Part shown: piece after piece, positions 1 through 64,000 of the stretch
Layout of the letters: the number at the start of each line of letters is the position of its first letter
Position numbering within the stretch: the stretch's first letter is position 1
Assembly (NCBI GenBank): GCA_963745075.1
Contig: CAVUWV010000024.1
Coordinates: 128,001 to 192,000, forward strand
Length of the DNA stretch: 64,000 nt
DNA from: Candidatus Hydrogenedentota bacterium
Lineage (GTDB): Bacteria; Hydrogenedentota; Hydrogenedentia; Hydrogenedentales; SLHB01
Reading direction: 5' to 3'
Notes under the pieces: model-generated
Databases searched by the model: none
What the model saw: only the letters and a program-made list of their open reading frames with translations
What the model was told of the DNA's origin: nothing
Made by a program: the position numbers and the translations under genes

Positions 1-3000
1 GACTTAGCCTTTCTCCAATACACCTCGGGCTCCACGTCCCTTCCCAAAGGCGTCATGGTGTCCCATGGCAACTTGTTGCACAATTGCGGATATATCCAGA
101 GCGCACTCGGCCTGACCCCGGAAGACCACGTCCTCAGTTGGTTGCCCCAATTCCACGATATGGGGCTTTTATCCGGCGTGCTGATACCGCCTTACGTGGG
201 GTGCCGTGCCTCCTTGATGGCCCCTATGTATTTTCTGCAACGTCCGGCCCGGTGGTTGCAGGCCATGTCCGAACTGAAAGCCACCGTTTCCGGTGGCCCG
301 AACTTCGCCTACCAACTTTGTGTGGACAAGGTTGTGGAGGACGATTGCAAGACGCTCGATTTGGCATCCTGGCGGGTGGCGTTCAACGGCGCCGAGCCCA
401 TTCGTCCAGGAACCCTGGATGCGTTCACCGCTAAGTTCCGCTCGTGCGGTTTCCGTCACGAAGTGCACGTGCCCTGTTACGGTCTCGCGGAAGCTACCCT
501 CGCCGTCACGTTCGCAAAATGTGACGCCGCTCCGGTGGTCCGCGAGTTTACCCCTTCGGAACAGTTGGACTCGGATGCGAGTGCCGCCCCGGAACGCACG
601 CGTTCATTGGTCGCGTGCGGAGCGCCAGCGGACGATCAAACGGTGCGCATCGTCAATCCCGAAACCCGCCACGAATGCGCCCACCGCGAGGTCGGTGAGA
701 TTTGGGTCCGCGGCGAAAGTGTGGCGCAGGGATATTGGAACCGTCCGGAAGAAACGGCGGCAACCTTCGACGGTCGACTTGCCGATACCGACGACGGCGC
801 CTATTTGCGCACGGGAGATTTGGGGATTTTGGCCGACAGTCAGCTCTATGTCGCCGGACGCCTCAAAGATCTCATCATCATTCGCGGGATTAACTACTAT
901 CCCCAGGATATCGAATTGACGGTCGAGTCATGCCACCCGGTGCTGCGTTCCGGCTGCGGAGCCGCCTTCGCGGTCGAAGATTCAGGTACGGAACGGTTGG
1001 TTGTGGCGCAAGAAGTTTCCCGCGACGATGTCGACGAATTCGATGTTGATGACGTAGCGAGCGCGATTCGATCCGCCGTGGGCGAGCAACATGAGTTGGA
1101 AGTCTACGCGGTCCTGTTGCTGCAACCCGGCTCGATTCCCAAGACTTCCAGCGGCAAAATCCAGCGGCGCGCGTGCCGGAATGCATATTTGGCCGGGAAG
1201 TTGGCTCTCGTCGGTCAATCCACGCGCGAAGAGACAGGAATTGCCGGCGATGCCGTCGTCCCGTCACGGGTTGCGGCCACCGAACAGGATACCGAAAAAG
1301 CCTACGCGCGAATTCGCGATTTTCTCACGCACCGAATCGCCCTGCGACTCAGTATCGAGGTTGGCGCTGTTGATGTGAAGCAGCCCTTCTCAAGTCTAGG
1401 CCTCCATTCCATGGCCGCCGTCGAAATGGCCGCCGATCTCGAGAAGATGATGGGGCACTCGCTGTCGCCGACACTGGCGTACGAGTATCCCTGTATCGAC
1501 GCCCTCTCTCATCACCTCGCCGGATCGTGGGTGCCTTTCACATCCGAATCCGAGAGCCGCAAGCAGGGCGAACCCATCGCCATCGTCGGCATGAGTTGCC
1601 GCTTCCCCGGCGCCAACAGCACCGCCGAATTCTGGTCCCTGTTGCGCGAAGGACGTGATGCGATTCGGGAAATCCCCCAGGAACGGTGGGACTTGGAAGC
1701 GCTCTACGATCCGGATACGGCGACTCCGGGTAAGATGATTACCAAATGGGGCGGGTTTATTGACGGCGTGGATCAATTTGATGCGGCGTTTTTCAACATT
1801 TCACCGCGCGAAGCCGCTAGTATGGATCCGCAGCAGCGGGTATTGCTCCAAGTTGCCTGGGAAGCCCTGGAACACGCGGGAATCCGGCCCGACCGTCTCG
1901 GAGGCTCTGCCACGGGATCGTTCATTGGAATCTCCTCGATCGACTATCTGCAACTCCAGCTCCTTCTGGGCGCCGAAAACGACGCATACGTCGCGACCGG
2001 AAACACCCAGTCGATCGCGTCGAACCGTCTTTCCTATCTACTCGATCTTCACGGACCCAGCGTGTCAGTGGATACGGCATGCTCGTCTGCTTTGGTGGCA
2101 TTGCATCAGGCCTGCCAAAGTCTGCGTGACCGGGAGTGCAGTCTTGCGCTCGCCGGCGGAGTCAGCGTGATCTTGTCACCGCTGGCAACCGTCGCGCTGT
2201 CCCAGGCGCGGATGCTCGCGCCGGACGGACGCTGCAAAGCCTTCGACGCGTCCGCCGACGGTTATGTGCGCAGCGAAGGGTGCGGAATCGTTGTGCTCAA
2301 GCGTCTTGCCGACGCACTGGCCGATGGTGACAACGTGTTGGCCGTCGTTCGGGGTACCGCCGTCAACCACGTCGGGCACAGCAACGGCTTGACGGCGCCC
2401 AGCACCAAAGCCCAACAGGCCGTCATTCGCGCCGCGCTCGACAACGCCGATGTCGCGCCCGCCGAAGTCTCCTTTCTCGAAGCGCACGGTACCGGCACCG
2501 CTTTGGGCGATCCGATCGAGATCGAATCCATTCAAGCAGTCCTGTCGGAAGGCCGTGATCCGGAAAACCGGTGCGCCATCGCCTCCGCAAAAAGTAACGT
2601 GGGCCACTTGGAACCCGCGGCCGGGATCGTCGGGCTGATCAAGGTCGTCCTCGCGTTGCTGCACGAAGAGATTCCGCTGCATCTTCATCTGAACCAACTG
2701 AACCCACTCATCAAACTCGATGAGTCGCGTTTCGAGATTCCAACGGACCGAAAGCCCTGGTCCCGTGGCGCCCGCCGCCGTCTTGCCGGTGTGAGTGCCT
2801 TCGGATTCGGCGGCGCGAACAGCCACGTGGTACTCGAAGAAGCGCCGCTCACGGTTTCCGTAAAGGCAAAGGATGCGCCCGAGCGGCCACGGCACGTCTT
2901 AACGTTGTCCGCCCGCACCGAAACGGCCTTGCACGCATTGGCCCGTCGCTATTCGGAATTCGTTACAACCGGCGGCGTGTCGGTGCCGGACCTCTGTTAC

Positions 3001-6000
3001 GCCGCAAATACCGGCCGGTGCTCCTTTGAACAACGACTGGCCATCGTCACGGAACCACTCGATGGCGAGAATGCTGCACAGTCGCTTCGTGATGTGCTTG
3101 CCACTGTCGCCGAAGGGAAGAAGACTCCGACCGCCTTGCGCGGCACCGTGCGCCCCGGGAACCGTCCAAAGCTTGCGTTCCTGTTCACCGGTCAAGGCGC
3201 GCAGTTCGCCGCCATGGGGCGGCAGTTGTACGAGACCGAACCGGTGTTCCGCGCGACCATCGATCGGTGCGATGCAATTCTCCGCGAGTACCTCGAACAG
3301 CCTTTGTTGTCGGTTCTGTACCCGCCGGAGGGTGCGAATTCCCCGATCAATGAAACGGCCTACACCCAGCCTGCATTGTTCGCGCTGGAGTATGCTCTCG
3401 CCGAACTGTGGCGATCGTGGGGCATCGTCCCCGACTACCTCCTCGGCCATAGCGTCGGCGAATATGCCGCCGCGTGTTTTGCCGGCATGTTCAGTCTCGA
3501 AGACGGCCTCAAACTCATTGCCGAACGCGGACGCCTGATTCAGTCGTTGCCGGCAGGCGGCAAGATGGCTGCCATCTTCACCGACCACGCAACGGTCGAC
3601 GCTGTGGTGAAAAAATACTCCGATTCCATATCCGTGGCCGCCGTGAATGGACCCAACCTCGTCGTCGTGTCCGGCGAAGGCGAGGCACTTGACGCCGTCG
3701 TCGAGCACTTTTCCGAGCAGAACGTGCGCTGCACGCGCATGACGGTTTCCCACGCGTTCCATTCACCCTTGATGGATCCGATTCTCGATGCATTCTTCGA
3801 AGTTGCCAACGGCGTAACCTATCGGCCTTTGCTGATTCCCCTCGTTTCCAACCGCACCGGACAGACGCTCGAAAAAGGCGACACGCTGGACGCCGCCTAC
3901 TGGCGCGACCACATCCGCGACGCGGTACTCTTTGACGGTGGCATGCAGGCACTCGCCGATCACGGCGTTTCCATGTTCCTCGAGATTGGACCCGCAAACA
4001 CGCTTATCGGAATGGGACGCCGTTGTCTCTCCAAGACCGAAGCGACATGGCTTCCGTCTCTCGGAAAAGACCCGGACAATTGGCGGACCCTGCTGACCGC
4101 CGCGGCCACGCTGCACGTCAATGGAATTGAGTTGGATTGGCACGCCTTTGATGCCGAACGGCCCCGTCGGCGCGTCGCAGTGCCGACCTATCCTTTCGAA
4201 TTGAAACGCTTCTGGTTTACCGAGCGGCCCGGCGCGTCTTCCGAGATTGTCCGTGCGCTCGGAGGCCAGGTTGCCGGCGGTATTTCGGACGCCGCTACGC
4301 TCAGCGAAGAAGACCGCGCGAAAGTTTCCAGCTGGTTTTACGGTATCGACTGGGAGACCCTTCCCGAGGTGCCGAAATCCAAGGACACGGGCCGTTGGCT
4401 GATCTTTGCGGAAGACACGCCGTTTTCGAAGGTCCTTCTTGAAGAGTTTGAGGCGCGTGGTCTGAATGTAACCCGCGTCGGCCGCGGTTCGAAGTGCTCC
4501 TGCGATGGTCCAACGTGGACGGTGCGTCCCGATTCGCCCGAAGATATCGACCGCTGTCTTGATGCCGCCTTCAGTTCCAACGGCTCGGGAAAGACCGGCG
4601 TCCTTTACATGGGGGGAGCGCCCTCGTTAGTGGACCAAAACGCTCCCGGTTCGGATGCGTTGGCTGCCTATTCGACTTCCTGCCGTGGCGCCTTCGCGGT
4701 AGCGCAAACCCTGGCTCGGCGCGCCGTATCGAAAACTGCCCCGAAACTCTACGTTGTGACTCGGGGTACGCAGTGCACGGCAGACGACGCAAACGCCCCG
4801 AATATGGCGGATGCCTCCCTCTGGGCATTGGGTCGTTGTATCGCGCTCGAACATCCTGACGTCATGGCCAAGCTCATCGATCTTCCAATTCCGGATGACG
4901 TCCAAGCGGCCACCGTTGCCGACGAACTTCTCGCGGCCGACAACGAAAACATGGTCGCCCTGCGGTCTTCCAACCGCTACGGTGCGCGCGTCACGCCCTT
5001 AACAGACAAAGACGAAAAACCCAAACCTCGTTTCCACTGCACCCCCGACGGCGCGTACCTCATCACCGGCGGATTCGGCGGTCTCGGCGTCAAAGTCGCG
5101 CAGTGGCTCGTTCGAAATGGCGCCCGCAGGCTAATCCTCCTGTCTCGAACCGCATTACCTCCGCGTGCAGAGTGGGCGACGCTCGATGCGTCAAGCCGCC
5201 CTGGAGCGAATGCGGCCGTAGTACGTGACCTCGAAGCGATGGGCGCTGCCGTTCACGTCGCCGCCGTCGACGTCGCGGACGCCGACGCCCTCGATCATTT
5301 CCTCGAAACATACCGTCTTGAACTGTGGCCCCAGATTCGCGGTGTTATCCATGCCGCGGGACTGCTGGACGACCAGTTGATTCATGACCTGGACCCCATA
5401 TCCTTTGAACGGGTCGGTCGTTCCAAAGTTGCCGGTGCCTGGAATCTCCATCGCGCCTTCAGCGACGCGGATCTCGATTTCTTTATATTGTTCTCGTCGG
5501 CTGCGTCCATGTTCGGATCGGTGGGGCAGGGGAACTACGCCGCCGCAAACGGCTGGATGGACGCCCTGGCGCGCTACCGCCGTGCAAACGGCGTGACGGC
5601 TCTCAGCGTCAACTGGGGACCCTGGGCCGAAGTCGGTATGGCCGCCCAGCCCAACCGTGGCGGACGGCTCGCCCAGCAGGGCATTGCCAGTATCGAGCCC
5701 GATCTCGGGTTGGCCGCCCTTGGCATGCTGCTCGCACGCGAAGATGCGCAGGTCGGCGTCGTCGATGCGGATTGGTCGGCGCTGCAGTCGCTCTTCGACG
5801 CGGGCGACGGCGTACCGTTCCTGTCCAAGGTGGCCGGTGCGACGAAGGCCGCCTTGCCCAGCGACCGGTGCAAGAAGATTCTCGATTCCGAAGGTGACGA
5901 ACGACGGAAGCTCATTGAGGAGCAGCTCTGCGCGTCGATCGGCGAGGTGCTCCATACCGATCCCGCAGCAATTCCCGTGGACCAGAACGTCGTAAATCTG

Positions 6001-7155
6001 GGCCTCGACTCGATCATGGTCATGGACTTGATTCGCAACATTGGCCGCGACCTCAAGATTCGGATCCACCCCCGCGAGGTCTTCGAACAGCCGTCGCTGA
6101 ACGGACTCGCCACATACATTGGCACCGAACTCGACATCATGCAGCACAAACGTGCCGGGGAAGCGCCGCCGGAAGAAGGCTTCATCAAGGCCAACATCAA
6201 CAAGGCGCGCGGCAAAATCACCGCGCCCCCCAAGCCCGAAAAGAAAAACCCACCCTGCGTGTTCCTGCTCTCCGCGCCGCGTTCGGGCTCGACCCTGCTC
6301 CGCGTCATGCTGGCTGGGCATTCCGGCCTGTTCAGTCCCCCGGAATTGCACATTCTCCATTTCCATTCCATGCGAGACCGCCGGACTTTCCTCGGTGAAG
6401 GCAATTATCTCGGCGACGGGTTGCAACGGGCCTTCATGGAAGCCCAGGGAATCGATGCCGACGCCGCAGAGAAACGTATCGAGCGGATGTACGAAGAAGA
6501 CACACTCATCCAAGACGTATTTACCTTGTTGCAGGAACAGGTCAACCCCCGGTTGCTCGTGGATAAATCACCGACGTATACCGGCCGTCGCGAGACCCTG
6601 GAGCGCGCCGAGGATCTCTTCGAGAACCCCAAGTACATCTATCTCTATCGCCACCCCTACGCGGTAATCGAGTCGTACGTGAAGAACCGTACCGGGAAGA
6701 TGTTCGATTTCGGACACGCCGATCCCTATCTCCTGGCGGAAGAAGTGTGGGCGTCCCACAACGAGAACACCATCGAGTTCTTGAAAGCCGTGCCGGACGA
6801 CCGCCAGTTCCCGGTGCGCTACGAAGAACTTGTCACCGATCCCGAACGCATCATGCGCGACATGTGCGCGTTTCTCGACCAGCCGTTTGAACCGGCGGTT
6901 CTCGATCCCTACGCGAAAGGCCGCATGACCGACGGCGTGCGCTCGAAGGCCCGCGCGATCGGCGATCCCAACTTCATGAAACACACGTCGATCGATCCGA
7001 CGCTGGCCGACGCGTGGAAACGCGCCAAACTGCCCTATCCACTGAAGGAATGGGCGCAGCGTATCGCCGACGTACTCGCGTACGAACTCCCGAACGAGCA
7101 CCTCGCGGAAGCGCATGCCGGTTCCACGGAGGAAATGGAGGAAGAGCGCCTATGA
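1..7155 (+). CDS. 5'-truncated type I PKS: FAAL-ACP-KS-AT-KR-ACP-sulfotransferase (CurM/Ols-like, no TE)
   Basis: The frame is open from base 1 (DLAFLQYTSGSTSLPKGVMVSHGN, a FAAL A3 motif). Motifs: WLPQFHDMGL, KTSSGKIQR; ACP1 LGLHS (~1399); KS DTACSS (~2071), HGTGT, KSNVGHLE; AT GHSVG and HAFH (malonyl type); KR GGFGGLG, HAAGLLDD, NYAAAN; ACP2 GLDS (~6001); ST APRSGSTLLR, PELH, DKSP, RHPYAVIES. Confidence 0.93.
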   Translation, partial: DLAFLQYTSGSTSLPKGVMVSHGNLLHNCGYIQSALGLTPEDHVLSWLPQFHDMGLLSGVLIPPYVGCRASLMAPMYFLQRPARWLQAMSELKATVSGGPNFAYQLCVDKVVEDDCKTLDLASWRVAFNGAEPIRPGTLDAFTAKFRSCGFRHEVHVPCYGLAEATLAVTFAKCDAAPVVREFTPSEQLDSDASAAPERTRSLVACGAPADDQTVRIVNPETRHECAHREVGEIWVRGESVAQGYWNRPEETAATFDGRLADTDDGAYLRTGDLGILADSQLYVAGRLKDLIIIRGINYYPQDIELTVESCHPVLRSGCGAAFAVEDSGTERLVVAQEVSRDDVDEFDVDDVASAIRSAVGEQHELEVYAVLLLQPGSIPKTSSGKIQRRACRNAYLAGKLALVGQSTREETGIAGDAVVPSRVAATEQDTEKAYARIRDFLTHRIALRLSIEVGAVDVKQPFSSLGLHSMAAVEMAADLEKMMGHSLSPTLAYEYPCIDALSHHLAGSWVPFTSESESRKQGEPIAIVGMSCRFPGANSTAEFWSLLREGRDAIREIPQERWDLEALYDPDTATPGKMITKWGGFIDGVDQFDAAFFNISPREAASMDPQQRVLLQVAWEALEHAGIRPDRLGGSATGSFIGISSIDYLQLQLLLGAENDAYVATGNTQSIASNRLSYLLDLHGPSVSVDTACSSALVALHQACQSLRDRECSLALAGGVSVILSPLATVALSQARMLAPDGRCKAFDASADGYVRSEGCGIVVLKRLADALADGDNVLAVVRGTAVNHVGHSNGLTAPSTKAQQAVIRAALDNADVAPAEVSFLEAHGTGTALGDPIEIESIQAVLSEGRDPENRCAIASAKSNVGHLEPAAGIVGLIKVVLALLHEEIPLHLHLNQLNPLIKLDESRFEIPTDRKPWSRGARRRLAGVSAFGFGGANSHVVLEEAPLTVSVKAKDAPERPRHVLTLSARTETALHALARRYSEFVTTGGVSVPDLCYAANTGRCSFEQRLAIVTEPLDGENAAQSLRDVLATVAEGKKTPTALRGTVRPGNRPKLAFLFTGQGAQFAAMGRQLYETEPVFRATIDRCDAILREYLEQPLLSVLYPPEGANSPINETAYTQPALFALEYALAELWRSWGIVPDYLLGHSVGEYAAACFAGMFSLEDGLKLIAERGRLIQSLPAGGKMAAIFTDHATVDAVVKKYSDSISVAAVNGPNLVVVSGEGEALDAVVEHFSEQNVRCTRMTVSHAFHSPLMDPILDAFFEVANGVTYRPLLIPLVSNRTGQTLEKGDTLDAAYWRDHIRDAVLFDGGMQALADHGVSMFLEIGPANTLIGMGRRCLSKTEATWLPSLGKDPDNWRTLLTAAATLHVNGIELDWHAFDAERPRRRVAVPTYPFELKRFWFTERPGASSEIVRALGGQVAGGISDAATLSEEDRAKVSSWFYGIDWETLPEVPKSKDTGRWLIFAEDTPFSKVLLEEFEARGLNVTRVGRGSKCSCDGPTWTVRPDSPEDIDRCLDAAFSSNGSGKTGVLYMGGAPSLVDQNAPGSDALAAYSTSCRGAFAVAQTLARRAVSKTAPKLYVVTRGTQCTADDANAPNMADASLWALGRCIALEHPDVMAKLIDLPIPDDVQAATVADELLAADNENMVALRSSNRYGARVTPLTDKDEKPKPRFHCTPDGAYLITGGFGGLGVKVAQWLVRNGARRLILLSRTALPPRAEWATLDASSRPGANAAVVRDLEAMGAAVHVAAVDVADADALDHFLETYRLELWPQIRGVIHAAGLLDDQLIHDLDPISFERVGRSKVAGAWNLHRAFSDADLDFFILFSSAASMFGSVGQGNYAAANGWMDALARYRRANGVTALSVNWGPWAEVGMAAQPNRGGRLAQQGIASIEPDLGLAALGMLLAREDAQVGVVDADWSALQSLFDAGDGVPFLSKVAGATKAALPSDRCKKILDSEGDERRKLIEEQLCASIGEVLHTDPAAIPVDQNVVNLGLDSIMVMDLIRNIGRDLKIRIHPREVFEQPSLNGLATYIGTELDIMQHKRAGEAPPEEGFIKANINKARGKITAPPKPEKKNPPCVFLLSAPRSGSTLLRVMLAGHSGLFSPPELHILHFHSMRDRRTFLGEGNYLGDGLQRAFMEAQGIDADAAEKRIERMYEEDTLIQDVFTLLQEQVNPRLLVDKSPTYTGRRETLERAEDLFENPKYIYLYRHPYAVIESYVKNRTGKMFDFGHADPYLLAEEVWASHNENTIEFLKAVPDDRQFPVRYEELVTDPERIMRDMCAFLDQPFEPAVLDPYAKGRMTDGVRSKARAIGDPNFMKHTSIDPTLADAWKRAKLPYPLKEWAQRIADVLAYELPNEHLAEAHAGSTEEMEEERL

Positions 7156-10100
7156 CACCCGGGGGCCTCCTTGCAAAAATCCTTGCGAGGGGGGTGCACG
7201 TATGGGCCGAAGACATTGAGCTTTGCCTCCGTGCACCGAAGGGCGCCCTGTCTTCCGAATTGCGCGATGCCCTGAAGGCCAACAAGTCTGAGGTCATCGC
7301 GCTGTTGGGCCAACGCCGGAAACACGCTCCCGCATCCTATGCCCAACGCCGTCTCTGGTTCTTCGATCAACTCGAACCAAACCGGTCGACCTACAACATG
7401 CACTTGACCTATCGCCTGACCGGTGCCTTGGACGTGGTCGCGCTTGAGCAAAGTCTCAGTGCCATCGTCCGCCGTCATGAAACCCTTCGAACGTCGTTTA
7501 CCAGTTTCGAAGACCAGCCCGTCCAGGTTATTGCCGAAGATGTTCCGTTTCAGGTGAGCCATTGCGAACTCGAAAATGGCGAAAGCGATGAGGACGCACG
7601 GCTTCGCCGCCAAGTAGACAGCTACACGCGCACCCCTTTCACGCTATCCAACGCCCCATTGATGCGGGCCTATCTGATTCGCTTGCGACCCGACATGCAC
7701 GTACTTACCATCGTCCTGCATCACATCATCGCGGATGGCTGGAGCATGCGCGTCGTACTACGTGAACTGGCGGCGCACTATGCGGCCTTTGCCCGGGGAG
7801 GCCAACCGGCCATCGATCCGTTGCCGCTTCAATACGCGGATTACGCCCGCACCCAGCGGAATTGGCTTGAGAACGACCTCGATAAACGCCTCGCGTACTG
7901 GCGCGAACAACTCGCCGGTCCGCCGCCACCATTGATGCTACCCACGGATCGGTCCCGTCCCGCATTTCAAACCTTCCATGGCGGACGCGAACTGCTGGAA
8001 CTGGACCCCGAACTCGTTGCGTCATTGCGGAAACTGAGTACCGACGAAGGTGCCACCCTATTCATGACACTGTTGGCGGCCTTCGAGGTGTTGTTGTACC
8101 GCTATTCCGGCCAGGAAGACTTTGTCGTCGGTTCGCCGGTTGCGGGCCGCTCCCACCCCGGCACCGAAAACATGATTGGTTTCTTCGTCAATACGGTCGG
8201 GCTGCGTGCGAACTTCGATGGGAATCCCGAGTTTCGGGAATACCTTCGTCGCACGCGCGAAACGGTGCTTCACGCTTTCGAGCATGAGGATTTGCCCTTT
8301 GAGAAACTCGTCGAAGAACTGCACCCGGAACGTGACCTGAGCCGCACGCCGCTTTTCCAGGTCCTTTTCAATATGATTAACATGGGCGGCGACTCGCTTG
8401 AAATGGGGGACGTTACGGTCGATCGCCTGTACCGCCGCGAGCCGGAGTCCAAGTTCGACCTGACCATGTACGTCCGTCCGAAAGCAGGCAAGATTCGGCT
8501 CATGCTCGTGTACAACCGGGATCTTTTCGACAAAGAAACCATCGTGGGCATGTTGCGCGATCTTCGCTCGCTTCTCGAAGCGATCGCGGCCAACGCCGAT
8601 GCGCCCGTCGCCTCGTTACCGATGGCCCAGCGCGAACCGGATACAACGGTCGCGTTGCCGGAATCCGCGTCTGTGGTCGATTTCGATCGACCCATCCACC
8701 ACGTATTCGAAGATAGAGTGTCCGAAACCCCGGACAATATCGCCATTGCCACCCGCGAGCACGAGTGGACCTATTTCGACCTGAATCAAAGAGCGGATAC
8801 CATCGCGGCCGGATTGATGGAATCGACAGGCGCGAAGAACGCACGCATTGCTCTCGTATTCAATCACGGTGCGCCGATGATTGCCGCCGTTTTGGGAGCG
8901 TTGAAAGCGGGAAAGACCTACGTTCCCATGGACGCCGGATATCCGCAAGCCCGCTTGCGCTACATGATCGACGACGCGCAGGTTCAGGCCATCCTCACGA
9001 CGTCAGATCTGCTCGAATCAGCACGCGAGCTTGCAGACGGCCGCTGTCCCGTCTGTTCAATTGACGAATTCCAACCGGTAGAACGATTCGCGAGCGTGGA
9101 CACGGATTCAGAGACGCCAGCGTATATTCTCTACACCTCGGGGTCCACGGGTAATCCCAAAGGCGTCGTGCAGAACCATCGAAATCTGCAACACTTCATC
9201 GACGCCTACGTGCAGCGCCTTGGTCTGACGCCCAACGACCGGCTTAGTCTGCTATCGTCATTCGGGTTCGACGCGGCAGTCATGGACATCTTTTCGGCCT
9301 TGCTTACAGGGGCGTCCCTTGTCCCAATCAATCTCAAAACCGAAACGTTGCCAGACGCTATGGAATGGATGGCGACGCGACGCGTCACCGTCTACCACAG
9401 CACGCCAACCGTATTCCGCGCGTTCATAAGTGCGGTTTCGAGCGGGGAGAACAACAATGACATTCGAACCGTCGTTCTTGGTGGTGAAGTAGTCACTCGC
9501 CGAGACGTTACGCGGTTCCGGAAGCACTTCCCGTCCGATTGCAGGCTCGTAAATCTGTACGGCAGCGCAGAGGCCTCGTTCACGTGTTGCCACGTCGTAT
9601 CAGATGGGGGAGAGAGCGTCGGAGCGGTCGTTCCCATCGGTCATGCTGTGGACCGTACCGAGATTCGGCTGTTGAATGCATACGGCGGCGAAGAGCCGGT
9701 CTTCGGTGAAATCGTCGTATGCAGCCGTCATACGGCGTTAGGATATTGGACCCGCGACGCGGAGACTGCCGCAGTCTTTGGAACCGACCCGGAGCGTGAG
9801 GAAATCCGTATTTACCGTACCGGTGATCTGGGTCGCCGCCGCGCTGACGGCGTCATCGAGTACCTCGGACGTCGGGATTTCCAAATCAAGGTCCGCGGGT
9901 ACCGTGTTGAGCCCGGCGAGATCGAGACGCTCTTGAATAGATACCCCGGTGTTACCGAATCCGTCGTAGTGGCGAAGGAAGCCGACGGTGGCGACACGAA
10001 ACTCGTAGGGTATGTCGTCATTGGTGCCGGCCAGTCCCTTGATTCGCCCGCGCTGCGCGCGCATCTGAGCGGAAGACTGCCGGACTACATGATTCCGACG

Positions 10101-13100
10101 ACGTTGGTGACGCTCGATGCGTTGCCGCGAACAACGTCTCGGAAAAATCGATCGCCGCGCCTTGCCGATGCCCGAGTCTTTTGGAGAATCCGTCGGCGAA
10201 TATGTCGCGCCACGGACCCTCACGGAAGAACTTGTTGCGGGCATCTGGGAACAGGTGCTGACGCGGGGTCGCATCGGCATGCTGGATCGGTTTTTCGACA
10301 TCGGCGGTCATTCGCTGCTCGCCACGCAGGTCGTATCGCGCATTCGGGATACCTTCGATGTGAACCTGCCCCTGCGCGCACTCTTCGAGCATCCGACCGT
10401 AGCGGGACTTGCCGCCCGAATCGACGCCCTTCGCCAAGAGGCAACCGACTCCCATATACCGCCCATCACGCAGATTTCTCGGGACAAGCCGCTGCCGCTC
10501 TCGTTTTCCAGCAGCGGCTCTGGGTCCTGGATCAGTTGGGCGCACGCGACGGCGCGTATACCATGTCGACTGCCATGCGTCTGGCCGGCGAACTGAACGT
10601 CGATGCACTGGAAAAGGCATTCTCCCGGCTGATCGAGCGTCATGAAAGTCTCCGCACGGTCTTCGTCGTTGACCGCGACGAACCGCATCAGAAAATACTG
10701 CCGGCTCGCCCGTTTCCCTCGCTCCCATCACAATCGACGATCGTGCACCCGATGAGCGCAAAGCCGATGCTATGCGTCGTGCGTCGGAAGAGGCGGCCGA
10801 ACCCTTCGACTTGACGACCGGTCCGCTCATTCGGGTTCGGTTGTATCGACTTGGTCCACTGCGACCACGTCTTGTCGGTCATGATTCATCACATCGTTTC
10901 CGATGCGCTGGTCCATGGGTGTTCTCGTGCGCGAGATTCAGCAGTCGTACGAAGCGTTTGCGCGGGAATTGGAACCGGATCTACCCGCTCCTGAACGTTC
11001 AATACCCCGATTTCGCGAAGTGGCAACGGTCCTGGTTACAGGGCGAGGCCTTGGAATCTCAGTTGGCGTATTGGCGTCAGCATTTGGACCGCGCCCCGGC
11101 CACGCTCGATCTTCCCACGGACCGGCCGCGTCCTCCCGTCCGCAGGTTTGTCGGTGATCGCGTCACGTCGCAACTGCCGTCAGAAATCGCCGAACAACTC
11201 CGAGCCCTCGGCCGCGAAGAAGGCGCCACCCTGTTCATGGTGCTGTTTGCCGCCTTCAACGTGCTGCTCCATCGCTATTCGGGCCAGGATGACGTGGTGG
11301 TCGGCACCCCCATCGCCAATCGGAGTCGCCGGGAACTGGAGCCCCTGATCGGGTTCTTTGTTAACACGCTGGCCATTCGCACCAATCTGTCGGGTAATCC
11401 CACCTTCCGGACGTTGCTCCAACGCGTGCGCGAAGCGGCCCTCGGCGCGTACGCCCATCAGGATCTGCCCTTTGAACGTTTGGTCGAGGAATTGCATCCC
11501 GAGCGCGATTTGAGCCGCTCGCCGATCTTCCAGGCCATGTTCGTCCTGCAGAACGCGCCTAAGTCGCACCATCATCTGCCGGGCCTCACCCTGACGCGTA
11601 TCCCATTGGATACCCATCGCGCCCGTTTTGACGTGGTCATGGCGGTCAATGATACTGCCGACGCGCTGAACGTGGCCCTCGAATTCAATACGGATCTTTT
11701 CGACGCGTCCACCATGGAGCGGCTCCTGGGACATTTCGCTACGATGCTCCAGGCTATCGCACAAGACGGAAACGAAGCGGTCGGCACCGTGCCCATCTTG
11801 ACCGAGTCCGAGCGAGAAGCGCTTCTGCATACGTGGAATCAGACCCAGGCGCCGTACCCAGTCGACCGCTGCGTACACGAACTGCTCCAGGCGCAAGCCT
11901 CCCGTCGTCCCGACGCCATCGCATTGGACGACGGCGACCGGCGTATTACCTACCGCGAACTCAATGAACGCGCCAATCGTGTTGCGCACCGTCTGTTGGG
12001 CCTCGGCGTGAATATCGAATCACGCGTAGCCGTTTGCGCGTATAAGCGTATGGACGCCGTAATTGGTTCGCTGGCGATCATGAAGGCCGGTGCTGCGTAC
12101 ATTCCATTGGACCCGGCCCACCCGTTGGAACGACTCCAGTTCATGCTTGACGATTCCGGTGCGAACGTACTGCTGGCGGATCGCAGGTTCCATGAGGCTT
12201 TCGCATCCGACAGTGTCACGCGGGTCAGTGTCGACGACTGTATTTGCAACCCCGAACTGGACGCAGGAGACCCCGTCACCGCCGTGACTCCCGAGAATCT
12301 CGCTTACGCGATCTACACATCGGGATCCACCGGATGGCCCAAGGCCGTCCTTATCGAGCATCGCTCTGTGCTGAATCTGATCCAGTGGCACCAGCGCGTC
12401 TTCTCGGTTACGGATCGCGACCGGACAAGCCATTTGGCTGGGCCGGCATTCGATGCGTCCGTCTGGGAATTGTGGCCTCATCTAACGGCAGGTGCGACCG
12501 TCTGCATTCCCCCCGACGAAATCCGGATATCGGCGGAACAATTGCGCGACTGGTTCGTCGCCAATCAAATTACGATAGCCTTCGTGCCGACCCCGTTGGC
12601 CGAGATGATGGTCGCGTTGCCATGGCCGAAGGAATGCGTGCTGCGCTCCATGCAAACCGGCGGTGAAGCGCTGAGTGTGTTTCCCCCGCAGTCTTTGCCC
12701 TTTGAACTCGTCAACAATTACGGCCCCACGGAAAACACGGTCATAACGAGTTCCGGCGTCGTCGCTGAACCCCGCCACGAACATGATTTGCCCGCGCTCG
12801 GTCGCCCGATAGACAACGTAGAAATCTACGTGCTGGACTGCCATCGTCAGCCCGTTCCGGTCGGCGTGCCTGGCGAACTGCACGTCGGCGGTTCCGGAAT
12901 CGCGCGTGCCTATTTGAATCGCCCCGAGTTGACTGCCGAGAAATTCATCCCGCACCCGTTCAGCGATTCGGCTGATGCGCGATTGTACCGGACCGGTGAC
13001 ATGGTTCGGTATCGGCCGGATGGTTCACTAGAGTTTCTTGGTCGAAATGACGATCAGGTCAAACTGCGCGGGTACCGGATCGAATTGGGAGAAATCCAGC

Positions 13101-16100
13101 GTGCGGTCTATGACCATCCGAACGTAGCGACCGCCGCGGTCCTGTTCCGTCCAAGTTGTTCCGGCGATGACCGAATCGTGGCATACATAGTTTGGAAGCA
13201 CGGATATGAAGTTGACCTCGATAACCTGCGTTCCATCCTGGCGTCACGCCTCCCCGCATACATGGTGCCGGCCGCGTTCGTGCAAATGGACGTCCTTCCT
13301 CTGACGCGAAACGGTAAAATCAACGTCTCTGCACTACCACCGCCGGAGGAATTCACACGCGCCATCGATGCCGATGACCATCCCCAAGGCCCGACCGAGG
13401 AAGCCATTGCCGCCATTTGGTGTGCCGTACTGGGTATCAATCGCATCGGCCGCACCCAGCGCTTCTTCGACTCGGGGGGGCACTCGCTCAAAGCGACCCA
13501 GGTCATGTCCCGCATGCGCGACGCATTTGGGGTTGAACTGCCGTTGCGCACCCTGTTCGAAGTCCAAACCGTCGAGGGGCTGGCCGCACGCGTCGAATCG
13601 GAGATGGACGACTCAGGGCAAGCTGCGGATACGATTGTCACCTACACGGGAACCGACGATCCGCCCCTTTCATTTTCCCAGCAACGACTCTGGTTCCTGG
13701 ATCGGCTGGGCGCGCGCGACGGCGTGTACACCATTTCCACTGCGTTGCGTCTGCGTGGCGACCTGAACATCGAAGCATTGGAGCGCGCTCTCAACCACGT
13801 CGTGCGCCGCCACGACGTCCTGCGCACGTATTTCGGCGGAGACGAAAACCATCCCGTTCAAAAGATTGACGACGATTTTCAAATCGCGCTCGCGCCTCTC
13901 GACCTCTCCGATACGCTCGAGCCGCACCGAACCAACGAGGTGTCTCGTATCGTCCAGCAGCTTTCGTTGGAACCGTTTGATCTGCGGTCGGGCCCACTCG
14001 TCCGAGTCGCGCTACTTCAACTTGGCGACAAGGAACACGTGCTCAACGTCTCCATGCACCACGCCATTTCCGACGGCTGGTCCATGGGAGTCTTTGCCCG
14101 CGAATTGACGGCATTCTACAACGCCGAAATCGGGGACGAATACGCGGAGTTGCCCGGTCTGCCCATCCAATATGCGGACTTTTCCGCTTGGCAGCGTGAC
14201 AAACTCCGTGGGCAAGCCCTCAAAGTGCAGATGGAGTACTGGACGGAGCATCTCCGCGACGCTCCGGCAGTCCTCGAACTGCCCACCGACCACCCGCGAC
14301 CGGCCGTACAAACGTTTAATGGCGGTCGCGAATCCTTTCGTATCGAACGGGCAAGTTGGGACCGCGTCGAAGCGATGTGCAGCAGGGAGGGGGTAACGCC
14401 GTTCATGGCCCTCTGCGCGGCGTTCGATGTTCTCATCTACCGGTATACCGGTCAGGAAGACTTCGTCATCGGCACACCGATTGCCAACCGTAACCGTGCC
14501 GAGATTGAAAACCTGATTGGGTTCTTCGCCAATACCCTGGCACTCCGGTTTCATGTGGACGGTCAGGCATCCTTCCGGCAACTCCTGAACCAGGTGCGCG
14601 ACGTGGCCCTCGGTGCCTTTTCCCACCAGGACGTCCCCTTCGAAAAACTCGTGGAAGAACTGGCGCCGGAACGAAGCCTTTCGCGAAGCCCGCTGTTCCA
14701 GGTTATGTTTGCCCTCCAGAATGTAGACGCACAGTTGCCAAAACTCCGAGGTCTCGACGTTGCGCGTGTCGAGCGCCCCGGACGCCGTTCCCGGTTCGAT
14801 TTGACGGTTACCGTATCGGCCGGTCCCGAGGGGCTATCGGTCAACGCGGAGTACAATGCAGACCTCTTCGATGCGGATACCATTCATCGCATGTTGAATC
14901 ATTACGCCGTAGTCATCTCCGAAGTCGCACGCACGACGGATGCGCCCGTGGCCACCATTCCCCTGCTTACCGAAGCCGAACGCCGAACGCTGCTCTACGA
15001 CTGGAACGACACCGCGGTTCCCGTTCCCCTCGAGAAATGCGTTCACCAGCGTGTTGAAATACAGGCGTCGCGTCGGCCCGGTGTGGCTGCGCTAATTGAT
15101 AGCAATGGCCGGCTCACGTACGGAGAACTCAACCGGCGGGCCAACCGTCTTGCCCATCGCCTCGTGGAGCTTCGCGTTCACCCCAGGACCCGGGTCGCCG
15201 TATGCACGAGTCGGCGAATGGACACGGTCGTCGCGGAACTCGCCGTGCTGAAGGTCGGCGCCGCCTACGTGCCGTTGGATCCCTCGTATCCCGTCGAACG
15301 GTTGCGGTACATGGTCGAAGATTCCAGCGCAGTAGCGCTCATCACGGATCGTATTCTGGAACCGTCATTCCCACCCACTGAGGCGTTGCACGTCTGTATA
15401 GAGGATTGTTTTGACTCCGGCCACCTGCCGGATGCAAATCCCGATATAGCGATGACCGCATCCGATCCCGCGTACGCGATCTACACGTCCGGGTCTACCG
15501 GCCGCCCCAAGGGCGTTCTCATCGAACATCGCGGATTGTCGAACCTGGTCTATTGGCATCAACGGGCCTTCCACGTGACCAGCGCCGACCGGGCTACGCA
15601 TGTCGCCGGCCCCGCGTTCGATGCGTCCGTTTGGGAACTCTGGCCCTATCTCAGTGCCGGCGCCACCGTGTATATCGCCGACGAGATGACGCGGGTTTCG
15701 GCGTCCCACCTGCGACTGTGGATTCTCGAGCATTCCATTACGATCTCATTCTTGCCCACGCCCTTGGCCGAGCAAGTCATCGGGATGGATTGGCCGGCCT
15801 CCTGCCCGCTGCGCGCCCTGTTGACCGGCGGCGATGCCTTGCACAAGCGCCCGCCGCCGTCCCTACCCTTTAGAGTGGTCAACAATTACGGTCCCACCGA
15901 AAATACCGTCGTCGCCACCTCTGGGCTCGTGGAGACGACGCACAATACCACGGGAACCCCAGCCTTGGGTCGGCCCATCGACAATACGGAAATCCTCGTG
16001 CTCGACCGCAACCTTCAGTTGGTCCCGGTGGGGGTCCCCGGCGAACTGCATGTGGGTGGGTTCGGACTGGCCCGCGGATACCTGAACCGGCCGGACTTGA

Positions 16101-17755
16101 CCGCCGAGCGGTTTATTTCGCATCCCTTCCGTGGCAATGGCTGCCGCCTTTACAAGACGGGCGATATCGCGCGCTATCGGTCCGATGGGTCCCTCGAATT
16201 CCTTGGACGGGCCGATCACCAGGTCAAGATTCGCGGGTACCGCGTCGAACTCGGCGAAATCGAATCGGTGCTGTGCCGCCAACCCGGAATTGAAGAAGCC
16301 GTCGTGCTTCCCCGCGCCAACGGTCCCAGCGGGCCTGCCCTTGCCGCGTTCGTGGTTCCTGCCTCGGGACAAGAAATCGACACGGAATTCTTACGGGACG
16401 CGCTCAACGCGGAACTCCCCAGTTACATGATTCCGACCAGTGTGACGGAGACCGAAGCGATTCCACTTTCTGCCCACGGGAAGGTTGACCGGGATGCGCT
16501 GCTGAAACTCGAGGCGCGAACTTCTGACGGCGTCGCGCGGCCGGACGAAGCACCGTCGACGGCCACGCAACAGGCGATAGCCGCAATTTGGTGTGACCTA
16601 CTCGAACGGGAGCGCGTCGGAATTCATGAAAACTTCCTCGATAGCGGCGGCCATTCCCTGCTCGCCGTCGAGTTGCTTTCCCGCATAAACGCCGCGTTTC
16701 ACATCGAGTTGCCATTGCGTACCGTTTTCGAAGAACCGACCATCATGGGGTTGGCGCGCCGGATCGATCTCCTGAATCAACTTCCCGTGGCGACATCGAC
16801 TACCAACGACATACTGGTGCCATTGCGGGCTACCGGGTCGCGCCCGCCCATATTTCTGATTGCGCCCGCCGGCGGAACGGTATTCGCCTATTACGCCCTT
16901 GCCCACCATCTTGGACCGGATCAGCCCGTGTACGCTCTCCAGGATCCCGCATACGAGGGCAATCGTCTGCCGTGCGACACCATCGAGGGGATGGCGCGCC
17001 TCTACATCGAGGCGATGCGTGCCATACAACCCAAGGGGCCTTACTTGATCGGGGGATGGTCATTCGGCGGAACCGTCGCCTTTGAAATGGCGCACCAACT
17101 ATCCGATGAGGTCGGTTTATTGTTCCTCATCGAGACGATTACCGGCGTTCGCGCTCCGGGCCGGACCCAAAAGACGCCGGTGGAGCGGTTGAAGCTCATG
17201 TATCGAAACTTAGGCGCTCGCGCTTCGTTGGCCCTTTCCGGCCTGGCCACGACGTGGGAAGGGGTCCGCTACGCGGTGGTGGCCACGCGTTTTGGCGGCT
17301 GGCTGCGCCGAATCGTGCGGGGCATCCGCAACTCGACGGCCGAACGGAGTTTCGCGCGGTCCTACGAACGCGCGCTCAACGCGTCCGCCCCGGAAATCAA
17401 AGGCGCCGGCACGCTGCTCGTACAACAGTCCGTGGCCCGGCATTGGATTCGCATCGCCATGGCCAACGCCCGAGCGTTTCGCCGCTACACCCCCACGCCG
17501 TTCCCGGGAAAACTGACGCTCTTTCTCGCGAAACGGCGCTTGACGGCGCGACCGGGTTCCGACCCCGCCCGTGGCTGGTCGCCCTTCGCCGAAGGCGGAG
17601 TGGACGTGCGCCTTCTGCCCGGCGATCACTTCTCGATTCTCAGAAATCCCAACGTCGTGAGATGCGCGCAAATCCTTCGCGACCGCGCGGACCAAGCGCA
17701 AACCCAAACGAAACGCCAGGCCGACCGGGAAACGACCCCGACGCTGGCATCCTGA
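7152..17755 (+). CDS. Trimodular NRPS: docking domain-C-A-T-C-A-T-C-A-T-TE, split by six single-base indels at ~10140-10990
   Basis: ATG overlaps the PKS stop (ATGA). TubC-type N-terminal docking domain; C motifs HHIIADG, HHIVSDA (out of frame), HHAISDG; three YTSGSTG A3 motifs; three GGHS carrier motifs; TE GWSFG and GDHFS. Reassembled by hand from ORFs 7014, 10117, 10772 and 10903. Confidence 0.88.
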
Positions 17756-17823
17756 TTTTTCGTGAACCCCTTTCCGCTGATATGACGGGTACTTTTTTGT
17801 CGACCTGCGAGGAGCAACTCGCC

Positions 17824-18810
17824 TTACGGTCCGGTTACGTCATCGAAAACCTGTTTCACCGCATCGATGACCGCTTGGGGTTGGTCGACCTGGATGTCGT
17901 GTCCCGAATTCGCCACGACAATCAATTGTCCCTGCGGGGTCAGAGAGGCCTGGTCCTCGTCGAGCGTCTCCTTGATGCCGTCCGCGATGGTGGCTTGATC
18001 CGCAGGCACTTCGCCGGGATCGTAGTTTCCGGCACTCAGATAGATGAGCGGGATGTTTGGCAGCGAGCGATTCGCGCCGACTACATCATACGAATTGTAT
18101 CGGTTGTAGTACTCACCCCAAACCCCCGCCTTACCCGTCGCCCCGAAGTACACTCCATACTCAAGGTCTTCTTTTTCCAGCGACTCCGGCTTCAACGCCT
18201 CCGCCAATTCGTTTTCCATCAATTCGTGCGTCGCATCGACCAATACCAGCCCCGCAACCCGAGTTGGATGCTGATTCGTAAAGTAGCGAGCGAACAGACC
18301 CCCAAACGAATGGCCGCAGAGAATGACCGGATCCGTCAATCCCATGGCGTCGAGGAACGCCTCCAGTTCATCCGACACAATGTCCGGAGTGCGCGGGTTT
18401 TCGCCCTGATCGCTACATCCGACACCACCACGATCGTACGCAATCGCTGTGGTGAACGCCCCTACCTCAGGCAAAACCTTGCGCCAGACCGTCAGATTGT
18501 CGTCCTCGCCCGCCATCAAGATAACTGCTGGCCCGCCAGTACCTTCCTCCTCGTACAGTAGAGAATAGCCGCCAACGTCAATAGAGCTCAATTTGCTGCA
18601 ATCCTCCGGGAGTGATGGACATTGCTTGGCCGATACCGCCAGTAAGACTGCCACCGACAACGAAGCCAGCGTGCCTGCCGATCGCACCCCCAGCCGGCAC
18701 TTCCGGGTTGCAGCGTCATCGGGTTCGGGTTTCAGCTCAGTTTTCGGCTCAAATTGATTCATTGCCGCGGGCTCCTCGATAGTTTGCGCTGGGTGACGAT
18801 TTTTACACAT
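17824..18810 (-). CDS. Alpha/beta hydrolase, probably exported (real start may be ~18762)
   Basis: YDRGGVGCS, GHSFGG nucleophile elbow, SGHDIQ His motif; hydrophobic N-terminal stretch. Confidence 0.8.
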   Translation of the reverse strand: MCKNRHPAQTIEEPAAMNQFEPKTELKPEPDDAATRKCRLGVRSAGTLASLSVAVLLAVSAKQCPSLPEDCSKLSSIDVGGYSLLYEEEGTGGPAVILMAGEDDNLTVWRKVLPEVGAFTTAIAYDRGGVGCSDQGENPRTPDIVSDELEAFLDAMGLTDPVILCGHSFGGLFARYFTNQHPTRVAGLVLVDATHELMENELAEALKPESLEKEDLEYGVYFGATGKAGVWGEYYNRYNSYDVVGANRSLPNIPLIYLSAGNYDPGEVPADQATIADGIKETLDEDQASLTPQGQLIVVANSGHDIQVDQPQAVIDAVKQVFDDVTGP

Positions 18811-18974
18811 ACCTTTTCAGCTCCGGGCAGGATGATACATCAATTCCCGCAGAACAAGCAATATTTTATTGTATTTAAGGTTTATTTTTTGAATATTCAC
18901 TTGACAAAACGATGTGCGTTTCCTCCGAAAAATGACGCGATTGCACACGAAAAAAGCAGATTTTGTTTTTCTAC

Positions 18975-19003
18975 TTGACTTTCCTCCGTGTTTGTGGTAA
19001 AAG
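18975..19003 (+). promoter_or_regulatory. Possible sigma70 promoter for the small ORF
   Basis: TTGACT-17 bp-TAAAAG with TG extension in an AT-rich intergenic region; the -10 box is imperfect. Confidence 0.4.
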
Positions 19004-19063
19004 TCCGCGATTTGCGCTGTACCACGAAAATCACTTTATTTGACGAAAGGAGGTGAAAGAGCT

Positions 19064-19201
19064 ATGCATTGCTGTCCATTGTGCAACGAAGCGATCGAAG
19101 AAACCGACATTCAGTTCGGCGAAGTTCAGATCGTTGAAGACGAGTACTGGCATCTCGATTGTTATGCCGAGTACTACGATGAAGTTCTCGAAGAAGCATA
19201 G
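19064..19201 (+). CDS. 45-aa acidic small protein with a CxxC...HxxC putative Zn site (not in the ORF track)
   Basis: AAGGAGGTGA Shine-Dalgarno just upstream; translation MHCCPLCNEAIEETDIQFGEVQIVEDEYWHLDCYAEYYDEVLEEA; terminator follows. Confidence 0.75.
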   Translation: MHCCPLCNEAIEETDIQFGEVQIVEDEYWHLDCYAEYYDEVLEEA

Positions 19202-19226
19202 GTGAATCCTCTTTCACCGGGCACTA

Positions 19227-19268
19227 CGCCTCAGGCGAGCAGTTTGTTCGCCGGAAGGCGTTTTTTTG
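19227..19268 (+). terminator. Rho-independent terminator
   Basis: CGCCTCAGGCGAGCA / TGTTCGCCGGAAGGCG imperfect stem followed by a T7 run. Confidence 0.7.
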
Positions 19269-19410
19269 TCTCCACGCGGGCGAAATTGGATGGATTCTAA
19301 CCACGATAAACCGTTACCCTCGCGGAAGCGACTTTTGCTATAGTAGCGGCTGTACTCTGCGTCACTCTGGTTAATCGAAGCCGGAGCACCTATAGGAGCT
19401 GGGATACCCC

Positions 19411-20370
19411 TTGGCGAAGCTGAATCACAACAGCCGTGGCACAATCTCCCACACGTTGCCTTTTGAGAAACGGATTGTGGAACTTGAAGCCAATCTTGAG
19501 CAGGCTGAGAGCGAGGACGAGCGTGCGGAGATTACGCGCGAGCTGGAAGTTGAACGAGAAAAGGTGTTTACACAATTAACCCCATGGCAACGCGTGGAAC
19601 TCGCCCGGCACGCCCAACGACCCAAAATGCTGGACTACGTCAGCCGGGTCTTCGAGGATTTTGTCGAACTTCATGGCGATCGGGTGTCCGGAGAGGATAC
19701 GGCGACCGTTGGCGGCATCGCGCGTTTCAAGGGAGAAACGGTCGTGCTCGTAGGTCATGAGAAAGGCAATACAACGGACGAGCGAATCCGCCGAAATTAC
19801 GGCATGGCATTCCCGGCCGGTTACCGTAAGGCCTTGAGGCTGTTCGAGATGGCGGAACGCCTCCACCTTCCCGTCGTAACGATTGTGGACACGCAGGGCG
19901 CCCATCCCCACCCCGACGCCGAGCAGCGCGGACAAGGTCCCGCCATCGCGCGAAACCTTTTGTATCTTATGGGGATTAAAACAGCGGTTTTCTCGGTCGT
20001 TATCGGGGAAGGCGGGAGCGGAGGTGCACTCGGAATTGCCGTAGGCGACTGGGTTTGCATGTTCGAACATGCCATCTACATGATCTGTGCTCCCGAGCGG
20101 TGTGCGGAGATTCTATGGCGAGACTCTTCAAAGAAGGAAATCGCCGCGTCTGCCCTGAGAATAACCGCGCAGGATTTGAAGGAATTCGGCGTGATTGACG
20201 CGGTACTCGCCGAACCGGGCGGTGGTGCTCACCGCAATCCGGACGGCGCCGCCGCGGTCCTTTCCGAGGAACTGAGCCGGTTCCTCGCGTCCGCGGCGGA
20301 GGGAAAGTGGACAGTCGAGCGCCGGCAGGAAAAATTCCGGCGCATGGGGGTGTGGCGAAACGTCGTTTGA
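19411..20370 (+). CDS. accA: Acetyl-CoA carboxylase carboxyltransferase alpha subunit
   Basis: LTPWQRVELARH, FVELHGDR, GYRKALRL, IGEGGSGGALGI. Confidence 0.92.
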   Translation: MAKLNHNSRGTISHTLPFEKRIVELEANLEQAESEDERAEITRELEVEREKVFTQLTPWQRVELARHAQRPKMLDYVSRVFEDFVELHGDRVSGEDTATVGGIARFKGETVVLVGHEKGNTTDERIRRNYGMAFPAGYRKALRLFEMAERLHLPVVTIVDTQGAHPHPDAEQRGQGPAIARNLLYLMGIKTAVFSVVIGEGGSGGALGIAVGDWVCMFEHAIYMICAPERCAEILWRDSSKKEIAASALRITAQDLKEFGVIDAVLAEPGGGAHRNPDGAAAVLSEELSRFLASAAEGKWTVERRQEKFRRMGVWRNVV

Positions 20371-20464
20371 TTCGGCGAGTCCCGGAAGAGGGTAAATGGA
20401 AGACCGGGTGCCGGGCCGCCTCGTACGTTACGTCATTCGGGAGACGCCGAAATTGCGCTGCATT

Positions 20465-20761
20465 ATGCCGACTGCGGACGAAATACACATTCGGGTACGC
20501 GTACAGCCCAAGGCTTCCACGAATGCCGTTGTGGAGGAGCAAGGGGACCGTCTAAGAATTCGCCTTACGGCGCCTCCTATCGAGGGGAAAGCAAACGAGG
20601 CGTTGCGCGGATTTGTTGCAAAACAGTTGGGCGTTGCCAAGAGCGCAGTGCGCCTGATCCGCGGCGAACGCTCGCGCGACAAGACGCTTAGTGTTCGGGG
20701 AGTGGGTGCCGAGGTGGCTTGGTCCAAGCTGACGCGCGATTGTACCGGGAGAGCATCGTGA
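20465..20761 (+). CDS. yggU: DUF167 / YggU family protein
   Basis: VRVQPKAS, TAPPIEGKANEAL, GERSRDK. Confidence 0.85.
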   Translation: MPTADEIHIRVRVQPKASTNAVVEEQGDRLRIRLTAPPIEGKANEALRGFVAKQLGVAKSAVRLIRGERSRDKTLSVRGVGAEVAWSKLTRDCTGRAS

Positions 20762-21616
20762 ACGGGTCGGATGCAGCGAGTGTAAACGATGCCGCAAACT
20801 TTGTGCGGTCGTCTCTGGGCGAGATGCCTGCGTTCGCCTGTGTTGCCGAACGCGGGGCACTTTCTGCCGGAGTAGTTGCCGGTGAAGGTTCTTCGTGTTG
20901 GCAACTTGACTCCGGCGGACCGGCACACGACAAGGTATACTGTGGCCGCGCCAACGGAGAGCCCCCTTCTTCTCATAATTGAATCACCTCCGTTTCAATC
21001 GACCCGAACCCGCACGTTTGCGGCACGGCTCGCTTCCAAGTGCGGTTGTGAGGCGCTATTCGTTATAACTGCCGCGATACCGCTTACCCGGGATCTTCTA
21101 CCGGGCGAGTTGATGGTGGTCTGCGACCATATCAATCTGCTTGGTGACAGTCCGCTCATCGGGCCCCCTTCGGATGGATCGACCTTCCCATTCTGCGATC
21201 TCACAAACGCCTATGACCCTGCGTTGCAGGATGATGTGGCGCGCGCCGCGGAGGCGGCGTCGCTTGCCGCACATCCCGGGGTCTACGTGGCCAGCCCGCT
21301 GGCTGAACGTCCGGATGCCTCGGCGTTGGAAATCCTGCGCGATTCCGGAGGGCATGCCTGCGGCACCGGACTTGTGCCACATGTGCTCGCGGCCCGCGAC
21401 GCATCGCTGAAGGTTGCTGCACTAAGTTGTTTGACGACTTCTGATTCCGCCATAGTGTCGGGCCCTCCCGCCCGGCTTGACGCCGAAGCATTGGATACGC
21501 GCATCGACCGGTTTTCTCAACTGGTAGGAGGGCTCCTCGGCCAGTGGTCGCGACGCGGCGGGACCAGGAGCCAGCGCCGGTTCGCTACCGCAGAAGATGG
21601 AGATGCAAAGAACTAG
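20758..21616 (+). CDS. Divergent purine nucleoside phosphorylase (PNP-I) family protein, one indel at ~20962
   Basis: PGELMVVCDHINLLGDSPLIGP, F.DLTNAYDPAL, GVYV, LKVAALSCLT. The N-terminal part is in another frame, joined across a C5 run. Confidence 0.6.
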
Positions 21617-21702
21617 TTTTGCAATATATCGTTGTGTATCATAGGAGTGTTCATACGTTCGGGGATTCATAATTTGCATTCATGCCGTCGTAGGAGAATT
21701 CG

Positions 21703-22782
21703 GTGTCAAGTAAAATTATTCGCGGACTCTTTATCATGGCGTGCATCGTTATGGGGGGATTTTGGTCATACTACCTCGTAAACGAGCACAACGAATTGGT
21801 GATTCAGGCACTCGCCCGGGGCGAACCCGGGGCGATGAACCAATTGCCGCAGAGCGTCTCCGTGTGGACCACCCTCGGATGTGTTACCGGCGGTGTCGTC
21901 TCCGCGCTTATCATCTTTATTCTGGCCTTCGTCACCCAAGAGCTGTTCGAGCGCATGTTTCCGGCGCTGGTTGCGATCGTCCTGGCGATGATGGTCGGTT
22001 ATTTCTTAGCCAAATACATTCTCATCTGGTATCCAATATACGACCGCACGGTCGAAGTCTACCTGACAACCTCGTTAGTCCTCGTCTTCGGGTACGTGGG
22101 CATCTGGCTCGGTTTGTCCCGTGCCACCCATTGGGACACGCTCATTCAAGCGGTTTACCGCAGAGAATTCGAGCGCGGAAGCCCGAAACTGGTCGATACC
22201 AGCGTGATTATCGACGGGAGAATTGCTGAAGTCTGTCAAACCGGGTTTGTGGAAGGCACACTAATTATTCCACGATTCGTGTTAAGGGAACTCCAGAATA
22301 TCGCGGATTCCGCCGACGAATTGCGTCGCGTTCGAGGCCGGCGCGGACTGGATATCCTGAAGCAGTTGCAGCAACCGGAAAGCAAAGTCGCCGTCGAGGT
22401 GGTGGAAGACGACCCACCCGGCACGGCTGAAGTCGACGGAAAACTCATTGAACTCGCCCGTCAATTCCAGGCCAAGATTTTGACCAACGACTTGAATCTG
22501 AACAAGGTTGCCCAGATCGATGGGATTGAAGTTTTGAATCTGAACGATCTGGCCAATGCCCTCAAACCCGCCCTGCTTCCCGACGAACAACTGAACGTGA
22601 AAATCGTGAAAGAAGGCAAAGAGGCGCAGCAGGGTGTCGGCTATCTCGACGACGGCACCATGGTCGTGGTGGACGGCGGCCGCGAATTCGTTGGCAAAGA
22701 AGTCATGGCGCTTGTCACCAGCGTGCTTCAGACAACCGCGGGACGTATGATCTTCGGTAAACTGCAGCGCGTCATCGGCTGA
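21703..22782 (+). CDS. yacL: Membrane PIN/TRAM domain protein (YacL family)
   Basis: TM helices, then DTSVIIDGRI, RGRRGLDIL, GKEAQQGVGYLDDGTMVVV; lies upstream of ispD as in the classic operon. Confidence 0.88.
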   Translation: MSSKIIRGLFIMACIVMGGFWSYYLVNEHNELVIQALARGEPGAMNQLPQSVSVWTTLGCVTGGVVSALIIFILAFVTQELFERMFPALVAIVLAMMVGYFLAKYILIWYPIYDRTVEVYLTTSLVLVFGYVGIWLGLSRATHWDTLIQAVYRREFERGSPKLVDTSVIIDGRIAEVCQTGFVEGTLIIPRFVLRELQNIADSADELRRVRGRRGLDILKQLQQPESKVAVEVVEDDPPGTAEVDGKLIELARQFQAKILTNDLNLNKVAQIDGIEVLNLNDLANALKPALLPDEQLNVKIVKEGKEAQQGVGYLDDGTMVVVDGGREFVGKEVMALVTSVLQTTAGRMIFGKLQRVIG

Positions 22783-22795
22783 GCGCGGGGGTTCC

Positions 22796-23488
22796 GTGGA
22801 AAACGTGCAACTCCTGATACCCGCCGCGGGGATGGGGCTTCGGCTCGGCACAGGCGGCCCGAAAGCATTGATCGAATTGGCCGGCACACCACTGCTGGTT
22901 CGTACGTTGTCTCGATTTGAACCCCTGGACCTTGTCGCGCGTGCCGTAATCGTCGGTCCGGCCGAGTGCAAAACCCAATTTCTGGAAGTCCTGACCGCTG
23001 CCTATCCGGGCGTGACGTTCACTTGGACCGATGGCGGCGTCGAGCGTCAGCATTCAGTTATGAACGGTCTGGCCGCGCTGACGGAGGACTGCGAAATTGT
23101 TGTAATACACGACGCCGCCCGCCCCTTCGTGCCGAAACACGCGGTCCGGGACTCCATTGACGCCGCCCGCGAATTCGGCGCCGCTACCGTGGCCATCCCC
23201 GCCATTGATACCGTGCTGGTCGGCGACGCGGACGCCTTTCTCGTGGACACGCCGGACCGCACCCGGCTTTGGGCCTGTCAGACACCGCAGACCTTTCGCG
23301 TGTCTGTCATACGCGACGCCCATCGAAAGGCCAGCCGGGAAGACCACCTCGGCACGGATGACGCCACCCTGGTCCAGCGGACCGGCGGCCGCGTCAAGCT
23401 GGTGAACGGGTCGCCGCTGAACTTCAAGGTGACGACGCCTGAAGACTTCGCGCTCGCCGAACGCGTCATCGAAGGAGGATTGGTGTGA
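22796..23488 (+). CDS. ispD: 2-C-methyl-D-erythritol 4-phosphate cytidylyltransferase
   Basis: PAAGMGLRL, GGVERQHSV, IHDAARPF, QTPQTF, NFKVTTPED. Confidence 0.95.
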   Translation: MENVQLLIPAAGMGLRLGTGGPKALIELAGTPLLVRTLSRFEPLDLVARAVIVGPAECKTQFLEVLTAAYPGVTFTWTDGGVERQHSVMNGLAALTEDCEIVVIHDAARPFVPKHAVRDSIDAAREFGAATVAIPAIDTVLVGDADAFLVDTPDRTRLWACQTPQTFRVSVIRDAHRKASREDHLGTDDATLVQRTGGRVKLVNGSPLNFKVTTPEDFALAERVIEGGLV

Positions 23489-23497
23489 TTCGCAAGA

Positions 23498-23623
23498 GAG
23501 TTAGGGACTGACACCGTCTTTCGCGTCGGACGAACCGTGCTGCAACACGTTGAGCAGATCCAGGATAACGTCGGGACGTCGTGCAAACGTTGGCGCGCGA
23601 AACACGGTGTCTGTCCCTAACTC
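23498..23623. repeat. MITE-like element with 28-bp inverted ends
   Basis: GAGTTAGGGACTGACACCGTCTTTCGCG versus the reverse complement of 23596-23623; 2 mismatches. Confidence 0.75.
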
Positions 23624-23641
23624 GTTGGAGGGAGTGCCTCA

Positions 23642-24121
23642 GTGATACGCATAGGCTTTGGATACGACCTGCATCGGCTTGAAGAAGGTCGTCCCCTCAT
23701 TCTGGGCGGCATCCACGTGCCCTACGAACGAGGTCTCGCCGGCCATTCCGACGCGGATGTCCTCGCCCACGCCATCACCGACGCACTCCTTGGCGCCGCC
23801 GCCCTCGGCAACATCGGTCAACATTTTCCAGACACCGACCCTCGTTACAAAGACGCCGACAGCATGCAACTCCTCCGCAACGTCGTCGGCATGGTCAACG
23901 AACACGGCTACCACATCGTCAACATTGACAGCAACCTCGTCGCCCAACAGCCCAAGCTCAATCCCCACATCGACGCCATCCGCAAGTCCCTCGCCGCCTG
24001 CCTCGGTCTCCCCGTCGACGCCGTCTCCGTCAAAGCCAAGACCAACGAACACGTCGGTCCCGAAGGCCGCGGCGAAGCCATCAGCGCACAGGCCGTCGTT
24101 CTCCTCGGTAAAGACGCGTAA
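23642..24121 (+). CDS. ispF: 2-C-methyl-D-erythritol 2,4-cyclodiphosphate synthase
   Basis: [40 protein letters not shown]. Confidence 0.96.
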
Positions 24122-24196
24122 TTAGAATCGCTCGCTCGACCGACATGAACCGTCAAACACCCCCATCGGCAAGTTGCGTGGTGTTTTCGCAAGCAA

Positions 24197-24251
24197 CACT
24201 TCTCACCGTCGCAACTCTGCCTTTCGGATGTCGCCGCGACGGTGAGAAGTG
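24197..24251. repeat. Perfect 16-bp inverted repeat (TGAGAA family)
   Basis: CACTTCTCACCGTCGC ... GCGACGGTGAGAAGTG. Confidence 0.7.
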
Positions 24252-24420
24252 CAAACTATGAATGTACCGAACGCTGTAATGGCAACGTTCTCGAATGCTA
24301 TCGGATGTCGTTCTCCGAAATCCCTATACAACACACGCCGAGCCTGGGACTCGATTGCCGGTCCGCCTTGCTGCCGGGCGTGCTTAGGTTTCCGTGCAAT
24401 ATCTGCTACACAAAGTGGGA

Positions 24421-25599
24421 TCATTTTCCCCCGGGCACACCCTGGCCCGGCTGATACGGATCCTTTTGTTGCTGACTAGGCCCTTCTTGCTCAGGTTGGT
24501 CTTGCTCCGGTTTCGATTCCGGACCCTGGGGCGCCTCCTCCGTGGGGCCGGGAGCCACGTAACCGTATACGTACCAGTAGGGTTCCTGGCCAAACGCGTC
24601 GTGAACCTTTCGGCTGAAATCCTCTTGTTCCAAGGCCCTATAGTCACCCTTGGCTAACATAACTCCGGCAAGGTCCGGTTCCGTCGCGTTCAGAGCTAGA
24701 ACCTTATCGCTAGGTCGAATGTCAATCGCCTCCCAGGGAACGGCCGCGGTATCGGTGAACAAACCTACGGTACCGCCGTACGACACAATGCCGTACACCG
24801 CGCGGCCTTCTCTGGTGTCGATAATTGCGTCTTTCAATTCGCCGATCGACGTATTATCCGAACCCTTGATATCCGTTCCGATAAGCGAACTCAGGCGGCG
24901 CTGCCAATCGGATTTTGCGCCCTCGGCCGGCTGGTTCGTCTCAGGTTGCGGGGTAGCGCCCAATTCCGAAGTTTTCTCACCACGACCGGCGGCGCTGGTC
25001 TTGTGCATACGCGCACCCGATGTGCCACTCATGAACGCGGGATCGGCGCTCTCGGGATAATGATCCGTGTCGATTCCCTTCGCATTCTCGAGACGGTCTT
25101 TGGGAACATTGATATAGAGCGCAACTGCGCCCTGAGAGGAGTCTTGAGATCCCAATCCATCAAACGCGCTGGGTACTTCGAACGCTTCCCACGGCACGGC
25201 AATGAGCTTTTCTCCCACACCCAAAATGCCGCCGTATTCCAAGACCACATATGCGATGCGGTTATCGCCCGGTTCGAGGACAATGTCGCCAACTTCGCCG
25301 ATGTCTTCGCCCTTCGGTGCTGCTTCGTTCTTACCATTGGCGGACTCTTGGGAGGTCTCGCCGCTCGTACCGATGTTGCGGATCGTCATGCCAAGAAGCT
25401 TGTCCGCACTCACGAGCGTTTCGCCCATGCCAGCTCTCTCGTCCCATTTGGATAGGTGAATCTTGGGGCTCTGCGACTACATTGCCGGTGATTGGCCGCC
25501 CTGTGCCTGCAGTTCGCTGCCCTGCGCTTGAGCCATCGATACCGGCGCCAGCATCAAGCAACTCAGCACCACTACTACGAGCCATTTCCCGTTCGTCAT
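24421..25599 (-). pseudogene. Secreted double PRC-barrel protein interrupted by one in-frame TAG (25477-25479)
   Basis: GAGGAGG RBS, signal peptide MTNGKWLVVVVLSCLMLAPVSMAQA, in-frame TAG, then two PRC-barrel repeats (YVVLEYGGILGVGEKLIAVPW; YGIVSYGGTVGLFTDTAAVPW). Confidence 0.7.
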
Positions 25600-25861
25600 T
25601 CCGTCTTCCTCCTCTGTTGGGTTCCCACTTGGAAAGCACGCACGCGGATCGCGACGTGCGGGTGCAAACCACCCATAACGCCTGGAACGGAGCGGAAGCC
25701 GCAAGCGCAGTGCCAATTGCGGAAGGCTATTGGTAACAAAGGGCGTAGGCAAGGGGCGATCGCAGAATTGAATCGGCTGTATCTATTCCATACAGGGATC
25801 GCGTGGGCGATCTATACAAACATGTAGGGAATCGGTACGCACCCGGGACCCTAACGAATCT

Positions 25862-25987
25862 GGACTTCTCACCGTGCCCAAGGTACCGGTCGGCAAGACG
25901 ACAATTTTCGGGGCGTTGAGAAATGCGGACTATCCGAGGACTCGCCTGTGAGAGACAGCTTGTGGTCCGGTGAGAAATGCGGCGCTA
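25862..25987. repeat. Three degenerate TGAGAA-family repeat copies
   Basis: GGACTTCTCACCG (25862), TGAGAAATGCGGACTA (25917), GGTGAGAAATGCGGCGCTA (25969). Confidence 0.55.
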
Positions 25988-26989
25988 AGGCCGCTGATCC
26001 TCAAGATACCTCGCCCAATTCCGCGTCATACCATCAAGCGAACCAAACGCGCGCTCGAAGGACTCGACCGTCGGAAAACGTTGCCCCGTTCGCTCGGTGC
26101 GAAGCGCTTTCAGATACTCGCGCAATTGGAACGGGTAACGGTGCGACATGAAATCGTAGAAACCCCAGGCTTGGGCATAGCGGATTCGAGCGTTACCCAT
26201 GTCTCGAAAATCTACGCGAGTAAACGTGACGAAATCCCGGAGAGATAGAAGTTTTCCCGCGTCGCGCGCCTTCCTGAGGGTCCCCTGCCATTGTTCACCA
26301 CGGCTCGCATCGCCAATGCCGCTGTATTCCAGATTGACCGCCATGCCTTCGGTAATCCACATGGGGTACACCACCTCGCGACGAAGAATCCCCCGGCTGA
26401 AACCGAGGTGGTGAACCGCTTCGTGGGTGACCTTGGCGATCGTGTCTCGCGACTCGAACGTAGCCAACGGAACCGATTGCCCCGTCTCCTGGTCCTCGGA
26501 CGCCGGTTCAAGCGTTGTAGGTCCGATCCCTTCAATATTTTTCTCGGAGTTGCAGCAAAAAGCGACCCGATTCGTCATCGCTGAATAGTAAGCCTCCAGA
26601 GAATAAGGCGCGATACCATCGGCCGCACGAGCGTATGCTACGAAGTCGCTCCGCTCTTGAAAACAGATCCATACCAGCGGAGCGTGAAGGTCATTGCGTG
26701 GCAGTCCGATTTCATCCATGCACGCGTCGAACCGGTCGTATGAGTCTTCGAGCAACCGTCCCAGTTGCTCGGCCCATAAGGCCGACGCGTTATGATAAAT
26801 CGCGAAATGTTTCGTACGCTCCAAGAGCAAGCCTTCTCGATCCACGAGATTCTGCAACGTTGCGTCAGGCTGAGCCGAAACCAGGTCCGGTTCTGACGTG
26901 GCGCCCATTGACGCTTCGTCAGATCCGGCAAGCGCCGCACCAGAAGCAAATACGAACATGAACGATACGTTTAAGAGAATCTTCCACAT
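25985..26989 (-). CDS. Secreted DUF1570-like zincin (HEXXH) protein
   Basis: Signal peptide; HEAVHH...PMWITEGMA; YAQAWGF. Confidence 0.75.
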   Translation of the reverse strand: MWKILLNVSFMFVFASGAALAGSDEASMGATSEPDLVSAQPDATLQNLVDREGLLLERTKHFAIYHNASALWAEQLGRLLEDSYDRFDACMDEIGLPRNDLHAPLVWICFQERSDFVAYARAADGIAPYSLEAYYSAMTNRVAFCCNSEKNIEGIGPTTLEPASEDQETGQSVPLATFESRDTIAKVTHEAVHHLGFSRGILRREVVYPMWITEGMAVNLEYSGIGDASRGEQWQGTLRKARDAGKLLSLRDFVTFTRVDFRDMGNARIRYAQAWGFYDFMSHRYPFQLREYLKALRTERTGQRFPTVESFERAFGSLDGMTRNWARYLEDQRP

Positions 26990-27649
26990 ACCACAATTTG
27001 AGTCCCGCTATGAGAAGTCTGACGATTTCCCCGAGCGTAAGGCCTACCACCTAGGAATTCTTACCCATTCTTCCCTAGGGGATTTTACCAGGCAAGAATC
27101 CCATAATTCAAAAGCTGAACAAATCTCAGTTGCTATGCCAATCGATCTCCTTCACTTGGCATCGTCTTCGATCTTGGCGGACCAACCGTAAAGACTGCAA
27201 TATGTGAATAAAACGAAAGTTGATCCATTTAGCGACGCTGGATAGATGTAGCATCCTCGGAAGAACTCAAACCCAATTCCCGATCGATCACACCAGTCGA
27301 ACCGCGCCGATTTATTGTGAACTAAAAACTTATACAGTGCTGCGATTCTACAACCACGTGTATTCTCGTCCATCAATTCGCGAGCCGTACGGGAAAGGAG
27401 CACGGTCATCTCGCCCGTATCTCAGTTTCAGAAGTGGTCAGAATTCGGTTCCCACGAGCCGACCGAAGTCCCAAAGTCCCCGGATTTCGGCGCACCGATT
27501 TCCAAACGCTGTAGGTCTCGCCGCACAAATACCTTTTCGGCGCCCGCACTTGCGCGAGGTGGTCTTTCGCCTGGTGTCCTCCGCGCCGCGAGAAGAGACG
27601 AAAATGGTTTCCATCGCGTAGAAAGAGAGACGGATCAACGACCCCAATG

Positions 27650-28115
27650 TGCCGACAGCAGGGTCAAACCCGATTGGGCGGAGATTCCGGGTTGGCGGCG
27701 CCATGAGCTGGCGTATCGCGTCGAACACGATCTTGAACTGAGCGTCGTACTTCTTCTCGAGTTCGGAAAGCTTTTCCGCTAAATCGGCGTGAGATGCAAG
27801 CATCTGCCGCAAACGGACGAAGGCGCGCATGATTTCGACATTGACCAAGTCGGCCCGCTTGTTTCGTAGAACGCTCGATAACATGGCAACCCCTTGTTGT
27901 GTAGAGACATACGGAGCGTATTTGCTCGGTCGTCACTTGGAGCATGAAGTCCTCCGGAAACCGGCCAAAGTTCCGTTTGACGGCTTGGGTCAGCACCCAG
28001 ACCTTAACTTCGTACAATGCAGCCAAGTCCGAATCCAGCATGACTTTCTGCCCCGGATAATCCGGATACCGGATTCGATTTGCTCAAGCTCGATGGTCGT
28101 CAGCTCGCCCGCCAC
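27650..28115 (-). pseudogene. ORF6N (KilA-N-like) DNA-binding protein pseudogene
   Basis: [18 protein letters not shown]...QAVKRN..RFPEDFM and [14 protein letters not shown]...IMRAFVRLR...PIGF lie in three frames: a 1-nt loss at ~28051 and an apparent internal deletion at ~27930. The 3' end is approximate. Confidence 0.75.
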
Positions 28116-28295
28116 GGCCGGTGTCCCCCTCACGTCGGTTCGGATTGTTCGGCGATCCTTATCGGGATCCGTACCGCATTATCCCGAAAAACATACATGG
28201 TTTGGGCGCGGCGGGGCAGCTTCACTGAGCCCGGATGGGATATCGAACCAAACGGAGGCTTTCACCTCCAAGTCCCACGTGCTAACTTTACCGCT

Positions 28296-29027
28296 GTGAA
28301 AGAGCGTCTCGACATATTGGTGCAACGGCTGGCAGGCGTATCGCGGTCGCGCGCGCAGGGGATGATCCATACCGGCATGGTGTATTCCAAGGCGGGGGAG
28401 AAGTTGGATAAGCCGGGCCTGCGTTTGCCAGTGGACACGTCACTTGAGATTCGGGAAGAGCCGCGGTTCGTAAGCCGGGGCGGTGAAAAACTGGAAGCCG
28501 CATTCCAGGCCTTTGACCTGGACGTGGAAGGAAAAGTCGCCATCGACGTGGGGGCGTCGACGGGCGGGTTCACGGACTGCCTGCTACAACACGGGGCGGC
28601 GAAGGTTTATGCCGTGGACGTAGGCTACGGTCAATTGGCCTGGAAGCTGCGCCAAGATTCCCGGGTCGTCGTGCTGGAGCGGACCAACATCCGCCACCTG
28701 CACCCGGATGCTCTCGACGAGCCCCCCGCGTTCTTTACGGCGGATTGTTCGTTTATCTCTCTGCGCTTGGTATTGCCTCCGATACACGAACTGTCCGCGC
28801 CCGATGCCGAAGGCGTCGTCTTGGTCAAACCCCAGTTTGAAGCGGGCCGCGAGAGCGTCGGAAAAGGCGGCGTTGTGCGCGACCCGGACGTGCATGAGCG
28901 CGTTCTGGTGGACCTTGAAGCGGCGGCCCAAGAGTTGGGATTCGCGCCGGGGCCTGTGATACCCTCTCCGCTGATCGGACCCGCCGGGAACCGGGAGTTC
29001 CTGATGCGGCTCTCCAAGTCCGCCTAG
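28296..29027 (+). CDS. tlyA: TlyA family rRNA 2'-O-methyltransferase
   Basis: KERLD, FVSRGGEKL, DVGASTGGFTDCLLQ, LVKPQFEAG, GPAGNREF. Confidence 0.93.
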   Translation: MKERLDILVQRLAGVSRSRAQGMIHTGMVYSKAGEKLDKPGLRLPVDTSLEIREEPRFVSRGGEKLEAAFQAFDLDVEGKVAIDVGASTGGFTDCLLQHGAAKVYAVDVGYGQLAWKLRQDSRVVVLERTNIRHLHPDALDEPPAFFTADCSFISLRLVLPPIHELSAPDAEGVVLVKPQFEAGRESVGKGGVVRDPDVHERVLVDLEAAAQELGFAPGPVIPSPLIGPAGNREFLMRLSKSA

Positions 29028-29119
29028 AGCCTGATTTGGAATGGTCCGCTACACATTGTGGCGTTCCCGATCCAGTCGAATTCGTTTGTCTACACACGTT
29101 TCCGTGAGTGCGCCGAACC

Positions 29120-30786
29120 ATGCTTGAGACATTGCGGATCGAGAACTACGCGTTAATCGACTCGCTCGAAGTTGAGTTCCGTTCCGGACTCAACGTCATG
29201 ACGGGGGAGACCGGCGCGGGTAAATCCATTATCGTGGGGGCCTTGAACCTGGTTCTGGGCGCCCGCGCGTCCAATGAGACCGTTCGGTCCGGTGCCAAGC
29301 GAGCGAAAATCGCCGCAGTATTCTCCTTGCCTCGCCTCTCGCGGCGTCTGAAAACGATTCTGCAAGAGCATGAGATCGAACTGGAAGACGGTCTGCTTCA
29401 CCTGTCACGCACCGTCAACACCGACGGCCGGAGCCGCGCCCATGCGGGCGGATCCATCGTCCCCATCTCCGTCTTGTCGCAAATCGGCGACGAACTCGTC
29501 GACCTCCACGGTCAACACGATCACCAGTCCCTCTTGAAAGCCGACCGCCAACTTGAACTGCTCGACGCCTTTGCCGGCGCCGAAGATGCCTGTGCGAACG
29601 TCGGGGAACGGGTTTCGGAATTGCGCCTGCTCCAACAGGAACTGGCCGAACTGGAATCGGACGACCGGGAACGGGCCCGTCGCGTCGAATTCCTGCGCTT
29701 CGAAGTGTCGGAGATAAACGCCGCCGACCTGCAACCGGACGAGGAAGACGAAGTCAAAGCGCGTCGCAACCTCATTACCAACGCGGAGAAAGTGGTCGGA
29801 TTGACGAGCGCTGCCTATGCGACTCTGTATGAAGGCGAGGGACAAACCGCCATCGATGCTATCGACGCCGCGCTGACCGCGCTCGAAGAACTCGCCGAAG
29901 TCGACGAGCAGTTCAAACCCTTGTCCGAGCAGCTTGGCGCTATTCGCGCAACGTTGGATGATTTTTGCTCCGACCTGCGCGGACACACCCAGGAACTCGA
30001 GTTCGACCCACAGGAATTGGAGTCCCTCAATCAGCGCATCAGCCTCATCGGCGGGCTGAAACGGAAATTCGGCGATTCCATTGAAGCAATCCTCGCGTAC
30101 CGGGATCGGGCCGCCCAGGAAATCGAACGATTCGACCAGCGCGACAAAACACTCGCCGAACTCAAGGCACGATGCGATTCGCTCGAAGGCCATGCCCGGG
30201 AAGCCGCACGGGAACTCAGCAAAAAACGCAACACCGCCGCCGCAAAGCTGGACAAAAAAGTGTCAAGCGCGCTTCAGGAACTCGGCATGAAAGGCGGAAC
30301 GTTCCAGACCCGTTTCGACCGGACGGACCTCACGCGCACCGGCGAAGACCGCATCGAGTTTCTCCTGACCGCCAACCCGGGGAGAGCCCGAAACCCCTCC
30401 GGCTAGTCGCGTCCGGCGGCGAGATTTCCCGCGTCATGCTGGGGATCAAGACGGTCTTCGCTACCGCCGACAAGATTCCGACGCTCATATTCGACGAAAT
30501 AGACGCCGGCGTCGGCGGTGCGGTCGCCAATAAGGTCGCTGCGCGCCTGCGCGAGTTGGCCGAGTCCCATCAGACCATCTGCATCACCCATTTGCCTCAA
30601 ATTGCGGCAGCCGCGCACCGCCATTTGCGCGTCGAGAAGTCGACCGCAAAGGGCCGCACCGCCACCCAGGTCGTCGCGGTCGATGCCAACGCTCGCGTGA
30701 ATGAGTTGGCCCGCCTCCTCGATGGATCCCTCTCCGACGTAAGTCTCCAGCACGCCTCCGAGATGTTGAAGACCCACACAGACTAA
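29120..30786 (+). CDS. recN: DNA repair protein RecN (1-nt frameshift in a G run at ~30380)
   Basis: TGETGAGKS, LHGQHDHQ, then ASGGEISR, IFDEIDAG, ITHLPQIAA in the second frame. Confidence 0.92.
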
Positions 30787-30867
30787 TTCGAATCGGCGGC
30801 GCGTGCAATCGTCCTGCCATCCTGCTATGGTTTCTCTTGTTTTGCGAACGAAGGGGGTAGTCATCCG

Positions 30868-32247
30868 ATGAATATTACGTCATACGGCGCCGCCGAGACC
30901 GTCACCGGTAGCAAACACGTCGCGGAGATCAACGGCAAGCGGATTCTGTTCGACTGTGGGATGTTCCAGGGGTCCCGTAAAGAGGCCGAGACCCGGAACC
31001 GCGAACTGCCCTTCGACGCGGCGTCGATCGATGCCGTCGTCCTCAGTCACGCGCACATCGATCACAGCGGCATCCTGCCCATGCTCGTCAAACACGGCTA
31101 CGAAGGCCCCATCTACGCCACGCCCGCGACGCGCGATCTGTGCAGCGTCATGCTCCTCGATAGCGCGCACATCCAGGCGCGCGACGCCGAATGGCTGTCC
31201 AAGAAGAATCGCTCCTTTGTCGCGCCCCTCTACGACGATGACGATGTAACCGAGACCATGCGGCGCTTCGTGAGCGTCCCGTACAATCTCCCCATCGACG
31301 TTGCATCCGTCGCAAAAGTCACCTTCCGCGATGCCGGGCATGTCCTGGGTTCGGCCATGGCCTTTACCGAGTTCCGGGAAAATGGTTCGACCAAGCGCTT
31401 CCTGTATGGCGGCGACTTGGGGCGCAAGAATATGCCGATTCTGGAGGATCCCTGGGCCCCTGACGATGCCGACCTCGTAGTGATGGAGAGCACCTACGGA
31501 AATCGCGAGCATGAGCCCATCCAGGAGATGGACCAGAAACTGGCCCATATCGTTCGCGAAACGTACAACCGCAAGGGAAAGATCATTATCCCCAGTTTTG
31601 CGCTGGAACGCGCGCAGGAAATCGTCTACGCCTTGAAGCGATTGGAAGCGAACGATCATCTCCCCAATCTCCCCGTCTACGTGGACAGTCCCATGACCGT
31701 CAACATTACGGAAGTGTTCCGCCTGCATACAGACAGTTTCGACGACGAGATGCGCAAATTCATGACCACCGAAGGGGATCCCTTCCAGCTCGACAACATC
31801 CACTACATCCGGCGGGTCGAAGACTCCATGAAACTCAACTCCCTCGAGGAACCGGCCATCATTATCTCCGCGTCGGGTATGTGCGAGCAGGGTCGTATTC
31901 TTCACCACTTGCGTAATCATTGCAGCGACGAACGCAACACCATTCTCATCGTCGGATTCCAGGCGAAAAACACCTTGGGCCGCCGGATCGTCGAGCACGA
32001 GAAGGAAATTAAAATCTTCGGGATCAAACGCGCGCTCAACGCTGAGGTGAAAGTCCTGAACGGATTCAGCGCCCACGCCGGACGCGGCGAACTCCTCGAA
32101 TTCGGCGCACGGTTCAAGGATTGCGCGAAACAGGTGCTACTGGTCCACGGCGAAAACGAGTCCCTTGACGCATTGAAGAGCGGCCTCGAAGCCGGTGGTC
32201 AGACGAATGTCTCGATCCAGCACGAGGGTGTTCCTTACGAACTGTAA
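30868..32247 (+). CDS. Metallo-beta-lactamase beta-CASP family ribonuclease (YSH1-like)
   Basis: SHAHIDHSG, AGHVLGS, MESTYG, SASGMC, FSAHA. Confidence 0.9.
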   Translation: MNITSYGAAETVTGSKHVAEINGKRILFDCGMFQGSRKEAETRNRELPFDAASIDAVVLSHAHIDHSGILPMLVKHGYEGPIYATPATRDLCSVMLLDSAHIQARDAEWLSKKNRSFVAPLYDDDDVTETMRRFVSVPYNLPIDVASVAKVTFRDAGHVLGSAMAFTEFRENGSTKRFLYGGDLGRKNMPILEDPWAPDDADLVVMESTYGNREHEPIQEMDQKLAHIVRETYNRKGKIIIPSFALERAQEIVYALKRLEANDHLPNLPVYVDSPMTVNITEVFRLHTDSFDDEMRKFMTTEGDPFQLDNIHYIRRVEDSMKLNSLEEPAIIISASGMCEQGRILHHLRNHCSDERNTILIVGFQAKNTLGRRIVEHEKEIKIFGIKRALNAEVKVLNGFSAHAGRGELLEFGARFKDCAKQVLLVHGENESLDALKSGLEAGGQTNVSIQHEGVPYEL

Positions 32248-32416
32248 GAGCGTGTTTCAAAAGTGGTCATCGCGCGATTTAACAGACGTGCGGAGAATGT
32301 AGCGCAGACGCCCCCGCCTGCATTCTGTGGGGTTCTGTCTCAGGATTTGCAGGCGGGGGCGCCTGCCGTACATTCGTCACGCCTCGTCGATATCCCACTT
32401 TTGAAACACACGCTAA
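32245..32416. repeat. MITE-like element with 15-bp perfect inverted ends enclosing an inverted REP pair
   Basis: GTGTTTCAAAAGTGG (32252) / CCACTTTTGAAACAC (32395); inside are GTAGCGCAGACGCCCCCGCCTGC (32299) and GCAGGCGGGGGCGCCTGCCGTAC (32349). Confidence 0.72.
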
Positions 32417-32422
32417 GATATG

Positions 32423-34267
32423 TCAGAGGCGTATCGTCGCGCCCACGGCCGGCAGTTCAAAGGGGATGAGCCGATTGTCCTTCCACTGCAACCACAGCAG
32501 GGAGGGGTCGTCCAGAGGCGCATCGAACCGGAAGGTCGCCTCGCCCGCAACACCGTTCGGCAGCATATCGGTAATTGTCACGGTCATTCCCTCCACATGG
32601 ATGACATCGCCCAGCTCCAGCGGGTTGCTCGGGTCGCGCAGTACGGGGCGCGCCTCATAGCCTCCCTTCGGTCGAATCACGAGTGTATAGGCGTCAGACC
32701 GGCGGACCTCCATGGGAATGGCCTCAAACCCAAACGATTCAGGGTTCGGCCCCAGACTTCTCACCCGCTTGGGTACGGGGCGTCCTTCCAGCGTATTCAG
32801 GACCGGAAGATACATCGCATAAAAGTGGGAGGGAGCGTTCACAATGACGACCGTCTGCTCGCTCGCCTCGGGACCCAGCGGCGCGGTTCGGACGCAATCG
32901 ACCACCTGCTGCATGATGGTTGGGCTGTATGCGCGAACGGGCAGCGCCACCGCCGCCACGACGCCATGGACTGCGATGAACCCAAACGCGAGCGGCAATG
33001 CAAAATGCCGCCACCGACGTCCGTGGGATCGAGTCTCGGCAAAGACCTCTTCGAGAAACTGTGCGATCAATGGAAACGCCCCAAGCCCCACAAAGAACAG
33101 GAGCCGATCCTGGGGAAGCGTTGAACACACAGGAATCATCGCCGCGGTCATACCAAACGCCCAGAACCACGCGGTCGCGCTCTTCCACAGGGCGGGCGTC
33201 ATGATGGCGGCGATTGCACTCAGAACCAATACGGCGACAATCCACATCCAGTGTTGACCCGCCGCCGACAGCCACACGTAGATGTCTGACGGGGGAAACG
33301 CCCATTGTCCCAGCAGGAGAAAAGGCCCCCGTTCGATGACCGCGCGAAGAAACTGCGTGGGTTCCCGGCCGGGGTCGATATACAGGCCGAGACCCCAGGC
33401 GCCGAATCCGAGCAGTTTATAGAAGAACTGCCAGGCCATCGCGATGACAACGTAGGGGGAAAGCGCAAGCAAGGCATTCTTACGCGCCACAATGCGTCGA
33501 ATCCAACCGTCTCCCAATAGCGGCGCTGCATCGCTTCGAATCGCGGGCTCCAGAAAAGCCGCATAAGCGAACAGGTAGGCGCATACCGCCAGCGATGCCT
33601 CCGCCGACAACATCGCCAACACGAACCATAGCGGAGCAAGCAAAGCTCCCCACGACGATTTGTCCCTGCGCCATTGGTCGTGCGCGATCAGGGTGAGGAT
33701 ACCGAAGAAGGCCGACGTGATGGCGTTCCGGTTTGCCAGCCATCCCACGGCCCACCCGTGAGCGTCGTCCAACGCGAAGAACAGGGCCGCCGCACCGGCC
33801 ACCCAGGCGGGCGTCATGAGTCGGCGGTACAAAACCGTTGCCGCCACCACCATGGCGCCGAACCACAACAGCGAATGGACGTGCATGAGAAACGGTGAAT
33901 TTGGCCAGACGACATAATCCGCCCAATGAGTCAGAACGCTCACAGGCCTCCACGGCTGCGTGCACGACTTGAGTTCGTGCCACCACGGAAACAGCCCATA
34001 ATCCAGAAATCGCTGCGTGCGCTCGGGGTTTCCGTCCACAAAGGTGAACTGATCCCAGAACGACCGGTACAGCCCCGGAAACCCCGGCCATCCGCGAATC
34101 ATCATGCGGTGCCAGTAATCGTCGAGCTGCCACCCCACCCACAACGACGGTAACGCCAGCAAAACCGCCAAAACGCTGAGTGCCCAGGGGAGTCGTGGAT
34201 GGCTTAACCACACGCGTAGCACGGAGGCGAGCAGCGTAGTGGAGGACTTCGATGCAGGGTCTTTCAC
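32423..34267 (-). CDS. Polytopic membrane protein, possibly a GT-C-like glycosyltransferase
   Basis: About 12 hydrophobic segments; DD after the first TM (QLDDYWH), WRPVS, GWLANRN, QDRLL. Confidence 0.55.
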   Translation of the reverse strand: MKDPASKSSTTLLASVLRVWLSHPRLPWALSVLAVLLALPSLWVGWQLDDYWHRMMIRGWPGFPGLYRSFWDQFTFVDGNPERTQRFLDYGLFPWWHELKSCTQPWRPVSVLTHWADYVVWPNSPFLMHVHSLLWFGAMVVAATVLYRRLMTPAWVAGAAALFFALDDAHGWAVGWLANRNAITSAFFGILTLIAHDQWRRDKSSWGALLAPLWFVLAMLSAEASLAVCAYLFAYAAFLEPAIRSDAAPLLGDGWIRRIVARKNALLALSPYVVIAMAWQFFYKLLGFGAWGLGLYIDPGREPTQFLRAVIERGPFLLLGQWAFPPSDIYVWLSAAGQHWMWIVAVLVLSAIAAIMTPALWKSATAWFWAFGMTAAMIPVCSTLPQDRLLFFVGLGAFPLIAQFLEEVFAETRSHGRRWRHFALPLAFGFIAVHGVVAAVALPVRAYSPTIMQQVVDCVRTAPLGPEASEQTVVIVNAPSHFYAMYLPVLNTLEGRPVPKRVRSLGPNPESFGFEAIPMEVRRSDAYTLVIRPKGGYEARPVLRDPSNPLELGDVIHVEGMTVTITDMLPNGVAGEATFRFDAPLDDPSLLWLQWKDNRLIPFELPAVGATIRL

Positions 34268-34298
34268 GGGACTAATTCAGGGTCGAGCCGGATGCCAT

Positions 34299-34919
34299 TC
34301 ATACCGTCGCGGGCCGTGGTCCGAGACGATGCCGAGCGGGAATCTCCGTCACCAGGGCCAGCATCCGATCGTGTTCACCGATTACAACTTTTCGCCGGCC
34401 ATACAACAAACTGCTTGCGTCGGTTGCCAGGAGAGATGCGATTTCCGCACCCGGCCGGAACGAAAAAAACGAATAGGGCTGATAACCGTGCACAACGGTC
34501 ATGTCCTTTAGGATTTTTCCGAATGGCTGGGACGCCTGTTCGATCGCCAGACGCACTGGATTCTCAAACCGGTCGAGGTGAATGTCGATCGCGCCCAACA
34601 GCAGCGGCGTCGGGTTTTCGACCGTGTGCAGCAGGACCAACCGCCGGTACACAGTCTCCGTGTGATGGACGGCCTCGACTTGAATCTTTATCGGCTGGCC
34701 GAACAGCGTTTCGAGCCGGGACGTCATGCTGAGGTCGTGATCGAAGAACGGTCCCACGTCGCCCGGCAGTTCTCCCGGTTCGACGGACGTAAACCCCGGT
34801 ACCGGCCACCCCTGCTTGGTAAACAGCTCGATTAAGGGCTCGTCCTGATATTGCGCCTGTGGCACAGACACGTGCAGCCATTCCTCCCGTTTGGCACCCA
34901 AAGTCCGGATACCGCTCAC
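34299..34919 (-). CDS. Chorismate-lyase-fold (UbiC/DUF98-like) protein
   Basis: SMTSRLE, YRRLVLL, QPFGKIL, YGRR...LALVTEI pattern resembles UbiC-fold proteins. Confidence 0.55.
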   Translation of the reverse strand: MSGIRTLGAKREEWLHVSVPQAQYQDEPLIELFTKQGWPVPGFTSVEPGELPGDVGPFFDHDLSMTSRLETLFGQPIKIQVEAVHHTETVYRRLVLLHTVENPTPLLLGAIDIHLDRFENPVRLAIEQASQPFGKILKDMTVVHGYQPYSFFSFRPGAEIASLLATDASSLLYGRRKVVIGEHDRMLALVTEIPARHRLGPRPATV

Positions 34920-35119
34920 TTGGTGTCACCCAGTGTCCCGCAATCGCGGCCCCCTACCCGCGGGTATACCCCTGAGCCGCTTACCCTTAGTTCGCATTGT
35001 ACCCCAGCGCAAGGGACAGCGCAACGATTTTTCATCCATTTCCGAATACAACCCAGCACGTCCCGCGTTGCAGACCGTCCGCACTCCCGACCGTGAAGGT
35101 GCGGCAAAACGATTCAATC

Positions 35120-35148
35120 TTGACACAGCCCCCCGCCATTACTAGACT
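35120..35148 (+). promoter_or_regulatory. Sigma70-type promoter
   Basis: TTGACA-17 bp-TAGACT, about 100 bp upstream of the CoA-ligase start. Confidence 0.6.
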
Positions 35149-35248
35149 TGCGGGGGTGTTGCTGGGGTGCATTCACGCGATATCTTGGAGCGGTTCCCAA
35201 TTCGTTCCAATTCCCGTAAGTACAATGCAAGTCGAAGAAAGCGAGTGT

Positions 35249-36538
35249 ATGGCGACTACTGTCTATCCGGATCGTTCCGCAATCGAAGCCATCCAATTGG
35301 ACCAGTTGCGGACCCTCATCGGCGAATTGCTCCGCGGTAACGCATACTACGGCAAGATCCTGCGCGATGCGGGAATCACGGCGGATATCGCCAGCTTGCA
35401 AGCCTTTTCCGAAAAAATGCCGTTCAGCTTCAAACACCAACTCGTGGATGACCAGCGGAAGAATCCGCCCTTCGGCACGAACTTAACCTATCCCTTGGAA
35501 AACTATGTCCGTTTTAACCAGACCAGCGCCACGACCGGCAAGCCCATGCGCTGGCTCGATACGCCCGAGAGCTGGGGATGGATGTTGGGCAATTGGCGCC
35601 GGGTGTTCGAAGCCGCCGGCGTGACGAAGACCGACCACGTCTATTTCGCGTTTTCCTTCGGGCCGTTCTTGGGATTCTGGACGGCGTACGAGTCCGCGAC
35701 CTCCATGGGGTGCCTGTGCATTCCCGGCGGCGGGCTGAGCAGCCCCGCACGATTAACCGCTATCCTGGAGGACGAAGTCACTGTCTTATGCTGCACCCCC
35801 ACCTACGCGATCCGGCTCGCGGAAGTCGCGGCAGAAGAAGGGATCGACATTTCGTCATCCAAGGTACGGCGGATTATCGTGGCGGGCGAGCCCGGTGGAA
35901 GCATCCCCGGTACCCGTGCCCGGATTGAAGTGGCGTGGCCAGGCGCAAGCGTCTTCGACCACCACGGCATGACGGAAGTCGGGCCGGTAAGTTTCGAGTG
36001 CCCCAAACAGTCAGGCACGCTCCACGTCATCGAATCCAGCTACTACGCCGAGGTGATTGACCCGGAGAGCGGGCGGCCGGTCGAACCATATGGCACCGGA
36101 GAACTCGTGCTGACAACCCTGGGCCGTGCCGCTATGCCGCTGTTGCGCTACCGTACCGGCGATTTGGTCGTCTTGACGCCCGATCCACCCTGCGCCTGCG
36201 GCAGTTACGAGATGGCCTTGCCGGGTGGTATCCTTGCGCGCACCGACGATATGATCGTCGTCCGTGGCGTGAATATCTTCCCGACCGCCATCGAAGAGGT
36301 GATGCGCCGCTGCGAGGGTTTAGGGGATTATCGCGTCCTCATCCGGCAAAGCCGGGCCATGTCAGAACTCGAAATCGAAGTTGAGCCCGCGCCGGAATGC
36401 GCCGACTCAAAGGTCATGGTCGAACATTTGGAACACGCATTGCGCGACGTTTTCGCCATGCGGATTCCGGTCACGCTCGTGGAACGGGGCAGTCTGCCTC
36501 GTTTTGAAATGAAGGCCAAGCGGTGGATGAAAGTGTAA
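35249..36538 (+). CDS. Phenylacetate-CoA ligase family (PaaK/F390-synthetase-like) protein
   Basis: TSATTGKP, GEPGG, HGMTEVG, PLLRYRTGD, RTDDMIVVRGVNIFP, KAKRW. Confidence 0.85.
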   Translation: MATTVYPDRSAIEAIQLDQLRTLIGELLRGNAYYGKILRDAGITADIASLQAFSEKMPFSFKHQLVDDQRKNPPFGTNLTYPLENYVRFNQTSATTGKPMRWLDTPESWGWMLGNWRRVFEAAGVTKTDHVYFAFSFGPFLGFWTAYESATSMGCLCIPGGGLSSPARLTAILEDEVTVLCCTPTYAIRLAEVAAEEGIDISSSKVRRIIVAGEPGGSIPGTRARIEVAWPGASVFDHHGMTEVGPVSFECPKQSGTLHVIESSYYAEVIDPESGRPVEPYGTGELVLTTLGRAAMPLLRYRTGDLVVLTPDPPCACGSYEMALPGGILARTDDMIVVRGVNIFPTAIEEVMRRCEGLGDYRVLIRQSRAMSELEIEVEPAPECADSKVMVEHLEHALRDVFAMRIPVTLVERGSLPRFEMKAKRWMKV

Positions 36539-36559
36539 CGCCGCCGTTAGTGACGTGTA

Positions 36560-37534
36560 ATGACAGATAGCAACCGACAGGTTTCCTGCGGTAGTGGGAA
36601 TTCGAATACGATGTCCGATTCTGCAAAACGATTCGCCCTGAAAGAGAAGATTGCCCGTTTCATCATCCGGCGGTTTGTGCCCAAGGAAGTGGTGGATGCC
36701 GTCGAGTATGAATTGCAGTCCGGCATGTTCACCGAGCAGGGCGAAACCAAAGAGCTGCCGGAGCACGTCCTGATTGAAGATCGCGGATCGGATACGACGA
36801 TCTTTTCCTTCGCGGGCGGCGCCTTATTGTTTGCCGGTCAGCCCACCTTCGAGTTCCGCAAGCTACTCACGAAGCACGGCGACGACTTCAATCTCGTGTT
36901 CATGCGCGATATCCACCGGTTGGCCTATCACCTCCGTCCCGAAGGCGGTCCTGGCGGACTCGACTTCTACGAGAAGGAAGTCAATCGCGTGATGGATCAG
37001 CTCGGTTCCAAGCGCTACATTGCGTTGGGCGACTCGGTGGGCGGTTGCGCGGCGATCTATTACGGAACGCGATGCGGCATGGACCATGTCATCGCCATGA
37101 GTCCGCCGTGTCCCTTTTACGCCTACCTCGAACCTATGATGCAACTGAAGGCTTACACCGACTTGCCGCTCCTCTTTCGGAGTTGGGAGGAGTTCTATGA
37201 GGTCGCCTTCATCACCTTCGCCACGAACTTCGTAGACATGGCGGTCCGTCGTGTCGTCGGCGCCGAAGGGGTGTGGCGGTTGCCCGAGGTTTACCTCGAA
37301 GCCGAAAAACGGCCCACGGCCACAATCTTCTACGGCGCCCGGTGCCGGCCCGATACGCGCATCGCGAAGATGTATGAAGGTCAACCCGACGTGCGGTTAG
37401 TTCCGCTCGACACGGCGATGCACAACACCGGCGCCTGGATGAAAAAACGCGGGGAATTGGCGGATGCGATGATCGACGATGTCGGCGCGGCACTGGATCG
37501 GATGAATCAGTCCACGGCTACGATCGCGAAGTAG
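36560..37534 (+). CDS. Uncharacterised alpha/beta-hydrolase-fold protein
   Basis: GDSVGG elbow; C-terminal His (AMHNT). Confidence 0.6.
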   Translation: MTDSNRQVSCGSGNSNTMSDSAKRFALKEKIARFIIRRFVPKEVVDAVEYELQSGMFTEQGETKELPEHVLIEDRGSDTTIFSFAGGALLFAGQPTFEFRKLLTKHGDDFNLVFMRDIHRLAYHLRPEGGPGGLDFYEKEVNRVMDQLGSKRYIALGDSVGGCAAIYYGTRCGMDHVIAMSPPCPFYAYLEPMMQLKAYTDLPLLFRSWEEFYEVAFITFATNFVDMAVRRVVGAEGVWRLPEVYLEAEKRPTATIFYGARCRPDTRIAKMYEGQPDVRLVPLDTAMHNTGAWMKKRGELADAMIDDVGAALDRMNQSTATIAK

Positions 37535-39239
37535 ACTGCATCGCTCGGATACGCGCCAGCTTCTGCCCCGCGAGGCGTGCGCGCGCAAACATCCCGTAGT
37601 AGATTTCCCGGGTCGTCTTCGCCAGCAGCACGGCGTCGGCGCCTTCCAGATTGTCCCGTTCGAACCGCGCGATGGCGACCAGCGGCCTGCAAACGGGATG
37701 GACCTCGCCGAATAGCCGAATCTCCTCGTCCAACCGCATGAGGTCGGCCACCACCTGTTGCGCAAACTTCATGCTCCGGCCTTTTGTCAGAATATCGAGC
37801 AGCTTTTCCGTCACCTTGGCGCCTTGCTGGCACAGTTCGGCCAGCCGCGCCAGCGCATCGTCCGCTTGTTTCGCCAGCGGCTCAAAGTCTGCGTCGATTC
37901 CGTCGGCGTAACAGGCCAGCATGCGCTCCAGATACGTGCTTTCCGCGCGCTTGTTCGCCTTGCCCGACAGGTACTCGACCCACATCATGCGATACGCCAT
38001 CCGGAACAGATCGTTCGGTTGCATGGCGCGGCGTATCACGGGGTACCACTGAAGACAACCGTCCGCGGCGAAATCGGACCGAAAGATGTCGACGCTTTCC
38101 AATCCCGGTTCGTCCGGCAGCGTGGGGGGGACGTCGGAATCACGTTTGAGAAGCGCGATCTCCACCGCACGCAACACCTGGGCCGCGGTCATACCACGGT
38201 CCGCGCTAGCATGGTCGCCGCGGATATCGGAACGGCCCAACTGCGAACGCCGGCGTTCAATCGCGCAATGTCCCGCGCCGTACGGACCCGTTTCGCGAAA
38301 ATGCACGTATCCAACCAACGTCAGCACGAGCGGACACGCCACGGCGGCCGCGATGTGCATCGTTCCCGTGTCGTTTGTGACGAGCAGGTTGGCACGCTCG
38401 AGCAGCGCCGCCAGTTGCGGGATCGAGGTCTTTCCGAATAAATGCGCCGCCAAATTCGGGGCGTGGGTTTCGAAGGCCTGTCCCAAAGTCGCTTCCTCTG
38501 CAACACCGACCAAGGCGACCTTCGCCTGCCGCTGCTCGGTCAAGGCACGCGCCAACGCGGCGAACTGGGCTTCAGGCCAACGCTTGTCTCGATCCGAGGC
38601 GCCGAGTTGAAAGCACACCAGGAAATCCGAGTCTTGAACGCCATGTTCTGCGAGCAACGCGCGCGCGGCGACGCGATCCTCGTCCGTAACGTTCAGTACC
38701 AGCCCCGCCGACGGAGGTGGTTCCTCCAGAAAATATCGAAACATGTCGCACAGGTTCAGTTCATTCAGGTCCCGGTTCAGGATGTTTGTGAGAAAGCAGT
38801 TGGGGCCTCGCCCCCGGAACACGTACCGGAAATCGTCGCTCAAGTGAGCCCCAATTGCTTCTGGAATGCCCGCTAGTTTCAGGAAGATGGCGGAGGACAG
38901 GCTATGGGTGCAGTTGTACACAACGTCAAAGCGACGTTCGCGAATGCTGCGAATGTGTCCGTCGGCGGTCCGGTACGCATTCAGAAAACGATCCGAGTCC
39001 TCCGACTTCAAGTCGAGGTACATGTCGTCTTCTTCGTAGACGATGACCTCGTCGATATCCGGGTTGCACTCGGCGATAGCCTTGCCCATCTTGCGAACCA
39101 TCACGGCGAGATAGGCATTCGGATGAAGTTGCTTCAACGAACGGATCAACGGCGACGTCTGCAGCACGTCACCCATCCGGGTCATCTGCGCGACCAGGAT
39201 GCGCGACGATCGTGTATTTTGGGCGTGAGAATCAGGCAT
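37518..39239 (-). CDS. GT9 (heptosyltransferase-like) glycosyltransferase with a C-terminal helical extension
   Basis: RMGDVLQTSPLI, QLGAS..KRWP, VTNDTGTMHIAAA; start overlaps the upstream stop. Confidence 0.85.
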   Translation of the reverse strand: MPDSHAQNTRSSRILVAQMTRMGDVLQTSPLIRSLKQLHPNAYLAVMVRKMGKAIAECNPDIDEVIVYEEDDMYLDLKSEDSDRFLNAYRTADGHIRSIRERRFDVVYNCTHSLSSAIFLKLAGIPEAIGAHLSDDFRYVFRGRGPNCFLTNILNRDLNELNLCDMFRYFLEEPPPSAGLVLNVTDEDRVAARALLAEHGVQDSDFLVCFQLGASDRDKRWPEAQFAALARALTEQRQAKVALVGVAEEATLGQAFETHAPNLAAHLFGKTSIPQLAALLERANLLVTNDTGTMHIAAAVACPLVLTLVGYVHFRETGPYGAGHCAIERRRSQLGRSDIRGDHASADRGMTAAQVLRAVEIALLKRDSDVPPTLPDEPGLESVDIFRSDFAADGCLQWYPVIRRAMQPNDLFRMAYRMMWVEYLSGKANKRAESTYLERMLACYADGIDADFEPLAKQADDALARLAELCQQGAKVTEKLLDILTKGRSMKFAQQVVADLMRLDEEIRLFGEVHPVCRPLVAIARFERDNLEGADAVLLAKTTREIYYGMFARARLAGQKLARIRAMQSTSRS

Positions 39240-41013
39240 CGTCGAACATGGCCAGCAGTTGTTCCGCCGACTTCCGCATTTCACGCAGATACGCGAAAAC
39301 ACCTTCCGGATACGACAAGGGCGTTCCGGTGAGCGGAATTCGCGCGTTAATGGTATCCTGCGTAAACGGTGTTTCGGCAGGCAGGCTTCGGAGGTATGCG
39401 CAAAGCTCATCGTCCTCCGGAACCTTCGCGGCAACTTCACCCACCGTTCGTTGCGCGCGCACGCCTTTACGCGCAATTCGATCCGCGTAGTGCGAAAGAA
39501 TGTAATCCAACATCTGTTTCGCACGATGTTCGTAGGTGTGCGCACTCAGGGCCTTCTTGCGGGCAGCCGAAGCGATTACTTCGCGCTTCTCGGGATGTGC
39601 GAGATAGTAATCGACCTTTTCCCGCAGCTCCGCCAGGCCCCGATACGTTGGAATTTCGCTGTTGGGATCGAACAACGACTCCAACCCTTGACAAGGATCG
39701 CAAAGTTGAAACCCCCCACAGGCCGCGATTTCGAAGACCCGAGGGTTGATCGCGTCGCACCGTGGATCGACGCTGTCGTGCGTTGCGCTCGAATGCAAAT
39801 TCAGATTGATCTTCGACCCCGCGACAATCTTCGCAAATTGCTCGGGACCGAACCGCTCATCGGGATCCTGCACCAGCAGCTGTAACTCGCGCGCGTGCCA
39901 CTCGACGCCCCAAATCTTGAAATCGTAATCCGTGAGACCGGCGAATAGGTGGTTGCGATTGTGATACCCCGCACCCGCGAACGAAAGGTCGCACCCGTAC
40001 GCCTTCCGGTCAGCATCCGAGAGCGTCACGGGGCGATGCACTTCCGGGTCGCAGCCGGTCTGCACGTACGCGTGCCGGCGGCAGCCGGTCTCTGAGAGCT
40101 TCTGTTCGAATTCGCCCGGCTGAATATGGAAGAAGTAGTCGTACTGCGTCGCAATGTCTTGCCAATACGTCATATGCCGCCAGTTTTCGACGAACCAGAA
40201 TGCGGTGACGATATCGTGTTTGCGCAGCCGCTCGGCCCACGTGTTCCCCACCGGCGCTTGAGCAAGCACGATACAGACATTCGGGTCGAACTCGCGCACG
40301 CGCGCGTAACTCCACTCGGACATAACATTGGCGATCATTCCGGATAGTTGGCCGCTCGCCCGTTTAGACGAGACGCTGTCCGTGACGGCTTCGTACAAGG
40401 GCCACCCTTGGCTGTTGTCGACAAAGAGCGCGCGGTGTCCCAGGCGCTTGAGTGCGTCGGCGAGGTACCGAGCGATCGGGAGCGAGCCGCCGTACAGCGG
40501 TCCTACCACCGCGACGCCCAAGCGTTGGTCCTGTAACCGGCAACGTGCCACGCGCGCCCGAATCTCATCGACGTACTGGGGGGACACGCGCGCCGTGGGC
40601 GGGTGCACGAGGATCTGCGGGTCCTTTGCGCCAAACGCGCGAAACCGCTCGTTGTCAGCGACGTCGGCCGCGGCACCGATGCCGAGGGGAATGTCGGAAT
40701 GAGCGAGTAGGCCGTCGACGGCGAGTTTCCCGACGCTCCGATCCGGCTCCACGGCCGCGACCTCGAACCCCTGTTCCGCCAGAACCAGCACGTGGTAGCC
40801 CAAACCCAATCCGACCACCAACACCGGCCGGTTTGGTTCCAAATCGGCAGATTCGATGAACCGTACCGCCTCCTCCACCGGCCGGTACTGACTGTGCAGT
40901 AACGTTCCGTCAACGCGAACCGTGGGCTCGCCAGCACGCCCCGCCAGGCGTTCGACCCCCTGGCGTATCTCGTGATCCGCGAGTTCTCGCGCCCACTCAG
41001 CTGCCACTTTCAT
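39232..41013 (-). CDS. CgeB-family glycosyltransferase with a Maf-like N-terminal region
   Basis: LHSQYRPVEEA, VGLGLGYH, SKINLNLH, INPRVFEIAACGGFQL, HTYEHR. Confidence 0.82.
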   Translation of the reverse strand: MKVAAEWARELADHEIRQGVERLAGRAGEPTVRVDGTLLHSQYRPVEEAVRFIESADLEPNRPVLVVGLGLGYHVLVLAEQGFEVAAVEPDRSVGKLAVDGLLAHSDIPLGIGAAADVADNERFRAFGAKDPQILVHPPTARVSPQYVDEIRARVARCRLQDQRLGVAVVGPLYGGSLPIARYLADALKRLGHRALFVDNSQGWPLYEAVTDSVSSKRASGQLSGMIANVMSEWSYARVREFDPNVCIVLAQAPVGNTWAERLRKHDIVTAFWFVENWRHMTYWQDIATQYDYFFHIQPGEFEQKLSETGCRRHAYVQTGCDPEVHRPVTLSDADRKAYGCDLSFAGAGYHNRNHLFAGLTDYDFKIWGVEWHARELQLLVQDPDERFGPEQFAKIVAGSKINLNLHSSATHDSVDPRCDAINPRVFEIAACGGFQLCDPCQGLESLFDPNSEIPTYRGLAELREKVDYYLAHPEKREVIASAARKKALSAHTYEHRAKQMLDYILSHYADRIARKGVRAQRTVGEVAAKVPEDDELCAYLRSLPAETPFTQDTINARIPLTGTPLSYPEGVFAYLREMRKSAEQLLAMFDDA

Positions 41014-44000
41014 CGGAGCCCTCAGTGAGTTCATTGTAGAGCGCGTTCACGTCAGCATTTTCCGGTGCGAGCAAGAACAGCGTTTCCAGGCACTCGCGTG
41101 CTTCGTCAATGCGCCCGATCTCCCGCAGCACCGTCGCATGGGTGCAGGCCATACCGATATCGCCGGGATAGAACTCGACATAGCGCCGGAGGTGTGGCTC
41201 CGCGTCCGGCAACCGGTCCAAAGTGCGGGCCGTTTCAACCATTCGCATCACCACGGACGGATTGTCCGCCCGCAAGTCCAAAGATTGGGTCAACAACGCG
41301 AATGCATCGTCCAGTCTTCCCTCGGCTAAACGAACCAAACCGAGACTGGCGACGACCCGCCCATTCTCCGCATCGGCCGACATGGCCTCCTCCAACCACC
41401 GGCCCGCCTCCTGGGGACGATTAGCCGCGAGTAGCACAATCCCCAACTCGCCTTTCGTCGCAGCATCCTTCGGATCCAGCCGCAATACTTCCCGATACAG
41501 TTTCTCGGCAGTATCGAGTTGCCCCATCTTGGCCACCGCGCGAGCCATGAGTCTTGCCCGTTCGGACTGGTCCACGCCATGCGCTTCATTCGCGATTCGA
41601 AGAGCTCGCCGGTAGTCCTGTTCTTCCAGCGCCTTCTTAGCACCGATGAGGCGGTCCATTCCCGGCTTTGCCGCGATAACGAGATATTGATACACCAGAA
41701 AATCCCGGTGCTCGTCGTCATTCAGCGGACCGATGCTGATCTTGCCGAGTTTCAAAATCCGATTGGAGTCCAGCGGAAGCCGTTCGGGAGGCCACATGGA
41801 CAGGGGTTGAATCGTCAGCACTTCCAGTCCGGCTTCCTGCACCATCAATTCCATGTCCGGTGCGCAGAAGAACCGAAGGTGCGTGCGGTCCATGATCCCC
41901 GCGTCCTCATATTGCCAACGGCCGTTCACGTGCATCTCGACCGTTTGCCAGAAGCGCACGTTCGGAATGCTCATGACGATGACGCCGTCCTTGGACAGGA
42001 CTCGAGAAACTTTTCGGAGTGTCTTGACCGGTTCCACCAGATGCTCCAACACGTCACCGAACACGATACAATCGAAATAATCGTCCTCGAAGGGCAGTTC
42101 TATTTGCTCGATGCTGCCACAGAGAGCGTCATCGAGGACCTGCTTCGCCAATTCCCACGCCCGTTCGATGATTTCAATGCCCACGACCTCCTTGACGCCC
42201 CGCCGTTTCAGCGCCAAGCCAAATTCGCCGCCGCCACAGCCGCAATCGAGTAGTCGTGTCGTGTGGAGCGGCACATGCTCGGCCAGCTCAGGTCGTGGCG
42301 ACCGGTAATAGCCGCCCTTGAAGAACCGCGACTCGCCCTGATAACCGCCCAGACTGCCGGTCGCTTCGAGCACCATCAAAACGAGTTGCCGCATGCGGTG
42401 CTGGTAGGAGTGTTTGTCCAGGACGAGCGCTTGGCCTTGACGCGCAATGCGATCACGGGTTGCGTGGTCGTCCAAATAGTGCGAAATGAGGTCAACAAGA
42501 TCGTCATCGTTCCGGTAAATCACGAGATGTTCACCATCTTCGAACAGCTCTTCCAGCCCATCCGCTTCATCGGTAATCAACAGCGCCCCCGATGCGAGTC
42601 CTTCGAAAACGCGCATGTTGAGATCGCGATCCACGCACATATTGACCACGATTTTCGCCTGCGCGTAAATTTGCGCCATTTCTTCCGGCCAGAATCGCCC
42701 GATCTTCGAATTCGGATACCGCCCCCGAATAGCATCCAGCAGCCGCCAACGCCGATCGTTCGGATTGCCTGGAACGCCCCCCACGAACGCGACATCATAG
42801 ATCCTGTCCATCGGTCCCACGTCATGCAGTTCCGGTGAACACGCCAGCGGCAACCATGCAACGTTTGGAATCCCGGCTTCTACAAATGCGGGAATGTGCG
42901 CTCGCTGGGCAAGGAAAGTAAAGTCGAAGTTCCGCGCCAGCTCGATTCGGAGATCAAGCGCACGGTGTGTATCAATGAAGTAACCGACGCGCGGCACACT
43001 CAACGTGTGACTGTCGTGCGGAAGTTCACGGATGCCCGAATCGACCCAGAGATACACGTCGGGCGAGAACGACTCCGGCAACTTCCGTATCCGGTCTGCG
43101 AACGTTTCTTTTGCCGACCAGTCAACGTCCGGTGAAGGGTTAGATGGTGGAGGCGTGTTAAAACCCCACTCCCGGAAGAAACCGTCGGGGACGTTCTTTC
43201 CGGCCGATACCACCGTATGGTCTTTACGCAATGCGGCGTCGATGTACCGGCCGGTGGTCAGGGGCGAATGGAGGTATTCTACGAGTAGTTGAATTTGCGG
43301 GAACGGTTCGGCGTCGCTGGCTACACTGACATACGTTTTGCGTGCGACCGCGTTCTCGAGAGTTTCCCGCCAACGTTGCGCGAAGGCATCCAAAGGAAAC
43401 TTCTGCGCAACCGTCTCTCGGCCTTTCGCCCCGATTCGCCGGGCCAATTCAACGTCCTTCAACAGTTCGTTTACGTACTCTCGAAGCTCTTCCACCTCAC
43501 CGGATGCGAATCCATCGATACCGTGGGTAATGGGCGAGGTCCGGTTTGTTAGCGAAACGACGGGCATTCCGCATGCCATCGCTTCCAGTGTAGAAAGGTT
43601 GTACCCGTCCTCATACTCTTCGCGGGTCACGTGAAGCAGACACCGGAGCCGGCGATAGGCGGCAAGCAAATCGTCGAAGGATTTCGACGGATTCGCGTGC
43701 GGAATATCAGGGTCAAATCCCACGACCCTGTTTGGAATTCCCGCACACACCGCCTCTTGAAACCCTACGTCGAACATCCGATCGCGGGCACGCATCGAGT
43801 TTCCCACGCGCAGCACTTCGGCCACCTCGCCCGTGTAGCCGCCATACTCGGAAACTTTGAGCCCTGGCGGAATGACCTCGCCGGGGAGTCCGTAATCGTC
43901 GCGCTTGGATTCCGAGATAAAGACGAACGAAAAATGGTCCCGAATCCGGTCCAGCACTTTCTTGTATTGCGCCTTCCCCTTTTTAAAATCGTTGTCGACC

Positions 44001-44308
44001 GTTGTTTCCAGGTACGAACGACGGTTATGACAAACGAGAATGCAGGGAATACCGCAGTCCAGCAGATCGATCGCGTTCAGCTCATTGTGCGCCACGACAA
44101 CATCGTACGCGCCGTTCTTCAGTCCTTCGCGCCAGGTCCGTTCGTTGACAAGGTCGATAGTCGACGGGACAGGCCGATAATGGGTATGCCAGGGACGTGC
44201 GAATCGGGGTTTCTCGTAGAGCCCGACCGTCAACGGAACGCCGATTCGGGCCATGAGGCAGATATACGGTTCGTGGAAGTTAAAGGTCAGGACACGGGGG
44301 CTCGACAT
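40997..44308 (-). CDS. Multidomain GT4-like + CgeB-like GT + SAM methyltransferase + TPR protein
   Basis: LEAMACGMPVV; NMRVFEGLASG..HSYQHR; LDCGCGGG, DVLEHL, GIMDRTHLRFF; C-terminal TPR-like helices. Confidence 0.82.
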   Translation of the reverse strand: MSSPRVLTFNFHEPYICLMARIGVPLTVGLYEKPRFARPWHTHYRPVPSTIDLVNERTWREGLKNGAYDVVVAHNELNAIDLLDCGIPCILVCHNRRSYLETTVDNDFKKGKAQYKKVLDRIRDHFSFVFISESKRDDYGLPGEVIPPGLKVSEYGGYTGEVAEVLRVGNSMRARDRMFDVGFQEAVCAGIPNRVVGFDPDIPHANPSKSFDDLLAAYRRLRCLLHVTREEYEDGYNLSTLEAMACGMPVVSLTNRTSPITHGIDGFASGEVEELREYVNELLKDVELARRIGAKGRETVAQKFPLDAFAQRWRETLENAVARKTYVSVASDAEPFPQIQLLVEYLHSPLTTGRYIDAALRKDHTVVSAGKNVPDGFFREWGFNTPPPSNPSPDVDWSAKETFADRIRKLPESFSPDVYLWVDSGIRELPHDSHTLSVPRVGYFIDTHRALDLRIELARNFDFTFLAQRAHIPAFVEAGIPNVAWLPLACSPELHDVGPMDRIYDVAFVGGVPGNPNDRRWRLLDAIRGRYPNSKIGRFWPEEMAQIYAQAKIVVNMCVDRDLNMRVFEGLASGALLITDEADGLEELFEDGEHLVIYRNDDDLVDLISHYLDDHATRDRIARQGQALVLDKHSYQHRMRQLVLMVLEATGSLGGYQGESRFFKGGYYRSPRPELAEHVPLHTTRLLDCGCGGGEFGLALKRRGVKEVVGIEIIERAWELAKQVLDDALCGSIEQIELPFEDDYFDCIVFGDVLEHLVEPVKTLRKVSRVLSKDGVIVMSIPNVRFWQTVEMHVNGRWQYEDAGIMDRTHLRFFCAPDMELMVQEAGLEVLTIQPLSMWPPERLPLDSNRILKLGKISIGPLNDDEHRDFLVYQYLVIAAKPGMDRLIGAKKALEEQDYRRALRIANEAHGVDQSERARLMARAVAKMGQLDTAEKLYREVLRLDPKDAATKGELGIVLLAANRPQEAGRWLEEAMSADAENGRVVASLGLVRLAEGRLDDAFALLTQSLDLRADNPSVVMRMVETARTLDRLPDAEPHLRRYVEFYPGDIGMACTHATVLREIGRIDEARECLETLFLLAPENADVNALYNELTEGSDESGS

Positions 44309-44310
44309 CT

Positions 44311-44937
44311 TCAGCCGGCCTGGCTCTGCGTCCGCTCCCGTAACAGCGCGACGATCTCTGTCTCCACTTCGGCTCGCGGCGCCAGTTCATATTCGAGCAG
44401 ATCGCCCAGCAGGATCAGATCGCCGGATTCTAACGCTCCCGCTGCCTCCGAGAGGTACTGATTCAGCTCGTCGTGGAGCGCGGCTACATTCTTGCCGTTA
44501 ACCTCCACCGAATCCAGCTTGAGCTCAAGCGCATTTGCCACGAGCATCTGGCGGGATTTCACGTCCGCCCACAGTTCCGCCAGCCGCTGAAACGGCTCGA
44601 ACCCTTCTTCGGGCGCTTTTCCCTGAAAGACCGCCGCGAGTTCGTGGCACGCCTTGGGCAATTCCGGGAGAGTTTCCGTCAGATCTTTGAGACTACCTTC
44701 CACGAGTTCCGCGATGCTGGCAGATTCGACTTCCAGCGCGGTCACGTCGTCGAGTGACTTTCCTTTCAGGGAGTCCAGGAGCTTCTCCGGGGCAATGTTG
44801 TGACCGTCGGTTCTTACCGCGAGGATGGCGCGGCCCTTGTTTTGAAGGAAAGCGCTCACTGCCGCCACCGCAGCGAGCACATCTTCAGGTTCCCCTTGCA
44901 GCCTGAAGTCGCGATTCCCGTCCACAATGACATCCAT
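44311..44937 (-). CDS. Conserved hypothetical helical protein
   Basis: Clean ORF between csrA and the GT gene; D...L.DLLEYEL motif of the kind seen beside flagellar glycosylation genes. Confidence 0.65.
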   Translation of the reverse strand: MDVIVDGNRDFRLQGEPEDVLAAVAAVSAFLQNKGRAILAVRTDGHNIAPEKLLDSLKGKSLDDVTALEVESASIAELVEGSLKDLTETLPELPKACHELAAVFQGKAPEEGFEPFQRLAELWADVKSRQMLVANALELKLDSVEVNGKNVAALHDELNQYLSEAAGALESGDLILLGDLLEYELAPRAEVETEIVALLRERTQSQAG

Positions 44938-44951
44938 GTCCGACGCCCTTT

Positions 44952-45173
44952 CTATCGAGGAATGAGATTCGTGATACCTTCGACCTTCGTCACGGATGCG
45001 GCCTGTGCGTTTTCCGCCTGAATGGCGTCGTACACTTCCTGCCGATGCACGGCCACGGACCGCGGCGCAACTATCCCAATCTTGACCTGATTCTCTTTCA
45101 AGTCGAGCACCTTGACGATGATGTCGTCCCCGATCATGATGCTCTCGTCTTCTCTACGCGTCAGAACGAGCAT
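44952..45173 (-). CDS. csrA: Carbon storage regulator CsrA
   Basis: [18 protein letters not shown]...[19 protein letters not shown]. Confidence 0.95.
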
Positions 45174-45621
45174 TCGTGACCTCCTGGGGCTCTCCCTTTT
45201 TCGCCTCGGCGAGATAGAATTGTATCGGATACGCGCTCCGTTCGAGGATTGTTTGTTTGCCGAGCCGTTGTTTTCGATTGATGAGAATCGGTGCGCGCAG
45301 GTTCGTCCGCACCTTGGAGGGATCCTGCGGCACGACAATCAGCGTGAATACATCGAGGTCGTCCGCGTTGCCCACCGCCAACTCGGATAATTCCTGTTGC
45401 CGCAAGTCCACGGCGTAATCCGGAACAATGGCCCGGGGATCCATCAAAATGAATGCAAGGTCCGGCGAATCCGTCGATTGGAGCCATGTCAGGTGTTCGC
45501 TGGGGCCGGGCAGCAGCACATACCGCCGGAATTCCTGGAAACCCAGAATGGGCTGGGTCAACGTGATCACCGACTCCGGATCGATTTCCTGCGTGCCAAA
45601 TCGCGTGGTTTCGAGTTTCAT
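45154..45621 (-). CDS. fliW: Flagellar assembly factor FliW
   Basis: TTRFG, ILGF, WLQS...[18 protein letters not shown]...GKQ; overlaps csrA. Confidence 0.92.
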
Positions 45622-45740
45622 GCCCACCTGTATCAAGCGTTGTGCAAGTCCCGACACCGTCTCAGTATGCACGAAACCCGCAGCGCACGCAACCCCTTGC
45701 GTAGTATGCCTCTAAGAAAAATGGTTCCGGTCCCCATGGT

Positions 45741-46973
45741 TCATTTTCCCGCGAAGTACCGGGCGACCTTCCGGATCGCCTCCGCAATATCGTCGATATC
45801 CTGTTCCCTCATGAACTCGGTAATGGGCGACCGCCAACTCGTTGCCTCAATCGCTTCGGCTACCGGACACAGCCCCGGACCGTATTCAATCTTCCGGCCG
45901 TACACACCGTCCCAGGGATACGGACAATCGTGATAGGCGTGATGCTCCGTCAGCACCGGGTACTCATACACCATCCGCTGGATATACCCCGGCGTGACCG
46001 GCACCCCTTCGGCCGCCACCGCCTCGACGAATTCGTCCCGCGATACGCCCAAGACCTCTGGGTCCATACGACCCAGGTAAAACCAATACGAACTCTTACA
46101 GCCGTTTAACACCTTGTGCGCGTGAATCCCCGGGATGCCCGCGATGGCCGCGGTCAACCGGTCGCCAAGCACGTTCCGGCGTTCGCAGATGTGGGGGAGT
46201 TTCCGAAGCTGCGCGATGGCCACGGCGCCGTGGAGTTCGCTGGGCCGGTAGTTGGGCGCGAGGATCTCCGGCCGCCGGCCCGATCCGTCCCGGCGATAGC
46301 CTTTGTCGAGATACAACCCCGCCATTTCCGACAGGGTGTCGTCATTGGTGATGACCATCCCGGCGTCGCCGGCGCTGATATGCTTAAAATCGTTCAAGGA
46401 GAAACACCCGATGTCGCCCATCGTACCCGCGAGCTTGCCCTTGTAATAACAGAGATAACTCTGCGCGCAATCCTCGATAATTTTCAGGTTGTGCTTTCGC
46501 GCGACCGCCAGAAGCCCGTCCATGTCCGCAGGATTCCCCGCCAGATGAACCACCATGATCGCCTTAGTTTTGTCTGTGATGCACTTCTCGACGCTCGCGG
46601 GTGTAATGGCGTAGATGTGCGGGTCCAAATCCGCGAACACCGGAACCCCACCCTGGGCGAGAATAGAAACGACGGTCCCCTGGTCGGTGATCGGCGTCGT
46701 GATCACCTCATCGCCCGGGCCGATTCCCATCGAAGCCGTCGCCACGTGCAACGCCGCCGTCCCGCTCGTTACCATATGGCAGTGTTTCATGCCGTAGAGT
46801 TTGGCGAACTGCTTGCGGAACGTCTTCACCTTCTCGCCGAACCAGTAGAAGAGCGTCTGCTGATCCAGCGCCTCCTTCAGTTCCTGCAGTTCCGTATCGT
46901 CAAACCGTTTGCCCGTGGTGACCACCGGCTCGGTACGTACGGGTTTGCCCCCATGAATGGCCAACGTACTCAT
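45741..46973 (-). CDS. DegT/DnrJ/EryC1/StrS family PLP aminotransferase
   Basis: LAIHGGKP, SGTAALH, IIEDCAQS, FSLNDFKH. Confidence 0.88.
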   Translation of the reverse strand: MSTLAIHGGKPVRTEPVVTTGKRFDDTELQELKEALDQQTLFYWFGEKVKTFRKQFAKLYGMKHCHMVTSGTAALHVATASMGIGPGDEVITTPITDQGTVVSILAQGGVPVFADLDPHIYAITPASVEKCITDKTKAIMVVHLAGNPADMDGLLAVARKHNLKIIEDCAQSYLCYYKGKLAGTMGDIGCFSLNDFKHISAGDAGMVITNDDTLSEMAGLYLDKGYRRDGSGRRPEILAPNYRPSELHGAVAIAQLRKLPHICERRNVLGDRLTAAIAGIPGIHAHKVLNGCKSSYWFYLGRMDPEVLGVSRDEFVEAVAAEGVPVTPGYIQRMVYEYPVLTEHHAYHDCPYPWDGVYGRKIEYGPGLCPVAEAIEATSWRSPITEFMREQDIDDIAEAIRKVARYFAGK

Positions 46974-47022
46974 CTGTATTCTCCTGATTACAATCCGGGT
47001 TGGCCCGCTACTAATCCTTCCT

Positions 47023-47257
47023 CTCGTGCTCGTAATCGTTATCGTACTCGTAATCGATGAACACTGGATACTACACGTAACCCCGCGGAGACTCCCACAA
47101 GGTTACTCCCTCAAATCTTCGGTTCGTGTATTCGATTACGATTACGAGTCGGCATGAAAGGGCCTTTCGCCCTGAACTGATGAAAATGGAGTATCCGTCT
47201 CTTGCCCGACACGAAGAGAGACGCGCCTCAGTAGGACGGGAATGATTCCCGTCCTAC
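47023..47257. repeat. Inverted hexamer tracts plus a near-perfect GTAG palindrome
   Basis: Six (C/A)TCG-core hexamers at 47023-47058, three inverted hexamers at 47131-47148; GTAGGACGGGAATGATTCCCGTCCTAC at 47231-47257. Confidence 0.65.
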
Positions 47258-47388
47258 AAGAACATCCGGTTTCTAAGTAGTGATTCTCGGAGTAGTACGA
47301 ACACGATTACGACTGAAATTCCGAGGTCAAATCGACGCGGGATTGAGCATGTGACGTATGTTAAAAGCCTCCTGTGACATCACGCTCC

Positions 47389-47787
47389 TTACTCCAAGAA
47401 TCGCGACTTCAAATCCGGTGTCGGCACCATGCATTCGTCACGCTTGCCGAACCACGAATAGCGATTGCGAGCGACGAAGGTATATACCCAATCCCGCACA
47501 AAACGTGGGATCACGATGAACGCGTAGGCAAGTCTTCCAATCCCGCCAAGTCTCCGCAGTATGCGCAACGCAGCCGTCGATTTCGTGAATACCGCATCAT
47601 CGTCCACCAACACCATTGTGTCGAAATCTTCAGTCGGCAGGTTGTTGCGTCTAAGGACATCCTGCCCTGCGTCCGACTGGAGGCTGGCAAACCGGAACAC
47701 GCTATCGGGATCGCGCTTGATGATAAACTGGACCGCGCCGTTGCACAGGTTGCAGACACCGTCGAACAATATCACCGGGTGGTCCAT
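47389..47787 (-). CDS. DCC1-like thiol-disulfide oxidoreductase (YuxK family)
   Basis: ILFDGVCNLCN, FASLQS, RNRYSWFG...CM. Confidence 0.9.
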   Translation of the reverse strand: MDHPVILFDGVCNLCNGAVQFIIKRDPDSVFRFASLQSDAGQDVLRRNNLPTEDFDTMVLVDDDAVFTKSTAALRILRRLGGIGRLAYAFIVIPRFVRDWVYTFVARNRYSWFGKRDECMVPTPDLKSRFLE

Positions 47788-47793
47788 GAATCC

Positions 47794-50700
47794 TCAGTCG
47801 TGCCGCGGCAGTCCGTTGCCCCCCGAAAACCAGAGCGTTTCCTCCCCCAGGAGGTCTTCGATTTGTTGGCTCAATTCCGCACAAGCCGCGACTTTGCAGG
47901 CATCCGTCGCGTGGATGGTCACATCTTCGTGCTCCGGCGTGACGCAGTGAAGGTACACGTCGCACTTTCCCGGTCGCGCGCCAAGGATTTCCGCCAGCCG
48001 CTCCAGGAGGACATCGTCCAGACCGACCGTCGTGAGCCGTATATGGACTGCGCGGGTTAGCTTGCCCTCAGCATCTTCAATGGGGACGAGGTCTTGCGCA
48101 ATCAACCCCGCCTCGTCATTGCGGAAATTGACCGTCGCCACCAGCATGATGGCCATGTCCGTTACCAGGAGCCCCGCCTTCTGCTCGTACAATTCGGGGA
48201 AGACCGTAAACTCAACGGGTCCCTCCAGCGATTCGAGCGTGGCGAACGCCATTTTCTTATTACCCCGCGCCGTGATGTGCTGTTTCACGTTGCCGACCAG
48301 GCCGCCAAGAACCACCTCGGTGCCCTCACGCAGCTCATTAAGAGACGCGAGACTATGTGAGGTATACCGATCGAGGATTCGCGCGTGCCGGGCCAGTGGA
48401 TGGCTGCTTACGTACAGGCCGAGCATTTCCTTTTCGAATGCCAGCAGCTCGTTCTCCGGCCATTCCGAGATGTCGGGCTTCTGGTGCATCGTTTCCGCCG
48501 AGTTGTCTTCGCTACCCATTAGATCGAGTAAGGAGGTCTGTCCGGCAGCACGCTCCTTCTGACTGATTTGGCCCTCGCTCATGGCTGCATCGAGCATGTG
48601 CTCCACCTGCCGCCGGTTCCAGCCCGTGCTGGCAAGTGCGCCCGCCTTGTTCAAACTCTCGATCACGCGCCGGTTCACGTTCCGGCTGTCGATACGGCTG
48701 CAGAAATCGAAGATATCCCTGAACGGTCCGTTCGCGTCCCGTTCCTTCGTGATAGCGTCCACCGGACCACCGCCCACGTTCTTGATCGCGCCGAGTCCGA
48801 ATCGGATACGATCGCGCTCGGCGGTGAATCCGATGTAGCTGCCATTCACGTCGGGCGGCAGTACCTCGATTCCGAGGCGCCGGCACTCTTCAACGTAGAT
48901 GCCGACCTTGTCCAGGTTCCCCGATTCGCTGGTGAGCAGGGCCGCCATAAACTCGGCGGGATAGTTCGCCTTGAGAAATGCAGTCTGATACGCCACGTAC
49001 GCGTAGGCCATGCTGTGGGACTTGTTGAACCCGTAGCCCGCAAACTGCTCGATCTTGGCGAACAGCGTCTCCGCAAGTCGCAGGTCGATACCGTTTTCCT
49101 GAGCCCCCGCGACAAACTTGTCGCGTTGCTCGGCCATGAGATCGGCCTTCTTCTTCCCCATGGCCCGGCGCAGAATATCCGCCTGACCCAGCGAAAATCC
49201 GGCGATCGCCTGCACGATCTGCATGACCTGCTCCTGGTAGAGGGCCACGCCGTAGGTCTCGCGCAGAATGGGTTCCAGAAGCGGATGGTCGTATTGAACC
49301 TTCTTGGGGTTATGCTTGCTCTCGATGTACTGATCCTTGAGCTGCATCGGCCCCGGCCGGTACAGCGCGATGAGGGCGCAAATCTCTTCCAGGCTTTGCA
49401 ATCCGATACGCTTGGCCAGATCGCGCATGCCCGAACTTTCAAGCTGGAACACCCCCATCGTCTTGCCGGACCGCAGCAGGGCGTAGGTCTTCTTGTCGTT
49501 GGGTTCCAGGTTATCGATATCGAGATCGATGCCCCGGTTTTCCTTGACGAACCGCGCCGCGTCATGCACGACCGTCAGCGTGCGTAGACCCAGGAAGTCC
49601 ATCTTGAGCAGACCGACTTCCTCGACCCCCTTCATCTCGAACTGTGTTGCGACAACGTCGCTGCCCGCCGCCTGGAACAGGGGGACGTGGTCGGTCAGGG
49701 GTTGATCGCAGATTACGACGCCCGCCGCGTGGGTGCCGCAGGTGCCGATCGTGCCCTCAAGGCGTGTGGCGAGATGCCACAAGCGCTGGACCTCGGCATC
49801 CTCCTTGAGGATTTGCTGCAATTCCGGTTCGCTCTCCAGCGCGCTCTTTAGTGTGACCTTCGTTCCGGGGTCGTCCGGGATCAACTTGGCGATGCGGTCC
49901 ACGTCGCCATACGGCATGCCCAGCACGCGGCCCACGTTGCGGACCACCTGCTTGGCTTTCATCCGGCCGAAGGTGATGATCTGGCTGACGTTGTCCGCCC
50001 CGTATTTCTCCCGCGAGTACTCGATGACTTCGCCGCGGCGGTTGTAACAGAAGTCGAGGTCGAAGTCGGGCATGGTCACGCGGTCGGGGTTTAAGAAACG
50101 TTCGAACAGCAACCCGTACCGGATGGGATCGATATTCGTAATCTTTAATGCGTAGGCGACGAGACTTCCCGCACCCGAGCCACGACCCGGACCCACGGGG
50201 ATCCCCTTGCTTCGTGCGTGGGCGATGAGGTCCCATACCACCAGAAAGTAGTCGACAAATCCCATGCCTTCGATCACGTCTAGCTCGAAATCCGCCCGCT
50301 TCGAGTGCGCTTCCGTGGGATTGCCGTCATAGCGGTCTTCGAGTCCGAGTTGAACGAGTCGGCGCAGATATTCCTCTTTGCCAAGACCGTCCGGCGGTTC
50401 GTACCGCGGAATCAGATGGGCGCCGAGTTCGATTTCGATATTGCACCGGCTTGCAACCTTGACCGTATTCGCAATCGCCTGGGGATACTCCTTGAATCGC
50501 TCTTTCATCTCCTCGGCGCTGCAGAAGTAGAACTCGTTCGTCGGAAACTTGAACCGATCCTCCTGATCCAACGTGGCCGCGGTCTGGATGGCCAACAGCG
50601 CTTCGTGGGGTTCCGCGTCGTCCTTGTCCGTGTAGTGGCAATCGTTGGTCGCGATGAGCATCAACCCGTGATGCTCGGCCATCTCGGCGAGATAGGGATT

Positions 50701-51264
50701 GATCTTGCGCTGCTCGGGTAGGCCGTGGTCCATGAGTTCGATGAGAAAATTGTCGCGGCCGTAGATCGCCACGTACTTCTTGATCGCCTCGTTCGCCGCG
50801 TCCAGGTCGTCGTTCATCAGGAACTGCGGAATCTCGCCCGCGAGGCACGCGCTGGTCGCGATGATTCCTTCCTTGTGCTTTTCCAACAGCTCAAGATCGA
50901 CGCGCGGCTTGTAGTGGAAACCCTCCAGGTAACCGAGCGAGCTCAGGCGGCACAGGTTGTGATATCCCGCGTCGCTTTCGCAGAGCAGCAGGAAATGGTT
51001 GTTTGACCCGCCCGGTGTGCGTCCCGCCCGGTCGAAGCGGCTGCCCTTCGCCACATAGAGCTCCGACCCGATGATCGGCTTGATCCCGGCCTTCCTGGCT
51101 GCCGAATAGAAATCCAACGCGCCGAACAACGCGCCGTGGTCGGTCAACGCACAGGCCTGCATGCCGTACTTCTGGCACCGGTCGATCAGTTCCGAGACCT
51201 TGCTGGCGCCGTCCAGCACGCTGTACTCGGAATGGACGTGAAGATGAACGAATCCCGCACTCAC
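47794..51264 (-). CDS. dnaE: DNA polymerase III alpha subunit
   Basis: HLHVHSEYS PHP domain, GPGRGSGAGS, PDFDLDF, GLLKMDFLGL, YGFNKSH; no intein evident. Confidence 0.97.
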   Translation of the reverse strand: MSAGFVHLHVHSEYSVLDGASKVSELIDRCQKYGMQACALTDHGALFGALDFYSAARKAGIKPIIGSELYVAKGSRFDRAGRTPGGSNNHFLLLCESDAGYHNLCRLSSLGYLEGFHYKPRVDLELLEKHKEGIIATSACLAGEIPQFLMNDDLDAANEAIKKYVAIYGRDNFLIELMDHGLPEQRKINPYLAEMAEHHGLMLIATNDCHYTDKDDAEPHEALLAIQTAATLDQEDRFKFPTNEFYFCSAEEMKERFKEYPQAIANTVKVASRCNIEIELGAHLIPRYEPPDGLGKEEYLRRLVQLGLEDRYDGNPTEAHSKRADFELDVIEGMGFVDYFLVVWDLIAHARSKGIPVGPGRGSGAGSLVAYALKITNIDPIRYGLLFERFLNPDRVTMPDFDLDFCYNRRGEVIEYSREKYGADNVSQIITFGRMKAKQVVRNVGRVLGMPYGDVDRIAKLIPDDPGTKVTLKSALESEPELQQILKEDAEVQRLWHLATRLEGTIGTCGTHAAGVVICDQPLTDHVPLFQAAGSDVVATQFEMKGVEEVGLLKMDFLGLRTLTVVHDAARFVKENRGIDLDIDNLEPNDKKTYALLRSGKTMGVFQLESSGMRDLAKRIGLQSLEEICALIALYRPGPMQLKDQYIESKHNPKKVQYDHPLLEPILRETYGVALYQEQVMQIVQAIAGFSLGQADILRRAMGKKKADLMAEQRDKFVAGAQENGIDLRLAETLFAKIEQFAGYGFNKSHSMAYAYVAYQTAFLKANYPAEFMAALLTSESGNLDKVGIYVEECRRLGIEVLPPDVNGSYIGFTAERDRIRFGLGAIKNVGGGPVDAITKERDANGPFRDIFDFCSRIDSRNVNRRVIESLNKAGALASTGWNRRQVEHMLDAAMSEGQISQKERAAGQTSLLDLMGSEDNSAETMHQKPDISEWPENELLAFEKEMLGLYVSSHPLARHARILDRYTSHSLASLNELREGTEVVLGGLVGNVKQHITARGNKKMAFATLESLEGPVEFTVFPELYEQKAGLLVTDMAIMLVATVNFRNDEAGLIAQDLVPIEDAEGKLTRAVHIRLTTVGLDDVLLERLAEILGARPGKCDVYLHCVTPEHEDVTIHATDACKVAACAELSQQIEDLLGEETLWFSGGNGLPRHD

Positions 51265-51737
51265 TGCAATTGCTCCAACAACAGTTCAAGGGCCTTCTCG
51301 GCCGTCTGTTCTTTAATCGATTCCCGGGGCCCCGTGAAATGATTGCACAGAACGTGCGTCTCCCGCGCACCCGCCACCGCGATGTAGACCAGCCCCACGG
51401 GTTTCTCCTTGGTACCGCCGGTCGGACCCGCTATGCCCGTTACGCCGACGCCCCAGTCCGCGTCGAAGCATTTCCGCGCACCTTGGGCCATTTGCCGCGA
51501 CACCGTCTCGCTGACCGCGCCAAACCGGTCGATGTCGTCAACGGATACGCCCAATAAATCACTCTTGGCCTCGTTGCTGTACGTGACCACCCCGCCCAGA
51601 AAATAGCTGGAAGACCCCGGCACATTCGTGATGCGATGCGCTATAAGGCCCCCCGAACAGGACTCCGCCGTGGCCATCCGCTGGCCCGACATGGTAAGCC
51701 GCTCCCCCACAAGTACTTCCAGCTTATTCGTCGGCAT
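51261..51737 (-). CDS. pncC: Nicotinamide mononucleotide deamidase (CinA C-terminal / PncC)
   Basis: TAESCSGG, PGSS, GAVS, TGIAGPTGG..KPVG. Confidence 0.85.
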   Translation of the reverse strand: MPTNKLEVLVGERLTMSGQRMATAESCSGGLIAHRITNVPGSSSYFLGGVVTYSNEAKSDLLGVSVDDIDRFGAVSETVSRQMAQGARKCFDADWGVGVTGIAGPTGGTKEKPVGLVYIAVAGARETHVLCNHFTGPRESIKEQTAEKALELLLEQLQ

Positions 51738-51916
51738 CGGGGGAGTATTCCATGGTCCGCAGATCCCTTCGGTGATAGCCCTACACTACCACCGCCGGAA
51801 CGGGTCTGGCAACCCACGCTGCGAGCGTTTCGCCCACTGGGAGCGCCACGCACCAGCGTGGCGAAGACTTGGAGCCAACATGTCCATCACAAGAACTACT
51901 GCGCCCGCAGCGCCAT

Positions 51917-54091
51917 TCAGAACCGGCCATACTTTCCCAGCATCCGCCGCGCCGTCGCCACGGGATCCCCGACTGGCCGCCCCGGGTACGTCTCCGTGTC
52001 GTGCGTCCATCGTTCCTCCCAGTCACGTATCCGTTCCTCATAGGCTTCCGGATCGAACGCCTGGTCAGCCTCGACCGCCTCACGCAGCGCCTGAATGAAC
52101 TGCGCCCAGCGCGGCAGGTAAAACCCGTCTATCAACCCCGACCACTGTTTCGCGGCGTAGTCGTGGAGAACGCTGTCGCGCGGACCCCACAGCGTGATTT
52201 GGTTCCTGGCGTTCCATTCGTACAACCGCATCTCGTCGGGATTTCGCGCCCACCGCCTCGCGTCTTCCAACCATCGGCCCAGCAGAAATTCCTCACGCGT
52301 GCCGAGGAGTGTGTCCAAGTCCCTCAACAATTCCAGGAATTGCGTTCCGGTACTTTCGAGTTTCCGCTTGTCGCCGGCCTCGTAAGCCGCAATTAGCTCA
52401 TCGTAGATCATGTCGGCGCGAATGCAAAGCACTTGCCGCGTTACGTGTACGATGTCGTACTGATACGTGGGAATATCCTTGAGTTCATCCGCCGCGGCGA
52501 GAAGGTCCTTACATGCCTGCTCCAACGTTTCCGCCGAGTAGGGGACACGCGGGGCCTTGCCGCGCGAAATGAAATCGATTCGAGGCCGATTGCGGATGAT
52601 ACTGCCGATCTGCTGGGGCTGAGAATACACCGTCTCCAGTAGTTGTCGCCAAGCCTCGGCGGCCCGTTCGTTCTGAACCCCATAGCGACGCGCGGCGTAC
52701 TTCGTCACCCACTGGTTCAAATCCAATTCGGACGGTGCCCACATCAGGTCGTTCATCAAGTCATAGACGACCGGATTCCATCCGAGCCCCTCCATAATGC
52801 AGCCCGCGCCCACAAGCTCCCCGCGATTCTTGCTCGTCAACGCGCGATTCAGGTTGGCCGTAATCTGGGGGAGACCGCCGTGAAGACTTACCTGATTCCC
52901 AAAACTTTGAATGATGCACCAGATCCAGGGATTGCCGTAGAACGCCTCTGTCGTTTCCCAGGTTGGCTGGTGTTCGCAATACAGGTCCAGTACGATCATC
53001 CGGCCATTCGGTACGGAAGTCAGCAAGGCCTCCGTCTGGGGCGCCTTCCAGAACGTGGCGTTGTTGAAGAAGAGCCACCCCTGCATGAGCCACACCGCTT
53101 CCGGGTCGGCTCCCGCCATGGCCTCGTAAACGGCTCTTCCCATGCTTTTAAGAAAGGCCGGATCGTTGCTCGGCGGACTCATCTCGATAAACGTGTCCGA
53201 CGCGTAAAAGTGGTCGCTTCCAAACAGCCGGGTTTGCTCTTTAACGAAAGCGTGACCAATCCGTTGGAAAAACGGATCCTGGGGATCGACAAACGTCGTC
53301 CCGGGAAAACCGCACCATTGCGGTAGTTGTTGAAACTTCGCGTCGGGAAAATGCTCTTTAAGAGCGACTGGAACGTGTCCCGTGAAGCCCTGTAAGACCG
53401 GCCGCATCCCCAGTTCCCGTTCGCGCGCGACGATCTTTTCCTGTAATGCCCGGTGCTCGTCGATCCACGCTTGAGGCAGCGGCCCGCCCCAACCGTCCAT
53501 ACACCCCATCCACCCGAACGGCAGGTACGCCGGTCCGACCATGAACGCGCCGATTTCCTCGTCCGTCAGTCCCAGGTCGCGATACACGGTTTGCCACACC
53601 GCTTCCTGACCTGTTACCGCGAGCGGCAGGTTGATACCTTGCAACGCCATCCAGTCGATCACCCGTTCCCATTGCGCCCAGTCCCACCACGCCATCGAGT
53701 AGCTGAAGCAGCAGTAGTTGAAACAGTATCGGTATTCAAACGGCGTCACGACACGAATGGGTTTCGCGATGGCCGGCAAGGGGTCCGGTACGTTCAACTG
53801 ATTCCCATGAAGCGAGACGCTCGCGTTGCAGTAGTTCTTGAGATAGTGATTCAATGCCGACGCAATGGCGACGCCGTTGGAACCGCGTAGAACGATTCGA
53901 TCACCAACGCTTTCGATTTCAAACACATCTCGCACGTCTTCGGGTGGCAATGATTCGATATCGAACTTGTTTGCGCGCTCTGAAATCACCCGCTGAAGCA
54001 GGGCACGCGCCGCGTCAACCTCGTCTGCCTCAGTTGAACGAGCTTGAAAGAGTGCTCCCGCCATAAGAAGGGCCAACGTGAACCTGATCAT
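51917..54091 (-). CDS. Secreted alpha-N-acetylglucosaminidase (GH89)
   Basis: Signal peptide; NYCCFSYSMAWWDW..WER.IDWMALQGIN, DTFIEM, NARNQITLWG, DYAAKQWSG. Confidence 0.92.
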   Translation of the reverse strand: MIRFTLALLMAGALFQARSTEADEVDAARALLQRVISERANKFDIESLPPEDVRDVFEIESVGDRIVLRGSNGVAIASALNHYLKNYCNASVSLHGNQLNVPDPLPAIAKPIRVVTPFEYRYCFNYCCFSYSMAWWDWAQWERVIDWMALQGINLPLAVTGQEAVWQTVYRDLGLTDEEIGAFMVGPAYLPFGWMGCMDGWGGPLPQAWIDEHRALQEKIVARERELGMRPVLQGFTGHVPVALKEHFPDAKFQQLPQWCGFPGTTFVDPQDPFFQRIGHAFVKEQTRLFGSDHFYASDTFIEMSPPSNDPAFLKSMGRAVYEAMAGADPEAVWLMQGWLFFNNATFWKAPQTEALLTSVPNGRMIVLDLYCEHQPTWETTEAFYGNPWIWCIIQSFGNQVSLHGGLPQITANLNRALTSKNRGELVGAGCIMEGLGWNPVVYDLMNDLMWAPSELDLNQWVTKYAARRYGVQNERAAEAWRQLLETVYSQPQQIGSIIRNRPRIDFISRGKAPRVPYSAETLEQACKDLLAAADELKDIPTYQYDIVHVTRQVLCIRADMIYDELIAAYEAGDKRKLESTGTQFLELLRDLDTLLGTREEFLLGRWLEDARRWARNPDEMRLYEWNARNQITLWGPRDSVLHDYAAKQWSGLIDGFYLPRWAQFIQALREAVEADQAFDPEAYEERIRDWEERWTHDTETYPGRPVGDPVATARRMLGKYGRF

Positions 54092-54300
54092 GCTCCAATT
54101 CCCCCGATTCGAAGCAAAAACATAGAATTCGAACACCTGAAGCAAACACTACCGAACCGCTGCAGGTACTGTACAACAGGCAGCAACGCAGAGCAATTAC
54201 ATTCGCCCGGTAATTAGTCCTTGGTCTTCTCATTTTTTGGCCGTTGGTCCGGAAGATCCCAGCAAAAGATGGGGAAGAAGGCAATCTTTCAAGAACCACT

Positions 54301-54464
54301 TAAGAACACAGGCGAGGGCGCCCGTGCCACACGTCCTACTGGAAGGATGTAGTTAGCGGATGAATCGCTGGAGTTTGTCTCTGATCCGAGCGATGCGAAA
54401 GGAAAACCAAGAACCGAGTATCGGAATAGCACGTGTGGCACAGGCGCCCCCGCCTGTGTTCTTA
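54301..54464. repeat. Inverted REP doublet (34-bp arms)
   Basis: 54301-54334 versus the reverse complement of 54431-54464, 2 mismatches; core GTGGCACAGGCGCCCCCGCCTGTG. Confidence 0.78.
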
Positions 54465-54480
54465 GTCAGGTTGAAGAGTG

Positions 54481-55374
54481 TCATGGAAAATGAAAGACCC
54501 CGTCGGTTACCGCTGCCTTGCTCAACATGAAAAAGCGGCTCCCATCGTTCTGCGGGTAGCGCGCGTACTCGACGTGTCCGTCCATGAAGAGTACGTTGGC
54601 ACTAAGCGGCGTGTGGTTGACCTCGCTGATCGACAAGTATCCTCCCTGGCTGGGCCGCACCGTGTCCCACATGACCGGCACGTCGGACGCCCCCGTGGCA
54701 CTCGCTGCCGGATTGTTAATGTCGGTGATGGTAAACCGTTCGATACCGTCCCGCAGCCGATGAATCTGGATCTCTTCACCCGTGCTTGGCAGCGTCACGT
54801 ACTGGTCGTCCCATCGCGTCTCCAAATTGACACCGGACAAAGTCTGGCTATCCAGAACGATGCCCATGGCCGCCATGTCTTCCGGCGTACGTACGTCCTT
54901 CGGTTCGATCATGTATCCCCAATAAACGTACGAATAGTCGGCAAGCGATGGGTACTCTTTCATATTCTTGATCGGTTCATCATAGGGCATCGTGTTCCAC
55001 CCCGACCCGACCGGCTTGATGAACCGCGCCTTTCCGCCGAGCATTCCGAACTCCGCGTCGGACGGACAGATCGTTATCGCGCAGTCGGTAAGATACTCCG
55101 GATACAGATACACCCCGTCGAAACTGGACCAGCAACCCAGCGTTGGGCTGTACGGGAAGTGATACGGCACCATCCGCGGTGCCCAATCCCCGTGGTACTC
55201 GTCCGCGAACATGTGGAAAACCTCGCCCATCTGCTTCAGATTGCTCGCGCAGACCGCCCGCCGTGCCGATTCCCGGGCGCGTGCAAGGGCAGGAAGAATG
55301 AGCGCCGCCAGAATCGCAATGATGGCGACGACGACCAACAATTCAACGAGCGTGAAACCATGCTTGCCGTTCAT
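54481..55374 (-). CDS. Prepilin-type N-terminal / DUF1559 protein with an H-X9-DG-like C-terminus
   Basis: [57 protein letters not shown]. Confidence 0.88.
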
Positions 55375-55417
55375 GCCGTAATCCACCAATTTGTAGGTGC
55401 GGGACCAATTCGGAAGT

Positions 55418-55441
55418 GTGGGACCGGCGCCCTCGCCGGTC
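55418..55441 (+). repeat. Single REP-like palindrome
   Basis: GTGG + GACCGGCG-CCCT-CGCCGGTC. Confidence 0.6.
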
Positions 55442-55457
55442 GTTCTCGCGAACGACC

Positions 55458-57149
55458 TTATCGTCGTCGCAGTCGCTCCAGCATCATCGGCTGCGAAATG
55501 ATCGACAACGCCGGCAGCAGTCCCAGTCCAACCAGCGCAAGAATTACCGTGAGACTGTCAAGTAACGAACCGGCACTAAAATCAAGTGCATCCATCGTCC
55601 ACACACCGAGAAACGCCGTCGCCATACTGAGAATCAATACGTTTCGGGTAAGCCGAATCGTGGAATCCGACAGACTCTGCCACGTAATTCGTTGTTTCCA
55701 GACCATCACCGTTCCGGCAATGAGCACGGCCGCTGGAATCCACACCAGCCAGAACATGAGTGCATGTTCGTTCGCTCGATCCCAGGAGTCGTTGGCCAAC
55801 GTCTGGTAGTAGAACACGCACCCGAACCAGACCAAATAGATGAGTACAGGTACAGACATCCAAAGGAGCGACCAAAGGGCCAGCCCGTACGCCACGAGGG
55901 CAAAAACAATAAACGGCAAGTGATTAAGGTCGGTGAACTCCACCGGCCGAACGCGATGGGCATCAACGCCCATTAACACGAGTCCGGTCAGTCCCAATGC
56001 CAGACAAAGACATAGATTCACAAGGACACTCTGCACGCTCATTCGAAGCCTCGCCCTGGTATATGCGTCCGTCGACAAGGGGCGCGTGTAGAGGAATGTC
56101 GAGAGACCCGAAGAAGCGTGCCGGTAATCCACAGACAACATGTAGAGGCCCGTAAAGAATGCGGCGAAGAATGATGCATATACGGGGATTAAGAGAAACG
56201 CCTCTGCGAAATCCCCAACTTCCATATCTGTTCCTTGGGCTATCCACGCAAATGTCACGGCAGCAATCGTGAAGCATACGGTCAGCCCCGGCAACACCAG
56301 CCCCTTCCGCCGCCATTCGTACCACATCTGCGCCTGTTGGGACGATGGGATGATGCGCGGGCCGCCCTTGAATATGCCCATCGGTCTCGATGCTGCGAAA
56401 GCGCCGCGGGTCGCGTGCGACCGTCCGCGCAGGACGGATATGTACGCAATAACAAGGTAGGCCGTCGCGAGTACTACCAGCACGGCAATCCCTGCGGCCG
56501 ACTCGAAGAACGGTTGGGGACGCGACGTATCAACGCCGTGACTTCTCATGACTTCAACGAAGGAGGAACTGAAAGGCGTGGAATGCGAGTACCTCATCAT
56601 TGCCAGATAGACCAAGGCAACCAGCGGTAGCCCAATCGCTACCAGTATCATGCGCCAAAGACCCGCGGATCCCCACGACCACGATACCGCCAGCGCGTAG
56701 CTGAAGATCAGAACCGCGACTACTACGTCCAGCGGCAGACTCCGGGTTACAATTTCGCCAAACTCCAGGCGCATCAGCGTAAACAGCGCCAACGACAACA
56801 GCGAAAAACTCGCCACGCGGTAGAACAGATGCACCGCCACCATCGTCCCCGTTCGCATGGGCAGGCAATAGTGCCGGTTCGGGATGCGCGCGGACAAGGA
56901 CTTCGGGTCCGCCAACGAAAACAGCGCAATGGCCCCGTACATGAACAACGCAAACCAACACATCGCGTAACTCGGCAAATCCGGGTCGCTCCACGCGTTA
57001 TTCGGGTACAAGCGCTGCATTTCCGCCAGCGAGTGTGTGACCCCGGCCCCCAGCAACAGCGACACGAAGAACGCCAGATACGTCTGCCGCCAGTTCTCCC
57101 AGAGGAGTGTTGCGATAGGACCAAAAGTGCGGGTTTTGTATGAGCGCAT
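55458..57149 (-). CDS. ABC exporter permease-like membrane protein
   Basis: Many TM segments; [18 protein letters not shown] motifs; in an operon with the ABC ATPase. Confidence 0.7.
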
Positions 57150-57167
57150 AGCTCCTCCTCGTCAGTC

Positions 57168-58800
57168 TCAGCTACGTCGCAACCTTTCGACCAACATCGG
57201 CTGCGCAAGGATGGGAAACGCCGGGCACAGGGACAGCGCGATCGCGGCGATGAGAACCGTGACAACGCCGAAATGGGATGCTGTGGAACTCCAAATCGAT
57301 CCCGCGATTCCCAACCACGTCATCACGCACCACGCCGCAACGACGGTGAGTACCGCACATGCCCCGGCCCAGAAGAACAGTAGATGGCGCTGGGCACTCC
57401 GAAATATGACAAGAACCGTGACCGCAATCATTGCCAGACTCGGTGGTAAGAGCATCACGGGACCTAAGGCAGGGGGCATCCCGTAACTGAAAAGCTGATA
57501 GCCCATGGTCACAAGGACAAGCCAGAACCAGAGGACCGCCCCCGGTATCGCCATCCAATACAGCGTCCACACCATCAGGACGTAGCCCGCCACGCCCATG
57601 GCAAGTCCCGGATAGGACAAAGACGACACACTCTCACGGATTCCCCCAAGCGAATCCGGCCGCGCGATGGCAGCGAGGACAACACCGATACCCATGATCG
57701 CAACGCAGACAGCCATCGTGAATCGCGACCGACTTCAAGCTCATGATCAGCCGTGCCCGGGAATGCAATTCACTGTCCGCGGCACGCGTGTACAAAAAGA
57801 TGCCGACTCCCGAAATGCGCTGGCGGTAGTCGTCGAGCAATGCCAGCATACCCGCGATGATTGCCGCCAGCGGCGCGGCATAGACCGGAAACAAGATCAT
57901 CGAGAAGCCGAGCGCGCCAAGCCGGTTTTGGGGCACGCTATAGTCCGCACACGTGACATAGAAGAACGCGCCGAAAGCGATGAACCCTACCGTCAGCGCC
58001 GGCATCAAACGTCCTTTGCGTTGCCATTCGTACGCGATCTGGGCCGCAAGCGGAGCTCATGTTCTTCGTTCTCAAGAAGAACGCAGATTCCGGACCCAGA
58101 CCCGAAATCCGCAACGGCGTTGCGCTTACGCGTCGGCCAATACGCGCTCCCTCAACGGCGATCCAGCCAATTCCCATCAATAGAATCGCGACGCTGACTA
58201 CCTTCGGAATTCCGTGCGCTTCTGCGTCTTCCATCACGCATGCTCAGTTTGGTTCCAGCATCGACAATATTCAGAACGATCGGTGTCACAACCAGCGATG
58301 CGAGGAACGCCCAGCCGCCGAACAGCCCAACCGTCCACGCCAAACATTGAACGACCAGAAAGCCCACCATTGCAATGGCGGCGGCTCCGAGAATCTGCCC
58401 GGGCATGAAGGAAAGAAACGCCAATTGAATCAACGCCGACAGCAGTGCCATCAACACGCCGATTGCGGCGAGGCGAAATCCCAGATGCACCATCGCCACC
58501 TTGCGCGGCGACAACGGCAACGCATAATGCCGCACGGGAATGCGCGGCGTAAGGTCCTTCGGGTCCGACAACGAAAAGACGAGCCACAGCCCAAAGAAGA
58601 ACACCGGCCACGCCGCCAGGATGTAGACTTCTTCGTCCAGAGTACTCAAAACCGCCCGCAAAGAGTCCTACGATCATCCCGGTCAGTGATACGCCGATCC
58701 CAAGAAGCAGGATGCCGAGAAACACCCCCCGGCTCCTCCGCCAGTCTTCCCACAGCAGCGCGCGGATGGCCGGTCCTCGCGGAAGTTTCACGCTCATCAC
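57168..58800 (-). CDS. Paralogous permease-like membrane protein split by four +1 insertions (~58660, 58240, 58045, 57720)
   Basis: The fragments match the neighbour in order: LLWEDWR, FSLSDPK..RIP.RHY.LP, YEW.RKG, FLYTR, QPML.ERLRR. Confidence 0.65.
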
Positions 58801-59708
58801 ACCGCCCTCCGGCCCGCGCGGGCCACAAAGATATCTTCCAGGCTCGGCGTGGTTTCGCCGACGATCTTGGCTTTCAGGGTAGAAACCGAGGCGCGCAAAT
58901 CCTCCAGCTTACCGTTGCATACGACCGTCCACTCCTTGCCGCGCCCTTCCACGGACAACGCGCCATCGATTTTCGGAGGTTCCGCGGGCGGCTCCTCAAA
59001 GTGCAACGTGATCGCATGGTGCGTCGCCTTGATGTGCTCCAGCGAATCACACAACACGACCCGGCTCCGGCTGATCATCGTGATCCGGTCCGCCACCCGT
59101 TCCACCTCGTCCAGCAAATGCGACGAGAACAGCACCGTCCGGCCTTCTTCCGCGACCGTCCGGATAATCGCTCCTAAAATGTCCCGGCGGACCACCGCGT
59201 CCAGCCCCGACGATGGCTCATCAAGCAAGAGCAGGGGGGGCCGGTGAGCCAGCGCGGTCAACAAACCGGCCTGGGCGCGTTGGCCCCGGGACAAGTGTTT
59301 AATCTTCGCATAGGGGTCAAGCTCGAACGTTTGCATCAGCTCCTGCGCGTACGCGTCGTCCCACTTCGGGTAGAAGGACTTCGTGTACCGCAGCAGCTCG
59401 TGAATACGCATCCAATCGGGCAGGTCATGGTCTTCGGAGAGGTACCCGATCTGCGCCAGCACTTCCTCCGGCTGCTTCACCGGGTCCTTGCCGAAAACCC
59501 GCACCACGCCGCTCTCCGGTTTCAGCAGGCCCAGCAGGTGCTTGATCAGCGTCGTCTTGCCGGCGCCATTCTCGCCCACCAGCCCATACACGCCCCCGCG
59601 CGACACCTCGAGCGAAACGTCCTGGAGTGCCGCGGTCTTTCCAAAATGTTTGGTGAGAAGGCTCACCTCCACGACCGATTCTCCGGTGAACTCTCCTGGC
59701 TTACTCAT
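58797..59708 (-). CDS. ABC transporter ATP-binding protein (YtrB-like)
   Basis: GENGAGKTT, LSRGQ, LLLDEP, FSSH. Confidence 0.92.
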   Translation of the reverse strand: MSKPGEFTGESVVEVSLLTKHFGKTAALQDVSLEVSRGGVYGLVGENGAGKTTLIKHLLGLLKPESGVVRVFGKDPVKQPEEVLAQIGYLSEDHDLPDWMRIHELLRYTKSFYPKWDDAYAQELMQTFELDPYAKIKHLSRGQRAQAGLLTALAHRPPLLLLDEPSSGLDAVVRRDILGAIIRTVAEEGRTVLFSSHLLDEVERVADRITMISRSRVVLCDSLEHIKATHHAITLHFEEPPAEPPKIDGALSVEGRGKEWTVVCNGKLEDLRASVSTLKAKIVGETTPSLEDIFVARAGRRAV

Positions 59709-60120
59709 CGGATGCTTCCTCCCCGGCAATTCGCGCCTCGCGTTGAGCGAGCCCCGTGTCTTGTTCACGAACCATTTCAACCACCACATCGACGGGTACG
59801 TCGAGCTGGTGGGCTTCCGTCACCAACGCCGCCACCCGCTCTTCCAGAATCTTTTCCCGTTCCGCCCAGGCCAACGGCGACCCGGAGTCGGACACGTAGG
59901 TTCCCGCGCCCTGGCGCTTAGTCAGGATGCCGGCCACTTCCAGCTCGCGGTACGCCCGCGCCACCGTGTTGGGATTGATGAGTAGCTGCTCGGCCAGCAC
60001 GCGGATGGGGGGGACTTCGTCCCCGGCGCTCAAGCGCCCGGCAGCCACCAGGTACTTAATCTGGCTGACGATCTGCAGGTAGAGCGGGACGCCGTTCTTG
60101 GGTGATAGATGAAGCCTCAT
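59701..60120 (-). CDS. GntR family regulator, YtrA subfamily
   Basis: PLYLQIV.QIK, PPIRVLA..L.INPNTVARAYREL, GAGTYV; short C-terminal domain. Confidence 0.92.
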   Translation of the reverse strand: MRLHLSPKNGVPLYLQIVSQIKYLVAAGRLSAGDEVPPIRVLAEQLLINPNTVARAYRELEVAGILTKRQGAGTYVSDSGSPLAWAEREKILEERVAALVTEAHQLDVPVDVVVEMVREQDTGLAQREARIAGEEASDE

Positions 60121-60142
60121 TCAACGAACCCTCCGTTTGGAG

Positions 60143-60182
60143 ATTGTATGCATACTTTAATACAATTTTTGCCCCTTGTCAA
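60143..60182 (-). promoter_or_regulatory. Sigma70 promoter overlapped by a palindromic GntR/YtrA-type operator
   Basis: Minus strand TTGACA (60182-60177)-17 bp-TAAAGT (60159-60154); ATTGTAT-N10-ATACAAT at 60143-60166. Confidence 0.75.
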
Positions 60183-60283
60183 GAGGGTCCTGCACGCGGT
60201 ACCCTAAAGCTTCGTCGGCGCGGGGGCTGCCCCGCCGGTGTGAATGGGTTGCCAGAACAACGAGATTGGGGTATACTCTTGAC

Positions 60284-61384
60284 ATGATGAAGAGCGGTAC
60301 TTCATCGCACGGAGAGGGGTTTTCACGTTTGGCGCTGTTACTTCTACGTGCCTCGCTATGTCTCACGGTTGGGCTATCCGTGGTGCCTGCCTCCTTCGGC
60401 CAATCCGCACCCGTCAACCGTACCGCAACCATTAAGTCCCCGAACGCGCCCGATCCCTCCATGGAAAACCGGCGCGAACAGCTCGACCGCGCACAACGTC
60501 AAGCCGAGTTGAAGAACGAACTCCTCCGCCAACGGAAACTATCCGGACGCCTCAATTCCTTCGGGGCCTTTCAGCCCGAAGACGGCGGCGCCGCAATGTT
60601 GACGAATCGGACCTACAAGTATCGCAAGCGCGGTGATTACACCGAGATCAAACTCGACTTCGATCCCATTGTGATCCCAGATCGATATCGCAAACCACCC
60701 GTCCGCTATACCGATTCTCAGATCCACGAGTTGGTCCGTCTTTATTGCAACAAGTACGGCCTTGACGAGAGCCTCGTTCACGCCATGATCCACGTGGAAA
60801 GTCTGGGCAACCCGAATGCAGTATCGAACAAGGGCGCGAGTGGCCTCATGCAGCTCATGCCGGGCACCGCGAAAGACATGGGCGTGCGGAACATCTTCGA
60901 CCCTGCCGAAAACATCGCGGGCGGTACCCAGTTCCTCGCGAAGTTACTGGACCTCTTCGACGGCAACGTGTCGCTGGCCCTGGCCGGGTACAACGCCGGG
61001 CCGGAGAACGTGAAGAAGTACGACGGCATCCCGCCGTTCCGGGAAACGCAGAACTACGTACGGAACGTGCTCGCAAAATGGAAGTTGTATTCCGGCAACG
61101 GAAACAACATCAAATACCCGAAAGTGTTGCCCCATGCGGAAACGCCCAAACTGCTCGCCAAGAACGATCCCAAGACGGTCGCGTCCGTGAGGCCCTCTCA
61201 GCCCGCCGCGCCGGCCAAACCCCGCGTTCGCTTCAAGAGTGGCACCGTACAGGAAGCCGACCGCATCGTGGTCGAAGGTGATTACTACTACATCGAAGCC
61301 GGCGGCCGGAACCTCCGCATTCACAAAGACCAGATCGACACCGTCGAAGGCGCGGAATTATCCAAACTCGCGGCCAAGATGTAG
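60284..61384 (+). CDS. Lytic transglycosylase (SLT domain); start uncertain
   Basis: HVES.GNPNAVS.KGASGLMQLMP, ALAGYNAG, ETQNYV; N-terminal signal-like stretch. Confidence 0.85.
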   Translation: MMKSGTSSHGEGFSRLALLLLRASLCLTVGLSVVPASFGQSAPVNRTATIKSPNAPDPSMENRREQLDRAQRQAELKNELLRQRKLSGRLNSFGAFQPEDGGAAMLTNRTYKYRKRGDYTEIKLDFDPIVIPDRYRKPPVRYTDSQIHELVRLYCNKYGLDESLVHAMIHVESLGNPNAVSNKGASGLMQLMPGTAKDMGVRNIFDPAENIAGGTQFLAKLLDLFDGNVSLALAGYNAGPENVKKYDGIPPFRETQNYVRNVLAKWKLYSGNGNNIKYPKVLPHAETPKLLAKNDPKTVASVRPSQPAAPAKPRVRFKSGTVQEADRIVVEGDYYYIEAGGRNLRIHKDQIDTVEGAELSKLAAKM

Positions 61385-61436
61385 CGCCCGCGATCCTCGA
61401 AAAACTCTACACATTGTGCTTCCGAACGATTTCTCG

Positions 61437-61465
61437 TTGAAAAACGCCAAGGCCTGTGGTAGCAT
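61437..61465 (+). promoter_or_regulatory. Sigma70-type promoter for kdsB-pyrG
   Basis: TTGAAA-17 bp-TAGCAT with TG extension. Confidence 0.55.
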
Positions 61466-61564
61466 ACAATCCCGTTAGGAAACGGGACACTCCTTCCTCA
61501 GATCCTAACCCATGTACGTTGAATCCGCAGGGGAAACCGGTGCATCCAGGATCGAGGTATTTTG

Positions 61565-62338
61565 ATGGCTGAGGCAGGCAAGCAGACAGTATTGGCAGTT
61601 ATTCCCGCTCGATTTGCCTCCACCCGATTCCCCGGAAAAATTATCGCCCCCCTCGCCGGCAAGCCCTTGGTGTGCCACACCTACGCCCGTACCTGTGACG
61701 CCCGTCTGCTTTCCAGCGTCGTCGTGGCCGTGGACCACCCGGACGTACGCAAAGCGGTGGAAGCCCACGGAATTCCGGTCATTATGACGCGCAATGACCA
61801 TCCCTCAGGCACCGACCGCATTGCCGAGGTTGCGGCCTCCCAGAACGCCGACATCATCGTCAACGTCCAGGGCGACGAACCCCTTATCGACCCGAACACC
61901 ATTGACGAAGCCGTCCAGGCCTTGCTCGACAACCCGGACGTTCCCATGGCCACGGCGCGCCGCGCGATCGGCGACCCCGAGGAGATCCAAGACCCCAATC
62001 TGGTGAAGGTGGTCTGCGACGAGCGCGGCCGGGCGCTGTACTTTTCCCGCTTTCCAATTCCTTTTGTACGGGATGTAAGGCCCGGCGAAGAGCCGGAAAG
62101 CTGTCGATGGCAGCATATCGGGCTCTATGCCTACCGGCGCGACTTTTTGATTCAGTATTCCCAGTGGCCCCAAACGCCATTGGAACGATTGGAAAAGCTC
62201 GAACAATTGCGGGTTCTCGAACACGGCTATCCCATCGCCGTGGTCGACACACAATACCGGAGTGTCGGGGTGGATACGCCGGAAGATTTGGAACGGGTGC
62301 GGACGATGCTCGAGGGGGCGCTGGAGGGAGCGGGGTAA
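61565..62338 (+). CDS. kdsB: 3-deoxy-manno-octulosonate cytidylyltransferase
   Basis: IPARFASTRFPGK, SGTDRIAE, VNVQGDEP, ALYFSR, EKLEQLR. Confidence 0.95.
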   Translation: MAEAGKQTVLAVIPARFASTRFPGKIIAPLAGKPLVCHTYARTCDARLLSSVVVAVDHPDVRKAVEAHGIPVIMTRNDHPSGTDRIAEVAASQNADIIVNVQGDEPLIDPNTIDEAVQALLDNPDVPMATARRAIGDPEEIQDPNLVKVVCDERGRALYFSRFPIPFVRDVRPGEEPESCRWQHIGLYAYRRDFLIQYSQWPQTPLERLEKLEQLRVLEHGYPIAVVDTQYRSVGVDTPEDLERVRTMLEGALEGAG

Positions 62339-64000
62339 ATGCCGAAATATGTCTTCATAACGGGCGGGGTGGTTTCATCGGTCGGCAAAGGCGTTGCCGC
62401 GGCCAGTCTCGGATTGCTCCTCGAGGCGCGCGGGCTCAAAGTCGCCATGATGAAGCTGGATCCCTACATCAACGTCGACCCCGGGACGATGAATCCCTTC
62501 GAACACGGCGAGGTGTTCGTAACCGACGACGGCGCGGAAACCGACCTCGACCTGGGGCACTACCAGCGATTTACCCACGCCAAATTATCGCAGAAGAGCA
62601 ACGTCACCACCGGCGGCATTTACCACACCGTCATCGAAAAGGAACGCCGCGGGGAGTATCTCGGCAAGACCGTCCAGGTGATTCCCCACATCACGGATGA
62701 AATCAAGCGCCGTATCCGCTCGCTAACCGCCGAGCCGGAAGACGATGCCGACATCGCGCTGATCGAAGTGGGGGGGACCGTCGGCGACATCGAGAGCCTG
62801 CCCTTCATGGAGGCCATTCGCCAGTTCAACCTGGACATGTATCCCGAGCCCTGCTGCAACATCCACGTGACCCTGCTGCCGTTTATCGATGCCGCCGGTG
62901 AACTCAAGACCAAACCCACCCAGCACAGCGTGCGCGCGCTCCGCGATATCGGTATCCAACCCCAAGTCATCATTTGCCGCAGCGGCACCCACGAACTGGG
63001 CCCGGAACAGCGCCGCAAGATAGCTATGTTCTGTAACGTGATCGAAGACGCCATCATTGGCGCCCCCGACGTGTCGCCCGTCTACGCAATTCCACTGAAT
63101 TTCAGACGTCAGCGTTTCGACGATATCGTCTTAAGAACGTTGGGCCTGGAAGCGCCGGAAGCCGACCTCAAAGCCTGGTCGTCGTTCGTGGATAAAATCA
63201 CCCATCCCGCCGACGAGGTCCGCATCGCTGCCGTCGGCAAATACGTCGACCACGACGACGCCTATAAGAGCATCAACGAGGCCTTCGCCCACGCGGGCGT
63301 CGCGAACGACTGCCGGGTACGGCTGGAATGGGTCGATTCCGAGGTCTTCGAGAACGGCACACTTCCCAAGGAAAAGCTCGCCGCCTTTGACGGCGTTCTG
63401 ATTGGCCCCGGCTTCGGTTCGCGCGGCATCGAGGGCAAGATCCGCGCCGTAAACTACGTTCGCACATCGGGCAAACCCTTCTTCGGGATTTGCCTTGGGA
63501 TGCAAATCGCCGTCATCGAACTCGCGCGGACCTGCCTTGGGCTTCCCAAAGCCAATTCCACCGAATTCGACACCGAAACCCCCGATCCGATTATTTCGCT
63601 CCTCTCCGAGCAGCGCGGCGTGCGCGACCTCGGCGGCACCATGCGTCTCGGCGCGTACCGCTGCGATTTGAAGGATAGTACCAAGGCCCGCGACGCGTAT
63701 GGCGAGCCGTCCATCGAAGAGCGCCATCGGCACCGCTACGAGTTTAACAACGCCTATCTTGAACGCCTCGAGCGGGAAGCGGGCCTCGTAGTCAGCGGCG
63801 TTCATCCGCGAAACGACCACGAACTCGTCGAAATCGTCGAGTTGCGGGACCATCCGTGGTTCTGCGGCGTGCAGTTTCACCCCGAGTTCACGAGCATGCC
63901 CCTGAGACCGCAACCCTTGTTCCGAGAATTCGTCCGAGCCGCGTTGGAGTACAAACGGTCCCGGAATCCATCGGAGGCCGGCGTCCCGTCCGGCGTCTGA
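62339..64000 (+). CDS. pyrG: CTP synthase
   Basis: TGGVVSSVGKG, DPYINVDPGTM, KTKPTQHS, GICLGMQ, QFHPE. Confidence 0.97.
   Translation: MPKYVFITGGVVSSVGKGVAAASLGLLLEARGLKVAMMKLDPYINVDPGTMNPFEHGEVFVTDDGAETDLDLGHYQRFTHAKLSQKSNVTTGGIYHTVIEKERRGEYLGKTVQVIPHITDEIKRRIRSLTAEPEDDADIALIEVGGTVGDIESLPFMEAIRQFNLDMYPEPCCNIHVTLLPFIDAAGELKTKPTQHSVRALRDIGIQPQVIICRSGTHELGPEQRRKIAMFCNVIEDAIIGAPDVSPVYAIPLNFRRQRFDDIVLRTLGLEAPEADLKAWSSFVDKITHPADEVRIAAVGKYVDHDDAYKSINEAFAHAGVANDCRVRLEWVDSEVFENGTLPKEKLAAFDGVLIGPGFGSRGIEGKIRAVNYVRTSGKPFFGICLGMQIAVIELARTCLGLPKANSTEFDTETPDPIISLLSEQRGVRDLGGTMRLGAYRCDLKDSTKARDAYGEPSIEERHRHRYEFNNAYLERLEREAGLVVSGVHPRNDHELVEIVELRDHPWFCGVQFHPEFTSMPLRPQPLFREFVRAALEYKRSRNPSEAGVPSGV

Follow-up and report, generated by a model that had tools for sequence, protein, structure and literature searches.

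What becomes of the sulfate when a CurM/Ols-type sulfotransferase (ST) domain stands in the middle of an assembly line? In the portions of the literature consulted, STs of the CurM family are characterised as activating a hydroxyl for elimination, with the sulfate as the leaving group for an alkene. In excerpts of PMC6274090, the ST and thioesterase (TE) of CurM and HlaB terminate the line by decarboxylative elimination. Two published studies use the CurM-type ST as a search marker for olefin synthases. At the locus studied here, which belongs to an uncultured bacterium, the PKS ends with such an ST and an NRPS follows.

Organization of the PKS and NRPS Genes

The PKS open frame (1–7155, + strand) runs off the 5′-end of the window, which is the whole 64,000-nucleotide stretch analysed, and starts approximately 430–480 bp further upstream on the contig (C24). 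Its domain order is FAAL-ACP-KS-AT-KR-ACP-ST, and the protein ends after the ST (Table 1). A Pfam scan of the whole PKS showed AMP-binding, two PP-binding, KS, AT, KR, and Sulfotransfer_3 matches, and detected no thioesterase, no DH domain in the module, and no FkbH or GA glycerate-loading domain. The N-terminal domain scored 451/419 bits with FAAL models versus 334/183 bits with acyl-CoA ligase models. The AT motifs are presumably of the malonyl type under the usual specificity rule. The KR motif reads HAAGLLDD here versus HAAGVLDD in the CurM-type proteins P0037/P0040, and LDD is common to both. Domain scans, motifs, and identities showed that the FAAL-ACP-KS-AT-KR-ACP loading and extension block of Ols is present. 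Pfam and NCBIfam gave no matches for the membrane-type gene upstream of the PKS, and Rfam gave none anywhere in the window.

The NRPS consists of a TubC_N docking domain, three C-A-T modules, and a TE, and ends at position 17755. The FAAL start, coupled PKS and NRPS, and terminal type I TE make up the layout of a FAAL-primed lipopeptide synthetase. The first-pass annotation had read the locus as FAAL-ACP-KS-AT-KR-ACP-ST followed by a coupled C-A-T ×3-TE, and Pfam, motifs, and translation confirmed this order. The best PDB matches of C1 were Txo2, Txo1, 5u89, and TycC (328–257 bits), surfactin-synthetase entries scored at most 130 bits, and McyA scored 89 bits; by this comparison C1 resembles ordinary amide-forming domains. 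The ACP2-ST pair is thus followed, after the docking domain, by an amide-forming C domain with the motif HHIIADG. The A1 code was DAMHVGLF(T/S)K in 6/6 orthologues, and the PDB, a homologue search, and a code search of papers gave no assignment of its substrate. The A2 code, which we take to be Leu-like, is of a presumed Phe type in 4/6 orthologues, and the A3 code is taken as Leu. This independent reading agrees with the earlier calls of Leu-like for A2 and Leu for A3.

Table 1. Positions of the annotated features in the window.
Feature	Position	Strand	Evidence
FAAL domain, C-terminal part (start upstream of window)	1..1209	+	PF00501/PF23024
ACP1 (GLHS, Ser at 1408-1410)	1306..1530	+	PP-binding, two stretches; translation
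KS, Cys-His-His motifs DTACS/HGTGT/GHLE	1570..2841	+	PF00109/PF02801; motifs
AT, motifs GHSVG/HAFH	3178..4131	+	PF00698; motifs
KR, HAAGLLDD (LDD, B-type)	5050..5631	+	PF08659
ACP2 (GLDS)	5920..6120	+	PF00550
CurM/Ols-type ST domain	6250..7101	+	PDB, identity, residues, dN/dS
Acidic C-terminal tail (ends EEERL), likely short docking motif, and stop overlapping next start	7129..7155	+	conservation
NRPS start and TubC_N (beta-hairpin) docking domain	7152..7313	+	PF18563, E 8.4e-14
C1, HHIIADG, ordinary amide-forming type	7317..8630	+	PDB comparison
A1, code DAMHVGLFTK	8706..10145	+	Pfam, code extraction
T1 (GGHS), shifted frame	10220..10430	+	three-frame translation
Six single-base frame changes, end of A1 to first half of C2	10140..10990	+	frameshift-aware alignment to G106
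Module 2: C2-A2-T2, A2 code DAWFQGNVIK (Leu-like)	10490..13594	+	Pfam, translation, code
Module 3: C3-A3-T3, A3 code DAWFLGNVVK (Leu)	13661..16756	+	Pfam, code
Type I TE, long lid (GWSFG; Glu for usual Asp; GDH); not CurM-type	16847..17755	+	PF00975

PKS–NRPS Junction

The PKS frame ends 14 amino acids past the ST match, and its stop codon (7153–7155) overlaps the NRPS ATG at 7152. The same 4-nt overlap was found in 10/11 ST-end loci checked in the phylum, and the tail residues were invariant or at least 90% conserved across 10 aligned loci. The TubC_N domain, the acidic tail, and the overlap all recur in relatives. A misassembled junction, which the first-pass annotation had named as a risk, was ruled out, and the junction is genuine: it was seen again in independent assemblies and is spanned by a contig from an unrelated run. 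Both features of a SLiM/beta-hairpin pair are present by sequence, namely an N-terminal TubC_N on the C domain and, opposite it, a conserved short charged C-terminal motif, as in the tubulysin, enacyloxin, and rhabdopeptide systems. In the parts of the review consulted, such motifs follow ACP, PCP, oxidase, Cy, and E domains, whereas the putative motif here follows an ST. These elements would tie the PKS to the NRPS, with the acidic tail docking on TubC_N.

Sulfotransferase Domain

The ST matched PDB entries 4gbm (E 8.8e-99) and 4gox (E 7.7e-84), and was 54% identical to the CurM ST and 52% to those of the Ols-architecture proteins P0069/P0106. Its PAPS-binding and catalytic residues are intact, comprising the R/T/E/H/K plus R/S set (numbering assumed from the CurM work), which is common to 117/118 CurM-TE-coupled STs. 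The dN/dS values were 0.07 and 0.15, and conservation equalled that of the KS. The ST is under purifying selection. Decay of the domain was ruled out by these residues and values, so the earlier statement that the ST motifs are intact holds, and the objection of an inactive ST does not apply at the sequence level. An APS kinase gene in the genome would provide a PAPS supply, and the genome also encodes a second ST cluster.

A FastTree analysis was performed with 197/276 STs (40/118 of the KR-module CurM-TE-coupled STs were sampled, and stretches shorter than 240 amino acids were left out). The docked Hydrogenedentota STs clustered together with a support of 0.98. The backbone of the tree was without resolution, so we claim no order of events. 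A separate sister ST clade sits within pure NRPSs and mostly has Glu at the His62 position. The A domains preceding these NRPS-embedded STs had codes that we assign to Ser, Thr, or Tyr types in 16/30 cases; the other 14/30 were not of these types, and one was Leu-type. To our knowledge, an aryl sulfate is incapable of elimination. Because of the His62 change and the separate clade, the NRPS-embedded STs support sulfate retention only indirectly.

Thioesterases

The terminal TE had 39 PDB matches, which were NRPS, FAS, and PKS TEs; the CurM TE was not among them, and the domain could not be aligned to CurM TEs. Its unusual long lid and the Glu in the triad were the same in the 6 orthologues seen. 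In a tree of 57 TEs, it clustered with type I TEs that are fused to STs (support 0.98), and the CurM TEs fell elsewhere; this tree was built without unrelated NRPS TEs as controls, and kinship among the hosts may explain part of the grouping.

A decarboxylating CurM-type TE was absent directly after the ST and elsewhere in the genome (89.7% complete). The best score in the genome was 71.5 bits, compared with at least 241.7 bits for 126 family members; P0037, P0040, and P0106 were used as probes in place of the CurM record P0036, whose TE end is aberrant. There is accordingly no CurM-type TE in this 89.7% complete genome to act in trans, a possibility that the earlier annotation had raised against its own reading. 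Two candidates were rejected. The alpha/beta hydrolase just downstream (17824–18810) is convergent, has an N-terminal hydrophobic segment, and scored 39.5 bits against the family minimum. The other, an Asp-nucleophile hydrolase (GHDWG) located close to the second ST cluster, was ruled out in the same genome search.

Comparison with Known Systems

The PKS shares the order FAAL-ACP-KS-AT-KR-ACP-ST with Ols of Picosynechococcus/Synechococcus PCC 7002 and other cyanobacteria (ST PDB 4gox). Its identity to the Ols-architecture proteins P0069/P0106 was 47–50% in the FAAL and 56–57% in the KS. Unlike Ols, the locus has no CurM-type TE, either on the same protein or elsewhere in the genome, and carries a docking tail and a three-module NRPS instead; formation of a terminal alkene is therefore unexpected. 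KR(LDD)-ACP-ST is also shared with the terminal module CurM of curacin A (PDB 4gbm) and with HlaB of haliamide, and the CurM residue set is kept. The ST here lies mid-line, whereas in CurM and HlaB it is terminal, and the final TE is of type I and comes three modules later.

In the published descriptions consulted, built-in STs of DysB (dysinosin), OciA (cyanopeptolin 1138/oscillapeptin E), and AerB (suomilide, varlaxin) are proposed to work on a hydroxy-acyl starter while it is bound to a carrier, before condensation, as proposed here, and dysinosin, suomilide, and varlaxin themselves contain the sulfate, on glycerate. Their starter is FkbH/GA-loaded glycerate, whereas here it would be a 3-hydroxy fatty acyl made by the FAAL and PKS. 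No OciA or DysB sequence was identified among the ST search matches. FAAL-primed PKS-NRPS lipopeptide lines (hapalosin, puwainaphycin, and microginin type) begin with FAAL-ACP and extend by PKS and/or NRPS; in the excerpts of a FAAL review (PMC11837247), the olefin route is the one place where an ST is mentioned, whereas here it lies between PKS and NRPS. A characterised case of a PKS-derived acyl chain with the sulfate kept, or such a cluster, was not found in searches of open-access papers, and neither was an account of a sulfated fatty-acid tripeptide of the predicted type.

Proposed Product and Alternatives

The most likely product is the acid 3-O-sulfo-acyl-Xaa-(Leu-like)-Leu, still carrying its sulfate (probability approximately 0.6). 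By the established CurM/Ols chemistry, the FAAL of this two-protein line would load a fatty acid, one malonyl extension and B-type reduction would give a 3-hydroxyacyl chain, and the ST would sulfate the new 3-hydroxyl on ACP2 with PAPS. After docking, C1 would accept the sulfated donor, the chain would pass to the three peptide modules, and the type I TE would release a linear acid by hydrolysis. Once the C1 amide is formed, the carboxylate for decarboxylative elimination is gone. We infer that the released product retains the sulfate; the suggestion in the first-pass annotation that it could be an anionic surfactant is speculative. The beta-sulfo thioester could eliminate before condensation, and later desulfation is possible given 80 sulfatase matches in the genome, none of them in the cluster.

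Those 80 matches also favour a temporary sulfate, either removed by a sulfatase after release or displaced at TE ring closure (a 13-membered lactone of the 3-O and three residues), so that the working compound is unsulfated. The long lid and Glu of the TE in the 6 orthologues fit this reading, as does allopeptimicin sulfation by a stand-alone ST, described as self-defence. We consider it doubtful: the cluster has no sulfatase, and TEs of this group also occur in direct fusion with an ST, in enzymes that offer no peptide for cyclisation. We know of no TE that displaces a sulfate. It is unlikely that the ST stands in for a dehydratase, in which case the activated 3-OH would be eliminated on-line, the chain would become 2-enoyl, and the product would be an unsaturated acyl tripeptide. 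Such activation is the characterised role of the family, the residue set is that of CurM-TE-coupled STs, and the module has no DH; however, C1 scored 328 bits with ordinary C domains and 89 with McyA, whose C domain we take to be of the dehydrating class, nothing between ST and C1 qualifies as an eliminating domain, and PAPS would be spent on a step that a DH performs free of cost. Partial or bypassed sulfation, with a 3-hydroxyacyl tripeptide (possibly cyclised) as main product and the sulfate ester as a minor congener, seems improbable too. No C1 feature could be linked to sulfate recognition, and the ST would have to compete with C1 for the chain on ACP2; yet purifying selection on the ST is strong, and within the phylum it is retained at 13 docked loci and at 3 with the ST-then-C order.

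The NRPS could be a true pseudogene in this strain, yielding nothing past the PKS stage whatever intact relatives make. Six frame changes (near 10140, 10507, ~10700, ~10857, 10908, and 10990) suggest this, and independent contigs from two other runs cover only one site each (10140; about 10857–10858) at a depth below 5. At both covered sites, however, the extra base is missing. All six changes lie within 850 bp, both genes are otherwise in single frames, and breaks also occur in a neighbouring gene and several sulfatases. Because five orthologous NRPSs are intact, the frameshifts are probably assembly errors, and a pseudogene is very unlikely. We regard as extremely improbable an olefin synthase served by a CurM-type TE in trans with a separate NRPS. 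The domain string, 40–57% identity to Ols-architecture proteins in 5/7 domains, and the adjacent hydrolase recall one, but the TE search described above, the absence of CurM TEs at ST sites in the phylum, and the docking elements argue against it.

Distribution and Implications

CurM-type STs were found in 25/135 genomes of the phylum Hydrogenedentota. None of the 29 ST sites examined there had a CurM TE next to it; 0–3 peptide modules were present instead. The partner TE was also missing in 146/276 ST stretches among the top matches. The CurM-type ST as an olefin-synthase marker can therefore mislead outside cyanobacteria.

Sulfate retention, as in the preferred reading, would provide a rule for genome prediction of O-sulfated lipopeptides and, for engineering, a sulfation domain that can be plugged in together with a docking tail of its own. 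It would also assign a concrete specialised metabolite to a phylum that is known mostly through metagenomes. More tentatively, Hydrogenedentota may make an undescribed sulfolipid family of 3-O-sulfo fatty acids with 0–3 amino acids, built by a single ST-PKS, peptide modules that can be exchanged, and TEs of one group. The CurM-type ST might then be a general on-line O-sulfation domain, with the alkene-forming CurM/Ols pairing as one use.

The uniqueness first claimed for the locus was overrated: the layout is widespread among uncultured bacteria, and there are precedents for built-in STs whose sulfate is retained. KR-ACP-ST-C occurs on one chain in 20 ST stretches (256 proteins), and these fused chains indicate that ST-then-C is a real order of steps. 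A metagenome scan with a single sequence gave no matches; in an alignment-based scan, fused KR-ACP-ST-C proteins recurred in metagenomes.

Locus structure and the PKS-NRPS junction

The source genome is 6.8 Mb in 36 contigs and 89.7% complete; the window covers C24:128001-192000. Domain and motif scans bore out the first-pass annotation, which had read the PKS as FAAL-ACP-KS-AT-KR-ACP-ST with intact motifs, ending directly after the ST and followed by a coupled C-A-T x3-TE NRPS. The PKS stops 14 residues past the ST match, and its stop codon overlaps the NRPS ATG. A misassembled junction, which the annotation had named as a risk, was checked. The 4-nt stop/start overlap recurs in 10 of the 11 ST-end loci checked in the phylum (this locus counted), and the eleventh has a type II TE gene between PKS and NRPS. 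A 508-base contig from the independent run X3 bridges the junction (6813–7320) with 20 differences and no gaps. The PKS-NRPS arrangement is real. Conservation of the EEERL tail of the PKS goes along with that of TubC_N; this putative docking pair would fit the short-motif/beta-hairpin class described in PMC9113145.

Coordinates of the features (window positions unless a contig or locus is named)
Feature	Position	Strand	Remarks
Membrane-type protein, hydrophobic	C24:124982-126772	+	Upstream of window and PKS; kept there in G106 and G104; no Pfam or NCBIfam match; frame change near 3' end in present assembly
PKS open frame	1-7155	+	Frame starts a few hundred bases upstream of window
NRPS	7152 (ATG)-17755 (TE end)	+	TubC_N docking domain, three C-A-T modules, TE
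A2 domain	11885-13336		
Alpha/beta hydrolase (GHSFG)	17824-18810	-	Convergent; N-terminal hydrophobic segment; present in G106 too
NRPS, stand-alone C-A-T-TE	C18:312753-316889	-	Similar long-lid TE
NRPS, stand-alone C-A-T-TE	C27:122271-126491	-	Similar long-lid TE
Second ST cluster	C31:328779-337510	-	FAAL, then KS-AT-KR-ACP-ST fused to type I TE; adjoins PPTase-like gene
Minimal form	L097:2896-12820		FAAL-ACP-ST, then TubC_N-C-A
A-...-ST-type I TE NRPS	L129:13051-16698		Plasmid NZ_AP023281.1, cultured Agrobacterium vitis strain; near cysD/cysN and ectB-like gene

Six single-base frame changes were found in the NRPS, all within 10140–10990; elsewhere both genes read in single frames when aligned to the orthologous locus of genome G106. 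Two of the six sites, 10140 and 10858, are covered by contigs of runs X1 and X3, in which the extra base is missing; with a depth below 5, each is weak alone. Five NRPS orthologues are each encoded in one open frame (3529–3544 aa). Assembly error is the likelier cause of the frame changes in the source strain.

Sulfotransferase and thioesterases

The ST matched the CurM ST (4gbm) with an E value of 8.8e-99 and 54% identity, the Ols ST (4gox) at 7.7e-84, and its three closest records at 87% identity. The claim of intact catalytic and PAPS-binding motifs held: R39, T43, E60, H62 and K133 (numbered as in the CurM work) and the 3'-phosphate Arg and Ser positions are all kept, as in 117 of 118 CurM-TE-coupled STs. 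The dN/dS was low, at 0.076/1.08 against G106 and 0.243/1.60 against G104, another genome with the locus; ST dN resembles that of the KS and is far lower than that of the AT-KR linker. The ST is therefore not a relic that survived TE loss. The annotated LDD-type KR was also found, with a motif identical to that of CurM, and the genome encodes an APS kinase. ST position 148 (window ~6691) is Met in 91% of the 118 CurM-TE-coupled STs vs 19% of 68 uncoupled PKS STs, which may mark partner choice or mere kinship.

The claim that no CurM TE stands beside the ST held, and a trans-acting one was sought with an HMM built from 126 CurM-type TEs, which themselves score at least 241.7 bits. The best score in a six-frame search of the 89.7% complete genome was 71.5 bits; the convergent hydrolase, rejected as a candidate, scored 39.5 bits. 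The terminal TE matched 39 PDB sequences, all NRPS/FAS/PKS thioesterases, with CurM TE absent among them. In a tree that had no unrelated NRPS TEs for control, it clusters at 0.98 support with type I TEs that directly follow an ST in one chain. C1 scores best with Txo2, Txo1, 5u89 and TycC (328–257 bits) and far lower with McyA (89 bits). The PKS is like Ols up to the sulfation step, but the defining TE is absent; the line is therefore not an olefin synthase.

Predicted product

The A-domain codes were read by motif position. A1 (DAMHVGLFTK), whose residue is written Xaa, is near-identical in 6/6 orthologues. A2 (DAWFQGNVIK), which we take to be Leu-like, is of a presumed Phe type in 4/6, and A3 (DAWFLGNVVK), taken as Leu, is exact in 5/6. 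No epimerase was found in the assembly line. The likely product is R-CH(OSO3-)-CH2-CO-Xaa-(Leu/Phe)-Leu-OH. A2 shows 54% to A3 of G106 vs 41% to its A2; sequence comparison suggests an A-domain exchange at module 2.

We consider a sulfated acyl-tripeptide line the best explanation, with a probability of about 0.6. The ST would sulfate the chain, and C1 would then form the amide with sulfate retained. According to PMC6274090 and PMC3903477, decarboxylative elimination requires an acyl carboxyl adjacent to the sulfate-bearing carbon. Amide formation would consume this carboxyl, so elimination would lose its required group. Elimination of sulfate could possibly precede C1, sulfation may be only partial, and desulfation at a later stage is conceivable. 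The sulfate-then-condense logic has precedent, since the papers on DysB (PMC6520454), OciA (PMC2533009) and suomilide/varlaxin AerB (PMC10143770) propose that a built-in ST sulfates carrier-bound glycerate before condensation. The logic is the same but the starter differs.

No characterised KR-ACP-ST-C line was found in searches of an open-access library, including passages of PMC4558948, PMC11837247, PMC12858407, PMC9169493, PMC11143521, PMC8719888, PMC11155244, PMC10866078 and PMC11626197. The locus is real and conserved and apparently lacks a characterised counterpart; its novelty is the combination, the component parts being already known.

Distribution of CurM-type STs

The phylum holds 32 CurM-type STs in 25 of 135 genomes. 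Surroundings were examined for 29 of them. Thirteen end in the putative docking tail and face a TubC_N-C NRPS, which has one, two or three modules on contigs long enough to tell; 12 carry a fused type I TE, three precede a C domain and one precedes E-TE. No CurM TE occurs at any of the 29. A wider survey took the best 120 of 1107 matches from one search and the best 150 of 6276 from another; it gave 276 ST stretches in 256 proteins, biased to relatives of the query because these are its top matches. The next domain was CurM TE in 130, C in 49, the protein end in 41, type I TE in 37 and other in 19; fused KR-ACP-ST-C occurred in 20. By contrast, CurM TE was present in 61 of 80 metagenome loci (best 80 of 552). 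A sister ST clade sits within pure NRPSs. Of the 30 A domains that precede these STs, 16 have codes that we take as Ser-type (9), Thr-type (4) or Tyr-type (3); this suits tailoring O-sulfation, but most of these STs lack His62. Across the whole lineage, an activating ST has likely been reused for tailoring.

Other ST and NRPS loci

The second ST cluster of the source genome could release a 3-sulfooxy fatty acid in free form or, through a non-CurM TE, an alkene; the two stand-alone NRPSs on C18 and C27 are possibly acyl-amino-acid synthetases. Genome-wide, 80 sulfatase (PF00884) matches were counted, several split in two. The protein P0103 (FAAL-ACP-ST-TE) and locus L097 are minimal forms in which neither KS nor KR was found, and their domain content suggests that a hydroxy fatty acid is loaded directly and then sulfated. 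An NRPS family (P0013, P0014, P0017, P0020, P0021, P0024) carries two STs after one module with a DAED-type A code, and several first ST copies diverge at the scored residues.
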